Shown here one piece after another: positions 1-37,155 of a stretch of DNA of 37,155 nucleotides (the stretch's first letter is position 1; the number at the start of each line of letters is the position of its first letter). Source of the stretch: a virus (lineage: Duplodnaviria > Caudoviricetes); the IMG/VR virus record IMGVR_UViG_3300025018_000302, positions 1-37,155 of that record. One strand, 5' to 3'. Both the position numbers and the translations under genes were made by a program. The notes under the pieces were generated by a model, which was not told where the DNA came from, ran no database searches, and saw only the letters and a list, made by a program, of their open reading frames with translations.

Positions 1-1
1 G

Positions 2-844
2 ATGAAAGGTTTGCCGGCTTCCGGTAAGTCAACAGAAGCAGAAAACCTTGTGCGACAAGGGAATTGGGTTCGCTTGAATCGGGATCTACTTCGCACGATG
101 CTTCACTTCGATAAGTGGAGTGGAAGGAACGAGGGTCACACTGTTGATGCCGAAAAAGCATTGGCAAAGATGTTTCTTGAAAAGGGAATCAGCGTGATCA
201 TTGACGATACGAATCTTAGTCAAAAGCACAAAGATATGTGGCTTGAAATCGCCAAAGAAACCGGCTGTGAAATGGCGACACTAGAGAAGAATCCGTCTTT
301 TGATGAACTTCTGATTCGGGAAGCAAAGCGTGACAAAGTAGGGCTTCATGTTATTTACCGGATGGGCTTCCAGTTCGGGAAAGTACCGCAACCGGCAAAG
401 CCATTCGTGCTGTGTGACATTGATGGAACAATCGCTGATTGCGAACATCGCCGGATGTGGGTTCAGGGTGAAGGCAAAAAGGATTGGAAGAACTTCTTTG
501 CTCACATGGATGAAGATACCCCAATAGCATCAACCATTAAAATGGTGATGGAATACAAAGCCAAAGGGCATGACATCATCCTTTTGACTGCCCGCCCTGA
601 TGATTATCGGGAAATGACTGAAGAATGGGTTGCAAAGCATACTGATATTGATCCAATCACCATCATCATGCGTGCTAGTGGCGACACACGCCCTGATATT
701 GAAGTGAAGAAGCAGATGTTTGAAACCTATTTCAAGGATAAATATCCGATTGAAACCATGATTGATGATCGCCCTTGTGTGATCAGAATGTGGCAAGAAA
801 TAGGTGTGCCGGTAATTGATGTTGGCAATGGGGAAGAGTTCTAA
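2..844 (+). CDS. pseT: Polynucleotide 5'-kinase / 3'-phosphatase (T4 PseT-like), probably lacking a few N-terminal residues at the window edge
   Basis: P-loop GLPASGKST, RLNRDLLR and VIIDDTN kinase motifs; C-terminal HAD domain with DIDGTIAD, LLTARP, K and MIDDRP motifs. Confidence 0.92.
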   Translation: MKGLPASGKSTEAENLVRQGNWVRLNRDLLRTMLHFDKWSGRNEGHTVDAEKALAKMFLEKGISVIIDDTNLSQKHKDMWLEIAKETGCEMATLEKNPSFDELLIREAKRDKVGLHVIYRMGFQFGKVPQPAKPFVLCDIDGTIADCEHRRMWVQGEGKKDWKNFFAHMDEDTPIASTIKMVMEYKAKGHDIILLTARPDDYREMTEEWVAKHTDIDPITIIMRASGDTRPDIEVKKQMFETYFKDKYPIETMIDDRPCVIRMWQEIGVPVIDVGNGEEF

Positions 845-989
845 AAAAGTTAATTGTGCTGTGTGCGGTGTTGAGGTTGAAAGAGCATCACACATAACAG
901 TGAAGTTCAGTTGTTTCGATTGCAAAAAGAAACGCAAGAACGAATACACAAAAGCATACAAAAAGAAGCTTGACCGGAATAGTCATTAA
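828..989 (+). CDS. Small zinc-finger-like protein (53 aa), not in ORF track
   Basis: Manual translation MGKSSKKVNCAVCG...FSCFDCKKKRKN...; two CxxC pairs; start overlaps the end of pseT. Confidence 0.55.
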   Translation: MGKSSKKVNCAVCGVEVERASHITVKFSCFDCKKKRKNEYTKAYKKKLDRNSH

Positions 990-1020
990 ACTATTAATTA
1001 GTTAATCAAAAAATAGTTAT

Positions 1021-1848
1021 ATGGATTCTTATGAAGAAAGGCGAATGGAACAGATCAAGAAGAACTTAAAAATTCTTTTCTTTGGTTTCATTGCCCTTAT
1101 TGGATTGATGGTTGTATTCTCATCATTCTATGTGATTGATGCGGGTGAACGTGGGTTGGTACTTCGTTTTGGTGAAGTAAAGAGTGTTGAATCACAAGGA
1201 CTTCATTTCAAAACCCCACTGTTAGATTCAGTGAAGAAGTTTGATATTCGTGAAGACAAAGTTGAGCGTGAAGCTAGTGCATCATCAAAGGATTTGCAAA
1301 TTGTTTCCACACAGCTTGCAATCAACTATGAAGTTGAACTTAATTCTGTTGAATTGATCTATACCAAATACAAGACACGAGAAATTGCAGTGGCTAAGAT
1401 CATTGATCCTATTATTCAGGATGTCGTGAAGGCAACCACTGCCAAATTCACCGCTGAAGAGTTGATCACCAAGCGTTCTGAAGTGAAAGATCTAATGGAA
1501 AACACCCTTCGTGAAAAAGTTAATGGAACAGGTATCACTGTCACAAGAATGAACATTGTGAACTTTGATTTCTCAAAATCATTCAATCAAGCCATTGAAG
1601 ATAAGGTGACAGCGGAACAGCAAGCGTTAAAGGCTGAAAATGACCTTGCCCGCATCGAATTTGAATCACAGCAAAGAATCACACAAGCTGAAGGTGAAGC
1701 GGAAGCCATTAGGATTCAGGCTGAAGCGGTGAACTCACAAGGTGGTGCAGACTATGTTGAACTGCAACGAATTCAGAAGTGGAATGGTCAAGCGTGTACA
1801 TCTTATTGTGGGTTGGAAACTTCAACCGGACTCTTAATCAATCGTTAA
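1021..1848 (+). CDS. SPFH/Band 7 (prohibitin family) membrane protein
   Basis: N-terminal TM helix, IDAGERGLVLRFG, GLHFKTP, ASSKDLQ, FTAEELITKR, AIEDKVTAEQ, AEGEAEAIRI coiled coil. Confidence 0.93.
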   Translation: MDSYEERRMEQIKKNLKILFFGFIALIGLMVVFSSFYVIDAGERGLVLRFGEVKSVESQGLHFKTPLLDSVKKFDIREDKVEREASASSKDLQIVSTQLAINYEVELNSVELIYTKYKTREIAVAKIIDPIIQDVVKATTAKFTAEELITKRSEVKDLMENTLREKVNGTGITVTRMNIVNFDFSKSFNQAIEDKVTAEQQALKAENDLARIEFESQQRITQAEGEAEAIRIQAEAVNSQGGADYVELQRIQKWNGQACTSYCGLETSTGLLINR

Positions 1849-1849
1849 T

Positions 1850-2053
1850 ATGTTCGGTAACACTATAAAAAAGCGGGTACTTGCTAGAGTGAACGCCATG
1901 ATTGCCGAAAAGGAAAAAGAATTTCTTACCGGCAAAAAGCAACTAGCGGATGAAGCCTTTGAAAAGATTGAAGCTGTTAGAACAGAACACGAGCAGAAGG
2001 AACGTGAGCTTGAAGACAAGTGTGTCAATGACATATTAGGTAAAATAATATGA
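1850..2053 (+). CDS. Hypothetical coiled-coil protein
   Basis: Tightly packed in operon, overlaps next start. Confidence 0.65.
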   Translation: MFGNTIKKRVLARVNAMIAEKEKEFLTGKKQLADEAFEKIEAVRTEHEQKERELEDKCVNDILGKII

Positions 2054-2295
2054 AAAAAGGATTCACATTAATTGAATTGCTTGTGATCATTGCAATCACA
2101 GGAATACTGACTTCAATAGTAATCGCATCACTCGGTGAGTCACCAGATGAGGATGATAATTATAGGATTTGTGGCAGTGGTGAGTGTTATAATGTCGAAA
2201 GTTACACTAAAGAATCTAACTGTGTCTTTATGGCTGAAAATGAGGTTCGGGTGTGCGGGGATTATACTATTACCAAGCTTAACATTGAAGAATAA
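2050..2295 (+). CDS. Type IV prepilin-like small protein
   Basis: MKKG/FTLIELLVIIAITGILTSIVIASL class III signal with E5, followed by a short Cys-containing domain. Confidence 0.85.
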   Translation: MKKGFTLIELLVIIAITGILTSIVIASLGESPDEDDNYRICGSGECYNVESYTKESNCVFMAENEVRVCGDYTITKLNIEE

Positions 2296-2486
2296 TGTCA
2301 CAAAAAATCATTACCCTTGCACAGTTTAAAAAGCTGTATCACGAAGATGTAAACAAGAAAAAGATGGATCGAGCTGACCGGCAGAAACATTTTGATGAAA
2401 TGTGGAAAGCCCTTCCTGATTACATTGAAGGTGAAACCACCGGCATTGTAAAATCAACAAAGAAGGAACAAGATAAAACTAAATAA
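2295..2486 (+). CDS. Hypothetical protein
   Basis: TAATG coupling to previous gene; ends at terminator. Confidence 0.6.
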   Translation: MSQKIITLAQFKKLYHEDVNKKKMDRADRQKHFDEMWKALPDYIEGETTGIVKSTKKEQDKTK

Positions 2487-2489
2487 TAT

Positions 2490-2524
2490 AAAAACCGCCC
2501 ATGTTGTTTAACAGGGCGGTTTTT
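2490..2524. terminator. Bidirectional intrinsic terminator between convergent operons
   Basis: AAAAACCGCCC-N13-GGGCGGTTTTT inverted repeat with A/T tails. Confidence 0.85.
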
Positions 2525-2525
2525 A

Positions 2526-2999
2526 TTATGCATGTAGTGTTCCACAAGGATATTGCCATGATCCAAGATGTGACCGGTTATATAACCACATCCCGAATTC
2601 CATTTGAATGAATGGGTCATTCTTTAATGACCAATCAACCGGTGTATCACGAGTTTCTTTCCATACCCATGCGAACGTGCCATTCAAGAATTGCAGAATT
2701 CCTGTTGCGGTAGAATAAGGATTTTTGGCTTCAGGGTTTGGTATTCCATCACCATCAATATCACTTTCGCATAAAGCAGTCCTTTGTAAATCAGCCGGTA
2801 AAGTAGCAAAGACTTCTTGCCACGTTGGTTCTGATACTTCTTCTGTAAGAATCACCTCTTCTTTTGTTTCGCTCACAACAGATGGTTCTGCTATGGCTTG
2901 CATTGGCAATAAAAGAGCCAATGCCAAAATAAGATATTTGATAAGTTTGATCTTAAATGTAATAGCGTGATGCAACCGGTTCTGAACACACCGACACAA
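2526..2999 (-). CDS. Secreted lysozyme-like / lytic transglycosylase-like protein (true start probably downstream of 2999)
   Basis: Signal-like LIKYLILALALLLPMQAIA; ALCES...NPEAKNPYSTATGILQFLNGTF lysozyme-fold motif with putative catalytic Glu. Confidence 0.7.
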   Translation of the reverse strand: MCRCVQNRLHHAITFKIKLIKYLILALALLLPMQAIAEPSVVSETKEEVILTEEVSEPTWQEVFATLPADLQRTALCESDIDGDGIPNPEAKNPYSTATGILQFLNGTFAWVWKETRDTPVDWSLKNDPFIQMEFGMWLYNRSHLGSWQYPCGTLHA

Positions 3000-3029
3000 A
3001 GTGTCATACCACCATTGGTGGTCATTACA

Positions 3030-4097
3030 TTATATCATCAGCTTATGTAACTGTGCTTTGGTTGTACGACCAACGTAACCTGTCCCCTTAGTGAGTCCAA
3101 AGAACTTCAGCACTTCATTGGAATAGAATTCTTGAAATTCAATCACTGCCTTGCGAGTGATACCACCAAAGTAACCGGTTGCGGTTGGGTAAGTGAAGAA
3201 ACCAAGTTCAGCCAAAGCCATTTGCAACATCTTCACATCTTCACCACGACTGCCAACTGTTAAATCTCGTGTGAATGTGTACTTGAATGAAATTTCAGCT
3301 TCATTCTTTGGTGCGGGCTTTGGATTTGGAAGATTCAAGAAATACAAAGCGTATCGAAGGCGTTCTTTCACAAACTCTTCTGAAAGGTGTCGGATGTTTC
3401 GATTACCGAACCATGCTGAATCCTGAACAATCACATATTTCTTCCCTTTCTTTTCATAAACAGAATCAGGAAGGATGGTCACACAGTGATGAATTGAAGC
3501 ATCATTGCGGTTAAGATTCGGGGTCTTAATTTCAGGGTATTCAAGTGACCATTCATTGCGATTAGCAAAGATAGAAACAAGAATGCCTTTATGAAGACCA
3601 TTGGCGACATTTTTAAGCTGTTCCATTGTCGGATCAGTCATAAAGATGTAACTTGCAGATCGATATTTCTTCCCTTCTTCAATCATTGAATTAGTGATCA
3701 TCACATTATTAATGTCACGTTCCTGTGTTGGTGTTGGAAGGGTAGTTTCTAAACAGTCACCGGTCTTGGTGCAGATGTCACCAACATTGTAATAATACAT
3801 TCCTTCGTATGGGAAATTGGATCGTTGCCGGTAGACATAAGAGCGTGATAGGTCAACAAAGCCTTCACCTTCAAGTTCATTATCAATACCCAACGCAAGG
3901 GAAGCTGAATGAGCCACACAAGATGATGTGCTTTTCTGATCTAGCTTCTTATATAGTTTGGTTGATTTTTCCGCTTCCTTTTCAGTCAAGAAAACCGCAC
4001 CCGCACCGGCATCAAGTTCTTCATGTCGGAAGTCCTTTGACTTTTCAGCTTCAGATCGGTTATCTTCAAGATAACCTGTAAAGATTTTTTCTTCCAT
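3030..4097 (-). CDS. Putative endolysin: papain-like (C1) cysteine peptidase plus C-terminal peptidoglycan-binding domain
   Basis: DQKSTSSCVAH (Q...C), HHCVTI and VQDSAW catalytic motifs; FTRDLTVGSRGEDVKMLQ...TGYFGGITRKAVIEFQ PG_binding_1-like domain. Confidence 0.82.
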   Translation of the reverse strand: MEEKIFTGYLEDNRSEAEKSKDFRHEELDAGAGAVFLTEKEAEKSTKLYKKLDQKSTSSCVAHSASLALGIDNELEGEGFVDLSRSYVYRQRSNFPYEGMYYYNVGDICTKTGDCLETTLPTPTQERDINNVMITNSMIEEGKKYRSASYIFMTDPTMEQLKNVANGLHKGILVSIFANRNEWSLEYPEIKTPNLNRNDASIHHCVTILPDSVYEKKGKKYVIVQDSAWFGNRNIRHLSEEFVKERLRYALYFLNLPNPKPAPKNEAEISFKYTFTRDLTVGSRGEDVKMLQMALAELGFFTYPTATGYFGGITRKAVIEFQEFYSNEVLKFFGLTKGTGYVGRTTKAQLHKLMI

Positions 4098-4099
4098 AA

Positions 4100-4279
4100 T
4101 TATTTACCTAGATAGTTATTATCTTCGCTTCCTTTATTGGCAAAATAGAAGGTAAATGCCATTGTTGCGAGGGTGATAAAGTCTTTTGCTTCCACAGTAC
4201 CGGTAAAAGTAAGGGCGACAACTGCAATTGCCATCATAAGGAAGACAATTTTTGAAGCTGATTTAAATATATTGTTCAT
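4100..4279 (-). CDS. Small 2-TM holin-like protein (59 aa), not in ORF track
   Basis: Manual translation MNNIFKSASKIVFLMMAIAVVALTFTGTVEAKDFITLATMAFTFYFANKG...; immediately upstream of endolysin. Confidence 0.7.
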   Translation of the reverse strand: MNNIFKSASKIVFLMMAIAVVALTFTGTVEAKDFITLATMAFTFYFANKGSEDNNYLGK

Positions 4280-4302
4280 GAATTAATAATTAATTAGTAA
4301 GG

Positions 4303-4506
4303 TTATTTGTCTTCATTATACTGCACATCAGTATCGGTATAAACAGAAGAATCATCTAATATGTGGGTATTTAATTTGACCCAACACCACTGAAATTGAG
4401 AAGCTAAAATTGCTGTAATAACTGTTAAAACCAGCATTGCGAACAAAGCCCCCGCAATTTCTCGGAAGCTAATGTGACGCTTTAATTTCACTTTTAATGT
4501 ATGCAT
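4303..4506 (-). CDS. Small membrane protein of lysis region
   Basis: Single hydrophobic segment; co-oriented and tightly packed. Confidence 0.55.
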   Translation of the reverse strand: MHTLKVKLKRHISFREIAGALFAMLVLTVITAILASQFQWCWVKLNTHILDDSSVYTDTDVQYNEDK

Positions 4507-4509
4507 AAG

Positions 4510-4830
4510 TTAGTCTTTCTCAACTTTAGAAACCAATACATTCAAAAGGATATTTGAAATTTTATTTAGCCCCGCCATGCCAAGAAACGCCCCAACAGCC
4601 GAAAAAAGAATCACCGCAACCTGACTATCAAAGAACATTGTGGCAATCAGACCGAAAATAAGACCGGCAAAAGAAGCGATAACTGTTAAAATAATGAAAT
4701 CCGCTTTGCTGAATTCCACTTTTGTATCTCGTGCTATTTTTAACTGACTAGTAGCGTGAACGATTGCCCCGAAAAGGATCACCCCTATCACTATTAGCAT
4801 ATAATAAAATTCCGGTAACAGTTTCATCAT
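4510..4830 (-). CDS. 3-TM holin-like membrane protein
   Basis: Three hydrophobic helices with small-residue motifs (ASFAGLIFG, GAFLG); lysis cluster position. Confidence 0.65.
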   Translation of the reverse strand: MMKLLPEFYYMLIVIGVILFGAIVHATSQLKIARDTKVEFSKADFIILTVIASFAGLIFGLIATMFFDSQVAVILFSAVGAFLGMAGLNKISNILLNVLVSKVEKD

Positions 4831-4845
4831 GATTCTAGTGCTTAC

Positions 4846-4874
4846 TTGCCATTTTGCGTGCTTTATGCTATATT
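4846..4874 (+). promoter_or_regulatory. Sigma70-type promoter for antisense small membrane gene
   Basis: TTGCCA-N17-TATATT with extended -10 TG; ATG follows at 4882. Confidence 0.65.
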
Positions 4875-4881
4875 ATTATTA

Positions 4882-5031
4882 ATGTTTCAATTAATTCTTA
4901 CATTGGTGGTGATATACGTTTTTATTGTGTATATTTTACCGATTGTTGTCATAATTGCTTTAATGCTTTGGGGTTACATTGGTATGCTTCTTGGTGTTGG
5001 ACAACCTACTGACCATAAATCTCGGAAATAA
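4882..5031 (+). CDS. 49-aa hydrophobic membrane protein, moron-like, opposite to the virion operon
   Basis: MFQLILTLVVIYVFIVYILPIVVIIALMLWGYIGMLLGVG...; own promoter placing the start site at or near the ATG. Confidence 0.6.
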   Translation: MFQLILTLVVIYVFIVYILPIVVIIALMLWGYIGMLLGVGQPTDHKSRK

Positions 5032-6844
5032 GGTCTTCAAGGGCTTTTTGTCTTACTGAATCGCTTCGACCCGCAAACTGCTTCAACATATCAACTCCTT
5101 GCGAGACTATCCCGCCTTTTTCCAAGGCTGAAGTAATTTGACCTTGAAATCCGGTCTTTCCGGCAATGTCATAATAGCGTTCAAGAATATTATAAAAGTC
5201 TTGAAGTTCTTCCACACTAAGTGTGGTTTGTCCTTTCACTGAAGAAGCCTGATCCAGTTGTCGAAGGATTAAACGAATCTTTGGATTCGACATCGAATTG
5301 CTTGTGAGTCTTCGAGCGATCAGACCGGCTGACATATCAAGCAAGTCTTCATCGATGTCAGGATCAAGTAACTTCATCAGCTTACGCATTTCATTCACCG
5401 GTGTGATAATTGTGGCGTATTCCTGATTTAACCGCTTGTAGTCAGCGTTTTTGGTGTCCAAAACATCAGAAAGAGCCTGACGAACAGCCTGAAACGCCCT
5501 TTCCTGTGTACCAGTGATGTTTTCCAGTGACTTCTTTTTACCATCAAGGATTTCAAACAATTCTTGTCTCAATAAATGCTTTGATTTCCCTGAACCATCA
5601 GCAACCGCTTCTTTAAAGATATCATCGATAGCTTTTTGGTCAGTCTTTGAGAGTGTCGAAGCAAGTGCAGTGTCGCTGAAGTCTAGTAACTGACCCTTTT
5701 CAACTCGTGCAATATCACCGGCTGTATCAACCGCATCAACTGTTTGGTCAGCTAATTTAATACCTTCAAGACCCCGCACACTTTGCAGTTTATTGAGAAT
5801 AACCGGTTCAAGTTCAGCCTGTGTGACTGAACCAAGATCATCAGCAACTTCACTTAGTTGTTTCCCAACCTTTTGTGCTTCAGTGTCGAGGGTCTTCAAT
5901 CGGGTCACAATAGGCTTGCCGACAAGTTCAATTGGATTAGTAGTGGTTTCGCCCTTTTCAAACGCCTTCACAGTCTCGTGAAGCTTCTTAAATGATGATT
6001 GAGTGTTCGGATCAGTGACAGTGTAAAGCTTACGGACATCATTTAAATCAATACCATCACGAACCGCTGTTTTTGCTGTATCTGAAGGCAGATTTTGGAT
6101 TGCTTGCCTTGTTGCTTGTGCAGTATCAATATTTGTCTTTGCCCTTCGAGGGATATCAGTAACAAAATCAGTTACAGTATCAGCCCCCGCCTTAACAGTG
6201 TCAGTCACCGGTTTTGCAACATCATTCACGACATTAGCCCCCGCCTTAACAGTGTCAGAAACAGTATCGATAGTTTCAGTAACCGCTTTTTTAACCGGAT
6301 TCTTAATCAAAGCACCACCGGCAACATCAAGGGCAAGCCCCAATGTCCCAAGTGTGGCATCAACATCACGCTTTTGCACATCATCAAGTGATCCATACCA
6401 TTCAACCATTTCTTGTGCCGGCTGTGATTCAGCGATGCCTTGTGCAACTGTTGCAACAGTGTCACCGATGGCTTCTTGTGCCTTTTGTGGGGTAAGTGCC
6501 TTCGCAACACCCATAAAGGTTTCACCGACAATATCAGAAGCAAAGCCCGCACCCTGTCCGAAACGCTGAAGAAGGGAACGCACCATTCCTTGTTCACCTG
6601 AATCTTGTGCCTTTTTAATTTCACCAGTGGCATCAGCACGCTTAATAGCCGAATCCTTAATTCCGGTCACTATACCTTTCAGGTCAGCACCAACACCGGT
6701 TTCAGGCTTGATGCGATCCTGATATTCAGGATATTTGGAAAGAGTAGCTTCACCAATTTCACGATCAGACATCCCCTGATATTGAGGGTATTTCAGCTTT
6801 ACTGACTGACCAAATTCTTCAACTGTGAGTTTGTTATTATCCAT
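5006..6844 (-). CDS. Putative internal virion / DNA ejection protein
   Basis: Large Ala/Gly-rich helical protein with N-terminal KLKYPQY...KYPEY repeat; at end of podovirus-like structural operon. Confidence 0.55.
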   Translation of the reverse strand: MDNNKLTVEEFGQSVKLKYPQYQGMSDREIGEATLSKYPEYQDRIKPETGVGADLKGIVTGIKDSAIKRADATGEIKKAQDSGEQGMVRSLLQRFGQGAGFASDIVGETFMGVAKALTPQKAQEAIGDTVATVAQGIAESQPAQEMVEWYGSLDDVQKRDVDATLGTLGLALDVAGGALIKNPVKKAVTETIDTVSDTVKAGANVVNDVAKPVTDTVKAGADTVTDFVTDIPRRAKTNIDTAQATRQAIQNLPSDTAKTAVRDGIDLNDVRKLYTVTDPNTQSSFKKLHETVKAFEKGETTTNPIELVGKPIVTRLKTLDTEAQKVGKQLSEVADDLGSVTQAELEPVILNKLQSVRGLEGIKLADQTVDAVDTAGDIARVEKGQLLDFSDTALASTLSKTDQKAIDDIFKEAVADGSGKSKHLLRQELFEILDGKKKSLENITGTQERAFQAVRQALSDVLDTKNADYKRLNQEYATIITPVNEMRKLMKLLDPDIDEDLLDMSAGLIARRLTSNSMSNPKIRLILRQLDQASSVKGQTTLSVEELQDFYNILERYYDIAGKTGFQGQITSALEKGGIVSQGVDMLKQFAGRSDSVRQKALEDLISEIYGQ

Positions 6845-6846
6845 AA

Positions 6847-8280
6847 TTAAAATCCTAAATTAAGTGGGTCTTGTCTTCCAACCCCGATTCCAAGTGGATC
6901 TTCATCCACTGAACCACCGGCTTCAACAATCGCTTTGTTGGTAAGACTTCGAAGTGTTTTCAATTCAGTTTCAAAGTCTTTTTCATTAGCCTTGTAACCA
7001 GTGACATTTCCATTCTCATCTTTCATTCGCCAAGTACCAATTCGAGATGCTGAAGCTTCAAGTGCCATCAATTCCTTTTCACTCAATGCCCCAAGTGTTC
7101 CACCCTTTGCTTTTAGAGCAAGAAGGGTATCAAGTGTTTCACGAGAAACAAGCTGTTCGACATTGGCGATGAAGTTCTGACCAGAGCCGGTAAAGGCACG
7201 AGTGAGCGAGAATCTAGCAAGGGGATTTGTACCAACCACGTTACCTGAACCGCCATTTTTAAGTGCAGAAATAGCTTCATTCAATTGACCAACCTTGCCC
7301 TGAAGTGCGGGGACAAGTGCCTTTGATGCTTCTGAAGCTTCCTGTGCAGTAACCGCTTGTTTAAGGCTGTTCACATAAGAAGCTTCTTCACGATTAAGAA
7401 GGGAATTGTAACGTGCCAATTCTTTTGATCGTTCGAATGAGCGTTCAGATTCTTTTTCAGCAAAAGCCTGTTGTGCTTCCATCTTTTCACTTTCAGACAT
7501 ATCATCCTGAACAAAGTCATACAGTGTTTTGTACAACTGCACTTGTTTTGTTTCTTCATCCTTCATGTCCTGAATACGATCCGCAACTGTGCGTTCGGCA
7601 CTTTGCAAATCATTATTAGCTATATCGTACTCAATTGATTTGTAAGCAAGGTTGCGATTAGTGTCTTTGGTAAGCTGATTAATTTCATTATTAATAGCAC
7701 CCATTGAACGACCTGTTTTGTTCTCATTTTCAAGCTTATCTTTCTTTGCTTCAAAATCAACCCGAATGGATCGAAGCTGATTCAAGACACGATTTGCAGT
7801 CTTTGATTTTTCTTCAATATTTGCTTCTTCACGAATCTTCTGTTTATCAGCACTAGTATCTTTACCAAGAATAGACATCAGACCTTGCTGAATCTGTTCA
7901 CGAACTGAAGCCGGTGAAGTAGTATCATCTTTTGTTTTTGATGGATCTTCAACCTGACCAACCTTATCAGCCGATGCCTTAAAACCCGCACCGGTTGCGG
8001 GTGTTGATGTTGCAGTGGTCACAGCATTCTGAACTTGGTTCAAATTAGTTGTTGGCTTTCCAAGTGAATCAGCCGGTGTTGGCTTCACTTCATTTAGAGC
8101 AAATTTAACCGGTGCAGTTGATGTTGATGTCGTTCCTTTTGGTGGAATATAAGACGGCGTGGAAGTTTGTGTTGACATCGAAGTGAATGAAAAAGGATCA
8201 CTTGTTTGCGAAGTTTGAGCCGGTGCAGTTTGTCCTGAACTACCGGTGAAAAAGTTTTTAATTGAGTCTAAAAATCCCAT
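6847..8280 (-). CDS. Putative internal virion / DNA ejection protein
   Basis: Low-complexity T/S/P-rich N-terminus, coiled coil, GALSEKEL motif near C-terminus; position. Confidence 0.55.
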   Translation of the reverse strand: MGFLDSIKNFFTGSSGQTAPAQTSQTSDPFSFTSMSTQTSTPSYIPPKGTTSTSTAPVKFALNEVKPTPADSLGKPTTNLNQVQNAVTTATSTPATGAGFKASADKVGQVEDPSKTKDDTTSPASVREQIQQGLMSILGKDTSADKQKIREEANIEEKSKTANRVLNQLRSIRVDFEAKKDKLENENKTGRSMGAINNEINQLTKDTNRNLAYKSIEYDIANNDLQSAERTVADRIQDMKDEETKQVQLYKTLYDFVQDDMSESEKMEAQQAFAEKESERSFERSKELARYNSLLNREEASYVNSLKQAVTAQEASEASKALVPALQGKVGQLNEAISALKNGGSGNVVGTNPLARFSLTRAFTGSGQNFIANVEQLVSRETLDTLLALKAKGGTLGALSEKELMALEASASRIGTWRMKDENGNVTGYKANEKDFETELKTLRSLTNKAIVEAGGSVDEDPLGIGVGRQDPLNLGF

Positions 8281-8292
8281 AATTTATGCAAA

Positions 8293-10314
8293 TTATACCA
8301 CAGGCTTATGTGGCTTATTGTTAATAATCACCTCTTCAATCTTGATTTGAATGCCACGCATTTCAATTTTCACCTGAAGAAATTTTGATTTCTTTCCAAT
8401 TGGAATTTTGAAGCCCCCACCAGTTTTTTGTGTCGCCACTGTGATTCTTCCCGCTTCCTTGAAGTTATCAACATTGAATTCCATCAAATCACCAGACACT
8501 GCAAATGGAAATGCTTCAGTAAGATTCACTGTATATGTACCAGAAGCTTCTGAAATAGATTCAACAAAAGCAATGTGTCCTGAACCAACACCGGCAATAA
8601 TTTCAATCTCATCACCTATCACAACTTCTGATAAATCAGCCACTGTTGTGAATGTGTTTGTGTCACTCCATGTAGCCCGCCAATTTGCTGTCTGTGGATA
8701 TTGTACTGAACTGAATGGGTAATTAGCCTTTTCAATATCTTTGTACTTAATGATGATCAAATCATCCTTTTTTAGTGGGGCATGCTTTATATACACATTA
8801 GTATATTCATCTTCATAAGCACTTGAATTCAATCTTGGTGTTACAAAATAACCACGATTAGGAAGAAATGGTGATATTCCACATAGTGTAGTGCGTGTGG
8901 TAGTTGACTGTTTGCCAAAAATATCAGCCGATAAACACAACCGACCCATTAAATTACTATCAAACATCAAGTTGTTTAAGACAGCCAATGCCATACGACT
9001 GCCAAAGTGAGTCCAACCATAATCATTAATCAATTGCACATAGAATTCCTGATTTGTATTTCCAGCATCGGAAATATCTATTGCATTACCGGCAATAGCC
9101 TCAGCATAAGTTTCAGCAAATTGAAATTCAGTTGAAGAATTTTTTATGATGTAATAAGCCACCGCTTGTTTAAATTCAGGAATCGCCGGTGAACCAACCG
9201 GTTTATATAACATCGGCATTCCAGTAACAATATTATCCAAATTGCCTGATGTAAGAGTGAAATCATTAGCTGTTATATCAACTGTCACTTGAGTTCCGGC
9301 AAGGATGCGAACCTGTGACCATGTAGGTGCATAACGATGATAAAGAGATCCATTATTGCTGTCATAACACCAAACTCCAGCGGGGAAGTCGGGTAAAATT
9401 TGAAGCACACCATTTTGTGTCTCATTAGAGAGATTGATTAAAATCAAATCACCATCAATAGACATCGCACGATTACTGACTGTTGAGTAATCATTATTAG
9501 CATCACCCCATTCAATGTTTTTTTGATGAATCGGTAAAACTGCAAGTACATCGAAACCACCACCATTAAAACGAAGTAATGCCCCATTGGTTGTGATTAA
9601 AACCACTGAAGATTTAAAAGGTTTGATTGAAGCAATTTCAAATGTCCCCACTCCATAAGCGAAATCAATACCAACTTGGATTGTTCCGACCACGAACATC
9701 ATTGCTTCACCGCCTGATTTACTTCTTGTAGCTATAAATAATTGTGATCCTTGAACAGCAAGGGAAGAAACCTGATAATCAGGGGGTAAAGTCAAAGTGG
9801 TAGCATGAACTGACCAATCTTGCTTAACGAATTTGACTTCATTATCATTACCAACAGCAAGAACGCCTTCTGTTTCCCATTTTTCCATTGCTTTTGGTAT
9901 CAGACTTGAAAAAGAAAGGGCAACTGTTGTCCAAACATTAGAACTTGATTCATATTTCAAACCAGTACCATCAGTAACAACATCTGTATCATTAAAAAAG
10001 ATAACGTCTTCTTCAACACTCGGTGTTGGTCTGTTGGTATCACCACTATCATCACCAAAAACAGTCATATCTAATGAACCTTTAAAAACTTCATCAGAAT
10101 TAAGTATCACAAGACTATCTGAAGGGTACATTGCATCAATAGTATCGAGATCAGCATCATCATTTTCTGTCATTACTGAAACAGTCGGCTGTGCAAGCTT
10201 AATATACCCCTTTTCATCAAGTTCAATATTGCGAGATTTATAAATAGTACCTGACAAATCATTAATGTTTGATTGCAAGTGTTCTTTTGTTTCTTGATTT
10301 GGGATTATAAACAT
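8293..10314 (-). CDS. Putative tail hub/nozzle (beta-rich) structural protein
   Basis: 673 aa beta-rich protein ending KSKFLQVKIEMRG; position after adaptor and fibre genes. Confidence 0.55.
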   Translation of the reverse strand: MFIIPNQETKEHLQSNINDLSGTIYKSRNIELDEKGYIKLAQPTVSVMTENDDADLDTIDAMYPSDSLVILNSDEVFKGSLDMTVFGDDSGDTNRPTPSVEEDVIFFNDTDVVTDGTGLKYESSSNVWTTVALSFSSLIPKAMEKWETEGVLAVGNDNEVKFVKQDWSVHATTLTLPPDYQVSSLAVQGSQLFIATRSKSGGEAMMFVVGTIQVGIDFAYGVGTFEIASIKPFKSSVVLITTNGALLRFNGGGFDVLAVLPIHQKNIEWGDANNDYSTVSNRAMSIDGDLILINLSNETQNGVLQILPDFPAGVWCYDSNNGSLYHRYAPTWSQVRILAGTQVTVDITANDFTLTSGNLDNIVTGMPMLYKPVGSPAIPEFKQAVAYYIIKNSSTEFQFAETYAEAIAGNAIDISDAGNTNQEFYVQLINDYGWTHFGSRMALAVLNNLMFDSNLMGRLCLSADIFGKQSTTTRTTLCGISPFLPNRGYFVTPRLNSSAYEDEYTNVYIKHAPLKKDDLIIIKYKDIEKANYPFSSVQYPQTANWRATWSDTNTFTTVADLSEVVIGDEIEIIAGVGSGHIAFVESISEASGTYTVNLTEAFPFAVSGDLMEFNVDNFKEAGRITVATQKTGGGFKIPIGKKSKFLQVKIEMRGIQIKIEEVIINNKPHKPVV

Positions 10315-10317
10315 AAG

Positions 10318-10470
10318 CTAGATATTATTGATAATGTTTTTAGATGCTTCATCCAGTGGTAAAGTAATTTGTTGGCGATCCTTTTGAACCTTCCAATTCT
10401 CTAAAACAACAATCCGCTTTTCAAGACCTTGAATGATATCCCTCAACTTTTTTTCTTCAGGTGATGCCAT
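10318..10470 (-). CDS. Small coiled-coil protein (50 aa), not in ORF track
   Basis: Manual translation MASPEEKKLRDIIQGLEKRIVVLENWKVQKDRQQITLPLDEASKNIINNI; fills gap in operon. Confidence 0.65.
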   Translation of the reverse strand: MASPEEKKLRDIIQGLEKRIVVLENWKVQKDRQQITLPLDEASKNIINNI

Positions 10471-10493
10471 ATTTATGATTTACTTTGATTAAC

Positions 10494-12068
10494 CTAATCT
10501 TCATCATTCTTTGAAGTATTACTGAAACTTACATCAGTTTTTGAAGAAGAATTTGACCAAGGATTTGATGGTTTAAGTATGACATCAATACCGGTAAGAA
10601 TGAAACTTCCTACACTTGCCCTGATTCCCCTTGAAAGATCGAAGGCGATATCAATACCAGTTAATGTGAATGAACCGGCTGAAGCAACAAGCCCTTTCCC
10701 TAACTTCAAAAGTACATCAATGCCAGTTAATGTAAATGTTCCCACTGAAGCCACCATTTTCATTCCAAGTGAAAATGCTGTTGCAATTCCAGTCAGTGTG
10801 AATGTTCCAACGGTGACAGCCATTGTTCGCACACTTGTTAAACTTGCGGTTTGACCAGTCAGAATAAACGAACCAACAACCGCTGACATTCCTTTTCCAA
10901 ATAACAGCACCGTATCGATGCCGGTAAGAACGAAAGAACCGGCTGAAGCAAGCATTTTCCGACCAAACGACAATATTGTTGCAATTCCAGTTAAGGTAAA
11001 TGCACCAGTGACGGCTGTGAGCAAGCGAGAAAGATGAAACAGACTTGCGATACCGGTCAAAGTGAACGCACCAATGCCGGCTGTAAGGGGATAGTCAGTG
11101 CTAGTTATTTCCGCAATCGTCCAGAAACCAGTTACGTCTGATTGGTTGTTGTATTCGGTGGTTATCCAGTTATCTGAAAGAGCTGAACCTCTCAAACGTA
11201 CTTCGGAAACTTTCCCATCTAAATATACACCTGCCTTGTTTCTTGTGGGAGCCCAACCAATCTCAAATACACCAGTATCAATAGCTTGTGTGGTAGATGT
11301 AAATGTATGTACTGTTGTTCCGTCTAACAAAAATGAACCACTACTACCATCTCTCCTCAGGTGAAGCATCTGCCAAGTAGAAGTTGTAAGTACAGCCGAA
11401 AAACTTGCTGTATATAGATTCCCGTCAATTATGGCACTAAGGGGGTGTGGGGAATTTAACTCCGAAAAGAATATGAGAGAATTATCGGCATTATAATTCG
11501 TACTAAAGAAGTACATTTCCCTGTTATATATATCAGGGTTTATCCATTTTTGCATCGTAAAATCAGATAGAGACGGTATCCCAGAACCAACCCTCACATA
11601 GTCATTTGAACCATCAAAATCTGTTGCGGTTCCGATATTCCCTGTTATCCCTCCAATTGTTACCCCACCATTTCCTGCTAGGGTGCGTCCGTTTCCAGTT
11701 GAATCAGTACCGCCTCCTGGATGCCACACTCCCGCATAATCACTCCATACCGCATTTCTGCCATAAGTATCAGTTACAGCATAATCACTTCTTGCCCCGT
11801 CTACGTCTATATAAATAACGGTTGAGGTAGTGAGAGAGGGTATCTTTATATGGAGTTCGCCAGTATCGGTTGATGTGTCACAAGCAACCACTTCACGAGC
11901 AAGTTCAGTCGTTTTTGCTTCATCAGAATAACAGCGTATGTCACCACCCCCATTAGCAACCACCGACCAAAAGCCCGCCGGCATTTGGGCAAGGTCAATA
12001 TATGCGGGGTAGTCAGTCAATGTTGACGCTACATCCCCCGAAGTTACTGTGAGAGAGAAGAGTGCCAT
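10494..12068 (-). CDS. Fibre/adhesin-like virion protein: N-terminal DUF2341-like + LamG/ConA lectin domain, C-terminal 22-aa repeats
   Basis: GGDIRCY...ELARE, ATDFDGSNDY, FTMQKWI, WQMLHL, LDGKVSEVRL...ALSDNWITTEYNNQ; eight G[AST]F[TVI]LTG repeats. Confidence 0.75.
   Translation of the reverse strand: MALFSLTVTSGDVASTLTDYPAYIDLAQMPAGFWSVVANGGGDIRCYSDEAKTTELAREVVACDTSTDTGELHIKIPSLTTSTVIYIDVDGARSDYAVTDTYGRNAVWSDYAGVWHPGGGTDSTGNGRTLAGNGGVTIGGITGNIGTATDFDGSNDYVRVGSGIPSLSDFTMQKWINPDIYNREMYFFSTNYNADNSLIFFSELNSPHPLSAIIDGNLYTASFSAVLTTSTWQMLHLRRDGSSGSFLLDGTTVHTFTSTTQAIDTGVFEIGWAPTRNKAGVYLDGKVSEVRLRGSALSDNWITTEYNNQSDVTGFWTIAEITSTDYPLTAGIGAFTLTGIASLFHLSRLLTAVTGAFTLTGIATILSFGRKMLASAGSFVLTGIDTVLLFGKGMSAVVGSFILTGQTASLTSVRTMAVTVGTFTLTGIATAFSLGMKMVASVGTFTLTGIDVLLKLGKGLVASAGSFTLTGIDIAFDLSRGIRASVGSFILTGIDVILKPSNPWSNSSSKTDVSFSNTSKNDED
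10575..11090 (-). repeat. Eight tandem 22-aa (66-bp) coding repeats
   Basis: GAFTLTG, GAFTLTG, GSFVLTG, GSFILTG, GTFTLTG, GTFTLTG, GSFTLTG, GSFILTG at a 22-residue period; boundaries approximate. Confidence 0.85.
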
Positions 12069-12078
12069 GCTGTGCTAT

Positions 12079-12513
12079 TTAAGCGATAGTTAGAACACCG
12101 TTTGTTCCATCGAAGTCAATTGTGAATGTGTCACCGTCTTGAAGAGTAATTGAAGAACCATAGTCGTACAATCCAACCAATTCATCATTAGTCGCAGTGT
12201 CATTGTAGATGTAGATATAACGGAATGCACCAACAGTTCCACCTGAAGCAGTAAGCACAAGATCAGTAAGCGTGAGCTTATATGTTCCACTTGTTTGTGC
12301 TGAAGCTGAAGTGGTGATTGCTCGTGCTGAACAATTGGTGTACGAAATCTGTGTGACATTCGCAAGAACACCATTGCCATCAGCCGTTGGGTTTGAAGCT
12401 TCTGAAGCCGGTGCAGTGTTAGAAAGAGCAATAGTCAAAGTATCCGCCCCAAGATTGTGCTTCTTTTCAGCAAGTGCTTCAACGAAATCATTAACTTTAG
12501 TAAAAGTTGCCAT
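12079..12513 (-). CDS. Virion structural protein
   Basis: Thr/Gly-rich beta protein (YIYIYNDT, DYGSSITLQDGDTFTIDF) in structural operon. Confidence 0.6.
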   Translation of the reverse strand: MATFTKVNDFVEALAEKKHNLGADTLTIALSNTAPASEASNPTADGNGVLANVTQISYTNCSARAITTSASAQTSGTYKLTLTDLVLTASGGTVGAFRYIYIYNDTATNDELVGLYDYGSSITLQDGDTFTIDFDGTNGVLTIA

Positions 12514-12515
12514 AA

Positions 12516-13286
12516 TTATTTGTTATTTTCCCTGTTTGGGATTAATCGTCTTGTAATGTCTCTTGATCGCTGACCATAAGAATCAGTTAGTTCACCTTTC
12601 ATCTTCATTATATCATTCTCAATTCTCGTTACTTGTGGCAATGAATGAATGCGTGCATATTTGTATGCCGGTAAAAGAACAAGAAGATAATGAAATAGTC
12701 CATTGAAGCCGGCTTTTTTGGTAGTGTCCGAAGTGGTGAAATAAGAGCCTTCACGATTAATGAAAACCTTCAATCCCTTCGAACCTTCAGTTCCAATTCG
12801 CCAATTGTAGTTTGGAATTGGATCAAGGAAGATGCCGTTTGCTGTCATGTCGTAACGGATCGCTGTTCCGGCTGTGTTTAGACCATCAGAGAACGAATCA
12901 ACATTCACCCGATTGTTAGACTTCGCTTGCTGATCAACTTGTGTAAGTTCTTGATACACCCCACTTGGGTCTTTTGCCATCACCTTATAAATATCCAAGA
13001 TAAGATTACCTTGTTCATCATTGGTGAAAGCGTAATCCCTTTGACCTGATATTAAATCAGTTTCAATGAAGGGGTATTTCGTGTGATTAATATCATCGAA
13101 CTGCCACACCCCACCTGATTTAAAAATAAGAGCATAAATTTCATCCAACGCTTTGTTGACATCAGCTGTAAACTTCGCAAGAAGAGTCGCATCATCAGTG
13201 ATGTCGCCATCATTGAATCCGCATTCATCTTCAATTGATTGGATGATGCCACTTTTATTTGTTGTGTCAGAAAATTGAATGCTCAT
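12516..13286 (-). CDS. Putative head-tail adaptor
   Basis: DLISGQRDYAF, IFLDPIPN and FHYLLVL motifs reminiscent of podovirus adaptors; position after capsid. Confidence 0.55.
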   Translation of the reverse strand: MSIQFSDTTNKSGIIQSIEDECGFNDGDITDDATLLAKFTADVNKALDEIYALIFKSGGVWQFDDINHTKYPFIETDLISGQRDYAFTNDEQGNLILDIYKVMAKDPSGVYQELTQVDQQAKSNNRVNVDSFSDGLNTAGTAIRYDMTANGIFLDPIPNYNWRIGTEGSKGLKVFINREGSYFTTSDTTKKAGFNGLFHYLLVLLPAYKYARIHSLPQVTRIENDIMKMKGELTDSYGQRSRDITRRLIPNRENNK

Positions 13287-13358
13287 ATTTTTAATTAATT
13301 AGTGAAGACAGATTGTGATAGGTCATAACCTATCCCCAACAATTAAGTTGGGTGAAAG

Positions 13359-13772
13359 TTAATCAGGTACAACCGCTGTTACTACTGCACCAATTGCAGA
13401 ATAACCATGCCCCATCCAACCAATAGTGTTATTGATCTTCACGAACTTGTGGATTTGTGTATCAGTGAATAAATATTCCTTTGTTCCATCACAATCTTCA
13501 GAGTTGATTTCTTCAGCAGAAGTTGCCGGTGTACGAACTTCAAAGTTCGAACCAGCTTGTGCAACAACAGTGATTTCGTGACCATCAGGGACATCAGCCA
13601 AGTTCGGCAAAACGATGAAATCGTTTGCATCGGTTGTGACCCCAACGACAACAGCAGATCGAACTGATGGTGGGATTGAGTTCACAGAACTTCCCGAAGC
13701 ATCAGCTGTAAGCTGTACCGCCTTCAAAGTAAGACCTTCAAAGTGTGGATTTAAACCATTTGGATTACCCAT
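13359..13772 (-). CDS. Putative capsid decoration / minor structural protein
   Basis: Small beta-rich protein downstream of the capsid gene. Confidence 0.5.
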   Translation of the reverse strand: MGNPNGLNPHFEGLTLKAVQLTADASGSSVNSIPPSVRSAVVVGVTTDANDFIVLPNLADVPDGHEITVVAQAGSNFEVRTPATSAEEINSEDCDGTKEYLFTDTQIHKFVKINNTIGWMGHGYSAIGAVVTAVVPD

Positions 13773-13774
13773 AA

Positions 13775-14107
13775 TTATTTAATTGCGTTTAGTTGTTTTA
13801 GTAATGCATCCTTCTTCATTTCGTACTTAACAGGGTTCTGAACCTTGTAAGCTTCAATGAGTTCCTTGAACTGTGCTTTGGTGTAAGCCGGATTTCCATC
13901 AGGTCTAAGAGCAACCTTTGATTTCTCAACCGGTGCTTCTTCCACCTCTTCTTCTTCAGAATTCAGTTCATCATCCTGAATTTCTTCCTGTTCTTCTTCA
14001 GAATCTTCAGTTGGAAGCAAGGCTTCGAGTTCTGCTTTAGTAGCAGATTCATCAAATTCAATTCCTTTACTTTCCAATACTTCGATTATTTCTTTCTTAG
14101 TTGCCAT
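13775..14107 (-). CDS. Small acidic protein with HeH/LEM-like N-terminal motif
   Basis: TKKEIIEVLESKGIEFDESATKAELEALL followed by a Glu-rich linker. Confidence 0.55.
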   Translation of the reverse strand: MATKKEIIEVLESKGIEFDESATKAELEALLPTEDSEEEQEEIQDDELNSEEEEVEEAPVEKSKVALRPDGNPAYTKAQFKELIEAYKVQNPVKYEMKKDALLKQLNAIK

Positions 14108-14126
14108 TTTTTTATTTAGATTAGTT

Positions 14127-14216
14127 CTTCACTAGGGGTGTATGGGTCACGAAACGATTTGAGAAATAGGTGAACAAAACTCACGCCGTTTCACAACCCA
14201 AACACCCCCAATGAAG
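14127..14216 (-). other. Long RNA stem-loop in the 3' UTR of the capsid gene
   Basis: Ungapped 37-position stem with 34 pairs on the minus strand, six of them G-U (C/A mismatches on the plus strand); 16-nt loop. Confidence 0.85.
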
Positions 14217-14228
14217 GGGGTGAGTAAT

Positions 14229-15080
14229 TTAGGCGAGGGTGATATCTACAACTAGGGCTGTCTTTGGAGTCCAAAGCTTGAAGCCAACATAGCCGTAAGT
14301 AACAACTTCCATTCCAGTCTTACCTGAAACCATCTTCTCTTCGAAACGAACGCCACGAGGTGAAGCATAAGTGGCTACTTTCTTAACTCCGAACACTCGG
14401 TGTCCTGAATTAGTATATGTAGTTGTTCCAAGAGTTTCAGAAGCAAATGTTCCTGAACGTACAACATAAATGTCAACGCCATTGTAAACATCCATGAAAC
14501 CATTCTTCAAAGCAGAGTCAGCGAAGCTGAAACCGTTTGTTGATTGAGCTTGCATGAAGCCTGAAACATCGGTGTTCTCAATAACAAGGAACAGACCCTT
14601 GTACACATCTGCATAACCGGCAACAAGACCAACAAGATCGCCCATGATCTGATTGATGTTTGTTGAAGCGAATCCGCCAGTTGGTGTGGTGTAAGTACCA
14701 GTGGCATCTTCAGTAAGGTTGTTGAGAACGAATCGGTCAATCTTAGTCGCAACCTGATAGACAGTTTCATCAGTTCGAGATGCGAACATATCGAAGTTGG
14801 TAAGAATGTCTTCAAAGTCGTGAATGTGTTCAGCAACGATCACTTCATCGGTAACTGTGAGAGTATCATCAGTTGTGGTGAAGTTTGAAACTGAATAAGT
14901 TCCAGCAATAGCCTGAACAGTTGCAGTAGGCTGTGAACCATACGGTGACTGAATTCGCTTGTTGTCAGAACGATCAACCTCACAGATCGCTTCACAAACT
15001 AGACGATTGCGAAGTTGCTGTTCGAGGGTTGCTTTACGGTACTTATCACGATAAGTACGAGAACTAATTGTATTAGCCAT
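14229..15080 (-). CDS. Major capsid protein (P22-coat-like, HK97 fold inferred)
   Basis: 283 aa, follows scaffold-like gene; GFMDVYNGVDIY and YGYVGFKLW C-terminal motifs typical of capsid proteins. Confidence 0.75.
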   Translation of the reverse strand: MANTISSRTYRDKYRKATLEQQLRNRLVCEAICEVDRSDNKRIQSPYGSQPTATVQAIAGTYSVSNFTTTDDTLTVTDEVIVAEHIHDFEDILTNFDMFASRTDETVYQVATKIDRFVLNNLTEDATGTYTTPTGGFASTNINQIMGDLVGLVAGYADVYKGLFLVIENTDVSGFMQAQSTNGFSFADSALKNGFMDVYNGVDIYVVRSGTFASETLGTTTYTNSGHRVFGVKKVATYASPRGVRFEEKMVSGKTGMEVVTYGYVGFKLWTPKTALVVDITLA

Positions 15081-15123
15081 TTTAGTGAATTAAAATTAAG
15101 TATTAATTCACCTATTTTTTGAA

Positions 15124-15675
15124 TTAAATACCCAATCGAAGCTTGGCTAGACGATCCATGTCTTCATCAGATTCAGGCATGATCCCCTTCTTGGCATTCG
15201 CCATAAGTTCATCATCTGAAATTCCAGTGTTAGTCTTGGCGGTCTTTCCTGTATTTGTCGCATCCGCAACAGTACGCTTCTCTTTGTTTGTATCGAGAAT
15301 GGCTTGCACAACAGTTGATGTCAAAGCTTCTTTCACTGAAACCCCTTTAAGCTTGGCATATTCCAAAACTTCAGGAATGTCATCTTCGTGAACATCGCTT
15401 CGTGTCAAAGTAATCAGGTCAGCTTGTGAGAGATCAGATTTAACATCATCCTTCTTTTCAACCTTTCCATCAGGCTTCTCACCACCATTAGCTTTTACGA
15501 GATCATCGTATTTCTTACGCCAGTGAGCCTTTTGTGCTGTTAAAGTTTTAACCGCTTTATCCCTGTCTTCTTGCGGGGCATCATCCGGCAAATCTTCGAT
15601 ATTAAAATCAAGATCAACTTCTTCAGCCTTCCCTTCTTCCTTCCCCTCAACCTTAGTTTCTTTTATATCACTCAT
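15124..15675 (-). CDS. Putative scaffolding protein
   Basis: Acidic, charged protein directly upstream of the capsid gene. Confidence 0.6.
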   Translation of the reverse strand: MSDIKETKVEGKEEGKAEEVDLDFNIEDLPDDAPQEDRDKAVKTLTAQKAHWRKKYDDLVKANGGEKPDGKVEKKDDVKSDLSQADLITLTRSDVHEDDIPEVLEYAKLKGVSVKEALTSTVVQAILDTNKEKRTVADATNTGKTAKTNTGISDDELMANAKKGIMPESDEDMDRLAKLRLGI

Positions 15676-15736
15676 GTTTAGTCATGTTATCTTTTTAAAG
15701 ACTTTAGTGTCATTTAATAATATTGTATCACAATGT

Positions 15737-16306
15737 TTAGCGGGTGCTATTCATTGCAAGTCGTTTCTTTGTTTCTTCCGGCGTTTCATCCTTTCTTTCT
15801 GCAAGTACAGCAAGCTGTGACAACTGAAATTCAGTGTGTGTAATCAGACCGTTGCGTGCAGTCCATTCAACATACAAATCTTCATCAGAAAGACTGAAAT
15901 CAGGCTTAAAATCAATGATTTTTTGAGTTGGCTTCACATCTTCTGTTTCCAATCGGGCAAGCCCCGCATTGATTAATTCCATCAAACGATTTCGCACCAT
16001 TAAAGCCAAACGAGCTTCAAGCGGTGACTTATCTTTGCTATCCACAGTCAACCACAAATCAATCACTTGACCGATAGGGGTATCAAGTTCAATTTCAGGA
16101 AAATATGTTTTCCGAACTAAAGCTTGAACTGCTTTATTCTCACGAACAGGTTTCAAAACCTCCAAATCATCTTTGGTAAGTTTCGCTTGAAAAAAGACCT
16201 TTCTTAATGCAAGTAATAGTGCGGGATTTTCTGAAAAGGTACTTTTAATAAGTCCTAATTCATTATTCTCGTAACGCATCTTTTGCTTTGTTTTTGTTTC
16301 AGCCAT
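15737..16306 (-). CDS. Hypothetical protein between portal and scaffold
   Basis: 189 aa ORF, co-oriented. Confidence 0.7.
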   Translation of the reverse strand: MAETKTKQKMRYENNELGLIKSTFSENPALLLALRKVFFQAKLTKDDLEVLKPVRENKAVQALVRKTYFPEIELDTPIGQVIDLWLTVDSKDKSPLEARLALMVRNRLMELINAGLARLETEDVKPTQKIIDFKPDFSLSDEDLYVEWTARNGLITHTEFQLSQLAVLAERKDETPEETKKRLAMNSTR

Positions 16307-16319
16307 TTTTTATTTATGA

Positions 16320-18149
16320 TTATTGGTTATTAACATCAATCGCATTTGCCGGCACAGCTTCAGGTGGTTGTGATGGCATATTTGATTGAACTGGTGCATC
16401 AGCAATTTCAATTGGTGACACTGCACCTGTCATGCTAAGGATCTTGTTAAACAACATCTTAGCATTAGGGTCTGTAAGTACCGAAGGATTAGTGGCAATT
16501 GTTTGAAGCACAGTGGTCAAAGTCGTCATGTGTGATTGAGTGGCTGATGCTTCACCGGTAACATCAACTTCTGATTCCCACACCATCCCTTCAAAATACT
16601 TTTCCCATTCTAAATCGGAAACTTCTGAAGGAACAAATGAACGGACATTGCCCTGTTCAGCCAATTCACCCTGAACACTTTCCTTCGTTGCTTGAACATC
16701 CAGTTGAACCGGAAGTTCGCCCTTCTTCAAAGAATCAATGATTTCACGCTTCACTTTCTTTTCAGTATTTATCTTAATCAGACTAGAATCAATTTGCTTG
16801 ATTTGGTGATCTTCAAGAATACCGACAATTTCATCACGATTCTTCAGTTGCTTCTTCAAGTAAGGAAGCACAAACTTTCGCATCATTTCTTCAATGTGCA
16901 AACCTTTGTTTTCGGTCATGAGTTCAAACAAATCATTTGACTCATTTAGGATAGCTTCAGTTTGTCGCCATGCAGTACCGGACTTTGGAGTCTTACCCAA
17001 CATCGCTTCAGAAATACCTGTGATTTCATTACCAAGTTGCTTCCACTCACGACCAAAGTTCTGCATCTGTGTGATGTCATGAGAACCATTATTGATTTGT
17101 GTCAGTGGTTCATTAGTAGCGTGAACAAGAATGTCACCATTCTCAATCGCACTTAAAGCATTCTGACCAACAAAAGTATCATCTGATGTTTGGAAGATAA
17201 GCTTTGAAGCAAGATCAAGGTGGTCTTTAATCCCCTTCGCTGTGTGGTTGTTCATCCACTGTGCTTCAAACAAATGTTCAACTGCACCGATAGCTTGTGA
17301 ACGATTGTCTTCTTCAATCAAGTGAGTGATCATGTAAGGACTCTTTGCTTCACGCCCCTTTGCTAGTGTGAATTCATCCCATTCATCTTTCTTATCGCCC
17401 TTTGCGACATAAGAAATGACATGCATCTGTTGAACATAAATGTCCGCATCCTCATCTTTTTCAGTGATGTATGACTTTGGCAACTGACCATGAATTTCAT
17501 ACAGTTTGATGTAACCGGCTTTGGTGTCCTTCTTCTGACCATCACGAGTCTCACGAGCTTGAACAGCACTAATTAAAGCAGTTACCTGTGTCTGATCATA
17601 ACCCTTACGCATTTTCAATTGTGCAGGGGTAAGTTCAAGGATTTCAACAACAGGATTGTCGTCAAAGTTTACTGAATCAATAATAATCTTCATCCAATCC
17701 ATCACAATTGGATAAAGCTTCCCATCCTTCTCAACGAATTTCAAAACTGATGATCCATTCTTTGCGAGTGAACGCCCCCATTTATTAAGGAAAGCACCAA
17801 AATTGGTGTCACGCATCCATTGCTGAAGTTTCAGTGTTGCAATAAAAGCCCTTGTTGTATCTTTGAGTTTTGTGGACTTGATTCGGATATCCTTTCTATC
17901 AATATCAGTTGCCCGATACCAAATATTTATGGCACTAGTTACGATGTTGAAGAAAGGCTTTTCCCTTCCTAATGAATCAGTCTCACCTGATGTATGTTTC
18001 GAATTAGCGTAAGCATCAATCTTTTCAAGGTTTTCAAGAAGATTAAATGTAACGTATTTTGATAGTGTGGTTTCGCCTGTCTTGTAATCACTTTCAATTT
18101 TCCGAACCAAAGCACCCACTGCATTTTTCTGTTGTGTTTGATCAGACAT
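16320..18149 (-). CDS. Portal protein (podovirus-type)
   Basis: 609 aa downstream of terL; KPFFNIV, GSSVLKF, EITGISEAMLG motifs and Q/P-rich C-terminal tail. Confidence 0.75.
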   Translation of the reverse strand: MSDQTQQKNAVGALVRKIESDYKTGETTLSKYVTFNLLENLEKIDAYANSKHTSGETDSLGREKPFFNIVTSAINIWYRATDIDRKDIRIKSTKLKDTTRAFIATLKLQQWMRDTNFGAFLNKWGRSLAKNGSSVLKFVEKDGKLYPIVMDWMKIIIDSVNFDDNPVVEILELTPAQLKMRKGYDQTQVTALISAVQARETRDGQKKDTKAGYIKLYEIHGQLPKSYITEKDEDADIYVQQMHVISYVAKGDKKDEWDEFTLAKGREAKSPYMITHLIEEDNRSQAIGAVEHLFEAQWMNNHTAKGIKDHLDLASKLIFQTSDDTFVGQNALSAIENGDILVHATNEPLTQINNGSHDITQMQNFGREWKQLGNEITGISEAMLGKTPKSGTAWRQTEAILNESNDLFELMTENKGLHIEEMMRKFVLPYLKKQLKNRDEIVGILEDHQIKQIDSSLIKINTEKKVKREIIDSLKKGELPVQLDVQATKESVQGELAEQGNVRSFVPSEVSDLEWEKYFEGMVWESEVDVTGEASATQSHMTTLTTVLQTIATNPSVLTDPNAKMLFNKILSMTGAVSPIEIADAPVQSNMPSQPPEAVPANAIDVNNQ

Positions 18150-18162
18150 AGAGAAAAGTTAA

Positions 18163-18831
18163 TTACTTATAAAGGAAAGTGATATCAGTCGTTCCACCTT
18201 CAGTGAAATAAAGACCATTTGCGAAATCAATCGGTGCAGGGAACAACACAACCTGTGAACCAGCCGGCAAAGTGTATGTGTTCACTAATAAACGATTTTC
18301 ATCAACACCGGATTCCAAAGTTACCGCACCCCATGAAGCATTTGCACCATCAGTGGTTGTTGCAATGTCATTCCCCGCAACACCAATGTCACGAGCTTCA
18401 ACGGTCTGTTCAGTATCACTATTTGTGGTTGCTGTAACAGTTGGGTGTGGCACAGTACCGGTTGAATAGTTTGTTCCTTCACCCTCACCACCGCCTTCAG
18501 TGTCACCTTGATTGATAGCTTGCTTCAAGTTATCAAGTGTTTCAGCAAGTGTGCCAATCAACCCTTCATTCGGTACAGCATCGCCGGTGTCTTCAGAAAG
18601 AGCATCAACCATCGTATAGGTTGTATTATCAATAGTGACAACTTCCCCATCAGTAAATACACCTGTACCAGTTAAGACACCAGTGGCTTTAACGCCGGCA
18701 CTTGTTGTTCCATCAAGACCATCATTCAAACGGACAGTTCCGCTTGTGTGCGAGTTCACAATGAATCCAAACACCTGACCAACGCCGGTTTGAATCAAAG
18801 CTGAAGCAGTAAGATTTTTAAATAACGCCAT
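18163..18831 (-). CDS. Putative virion structural protein
   Basis: Thr/Gly-rich 222 aa protein between terL and portal. Confidence 0.5.
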   Translation of the reverse strand: MALFKNLTASALIQTGVGQVFGFIVNSHTSGTVRLNDGLDGTTSAGVKATGVLTGTGVFTDGEVVTIDNTTYTMVDALSEDTGDAVPNEGLIGTLAETLDNLKQAINQGDTEGGGEGEGTNYSTGTVPHPTVTATTNSDTEQTVEARDIGVAGNDIATTTDGANASWGAVTLESGVDENRLLVNTYTLPAGSQVVLFPAPIDFANGLYFTEGGTTDITFLYK

Positions 18832-18880
18832 GTTTAATTAAATTAATTAATGAGTAAACCTTTTTTAAAATTATAGCACA

Positions 18881-20338
18881 TCACTTTGTGCTATTTGCAA
18901 CCATGTTCGCACGATTCCTGTTGAATTGTGATCGTTGCTTCGAACGTGCTTCTTCTCTTTGTTCTGAAGAACGTGGATTGACCTTATTCCGAACCACAAG
19001 ATACATTCGCATAATCCATGTATCTGAATCATCAGGTGAATGACCCAACGCATCTTTAATATCCGGCTTTTGCGTACATTGTCGCTTCTGATCCGGCACA
19101 GTCGTGTCTTTGTACTGTGCTAACTCTTCAATAATTATATCGTGAAGATTCTCTTCCACTGTTGATGCAATCAAATGATTGTTCACATGGTCAGCAAGGG
19201 TGAAAACACACTGACAACGAAGGTTTTTATAGTCAGAAACCAACACCGGTGCTTTCTTTAATACGCCGGCATTTGGCAATTGCACAATATTTTCATCAGT
19301 CTTAATTGGTGCATACGATGATTTGAAACCAACAATACCTTTAAGCAACGATGATGATGCAACCCCCGCCCCAACACCAATTGCATCAACCACAATATTC
19401 TTGAAAGGAATGTGTTCAGTATTCGCAAGGTCACGGATATCATCAATAATGTTTTCAGTGGTCTGACCATGCTTCTTGATACGCTTGTATTCAGTCAAAC
19501 CATCCCACAATGAATAAACAGTGGCATCTTCCCCATCATCAGAGATATCCACAATGAGTGATTTTGTACCATCAGAATCAACTGTGTTGGTGAACACATC
19601 AATCAAAGCTTCCTGATCGAACAAGATTGTTGGGTCATTATCAAACTCCCAATCACCATCTTTCAAACGCTTACGAGTTTTAACATCTGAAATTTCATTC
19701 AGGTTTTCTTCATACTCTTCAGCGGTGTGTGGATTGTCTGAATACAATGATTGAAGGAAACGATAGTTATCAGGAAGAGTCTTCTTCTTCCACCGGATAT
19801 AAAACACACGATACAGCCAACCTTTGTTTGGGTTACAAGTAAGAAGCAACTTTGACTTGATGCCATAGTCTTTATTCATGTGTCGCCCAATACGAGATTT
19901 CAAAACATCAAATGCTTTGAAGGTTGTTTCACCAGCTTCTTCAATCCAACCGCCGGTGTATTCAGTCGAACCAAAGCGTTCAAAATCAGGGTCACGAGGT
20001 ATTTCATCAATATCCAAAAGGTCAATACGAGATCCATTCTTAAACTCAATATAGTTGTACTGACCATTTAACTTCCAATCACTATCAGGAATCTTATGAT
20101 ACTTACAAACCTTTTTGAATGTGATGAATGATGAAGCCATTAATCGCTTCAACTCTTTACGAGCAATAAACCATTTCGTGTTCGGATAGAAATAACATTG
20201 AGTGATCAACCATTCACAACCAAGCCATGACTTACCACCACCCGCCCCACCACCAAAAAGCAAATACTTGGTTGTTGTGTCTTTCAAATACTGCCACGCA
20301 AAATGCTGTTTCAGGGTTGGTTTAATCGTTGGCTTCAT
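18881..20338 (-). CDS. terL: Terminase large subunit
   Basis: Walker A GGGAGGGKS, Walker B GGWIEEA, LLTCNP, DNPH; nuclease VDIS..GED, VVDAIGVG and SPDDSD motifs; start reset to the MKPTIK ATG at 20338. Confidence 0.93.
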   Translation of the reverse strand: MKPTIKPTLKQHFAWQYLKDTTTKYLLFGGGAGGGKSWLGCEWLITQCYFYPNTKWFIARKELKRLMASSFITFKKVCKYHKIPDSDWKLNGQYNYIEFKNGSRIDLLDIDEIPRDPDFERFGSTEYTGGWIEEAGETTFKAFDVLKSRIGRHMNKDYGIKSKLLLTCNPNKGWLYRVFYIRWKKKTLPDNYRFLQSLYSDNPHTAEEYEENLNEISDVKTRKRLKDGDWEFDNDPTILFDQEALIDVFTNTVDSDGTKSLIVDISDDGEDATVYSLWDGLTEYKRIKKHGQTTENIIDDIRDLANTEHIPFKNIVVDAIGVGAGVASSSLLKGIVGFKSSYAPIKTDENIVQLPNAGVLKKAPVLVSDYKNLRCQCVFTLADHVNNHLIASTVEENLHDIIIEELAQYKDTTVPDQKRQCTQKPDIKDALGHSPDDSDTWIMRMYLVVRNKVNPRSSEQREEARSKQRSQFNRNRANMVANSTK

Positions 20339-20771
20339 CAGGCTGTATGTAGTTAAAACCTTTGATTGGTTCACCACCTGATGTGATATCGGTTTCAGTC
20401 TTCTCAACCATTCCATGATTAGCTGAAAGAATCAGCTTCGCAATCGTTGGATTGTAGTGACCACCCAATGCCCCATCAACCAATCGTCTTCGCTGTTCGA
20501 CAATTATTTTTCCCAAAGACTTGGAAAATTCAGGATATTTATCCTTCCATTCATAGATTGTAGATTCATTAACACCAATAAAATCAGCAAACTTATCGAT
20601 AGTCGGTAAATTAACATGAACCAATCGTTCATAAGTATCAGACTTCAAGCCTTGTGTTTTGTGATAGTCCTCAATCGTATCCTTACACCCCTGAAGATAC
20701 TCATCAACCTTTCCACACATTGCTTCAGTGTATTTAGTTGGTCTTCCAACTTTGTTCTTAGTAGTTGCCAT
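20322..20771 (-). CDS. terS: Terminase small subunit (P22 gp3-like)
   Basis: GRPTKY, HTH-like LPTIDKFADFIGVNESTIYEW..YPEFS, IAKLILSANHG; overlaps terL start; start reset to the MATTK ATG. Confidence 0.85.
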   Translation of the reverse strand: MATTKNKVGRPTKYTEAMCGKVDEYLQGCKDTIEDYHKTQGLKSDTYERLVHVNLPTIDKFADFIGVNESTIYEWKDKYPEFSKSLGKIIVEQRRRLVDGALGGHYNPTIAKLILSANHGMVEKTETDITSGGEPIKGFNYIQPDEAND

Positions 20772-20778
20772 TGAAAAA

Positions 20779-20787
20779 ATTATAACA
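20779..20787 (-). promoter_or_regulatory. Extended -10 promoter for terS (leaderless)
   Basis: TGTTATAAT on the minus strand, 7 nt before the ATG at 20771. Confidence 0.6.
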
Positions 20788-20870
20788 CACACTTCCCCAC
20801 TACAATTCCGATAAGAAGGAAGCCAATTGTTGACAATCCATCATTTTAATTTCAGGGTGTGGACAATTCA

Positions 20871-20899
20871 TTGACAAAACCGTTAGCAAGAGATAAACT
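20871..20899 (+). promoter_or_regulatory. Sigma70-type promoter
   Basis: TTGACA-N17-TAAACT. Confidence 0.65.
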
Positions 20900-21025
20900 G
20901 GCTCTAGCAGTCATGCTTTAGGGGTATAAAACTTATACCCCATAGGCATAAGCTAAAAGCGAAGCCAAAACTAATTTTTTTTTGAAATGGCGTTGCTAAG
21001 GAAACTATTCAATAATAGGTGAATT

Positions 21026-21553
21026 ATGTCAAAATACGATCACGAAAAAATGACTAAAATCCGACTCGATGGATTGATGTCTGAAGAAGATGAAGAAGCT
21101 TTGGCACTCGCCATTGCTTCTTGGAATACAAAAAAACAAGAAGAAATTTATTTAAAATACGCTGACAAATTCAAAGAAGAAGAACCGGAAGATAATGAAG
21201 AAGTAACTGAAGATGGTAACGAACCAAAGAAAATAAATAAGAAAAATCTTCTTGTTTATAATCAATTCCGCAAAACACTTAAAGTTTCAATGATAAAAGA
21301 AGAGGTGATTGAAGAACACAACTTCACCTGTTTCATGTGCAAGCATCAATACCCCAACAGGGATGATTTCAAACGAAAACATCCCAAAACCACCTATCCT
21401 TTATATATCCGGTCACTCATCGACATTCCCCGATATATTGAAGTCAACAAAATTCTTACTGTGCAAGGATGCCTTGATTCCCCTGATCTTCGCAATAAGA
21501 TGTACTACCTACCCATTTGCCTTGACTGCAAGCCGTCACGCTTCGCTAAATAA
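21026..21553 (+). CDS. Hypothetical protein with CxxC...CxxC (HNH-like zinc site, catalytic residues not evident)
   Basis: CFMC and CLDC motifs; acidic N-terminus. Confidence 0.6.
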   Translation: MSKYDHEKMTKIRLDGLMSEEDEEALALAIASWNTKKQEEIYLKYADKFKEEEPEDNEEVTEDGNEPKKINKKNLLVYNQFRKTLKVSMIKEEVIEEHNFTCFMCKHQYPNRDDFKRKHPKTTYPLYIRSLIDIPRYIEVNKILTVQGCLDSPDLRNKMYYLPICLDCKPSRFAK

Positions 21554-21554
21554 T

Positions 21555-21785
21555 ATGATTTGGAACAGATTAAAGAGTTATAAATGTCCTAAAGACAACG
21601 CACCATTAAAAGATGTGGGGCAATATCACTCTTGTACCAAGTGCATATTCAGTATTAATAAAGTAAAATTTGATGAAATCGTAAGTGACAAGTACAAACC
21701 AAAAAGAGAACAGACGGAAGAAGAAAGATTGTTTGAACTAAATAATTTTGATAGAAAAGAAATTAGTGAAAGCTTTTTAGACTAA
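21555..21785 (+). CDS. Small zinc-ribbon protein
   Basis: MIWNRLKSYKCPKD...YHSCTKCIFSI; ATG 1 nt after previous stop. Confidence 0.6.
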   Translation: MIWNRLKSYKCPKDNAPLKDVGQYHSCTKCIFSINKVKFDEIVSDKYKPKREQTEEERLFELNNFDRKEISESFLD

Positions 21786-21789
21786 CCAA

Positions 21790-22213
21790 CTAAAACACCA
21801 CAATCATTGAATCGTGCATCCCTTTTCCTTTGGTGGTGTATTCACCTTTAGTGTTATATCCTAAGAATGAAACACGCCCACGCAAAAACCTGATTTCTTT
21901 TTTGTTTGGCAAAATCACATCGTGAAAGATTTTGGTACTTGTGCTGACTGGTAACAACATCACACATGTCTTCCCTTTTTTACTCTCTTCAACAGCTTTA
22001 AGAATAAAAGCTTCTTTCAATTTACGACTGTATGGCGGGTTGATGTAGTTGCACCCCCCCCCATTCAATAAGCAAACCGTCTTTATCTGGTGGAATTTCA
22101 CCTTCAAAAAGTGGGCAGGGATCAAAATCAAAATGAAATTCATCATCAAGTTGTTTATATAATTCAGGCGGTGTCGCCCATTGGTCACTATGGTCTAAGT
22201 TTCTATTTTTCAT
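21790..22213 (-). pseudogene. Phage N6-adenine DNA methyltransferase, frameshifted in a G9 tract (possibly phase-variable)
   Basis: N-half SDQWATP...FDFDPCP...DGLLIEWGG in one frame; C-half NYINPPYS...CVMLLP...EIRFLRGRVSF...SMIVVF in another; C9 run at 22054-22062 (+); G8 restores the frame. Confidence 0.88.
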
Positions 22214-22216
22214 ATC

Positions 22217-23464
22217 TTAAAAATCCTCATCATTACCTGTTGTTTCAGCCCCTTCTTCAACAGTGATGGTTCGATCCTTCAAGTTTACACTTTCTTTAAT
22301 TTCAGAAATCCTTCGAAGCACCTTCCAGTCACTTTCTTTGGCTAGTGACCACATCAAACTGTTTCCACTTTGATCAGCATCACGAGTGAGAATCCCCACC
22401 GCACTTAGGTTCTGAAGAATGTTCTTGGTGACATTGGTATCAAGCCCCACTTCATCAGCCACAACCGATGTTCGGATCTGAAGCCCGAAGTCATGCTTTG
22501 CAATGATATCAAGGCACGCCCGCTTTTCTTCATTCGCAAGGCTATATGCACACCAATCAAGGATGTGCAGAAATTCATCAGTCAGTTCAGTTGTTTTGTT
22601 CTCATGATATGAAATAGCCATCAGTCCTTTGGCGATGTTACTCAACTGTAAAGCCACACGCATTGGCATCGCCGGCACAGGAATATTGGTGATTACTTCC
22701 CCTTTCCAGTCTTTCTTTGCCACTGTGCGGATGCGTTCAGCAAGCATAGCAACTTCAATAATTCTGTTCTTAACGGCATCGGACAGCGTGAAGTCCACTT
22801 CATTTTCTTCAAGCGTTTCCCCAACACTCATCATATAATCCCGATACAAACCGCTAAGAAGATCATCAAGATCAGAACCAAAGACGGTTCGGTTCAAGGC
22901 AATTCTTGTTGCTTTTTCGGGGTCATATTCCTTCATTCGATAGTATAAAAAGCGTTCACCCATATCAGCCACTTCTTCAAACTTCGCATAAATGGATGGC
23001 GTACTGCCTGAAAGGATGCCGATCTTCCCTTTCCATGTGTTCGCTTTGTTGCTATTACCTGACATCTTGGTCATTTCCCCATCGTAAATCATGCGGAACT
23101 GTGACAAGATAGCGTTTCTGCTTTCAGCGTTTTTCGAGAACAGCACAGTCAAATCTGAAATAGCGATGATGCCCCGCTTACCGATGCGGTGAAGCAATGA
23201 GTTTTTTTCATCACCTTGTTTAGCCGAAAGGAAGGTGTTTTCAGTGAGATCATCAACACGATGGATAAACTTTTCATTCGTTAGCGATAGCGGTCTTAGA
23301 ATCTGTGACTTACCGCCTGAAGAAGCACCGATGATTACAATCCAAATGGGATCACCCACCTGTTGCTGTGTGGCAATTAATGAAGCCAGTGTTAAATCAA
23401 TCACTGAAGTGTCTTCAAAGTATTGATACTTTTGTATTTCTTTTTTAAGGTTTTTTAGCTTCAT
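22217..23464 (-). CDS. P-loop ATPase, putative replicative helicase (AAA+-like)
   Basis: IIGASSGGKSQ Walker A, IIAISDL, FRMIYDG, MGERFL arginine-finger-like motif, C-terminal wHTH-like region; co-operonic with primase. Confidence 0.65.
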   Translation of the reverse strand: MKLKNLKKEIQKYQYFEDTSVIDLTLASLIATQQQVGDPIWIVIIGASSGGKSQILRPLSLTNEKFIHRVDDLTENTFLSAKQGDEKNSLLHRIGKRGIIAISDLTVLFSKNAESRNAILSQFRMIYDGEMTKMSGNSNKANTWKGKIGILSGSTPSIYAKFEEVADMGERFLYYRMKEYDPEKATRIALNRTVFGSDLDDLLSGLYRDYMMSVGETLEENEVDFTLSDAVKNRIIEVAMLAERIRTVAKKDWKGEVITNIPVPAMPMRVALQLSNIAKGLMAISYHENKTTELTDEFLHILDWCAYSLANEEKRACLDIIAKHDFGLQIRTSVVADEVGLDTNVTKNILQNLSAVGILTRDADQSGNSLMWSLAKESDWKVLRRISEIKESVNLKDRTITVEEGAETTGNDEDF

Positions 23465-23892
23465 GTAGTTGTTTTGTTTTGCAACGCCTGAACAGCCTGA
23501 ATGCGATTTGTGAAGAAGTTGCCTTTAGTGATGCGTTCATTGTGACTCTTTGATCTTCCATAAGTTGCGATCTGCACCGCTTTCTGGTCATTAATGAACC
23601 AATACTGCATACCCGCCGGATGCTTCATTTCAACAGTGTCCTTCCGTACTCGTGGCGGTCTTTTTTCAGCCAACAGGGTCTTTTGCTCATGCTTTAGGGC
23701 TTGCCGAACGATTAACCATTTATTCAAAGACACAACCGGTGAGCCTGTCCAAAATTGCTTTGATGCCTGTGTTAGTTTTTGGCTATCATCAAAAGTCCAT
23801 TCACTGTGTCGTTCACCAATAACACGCACCTTTGAGTGTTTGAATCCTTTTATGTTAAGGAAGACGGCTTCATCAAGGTTTTGTGTTTTCAT
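23461..23892 (-). CDS. Hypothetical protein
   Basis: ATGA overlap with helicase gene. Confidence 0.65.
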   Translation of the reverse strand: MKTQNLDEAVFLNIKGFKHSKVRVIGERHSEWTFDDSQKLTQASKQFWTGSPVVSLNKWLIVRQALKHEQKTLLAEKRPPRVRKDTVEMKHPAGMQYWFINDQKAVQIATYGRSKSHNERITKGNFFTNRIQAVQALQNKTTT

Positions 23893-23894
23893 GA

Positions 23895-24251
23895 TTAAAA
23901 TGGTTGGCTGTTATCTCGATGATAAATATTTTCAGCATGGTCAACCCATTCAAGGTTATCAATACTGTTGCACAATCGATTCTTGTTTTTATGATTCACA
24001 AAATCTTTTCCTTCAACCTTTTCAATGAAGTGGAAGGCAACTAGTCGATGAACATAAAACTTCTGATACAGTGATGGCTTACGAAGCCAAATGACTTGAT
24101 ATCCGTTGGTGTGAACTATCAGGGTCATTATTCTTTCTTCCCAACAATAGTTATTGTGTGGGTTGCACTTACGCAATGATTTCACATTACCCAAGTTACT
24201 AACTTGATATAGACCTTCGAAACCAATAACGTCTTTCCAAATTTCAGACAT
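23895..24251 (-). CDS. NUMOD4-HNH homing endonuclease
   Basis: EIWKDVIGFEGLYQVSNLGNVKS (NUMOD4); HRLVAFHFI...VNHKNKNRLCNSIDNLEWV (HNH_3). Confidence 0.92.
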   Translation of the reverse strand: MSEIWKDVIGFEGLYQVSNLGNVKSLRKCNPHNNYCWEERIMTLIVHTNGYQVIWLRKPSLYQKFYVHRLVAFHFIEKVEGKDFVNHKNKNRLCNSIDNLEWVDHAENIYHRDNSQPF

Positions 24252-24252
24252 A

Positions 24253-25176
24253 TTATAAATTTCTCAATTCCTTCACCGCATCTTTGAAAGACACATTGAA
24301 TTTCTTCTGATAAATATCAACCGCATCGTAAGACTTCCCACACCCACCGAAACAGTAAGTGGTGTTGGTTGCTTCATAGTAGTGCAATGATGGGGTCTTC
24401 TCATTATGAAAAGGACACATCGCTTTTTTCTCACGATTAAATTCCAAGATTTGCGGGATCGGGTAAGCTTTAGCGATTTCAATATCAGACCCAAACTCCT
24501 TATCGGTTCTGATTACCTTTTTTCTTCGTTCCACTTCTTCAGCCTGATTAATAATCGCATCATGAAACCATGTTGACTTCCACATGCTGATTCGCTCATT
24601 GCGATCATCTTCCACATCATCAATTACTTTTGCTGTACGAATGAGTTTGTGCAGATCCCCGCCACTCATTACATAGTCACTAATGTCTTTCACACCGGTG
24701 CGTTCCGGTAAGAACATCATCTTGCATTTGCCTTCAAACATTTTGAAGACCTTCGCCATTCCTTCACCGCCGGCTTTGTCGTTATCGAAACAGACAATGA
24801 CAGTTTTCCCTTCAAGCATTTGCACCCACTCTTCTTGAAAGCTCATTGCCCCACCGGTGGAAGTCACCGCCGGAATATTGTGTGACCATGCAACCAAACA
24901 ATCCTTTTCACCTTCAGTGATTAAAATAGTATCTTCATCCTTTGCTAAGTGCCATCCATAAAGTGTGATCTTCCCGCCCTTGTCGTATGTATATTTTGCC
25001 CCGTTGGTTTGTTCAGGGCTTCGCCGGTATTTGTTGAATATAAAATTGCCCTGTTCATCAGAAACAGGGAAGGCAATCATGCCATCATCGCTAGTGTAAA
25101 TGCCAAAAGTTTCAAGGACTTTTTCTGTGATTTTCTGACCAGTCAACCAGTCACGATGCAATATATTCAAATTCAT
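24253..25176 (-). CDS. DNA primase: TOPRIM domain with C-terminal CHC2 zinc finger
   Basis: ILITEGEKD, VIVCFDNDKAG and KDISD TOPRIM motifs; CPFHNEKTPS...YCFGGCG zinc finger at the C-terminus. Confidence 0.88.
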   Translation of the reverse strand: MNLNILHRDWLTGQKITEKVLETFGIYTSDDGMIAFPVSDEQGNFIFNKYRRSPEQTNGAKYTYDKGGKITLYGWHLAKDEDTILITEGEKDCLVAWSHNIPAVTSTGGAMSFQEEWVQMLEGKTVIVCFDNDKAGGEGMAKVFKMFEGKCKMMFLPERTGVKDISDYVMSGGDLHKLIRTAKVIDDVEDDRNERISMWKSTWFHDAIINQAEEVERRKKVIRTDKEFGSDIEIAKAYPIPQILEFNREKKAMCPFHNEKTPSLHYYEATNTTYCFGGCGKSYDAVDIYQKKFNVSFKDAVKELRNL

Positions 25177-25182
25177 AAAAAA

Positions 25183-25191
25183 AGTATATCA
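25183..25191 (-). promoter_or_regulatory. Extended -10 promoter for primase operon (leaderless)
   Basis: TGATATACT on the minus strand, 6 nt before the ATG at 25176. Confidence 0.6.
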
Positions 25192-25270
25192 CATGAGTTT
25201 TGGATGAAGCTTTGTTGTGGTGGGGATAACGTACACAACGCTAAAAAATATGCTATGATTTATGCACAAT

Positions 25271-25438
25271 ATGTTAAGAGAACGCCATGTTAATTACCCG
25301 AAGCTTTACGCTGAACAGATAAAAGAACTTGCAAGGCAAGGGATGGATCATCAACTGATTATTGAAACATATCAGGTGGTAATGCGTGCGGAAGATGTTA
25401 AGTTAATCTTGAATGAAAAAATATCCATTTCCGAATAA
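25271..25438 (+). CDS. 55-aa protein, possible small DNA-binding regulator; not in ORF track
   Basis: Manual translation MLRERHVNYPKLYAEQIKELARQGMDHQLIIETYQ...; downstream of TGCTATGAT extended -10 (25251-25259). Confidence 0.45.
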   Translation: MLRERHVNYPKLYAEQIKELARQGMDHQLIIETYQVVMRAEDVKLILNEKISISE

Positions 25439-25865
25439 GAATCTGAAGACTCTTCCTGAAGTCAAAGAACACTTTGTTGAACTCGTTTCGAACGCAATGA
25501 ATTGGTTAATGGTGGATGGGTACACATGGTTTGTGTTGATGCCTGATGATGAGAACCATCATAAAGACGACACCGCCGGTGCGTGCATTGTGGTTGAATA
25601 CCCTTATAAGAAGTTTCATATTTCTATCCAACAAAGCGAAATTGATAAATGTTTGGCACAGAAAAAAGATTCACCTTTTTGGAAGAACCTTGAACTAATG
25701 ATGGTGCATGAAGTGATTCACATTATATTGTGGCGATTAGAACACCTTGCTTACAAGCGACACGTTACAGAACAGGACATCAGGGATGAGAATGAAGCAG
25801 TGGTTGATCACCTTGCTAACATTGTTCACACAGCGATGATGGAAGTAAGAAAAAACAAATCATGA
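25413..25865 (+). CDS. HExxH mini-zincin-like protein
   Basis: MMVHEVIHIIL motif and downstream E. Confidence 0.6.
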   Translation: MKKYPFPNKNLKTLPEVKEHFVELVSNAMNWLMVDGYTWFVLMPDDENHHKDDTAGACIVVEYPYKKFHISIQQSEIDKCLAQKKDSPFWKNLELMMVHEVIHIILWRLEHLAYKRHVTEQDIRDENEAVVDHLANIVHTAMMEVRKNKS

Positions 25866-25966
25866 TGAAAGCATTCCTTTGGTACTCCATCGCCTTCTTG
25901 ATCCTTGCCGGCTGTGCATCGCTTGCCTTAAATTGAGTTATCCCCAACTTACGAACAGAACGCTAT

Positions 25967-25994
25967 TTGCGAAATAGTAAAAGTGGAATATACT
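25967..25994 (+). promoter_or_regulatory. Promoter of ncRNA array / DUF2828 operon
   Basis: TTGCGA-N16-TATACT; predicted +1 near 26001, the first base of array unit 1. Confidence 0.65.
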
Positions 25995-26000
25995 ACTTAT

Positions 26001-26057
26001 AAGACGGTAACAGCAACCTCAAAAATCAAATCTGTTAATTTTGAAAAATCCGTCTTG
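26001..26057 (+). ncRNA. Array unit 1: closing stem + AACAGCAA motif enclosing an anticodon-like hairpin (CU GUU AA, Asn-like)
   Basis: AAGACGG/CCGTCTT stem; TAACAGCAA; inner TCAAA/TTTGA stem around TCTGTTAAT. Confidence 0.75.
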
Positions 26058-26075
26058 TTATATATACCGATCAAG

Positions 26076-26189
26076 AAGATGCTAACAGCAATTAAAAATC
26101 TCTCTTTGGAAGAGGTGGCACAGGTTCGAATCCTGTCATGCACTCCGGTGCATGTAGTGTAGTGGTTAGCACGCTTAAAATGCATCTTG
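26076..26189 (+). ncRNA. Array unit 2: circularly permuted tRNA-like (YrlA/Y-RNA-like) RNA with Gln(UUG)-like anticodon arm
   Basis: AAGATGC/GCATCTT stem; TAACAGCAA; TCTCT-CTTTGGA-AGAGG arm; T arm ACAGG-TTCGAAT-CCTGT; closed acceptor CATGCAC-TCCG-GTGCATG; TA; D arm GTGT-AGTGGTTA-GCAC. Confidence 0.88.
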
Positions 26190-26195
26190 ATAAAA

Positions 26196-26289
26196 CCCCC
26201 GATTTTCCCAAATGGTATAGGGATCGGTCTTGCTTAAAGACCTGAACGGCAAATCAAAAAAATTCTTGGTTCGAGTCCAAGTCGGGGGA
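26196..26289 (+). ncRNA. Array unit 3: tRNA-like RNA in normal order, with the array motif replacing the anticodon arm and variable region
   Basis: Acceptor CCCCCGA/TCGGGGG+A; D arm TCCC/GGGA; T arm CTTGG-TTCGAGT-CCAAG; central GGTCTT-GCTTA-AAGACC followed by TGAACGGCAA. Confidence 0.82.
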
Positions 26290-26310
26290 CATTATAAAAA
26301 TAGGTAACAT

Positions 26311-26434
26311 AAGACACTAACAGCGATATAAAAATATCTTAAACAGGCGGTCACAGGTTCGAGTCCTGTCATGTGAAACTTAGTTTCATGTGTAGCTCAG
26401 TTGGTAGAGCATCTGAAAATTAAAATGTGTCTTG
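26311..26434 (+). ncRNA. Array unit 4: circularly permuted tRNA-like (YrlA/Y-RNA-like) RNA, Lys(CUU)-like
   Basis: AAGACAC/GTGTCTT stem; TAACAGCGA; T-CTT-AA-ACAGG-CGGTC; T arm ACAGG-TTCGAGT-CCTGT; closed acceptor CATGTGAAAC-TTA-GTTTCATGTG; TA; D arm GCTC-AGTTGGTA-GAGC; TCTG pairs with CAGG. Confidence 0.88.
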
Positions 26435-26443
26435 ATAAAAAAT

Positions 26444-27892
26444 ATGGAACACTTAAATAAAATAAAGGTTACAAAGTCAGTTAAGAATTCAGGTCTTTTT
26501 ATAGATAAGCTTCACGCAAATACATCAAAAGGATTGACTGAAAATGGGGCGGTGACTTTCACTGATTCCGGTTCAGCCCTTCTTAACTTTTATGCACAAG
26601 CCGGTGCGATGCGGAAGAATCCTGATAAGGCTTTGGCACTTTTCCAAAAAGCTTTTGGTGAAGACCGATTGAAGGCAATAAAGGTTCTCTTTTACTTGCG
26701 TGATGTGCGTGGTGGTCAAGGTGAGCGTGATCTATTCCGCACCTGTCTTGAATGGTTGGGCGGTAATCATCGTGATGTATTTGAAAACATCCTTCAGTTT
26801 ATTTCTGAATATGGGCGTTGGGATGATATGTTCTTTGACAATGAAATTGTTATTGAACACATCCGAATGCAATTGGAAGTGGATAAGAATTCTGAAACAC
26901 CTTCATTGCTTGCCAAGTGGATGCCGACAATAAACGCATCAAGTCAGAAGACACGAGCAAAGGCACGATGGTTTGCTGAAAATCTTGGAATGGGTGATAT
27001 CGAATATCGCCGGATCATTCGTGGTATTCGTAAGCAGATTAAGACTGTTGAAGAGCAGATGTCAGCAAGGAAGTGGGAAGGTATTGAATACAGCCACGTT
27101 CCTTCACAGGCTTCACGAATTTACCGGAATGCGTTTCGCAAGCATGATGAAGCCCGCTATAATTCTTTCATTGAAAAGGCTGAAAAGGGTGAAGTGAAGA
27201 TCAATGCTTCAACACTGTACCCATATCAGATCTATGATTCAGTACAACGTGACTACTCAAAGACACTTGAAGCCCTTTGGAATCAGCTTCCTGATTACAC
27301 AATGGGAAAGAATGCCCTTGTAGTTGCGGATGTGTCCGGTTCAATGAGTGGTCAGCCAATGTCAGTATCAGTATCACTTGCCTTGTACTTTTCCGAACGA
27401 AATCAGGGGTACTTTGAAGACTGCTTCATCACCTTTTGCGGTAATCCAAAGCTTCAGAAGATTCGTGGTGCTTCCCTTCGTGAACGCATGAATAACCTAG
27501 AACAAGCTGATTGGGAAATGAACACCAATCTTCAGGCGGTCTTTGACCTTGTACTTGATACAGCGGTTGATAACAACATTGAAGAAAGCGAACTTCCTGA
27601 AACGATTTATATCATTTCAGATATGGAATTCGATCAAGCTTGTGAAGATCACACCAACATGGAAGTGATTAAGGCGAAGTACCTTGAAGCCGGTTATAAG
27701 TGTCCAAACCTTGTGTTTTGGAACGTAAATGCAAGCGGTGAGAACTTGCCCGCCCGCCACAATGATCAAGGGGTTGCCCTTGTATCAGGTCTTTCACCGG
27801 TTATCTTTAAGATGGCTGTTGAGAATAAGTCACCAGTCGAAGTGATGGAAGACACAATTAATTCAGAACGCTATGAGCGAATCACCATCTAA
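26444..27892 (+). CDS. DUF2828 family protein (helical N-terminal region + vWA domain; Ro60/TROVE-like architecture)
   Basis: TENGA, LFYLRDVRGGQGER, EYGRWDD, LLAKWMP, YSHVPS, TLYPYQI, VADVSGSM (MIDAS), NTNLQAVFDLVL, IISDMEFDQA, LVFWN; ATG at 26444 preferred over the TTG inside unit 4. Confidence 0.9.
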   Translation: MEHLNKIKVTKSVKNSGLFIDKLHANTSKGLTENGAVTFTDSGSALLNFYAQAGAMRKNPDKALALFQKAFGEDRLKAIKVLFYLRDVRGGQGERDLFRTCLEWLGGNHRDVFENILQFISEYGRWDDMFFDNEIVIEHIRMQLEVDKNSETPSLLAKWMPTINASSQKTRAKARWFAENLGMGDIEYRRIIRGIRKQIKTVEEQMSARKWEGIEYSHVPSQASRIYRNAFRKHDEARYNSFIEKAEKGEVKINASTLYPYQIYDSVQRDYSKTLEALWNQLPDYTMGKNALVVADVSGSMSGQPMSVSVSLALYFSERNQGYFEDCFITFCGNPKLQKIRGASLRERMNNLEQADWEMNTNLQAVFDLVLDTAVDNNIEESELPETIYIISDMEFDQACEDHTNMEVIKAKYLEAGYKCPNLVFWNVNASGENLPARHNDQGVALVSGLSPVIFKMAVENKSPVEVMEDTINSERYERITI

Positions 27893-27911
27893 ATTTCGTA
27901 CAATCAAAATC

Positions 27912-27957
27912 CTTGAAGAGGACTATTTGCGAATTCGTAAGTGGTCAGCCCTTCAAG
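27912..27957 (+). other. RNA hairpin 3' of the DUF2828 gene
   Basis: CTTGAAG/CTTCAAG outer stem; GACTATTTGCG-AATT-CGTAAGTGGTC inner stem with three G-U pairs on the sense strand. Confidence 0.6.
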
Positions 27958-28038
27958 ATAAAAAAATGTATGAGGTGGTGCATGATCGTTGTAAGCGAAG
28001 AAAGAATTGCAGTTGTTTAATCGGTAATAAATAAATCT

Positions 28039-28335
28039 ATGGGTGAAACAGTAAGACTACAACCATACTTAGTCATTACAGACAAAGTTAGAACATGGGG
28101 GTATCGGGTATCAAGCACATATCCAAAGCTTGAATCAAATGAAATCGTCATTCGTCTTTCACTAGAAATACCTAGAAAGTATTTTGAGAAACCAACGCTT
28201 CAAGCAAACATCACGCTTCCTGAAGGAAAGGCACAAGTAATTGAAGCTGAAACTATCAGCCAAGTGGAAGAGATGATTAAACAAGGTTTAGGTATCACAG
28301 TGAACCTGAATGTTGTTGAGCCGGAATCTGAATAA
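28039..28335 (+). CDS. Hypothetical protein
   Basis: ORF with AT-rich leader in plus-strand operon. Confidence 0.65.
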   Translation: MGETVRLQPYLVITDKVRTWGYRVSSTYPKLESNEIVIRLSLEIPRKYFEKPTLQANITLPEGKAQVIEAETISQVEEMIKQGLGITVNLNVVEPESE

Positions 28336-28338
28336 GAT

Positions 28339-28500
28339 ATGTCACAAAGAATCCTTTTAGGACTTGAAGAGTTTGACCAGTTGACTTCAGGAAAGATAAT
28401 TGAAGTTGATGGTGTACAAATTGCCCTTCAGGACATCGGCTATAACACCATGCTTCAACTTATCAACGATAAAAAGAAAGCACTTTATGTCAACAACTGA
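28339..28500 (+). CDS. Hypothetical 53-aa protein, not in ORF track
   Basis: Manual translation MSQRILLGLEEFDQLTSGKIIEVDGVQIALQDIGYNTMLQLI... Confidence 0.55.
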   Translation: MSQRILLGLEEFDQLTSGKIIEVDGVQIALQDIGYNTMLQLINDKKKALYVNN

Positions 28501-28705
28501 TGGAATGAATTTCCCAAAATTCATGGAAGATGCGGTGAAGGCTCAAATTGAAAAAGAAGCTGAATCCTTAATAAAGGAAGCTTCAGAAAAGTTAATTGAA
28601 AGAATGCCTGAAATCGTTGCACGAACAACCATAGAAGTGATGAAGTTTGCTGAATTCCAAACCATGCAAGATCGTGTGGTATTCACAATTAAAAATAATC
28701 AATAA
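28487..28705 (+). CDS. Hypothetical protein
   Basis: MSTTDGMNFPKF... start reset to ATG 28487; TAATG coupling to helicase gene. Confidence 0.55.
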   Translation: MSTTDGMNFPKFMEDAVKAQIEKEAESLIKEASEKLIERMPEIVARTTIEVMKFAEFQTMQDRVVFTIKNNQ

Positions 28706-29973
28706 TGAACCTATACGCACATCAACAAAAGATTGTGGGTGAAAACCCAATGAGAACCGGTCTTTGGTTGGGTACAGGTTCAGGTAAAACTAGAACCGCC
28801 CTCGCATTAGCTGAAGGGCGGGTTTTAGTAATATGTCCAAAGACTCAAAGGGATGATGGTAATTGGCAAAGGGAAGCTGAAAAGATGGGTCTTGATATTG
28901 AATTGACAGTAATGTCTAAAGAAGAGTTTCGAAGGGATGTTGATAAGCTTGTGGATATGGGGACAACTTTTGACACGATCATTGTTGATGAAGCTCACAC
29001 CTGTCTTGGTGTCACCCCCAACACCCACCAAAAGAACCGCATGCAACGCCCTAAAGCTTCACAACTGTTTTATGCCTTGAAGGGGTATGTGCAGTTTTGT
29101 CAGCCGAAAAGACTATATTTAGTGACCGCAACAGTGGTGAAGTCACCAATGACAGTGTGGGGTGCGGGCGTTATTTTGGGAAAGTATTCAATGGATTCCT
29201 TTTATAAGTTCCGCAATATCTATTACACCAAATTGCCAATGGCGGGGCGTGAAGTGTATGTGCCGAAGCACAATCTTGAAACCAAAGAACGCCTTGCACG
29301 AGCCGTTAATAGTTTGGGATATGTAGGTCAGCTATCTGATTATTTCGATGTGCCGGATCAGACCTTTAAGAATGAATTTGTTGATTTAACGGCTGAACAG
29401 GTGAAAGCCATTAAGGAATCAAAGACTGATTACCCCGATCCATTGGTACAGATCGGAAAGATCCATCAGATTGAAAACGGCGTGTTAGCCGGTGATGAAT
29501 ACAATGATCCGCAAGCTTTCAAGGAAAACAAAACCGCCCGCTTGCTTGAATATGCGATTGAGTTTCCCCGCATGATTGTCTTTGCGAAGTACACCCAACA
29601 GATCAATCTGCTTGCGAAGGCATTCCAAAAGGAAGGCAAAAAGGTTTTTCTTCTTACCGGCAAGACAAACAACCGGAAGGAACTATTTGAAGAAGTGAAC
29701 GCTTGTGAAGATTATGTGCTGATAGCACAGGCACAGGTTTCAGCCGGATGGGAAGTGCCGGATTGTCCGGTGATGATTTTTGCATCCCGCACTTACAGCT
29801 TTGTTGATTACGATCAAGCACAGGGGCGTATTCTTAGAGCAAACCGGCTGAAGAAGAATCTTTATATCAATCTGATTGCTAAAGGTGGGGTTGATAAAGC
29901 TGTTCATGATGCGTTGGTTAATAAGAAGGATTTCAGTGAAAAGGTTTATGCTGAAGGTAATAATCTCGGATAG
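28705..29973 (+). CDS. SF2 (SNF2-like) helicase
   Basis: GTGSGKT, IIVDEAH, VTAT, VSAGWE, QAQGRILR motifs I-VI. Confidence 0.9.
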   Translation: MNLYAHQQKIVGENPMRTGLWLGTGSGKTRTALALAEGRVLVICPKTQRDDGNWQREAEKMGLDIELTVMSKEEFRRDVDKLVDMGTTFDTIIVDEAHTCLGVTPNTHQKNRMQRPKASQLFYALKGYVQFCQPKRLYLVTATVVKSPMTVWGAGVILGKYSMDSFYKFRNIYYTKLPMAGREVYVPKHNLETKERLARAVNSLGYVGQLSDYFDVPDQTFKNEFVDLTAEQVKAIKESKTDYPDPLVQIGKIHQIENGVLAGDEYNDPQAFKENKTARLLEYAIEFPRMIVFAKYTQQINLLAKAFQKEGKKVFLLTGKTNNRKELFEEVNACEDYVLIAQAQVSAGWEVPDCPVMIFASRTYSFVDYDQAQGRILRANRLKKNLYINLIAKGGVDKAVHDALVNKKDFSEKVYAEGNNLG

Positions 29974-30078
29974 ACGAGTTGCCCGCCCCTGTCCCCCTTC
30001 CCCACCGATGGATCACTTAAAAGTGCCAAAATAGCCTTGTTTAGAAGGGTAAGGGGGTGGGGAAGTGGATAACCGAAC

Positions 30079-30107
30079 TTTACTGATTGCGTACATAACG
30101 CTATAAT
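30079..30107 (+). promoter_or_regulatory. Promoter with a 13-bp operator-like site in its spacer
   Basis: TTTACT-N17-TATAAT; GCGTACATAACGC at 30089-30101. Confidence 0.7.
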
Positions 30108-30116
30108 TTAGAGACT

Positions 30117-30629
30117 ATGAAAGATGTAATGATAGATATTGAAACAATGGGGACTCGTGCAACGTCAGCTATTGTTCAAATTGGGGCATGTTATTTTGAC
30201 CGCAAGACAGGTGAAATTGGTGATGTATTCACCATCAATATTGAACACTTGGATGATACTTTTACAGTGGATCACTCAACAATTAATTGGTGGTTGAATC
30301 AATCTGAAGAAGCACGAAAATCAATTTCAGTGTTTGGTGTCAGTATTGATAATGCAATGCGACAATTAAGAGAATTTTTGAAAGATGGTGAATTTCTTTG
30401 GTCACATGCGACATTCGATGTGCCGATAATTCAGAACTCTTTTGAGAAATGCAGGATGAAGAACCCAATTCCTTATCGTGGAATGCGTGACATTAGAACC
30501 TTGATGGATCTAGCAGATCATCGAAGTGAAACTGAACGTGAAGGGACTCACCACGATGCCCTTGATGATTGTAAGTTCCAAGTGGTGTACTGTGTCGAAG
30601 CGTTAAATAAATTACATGGAATTTCTTGA
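30117..30629 (+). CDS. DEDDh 3'-5' exonuclease (Rv2179c / exonuclease VIII N-terminal-like)
   Basis: MIDIETMG, AIVQIGA, FDVPII, RDIRT, HHDALDD. Confidence 0.85.
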   Translation: MKDVMIDIETMGTRATSAIVQIGACYFDRKTGEIGDVFTINIEHLDDTFTVDHSTINWWLNQSEEARKSISVFGVSIDNAMRQLREFLKDGEFLWSHATFDVPIIQNSFEKCRMKNPIPYRGMRDIRTLMDLADHRSETEREGTHHDALDDCKFQVVYCVEALNKLHGIS

Positions 30630-31266
30630 TGAACAAATAAAAGCACATCTTGCTGTTGGTAGAAACATGAAGCCGGAAGCAATGATTGAAATATTGGAAA
30701 ATAAAGCCAAAGATATTTGTGCTGAATTTGCTGATTTCACTGATGGTTATCGGGTGATTCAATTAATTCTTAGAAAGTCTGATGGCGGGGGTACGAATAA
30801 TGACAAAGTGCGAAAGTATATTTCAACCAATCCACAAGAATTTTACGAGAATATTTTGAAGTGTTTAAAGTATGATTTCTGTTCTGAAAAGAAGTTCCGT
30901 ATTTACTCAACAGTGAATGTCCGTAATGTTGATAAAGCTATTCGTGAGTTTAAAACACTTCAGTTGAATGCTGATTATGATCCTAATCATATTCGAAATG
31001 ACTTTTACAATGATACCCGCAATCGGTGGATTAGTGCTTTGATGAAACCATCATGCAAAGCCACTTCTTTCTTTTTGATTGATGTTGACCATGACAGCCC
31101 TAGTGAAGCCGGTGAAAAGCTTCAGGCATTGGGTATCGCTACACACAAAGTGTACCGGACAAAGAATGGTTGGCACTTCATCACTGATCCCTTCGATCCA
31201 TCTTTAATGGCGGGGTTGAAAGATACAGGTGTGCAAAAGGATAGTCTTTTATTACTTCACTTTTAA
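30616..31266 (+). CDS. Hypothetical protein, possible AEP/primase-like fold
   Basis: FLIDVD and RTKNGWH motifs (DxD + H). Confidence 0.5.
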   Translation: MEFLDEQIKAHLAVGRNMKPEAMIEILENKAKDICAEFADFTDGYRVIQLILRKSDGGGTNNDKVRKYISTNPQEFYENILKCLKYDFCSEKKFRIYSTVNVRNVDKAIREFKTLQLNADYDPNHIRNDFYNDTRNRWISALMKPSCKATSFFLIDVDHDSPSEAGEKLQALGIATHKVYRTKNGWHFITDPFDPSLMAGLKDTGVQKDSLLLLHF

Positions 31267-31269
31267 AAT

Positions 31270-31539
31270 ATGAGTACCCAAGATTTATTAAACGAACGAG
31301 ATAAAACACATGGTTCTTTTATCGTGAACAGTCGGGTGTCGCAAGCACTCAAAGATGTGATTCGTGCTGAAGCCGGATATCAGCAATTGGATATCATTCA
31401 TCGGGAAGCTTTTGATCACATCTTTGGGAAGATTGGCAGAATTATGGCGGGACAACCGGAATTTGATGATCATTGGGATGATATCGCCGGCTATGCACAG
31501 CTTCCTAAGAAATTTAATCATGGCAAAGGCGAAAACTAA
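31270..31539 (+). CDS. DUF6378-like phage protein
   Basis: LNERDKTHG...KIGRI..G...DHWDDIAGYA. Confidence 0.75.
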   Translation: MSTQDLLNERDKTHGSFIVNSRVSQALKDVIRAEAGYQQLDIIHREAFDHIFGKIGRIMAGQPEFDDHWDDIAGYAQLPKKFNHGKGEN

Positions 31540-31699
31540 GGCTGATTTTCCGCCGGACAAAGCCCTGTCACAGTGTGAAAAATGTTTAAAAATCAAAGTG
31601 CGGTCTTTCTATAAGAAGCGGGACTTCATCAAAGAAAGCATTTGTGAACTTCCATCATTACCAAAAATAATTTGTTACGCTTGTAAACAACATGATTAA
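31520..31699 (+). CDS. Small zinc-finger-like protein
   Basis: MAKAKT...CEKC...CYAC; start reset to ATG 31520. Confidence 0.5.
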   Translation: MAKAKTKADFPPDKALSQCEKCLKIKVRSFYKKRDFIKESICELPSLPKIICYACKQHD

Positions 31700-32084
31700 G
31701 TATATTTTAGCCGTTTTAGTTTTTGTTCAGGTACTTAATTTTGTACTACCTGACAAAGAAGTTATCACCCTTCGTGAAGAAGTTGAGAAGTTTAAATTCG
31801 CTGATCGCTTTCAGGTGTACGACAATAAAGTTGTGCCGGAATATTATAAAGACAATCGCCGGATAGTTTGGATATACGATAAGGAAGAAGTGGATGCTGA
31901 ATTTGAAGCATACGAGAAAAGAACCAGCACTAAGGTCAAAGGGCTTTCAAGCATGAATGATGAAGCGTGCGTGATTCACGCTTATGAACCTGAATTCATT
32001 GGCGATGATTACATGGACACTTTGGGTCATGAATTTTATCACTGTATGCGGGGTAAGTTCCATTATCAGCAATCGTATGATTAA
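31692..32084 (+). CDS. Membrane-anchored or secreted HExxH protein
   Basis: N-terminal hydrophobic segment; TLGHEFYHC. Confidence 0.6.
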   Translation: MIKYILAVLVFVQVLNFVLPDKEVITLREEVEKFKFADRFQVYDNKVVPEYYKDNRRIVWIYDKEEVDAEFEAYEKRTSTKVKGLSSMNDEACVIHAYEPEFIGDDYMDTLGHEFYHCMRGKFHYQQSYD

Positions 32085-32463
32085 GAAAGAAGCGAAGTTT
32101 GCAATTCTTTTCCGGCATTGGCTGAAGGCGAATCCGATAAGAATATCTTGCACGCTTGAAATCAAAGATACTCGTGGAAGAAAATCACTTCCCTTTTGTG
32201 AATTAAAGGAAGATCAGATTAATTGGGGCATGGCTATCAAAAGTAAGAAGGGGGTTTTGATGCGAAATCAGGGCGGGCATGGTGAGCCTGACTATACTTA
32301 TCACTTCAATGAGCCGGCTTTTGTGGTCATTAACTATACCGGTCTTGGTTTTGTGATCATTGATATTGAAACATTTGTGATGGAACGTGACCGGAACACC
32401 AAAGTGAAATCACTCACATGGCAACGTGCTTGTGATATCGCCATTATTGAAGAGCATTATTAA
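32077..32463 (+). CDS. PD-(D/E)XK-like nuclease, possible Holliday junction resolvase
   Basis: KKEAKF, LEIKDT, KEDQ, EPD, AFVVINY; start reset to ATG 32077. Confidence 0.5.
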   Translation: MIKKEAKFAILFRHWLKANPIRISCTLEIKDTRGRKSLPFCELKEDQINWGMAIKSKKGVLMRNQGGHGEPDYTYHFNEPAFVVINYTGLGFVIIDIETFVMERDRNTKVKSLTWQRACDIAIIEEHY

Positions 32464-32573
32464 CCTTCACATGAGGTGCAAACACCTTCATCACCGGCTT
32501 TGCGATGGATGCGGGGCTTTGGTGTTTCCTGACCTTCAAAAAAATCATCCATTGAGTTTTCTTCTTTTTCCAT
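32460..32573 (-). CDS. 37-aa acidic peptide ending CTSCEG; not in ORF track
   Basis: Manual translation MEKEENSMDDFFEGQETPKPRIHRKAGDEGVCTSCEG; AT-rich leader. Confidence 0.6.
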   Translation of the reverse strand: MEKEENSMDDFFEGQETPKPRIHRKAGDEGVCTSCEG

Positions 32574-32654
32574 ATTAAATAGTTAGTTAATAAAGGGCGT
32601 GTGTTAAACGCCCTTGCGGTCTGTTCCCGCCGTCAAGATTTAGATCACCCCCTT

Positions 32655-32828
32655 TCAGCGTGGATTGCATTTCGGACAGTAGCAGTAGCCGAGATTTCCA
32701 CAAAGCTTCACTTCATCCGGTGTGACCGGTTGTGGTTGTGCCGACAACGGAAAATCGAACGCATATTGTTCAGCTTTCCGAAACCTTTCATCCAGCGGTA
32801 ATTCGGGTTGATTAGGAACATCGTTCAT
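32655..32828 (-). CDS. 57-aa protein with Cys-rich C-terminus; not in ORF track
   Basis: Manual translation MNDVPNQPEL...KLCGNLGYCYCPKCNPR; preceded by GGGAGAAAGG. Confidence 0.5.
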   Translation of the reverse strand: MNDVPNQPELPLDERFRKAEQYAFDFPLSAQPQPVTPDEVKLCGNLGYCYCPKCNPR

Positions 32829-32872
32829 TACCTTTCTCCCATGTTGGTTGAACTTCCTATTATTCTATCATG

Positions 32873-32940
32873 TAGCGGGTGAAAGAATTGAACTTTCTTG
32901 CAATGTTTATGAGACATCACATCAAACCATTTGACCCGCC
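32873..32940 (-). tRNA. tRNA(CAT) (Met or Ile2) with shortened D arm
   Basis: GGCGGGT/ACCCGCT+A acceptor; GATGT-CTCATAA-ACATT anticodon arm; GAAAG-TTCAATT-CTTTC T arm; only 15 nt for the D region; no encoded CCA. Confidence 0.75.
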
Positions 32941-32964
32941 ATAACCCCGAAGGGTTATTGATGA

Positions 32965-33609
32965 TTAAAAATCATCACCTTTCTTCCCACCTTCACTTTT
33001 TTCAGCGAATTTTGGAAGGATATTTTCTTTGGTGTATTCGATTAGAAAATCTTCAACTTCGCCAAAGTATGCCTTCCACTTATTCTTAGTGTACTTTTCA
33101 GTATCACCTTTTGGTGTAGGGAAACCATTGATATCTTTCTTTCCATCCCAAAAGAAGTTTGTCACCTTTGGTGCTTCTTTATCCTGTTCGATACCTTCAG
33201 AAATTGAAACACCCTTGATCGCTTTGCCCTTATCACCCTCGAATGAGAATGGTGAAAGCCGGTAATCCTTTGAAAAATCCATCGCCGGAAGTTTCTTCAT
33301 CAAATCAATACCGAAGTTGTTTGATGCGTTGGTTGAGATTGTTAAATCTCCTTCTTCATCAGTGATTGTGATCTGAAGCAAAGTTCCAAACTTTGTATCA
33401 GCGAAAGAAACATTGCTGACCTTTCCTGAAAGTGCCTTGAAGACAATTTCATTCTTAGTCTTAGTGGTTTCTTCCTTCGTCTTTTCGTCTGTCACTGTGT
33501 ACTCACGCTTTACTGCACCTTCAGTCCCTTCAGGAACGGTCAACCGAAGTGAACCGTCACTTGAAAGAATTGATACAAACTCTTTTGAGTTATCTTTTTC
33601 TCGTGCCAT
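32965..33609 (-). CDS. Putative single-stranded DNA-binding protein
   Basis: Beta-rich core and acidic-aromatic C-terminal tip GDDF. Confidence 0.5.
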   Translation of the reverse strand: MAREKDNSKEFVSILSSDGSLRLTVPEGTEGAVKREYTVTDEKTKEETTKTKNEIVFKALSGKVSNVSFADTKFGTLLQITITDEEGDLTISTNASNNFGIDLMKKLPAMDFSKDYRLSPFSFEGDKGKAIKGVSISEGIEQDKEAPKVTNFFWDGKKDINGFPTPKGDTEKYTKNKWKAYFGEVEDFLIEYTKENILPKFAEKSEGGKKGDDF

Positions 33610-33684
33610 ATTTATTTTTGTACTTATTTATAATTTCTTCAGAAATTATCGCTAATCCCTAAAGCTGTTATTCACAGTTCCATA

Positions 33685-33723
33685 ATAATATCAATTGTGC
33701 GTTATGTACGCAAATGGTAAACT
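33685..33723. promoter_or_regulatory. Overlapping divergent promoters sharing one operator-like site
   Basis: Minus: TTGCGT(33713-33708)-N17-TATTAT. Plus: TTGTGC(33695-33700)-N17-TAAACT. Both have extended TG; GCGTTATGTACGC at 33699-33711. Confidence 0.7.
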
Positions 33724-33727
33724 GTTG

Positions 33728-33813
33728 ATACAGCCGGTGAGGAACATTGAAGAATTAATTCAATCACTCCTTATGTATATACGCACCACCACTTATTGCT
33801 TCACCGGCTGTAT
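33728..33813 (+). ncRNA. Unassigned structured RNA immediately 5' of tmRNA
   Basis: 13-bp perfect stem ATACAGCCGGTGA/TCACCGGCTGTAT enclosing an ATTGAA/TTCAAT hairpin; starts at predicted +1. Confidence 0.5.
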
Positions 33814-33815
33814 AT

Positions 33816-34113
33816 GGGCTTGCAAGGCTTCGACAGTCTTTGGAAACTCATCATTCAAGGGGAAACGCATCAATTCCTTAAAAGGTGCAAAGCATAATTG
33901 CAAAAGCAATTCCAAGTCCTTACAGTCAATTTCTCGGTTTACCGGTAATGGTGTAAGTGTCCGGTGGTCTTTCCCACATTGGGATCACAAGGGCATTATA
34001 TAAATGTGGTGATGGCAATTAAAAATTGCAACGAACGCAAGAACACCAATCAACCTTGTATAAGATGATGTGCGAAAGAAGACTGGACTGGGATTCAATT
34101 TCCCACAAGTCCA
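33816..34113 (+). ncRNA. ssrA: tmRNA; predicted tag (A)AKAIPSPYSQFLGLPVMV
   Basis: GGGCTTG/CAAGTCC+A acceptor with G3-U70; GGCTTCGAC 5' motif; P2 CAGTCTT/AAGACTG; GAC then T arm TGGGA-TTCAATT-TCCCA; PK1 AAGGGG/TTCCTT + GCATC/GGTGC; ATAATT-GCA resume site, tag 33900-33956. Confidence 0.92.
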
Positions 34114-34123
34114 CTAACAATCT

Positions 34124-34777
34124 ATGGCTGAATTTGATCCTAAAAAAAGTATATATGGTTGGAATAAAGATTCACTTTCGTGGTCTGCTTTCTCAACATG
34201 GTTATCTAGCAAAGACCAATATCGGTTACGATATTATTTTGAAGACCGCCCAAGTTTTCAAACTGCTGAAACGATGTTCGGAAACCACATCGGGAAATAC
34301 CTTGAAGATGGTCATGCTGATGTGGCACATATCGAACAGTATTCACACCCTGAACACCGAATTTCAGTGACTATTGAAGGGGTGAAACTGATTGGATATC
34401 TTGATAGTTTTGATCCAAAGAAAAACCGATTCTTGGAATACAAGACATCACACAAAAATAAAAAAGGTGAGCATTATTGGAATGCTGTTAAAGTTGCAAA
34501 ACATAAACAACTTGATTTCTACTCATTACTAATTCAGAAGAAATACGGATCAGTTCAAGAAGAGTGCAAATTGATTTATATGGAAACTGAAGAAACTCCT
34601 TTGCTGTATAAGGGAAGGAAGCTTGAAGCGATGAACAAGGGGCTTCGCCTTACCGGTGAGGTCAAAGAGTTCAAACGCAAGATTGAGCAGTGGGAACGAA
34701 ATTTCATGCAACAGGAAATTAAGAAGATTGCTAAGGCAATAAAATTAGACTATGAAAGACACCGACAAAATAATTAG
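34124..34777 (+). CDS. PD-(D/E)XK superfamily exonuclease (RecB/Cas4-like)
   Basis: LSWSAFSTW, MFGNHI, LIGYLD...LEYKT, QLDFY. Confidence 0.8.
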   Translation: MAEFDPKKSIYGWNKDSLSWSAFSTWLSSKDQYRLRYYFEDRPSFQTAETMFGNHIGKYLEDGHADVAHIEQYSHPEHRISVTIEGVKLIGYLDSFDPKKNRFLEYKTSHKNKKGEHYWNAVKVAKHKQLDFYSLLIQKKYGSVQEECKLIYMETEETPLLYKGRKLEAMNKGLRLTGEVKEFKRKIEQWERNFMQQEIKKIAKAIKLDYERHRQNN

Positions 34778-35036
34778 TGAGCATTACAGCAAGATGTCGA
34801 AAAAGCGACACAAGGTGAATCCACCATCAAAGGATCACTTCAAGTTGATGCAAAAGAAATCTGTTGAAGCTCGCCGAAAAAAGAAAAATGAAAACAAGTC
34901 AAAAGAAAAAAATAAAGAAGCGTAAAGAATGGGTGAAGATGCGGAATGTTATGAAGAATAATATTTCCAAAGTACCCCGCCCAATTCGCATGATTGGTAC
35001 TCACGAAAGTGATGATGATATTACTGTTATAAAATC

Positions 35037-35456
35037 ATGAGGTGGGTAAACATTTCAAAAGAAAAACCGCCACAATGGATTCTCGATGCCGTTAAAGAGA
35101 AGTGGGGCGTGGTTTGGGAATCTACTGTGATCTTTACTTATGGCGACATCATTTCCACTTCTTCCGGCTCAATGACTGAAGATCTGATTGCTCATGAGCA
35201 AACCCATGTTCGCCAACAGAAAGCGATGGGGGCTGATTTGTGGTGGAAGCGATATCTTGAAGACGATGAATTTCGGTATAGCCAAGAACTTGAAGCTTAT
35301 CGGAATCAGTATCAGTGGTTGGTGAAAAACATCAAGGATCGCAATGAGGTATTTAAATATTTAGAGCATTACGCACGATCACTTTCCGGTGCGATGTATG
35401 GAAATATGGTGCAATATAGTGTGGCTTTTAAGCTTATCAAGGGTGTGTATAAGTAG
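35037..35456 (+). CDS. HExxH zincin-like protein
   Basis: LIAHEQTHVRQQ and ELEAY third-ligand motif. Confidence 0.7.
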   Translation: MRWVNISKEKPPQWILDAVKEKWGVVWESTVIFTYGDIISTSSGSMTEDLIAHEQTHVRQQKAMGADLWWKRYLEDDEFRYSQELEAYRNQYQWLVKNIKDRNEVFKYLEHYARSLSGAMYGNMVQYSVAFKLIKGVYK

Positions 35457-35467
35457 TGTTGTGGTTT

Positions 35468-35486
35468 GCGTACTGTACGTTATAAT
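35468..35486 (+). promoter_or_regulatory. Operator-like site abutting a -10 box
   Basis: GCGTACTGTACGT immediately followed by TATAAT, same arrangement as 30089-30107. Confidence 0.65.
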
Positions 35487-35515
35487 AATCATGTTACAAA
35501 TAATTCATATCGAAT

Positions 35516-35815
35516 ATGAAAAAAATATATGAGCAGTACGCCGATTTAAAAGCACAAGCCAAAGAGATTGATTTGAAGATTAAAGCAATCAATCCATTGA
35601 TCCTTGAAGACATGAAAGAAAAGGGGAATGACAAACTTGAAACACCTTTTGGAAAATTCATTGTCAAAGAATTGGTTTCATGGGAATACAGCGATGCAGT
35701 TGATAACGCAAAAGCAAAGCTAGTGAACCTTCAAGAAAAGGAACAGAAGACCGGCATCGCAAAATCATCAATGAAGCCATCATTAACATTTAATGTTCCT
35801 AAAAATGATAAGTAA
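35516..35815 (+). CDS. Hypothetical coiled-coil phage protein
   Basis: 99 aa ORF after promoter. Confidence 0.65.
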   Translation: MKKIYEQYADLKAQAKEIDLKIKAINPLILEDMKEKGNDKLETPFGKFIVKELVSWEYSDAVDNAKAKLVNLQEKEQKTGIAKSSMKPSLTFNVPKNDK

Positions 35816-35999
35816 AATCATATTTGTGGGGATCGCACTTGCAATTGGTGCATTCGCACTTTGGCATGCTGAAGCAAGTACACAAGAATTGTTTCGATAC
35901 GATGATTGCGTTCAGGAACGAATGGAAGCAGAAGGTTCAAGAATGACTTTGGAAGAAGGGTGGAAAGCTTATCAGGAAATTTGTAATTACGGTGAATAA
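35805..35999 (+). CDS. Small membrane or secreted protein
   Basis: MISKIIFVGIALAIGAFALW N-terminal hydrophobic helix. Confidence 0.55.
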   Translation: MISKIIFVGIALAIGAFALWHAEASTQELFRYDDCVQERMEAEGSRMTLEEGWKAYQEICNYGE

Positions 36000-36001
36000 T
36001 T

Positions 36002-36148
36002 ATGGCAACTCAAATTGAAGTAGCACCGGAAGAAATCACAGTGGCATTTTTAGAAGTTTTAATCATGCCAAACGGTGAAATAATCCATGAAGGACAATCA
36101 TTAGGTTGGTTTGAACAAAAGAAGAAGTATCTTTTTAAGAAAGAATAA
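36002..36148 (+). CDS. Hypothetical 48-aa protein, not in ORF track
   Basis: Manual translation MATQIEVAPEEITVAFLEVLIMPNGEIIHEGQSLGWFEQKKKYLFKKE; 2-nt spacing to neighbours. Confidence 0.55.
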   Translation: MATQIEVAPEEITVAFLEVLIMPNGEIIHEGQSLGWFEQKKKYLFKKE

Positions 36149-36150
36149 TC

Positions 36151-37155
36151 ATGTTTAAAAAATATCCAAAGATTCACCGGTTAGGAAAGGAAGAAACTGA
36201 TTTCATCCTTAATGGTACATGTGTGATTCAAGAAAAGATTGATGGTGCAAACGTATCAATTTGGTTGGGTGAAGATGGCACACTTCAGTGTGGAACACGC
36301 ACCCGACACCTGACTGATCCAACAGAATCGTTTAATGGCTTCAGGGAATATGTAAACGCCCATGAGGGAATGAAGACGTTCTTTGAACATAATCCAACAC
36401 TTCGATTGTGTGGTGAGTGGCTTGTAAAGCACACCATCGCATACGATGAAACCAAGATGCGGAAGTTTTATCTGTTCGACATCACCACTAGAACTGAAGG
36501 AATTAAGTGTGAAAGCTGTCATGGTAATGGATGGGTTGAAGGTGGTCAGCATCCTGTCACCAGTGAACAAGAAACCCTTGATTGTCCAAACTGTGAAAAG
36601 GGAACTTATTACCCACCTGAACCTTACTTCGATCAGGACTTTGTGCAGAAAATAGCGTTCCAGTATGAGATGGAATACCCGCAAGTGTTTGGTGTCTTTG
36701 AGAATCCAACAGAAGAAGACCTGAAGCAGTTTGTAGGGAAGTCAGCACTTGGTCAGAATGGTGAAGGTATCGTGATCAAAAATTACGCTCACAAAGATAA
36801 GTGGGGTAATCACTGCCATGCAAAGATGATCACCGAAGCCTTTCTTGAAGATAATGGTGTGGCTTTTGGTGGGAACAACAAGCATTCAGACACCTATTGG
36901 GAAATGTACATCACCAATAAATACATGACCCTTTCACGCATCCAAAAGCAGATGAATAAACTTCAGCCTGAAATTGATCGCCGGTTAAGTGAAATTGAAA
37001 TTCCACGCATTGCTTCAATGGCGTATCACGACATGTTGACTGAAGAGATTTGGGAAATCAGCAAGAAGGTTCAGATGGTGAACTTCCAAACATTGAAGCG
37101 GGTTGCGACTAAGAAGGCAATTCAGATTTATAAGGATGTGTTGAACGACACTGTT
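36151..37155 (+). CDS. ATP-dependent RNA ligase (Rnl2-like), truncated at window end, absent from ORF track
   Basis: Manual translation open for 335 codons: FKKYPKI, motif I QEKIDGAN, III CGEW, IIIa FYLFDI, IV GEGIVIK, V AK; C-terminal TLSRIQK helical domain. Confidence 0.88.
   Translation, partial: MFKKYPKIHRLGKEETDFILNGTCVIQEKIDGANVSIWLGEDGTLQCGTRTRHLTDPTESFNGFREYVNAHEGMKTFFEHNPTLRLCGEWLVKHTIAYDETKMRKFYLFDITTRTEGIKCESCHGNGWVEGGQHPVTSEQETLDCPNCEKGTYYPPEPYFDQDFVQKIAFQYEMEYPQVFGVFENPTEEDLKQFVGKSALGQNGEGIVIKNYAHKDKWGNHCHAKMITEAFLEDNGVAFGGNNKHSDTYWEMYITNKYMTLSRIQKQMNKLQPEIDRRLSEIEIPRIASMAYHDMLTEEIWEISKKVQMVNFQTLKRVATKKAIQIYKDVLNDTV

Follow-up and report, generated by a model that had tools for sequence, protein, structure and literature searches.

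The loop of a long hairpin downstream of a phage major capsid gene very probably pairs, as RNA, with a site in the leader of the same gene, judging from the covariation of the two segments across related loci. We found this element in a 37-kb tailed-phage record of 37,155 nt (the window), whose minus strand carries terminase genes, the portal gene, a 189-aa gene, a scaffold-like gene and the major capsid gene (Table 1). The main job of the pairing would be to activate capsid translation by unmasking the start region, a reading that draws on predicted folds and to which we assign a probability of about 0.5.

Table 1. Positions of the element and of other features in the window
Feature	Position	Strand	Remarks
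5' target: 6-nt single-stranded toehold plus first 5 nt of leader hairpin	15107..15117	minus	covaries with loop
Leader hairpin, predicted lock	15085..15111	minus	-9.2 kcal/mol with target, 0.0 without
Long 3' hairpin, 34 bp including six G-U, no U tract after it	14127..14216	minus	37 positions per arm
Loop 11-mer, complement of 5' target	14164..14174	minus	sequence match
Short alternative hairpin overlapping 5' arm of long stem	14203..14222	minus	in 103/114 loci, mirror control 8/114
Portal gene, P22/SU10-like	16320..18149	minus	identity assigned; loop targets at 3' end/leader only in relatives
Scaffold-like gene, 183 aa	15124..15675	minus	stop 7 nt ahead of 5' target
Major capsid protein gene, 283 aa	14229..15080	minus	PHROG 267 major head protein, E 1e-8
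110-aa gene	13775..14107	minus	begins 20 nt past long 3' hairpin
Second loop-complementary site before ATG 21026	21013..21025	plus	kept in L266
Polynucleotide kinase/phosphatase	2-844
RNA-binding protein (phrog_850, DUF7788/DUF2828)	26432-27892
tRNA-Lys(CTT)	26196-26290
tmRNA	33816-34116

We found 3081 homologues of the window capsid protein, and no deposited phage matched it. The scaffold-like gene was named by position and by the acidic composition of its product, for which a family search returned no confident match. A Shine-Dalgarno (SD)-like 4-mer stands at just 4 of 40 window gene starts (starts picked by hand), and the leaders are A/T-rich. The capsid gene begins at a non-ATG codon in 17/104 and 12/44 loci, compared with 7/95 for the connector gene; ten of these starts are ATA, ATT, ATC or ACG. 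Their frequency fits, as indirect evidence, a strong enhancer.

A 42-kb prophage of the same phage family (G001:C22 15397-57230; L163, L258-L260) has an integrase and att repeats in tRNA-Lys(CTT). Defence-like genes (TIR) adjoin this prophage, and the label of the L163 contig makes Blastocatellia a candidate host. A rearranged remnant of the same family (L262-L263; G002:C1 about 507000-519000) lies on a contig labelled Reyranella. The kinase/phosphatase, the phrog_850 protein and the tmRNA of the window occur together in only 1 of 21 relatives. A small ORF at 2050-2295 (+) encodes a pilin-type N-terminal methylation motif (PF07963).

At gathering score, Rfam yielded only the tmRNA in the window; between 13900 and 15400 there were only sub-threshold matches, mostly to miRNA-hairpin models, and 10 loci with insertions (described below) gave no match. 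No description of the element was found in the literature searched, which consisted largely of open-access papers.

Complementarity of loop and leader across related loci

On the minus strand, TTCACCTATTT (14174-14164) in the hairpin loop is the exact complement of AAATAGGTGAA (15117-15107) in the leader. The exact 11-mer is found at these two places only in the window, and none of 5000 shuffles of the 43-nt leader reached an 11-nt match to the loop (the best reached 9). The exact 11-nt complementarity claimed in the original prediction is confirmed. That prediction had also proposed a search for covariation of the two 11-mers in related phage capsid loci. Across about 140 such loci (capsid identity 48-100%), the complementarity is conserved and its changes are compensatory.

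The loci were gathered in two sets. For the first, we scanned three collections and obtained 171 loci matching the capsid, of which 156 were complete and 104 distinct. We computed the duplex between 18 nt at the stem apex, picked blind to the leader, and the 110-nt leader of the same locus. Cognate duplexes averaged -16.4 kcal/mol, compared with -13.0 +/- 0.27 for permuted leaders (0/10,000 permutations as good), -9.8 for shuffled leaders and -9.7 for coding windows of the same locus, and a Watson-Crick run of at least 7 was present in 80/99 loci. The second set comprised 44 new loci, 41 of them with a stem; a query with one distant capsid yielded no usable locus. Here the cognate mean was again -16.4, against -12.5 for permuted leaders (0/10,000), with a Watson-Crick run of at least 7 in 27/41. 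Three of these 41 loci form an outgroup at 36% identity, in which the element is absent and a U-tract terminator and a merely A/U leader hairpin are found instead. The shuffles and permutations together reject a chance origin of the complementarity.

A MAFFT alignment of 41 whole loci, which was not fitted to structure, gave a further view of the covariation. Its rows are 36 of 43 listed loci (seven were dropped by hand), together with the window and four hand-added loci that carry minority motifs. In eight long-range column pairs, 283/328 cells were Watson-Crick, compared with 208 +/- 6 in row shuffles, whose maximum in 20,000 was 233; slid registers reached 84-167 versus 293. We counted 19 classes of matched 6-mers, two of which are register shifts, so that there are about 17 versions, including AGGTGA, CGGTGG, TGGTGG, CGACGG, CGGCGG, TGATGG, CAGTGG, GAATGG, GGGAGG and GGCAGG. 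On the capsid tree, each variable column underwent 3-20 concerted changes; the register was fitted by identity, so both the class counts and the concerted-change counts lean upward, and relatedness among the loci means that the counted events are not independent. At the edges of the duplex, G-U and A-C combinations are about equally frequent (48 vs 45).

Three other readings of the site were rejected. The version AGGTGA could be taken for a Shine-Dalgarno sequence, but other versions are not SD-like, the site lies 25-37 nt upstream and the phage is without SD sites. Readthrough or fusion at the scaffold-like stop is contradicted by its phase (32/38/44) and by a frame that is open in only 1/114 loci. 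Readthrough at the capsid stop would give an extension of median 12 codons in random phase.

Predicted structures at the two ends of the capsid gene

Of 140 hairpins, 12 were set aside by hand because the apex had been mis-picked or the locus belonged to the outgroup; 14 of the other 128 loci lacked a local helix, which insertions explain in several cases but not all, and 114 were analysed.

In the window, the arms of the leader hairpin are GTGAATTAA (15111-15103) and TTAATTCAC (15093-15085), followed by TAAA and then by the ATG at 15080 (minus). The leader fold has a z of -3.0. A gap of about 4 nt between hairpin and AUG had been predicted and, on rechecking of the coordinates, is exactly 4 nt; the proposed division of the target into a 6-nt toehold and 5 nt of the 5' arm is a geometry kept in homologues. 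The last 3 target bases are mostly paired, i.e., within the leader hairpin, in 103/114 loci, and a distinct toehold appears in the ensemble in only 44/114. The hairpin ends no more than 10 nt from the capsid start in 88/113 loci and folds better than 95% of shuffles in 74/113. Its median fold across 113 loci is -8.9 kcal/mol with the target and 0.0 when the target is removed, and this collapse in silico favours activation. The target starts at -3 to +10 nt from the scaffold-like stop in 88/114 loci, and its spacing is tighter to this upstream stop (IQR 4-8 nt) than to the capsid start (IQR 27-41 nt). The duplex with the loop would end 25 nt ahead of the AUG in the window and about 20-40 nt upstream across capsid leaders. 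Two copies of the target are held by 26/114 capsid leaders, where 7.4 are expected. Pairing of the target with any part of the downstream leader was not discriminating (106 observed vs 96 in shuffles).

We then considered the computed energetics of invasion, with duplex energies that leave out loop-closure entropy and kissing topology. Docking on the toehold was computed to be favourable. Net binding, with no loop-closure cost, was below 0 in 105/114 loci (median -4.8 kcal/mol, window -6.1). With the target blocked, the cost of opening the region from -15 to +13 fell by at least 1 kcal/mol in 84/114 loci, compared with 37/114 for a shifted control, and accessibility worsened in 9/114. The claim that invasion opens the initiation region thus holds as a prediction for most loci, but for the window itself the start region becomes more accessible in the ensemble by only about 1.0 kcal/mol.

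The stem after the capsid stop was described correctly in the original prediction: it has 37 positions, 34 of them paired and six of these G-U, at 14216-14127. It presents a loop of 16 nt (14179-14164, minus). For the window 3' region, the computed folding energy is -50 kcal/mol (z -7.8) for the mRNA strand and -40.5 (z -3.2) for the opposite strand. A stem of at least 15 pairs is found within 135 nt of the capsid stop in 99/104 distinct loci; it is stronger on the mRNA strand in 113/128, with 511 G-U pairs on that strand and 139 on the other. Stem sequence outside the loop is not conserved among loci, and RNAalifold recovered only 9 pairs of the 3' element, because stem lengths differ.

The short hairpin at 14222-14203, which the original prediction did not contain, and the long hairpin are mutually exclusive: with the short one in place, the long stem cannot form its lower half (-38 vs -50 kcal/mol). 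In truncated transcripts, the computed accessibility of the loop core is 0.75 with the short hairpin and 0.48 when it is blocked. Since it leaves the loop core free, we read the short hairpin as a predicted folding aid, a transient fold that would keep the loop available during transcription. An intrinsic terminator was considered and rejected as a general reading of either hairpin, since a U tract follows the long stem in 2/114 loci and the short hairpin in 7/103; the window's own short hairpin passes a simple terminator scan.

Secondary loop targets and natural insertions

The same loop is, as judged from covarying matches, a multi-target element, with secondary targets near the portal end, at the portal start and in the connector leader. 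The portal stop could be located in 98/128 loci, and near it the cognate duplex averaged -9.2, compared with -5.8 +/- 0.36 for permuted pairs. Duplexes of -12 or below occurred in 44 loci, where 13 were expected, and in 1 in an internal portal window; the signal is restricted to -100 to +50. Among loci with minority motifs, 35/64 have such a site (9.2 expected). The portal-end sites fall in all three frames, at a median of 44 nt before the next ATG, without a conserved second flanking element, and unmasking is predicted in only 1/45. The window itself has no portal-end site.

We also counted cognate sites no more than 100 nt upstream of individual genes in 23 genomes or long stretches. Such sites precede the capsid gene in 19/20 (3.5 expected), the 189-aa gene in 8/23, the portal gene in 4/21 and the connector gene in 4/22 (each at most 1.2 expected); they were found before the scaffold gene in 0/22 and before the terminase gene in 0/17. 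The portal-leader sites in the 4/21 genomes all begin at -17 to -19, with four different motifs. A genome-wide search with exact 8-mers found 9 leader matches against 4.1 expected, one of which is a capsid leader, and a strand-wide energy scan, which is confounded by composition, gave 37 vs 11.8 and 15 vs 5.5; in place of these, we relied on the tests on individual genes. A closed loop around one gene, as originally proposed, is too narrow a description, given the matches at other head genes, one of them downstream of the hairpin, and the portal-end sites without unmasking.

A copy of the target before the ATG at 21026 had also been claimed. It is present, at 21013-21023 (+), with one mismatch and ending 2 nt before the ATG; its upstream position is kept in one of three relatives (L266), while the site lies within the first codons in L265 and is absent in L264. 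Being on the opposite strand, it could be reached only in trans. Close homologues of the 21026 protein were found in only 5/53 other records. The stretch 20900-21025 forms a multi-hairpin leader before this 175-aa Cys-rich ORF, with similar leaders in L264-L266.

Natural insertions separate the parts of the element. Free-standing ORFs are inserted on either side of the capsid gene, with HNH in 3/9 tested. Where the insertion lies past the capsid stop (L021, L098, L145, L061), the hairpin remains adjacent to the gene that follows, up to 600-680 nt from the capsid stop, and 9-12 nt of complementarity are retained over about 1.5 kb. Where the insertion lies in the leader (L027, L059, L066, L167, L061, L180, L204), the target is beside the scaffold-like stop or the capsid start, and flanking stems fold out the insertion in L027, L066, L167, L061, L180 and L204, and weakly in L059. 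Closeness of the target to the capsid start thus appears to be preserved and closeness of the hairpin to the capsid stop appears dispensable, a pattern that favours action on initiation over a hand-over of terminating ribosomes.

Several of these loci have further features of their own. In L021, two copies of the 3' hairpin flank an HNH gene past the capsid stop; the short alternative hairpin is retained in the first, whose loop does not match, and the second has a matching loop and apparently lacks the short hairpin. The inserted ORFs in L027, L059, L061, L145 and L167 have, by eye, a TG-TATAAT-like extended -10 directly before the start, which suggests a promoter of their own. A recurring stem element, whose loop may or may not contain an ORF, lies between the leader hairpin and the capsid start in L027, L059, L061, L066, L167, L175, L180, L204, L216, L232, L233 and L240. 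It consists of a lower stem, an internal loop that is A-rich on one side and G-rich on the other, and a long upper stem, an architecture that we take to resemble boxA/rRNA processing stalks; Rfam gave no match for it in the loci scanned. Of these hand-picked loci, 11/12 start the capsid gene at a non-ATG codon.

Candidate roles of the pairing and known systems

We propose that the long-hairpin loop would dock on the toehold just past the scaffold-like stop and then take the G-rich base of the leader hairpin, which would open. Translation of the capsid gene from the opened, SD-less start region would rise. Before formation of the long stem, the loop would be kept accessible by the transient short hairpin. 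Acting in cis or released in trans, it could also serve the leaders of the portal, 189-aa and connector genes and so tune the ratio of head proteins, with a possibly negative effect where a secondary site overlaps the ribosome footprint. Such an arrangement could explain how hundreds of capsids and about a dozen portals are obtained from one SD-less late operon. In its broadest form, which we consider speculative and rather doubtful, the loop would be a stoichiometry controller for an SD-less host, the bacterial equivalent of the 3' translation enhancers of viruses, but with an address that can be re-coded: it would unlock or deliver ribosomes to the capsid start, even ACG, ATA or ATT, and programmable seed sites in the leaders of the portal, connector and other genes would let it act in cis and in trans.

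Somewhat unlikely, in our judgment, is a main role of the duplex in stabilising or delimiting processed messages: it would block 5'-3' decay or mark a site of cleavage, and nested RNAs with protected ends (189-aa gene to capsid, or capsid alone) would result. This would suit sites that lie near gene ends at a variable distance from the next start, as at the portal end, as well as a target that tracks the upstream stop and a long stem that is so rarely followed by a U tract. The stem is long enough for RNase III. A precedent exists in B. subtilis hbs (PMC5737220). However, stabilisation explains neither why the target overlaps a conserved leader hairpin, which is predicted to collapse when invaded, nor why leader insertions are folded out.

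The hairpin could also be a ribosome-delivery element, as a counterpart of 3'CITEs or a surrogate anti-SD, that binds or recycles ribosomes and docks near several head-gene starts, although we regard this as unlikely. The several cognate docking sites, the SD-like position of the portal-leader sites, the SD-less genes, the excess of non-ATG capsid starts and the leaders with two target copies are all in its favour. On the other hand, the stem sequence varies outside the loop, so that no factor-binding motif is evident, the spacing from site to start ranges from 0 to >70 nt, and the distance that can separate the hairpin from the capsid stop argues against hand-over of terminating ribosomes.

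That the pairing represses seems quite improbable. The leader hairpin would then be tolerated or even helpful, by bringing an A-rich tract beside the AUG, and loop binding would dampen the capsid gene or its neighbours until the stem is cut, as for icaR or T7 gene 1.1/1.2. The known bacterial 5'-3' pairings repress or protect, as far as the available text of the reports goes (PMC3868564, PMC7821165, PMC12697547), and 21013-21023 is one of several secondary sites that overlap the ribosome footprint. Low-copy genes could be repressed even if the capsid gene is activated. In capsid leaders, however, the duplex would end well upstream of the start, and accessibility is predicted to increase in most loci.

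A DNA-level signal before late genes (a late promoter, a protein-binding site or an RNA-guide target on DNA), repeated as an inverted copy in the hairpin, would account for the same-orientation copies before several late genes and for a G-U bias at duplex edges that is not significant, but it is highly improbable in view of the inverted copy, which tops a stem whose G-U pairs are strongly biased to the mRNA strand, of the many covarying versions, which would demand repeated protein co-evolution, and of the portal-end sites without a conserved second flanking element.

Activation by unmasking has parallels among refolding RNAs and small RNAs. In hok/sok, fbi-tac refolding combines end-to-end pairing with a metastable hairpin, and silencing of the toxin is relieved by 3' trimming; the phage element would share the end-to-end pairing and a transient hairpin during transcription, with the opposite predicted sign. 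DsrA activates rpoS as an anti-antisense small RNA. RNAIII does so for hla (PMC7821165). As in these small RNAs and in sRNAs derived from 3' UTRs, a short seed in the phage would bind the 5' side of an inhibitory hairpin in the leader, and there are several targets; unlike them, the phage activator is placed in the 3' flank of the gene that it mainly targets. By analogy, the element would work like an anti-antisense activator within the 3' flank of its own target, and it is a member of none of the families compared here.

The icaR and hbs 5'-3' UTR pairings and the plant-virus 3'CITEs are the systems closest to the phage element. Few bacterial 5'-3' UTR interactions have been described, namely RNAIII, icaR and hbs (PMC7821165, PMC12697547), and a 2025 preprint calls long-range mRNA folding understudied and reports repression. 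In S. aureus icaR, the 5' leader is bound by a motif from the 3' UTR of the same mRNA; this pairing masks the SD, has a repressive effect and involves cleavage by RNase III (PMC3868564, PMC7821165). Complementary 3' and 5' untranslated segments likewise flank the phage capsid gene, but the phage target lies upstream of the footprint, there is no SD and the start is predicted to open; moreover, the phage motif is shown in a hairpin loop and covaries in many versions. In B. subtilis hbs, a 14-bp interaction of the 5' and 3' UTRs modulates RNase Y cleavage and, as in the phage, a short long-range duplex brackets one highly expressed gene; unlike the phage element, hbs as described in the available text involves no competing leader hairpin, secondary targets or phage context (PMC5737220). 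The 3'CITE-5'UTR bridges and PRTE-DRTE readthrough pairs of plant (+)RNA viruses also use loop-mediated long-distance pairing, in which the loop of a 3' structure pairs with a 5' site, and there too a site lies right after a stop codon; in the accessible account (PMC13662761), those elements recruit eukaryotic factors or serve stop readthrough, whereas the phage has a bacterial host and readthrough is excluded by frame.

The natural cognate and non-cognate pairs provide ready orthogonal test sets and possibly orthogonal translation switches. Compared with the known cases, which repress or protect in the reports cited, the phage element is set apart by its predicted activation, its several targets and its unusually strong evolutionary support.
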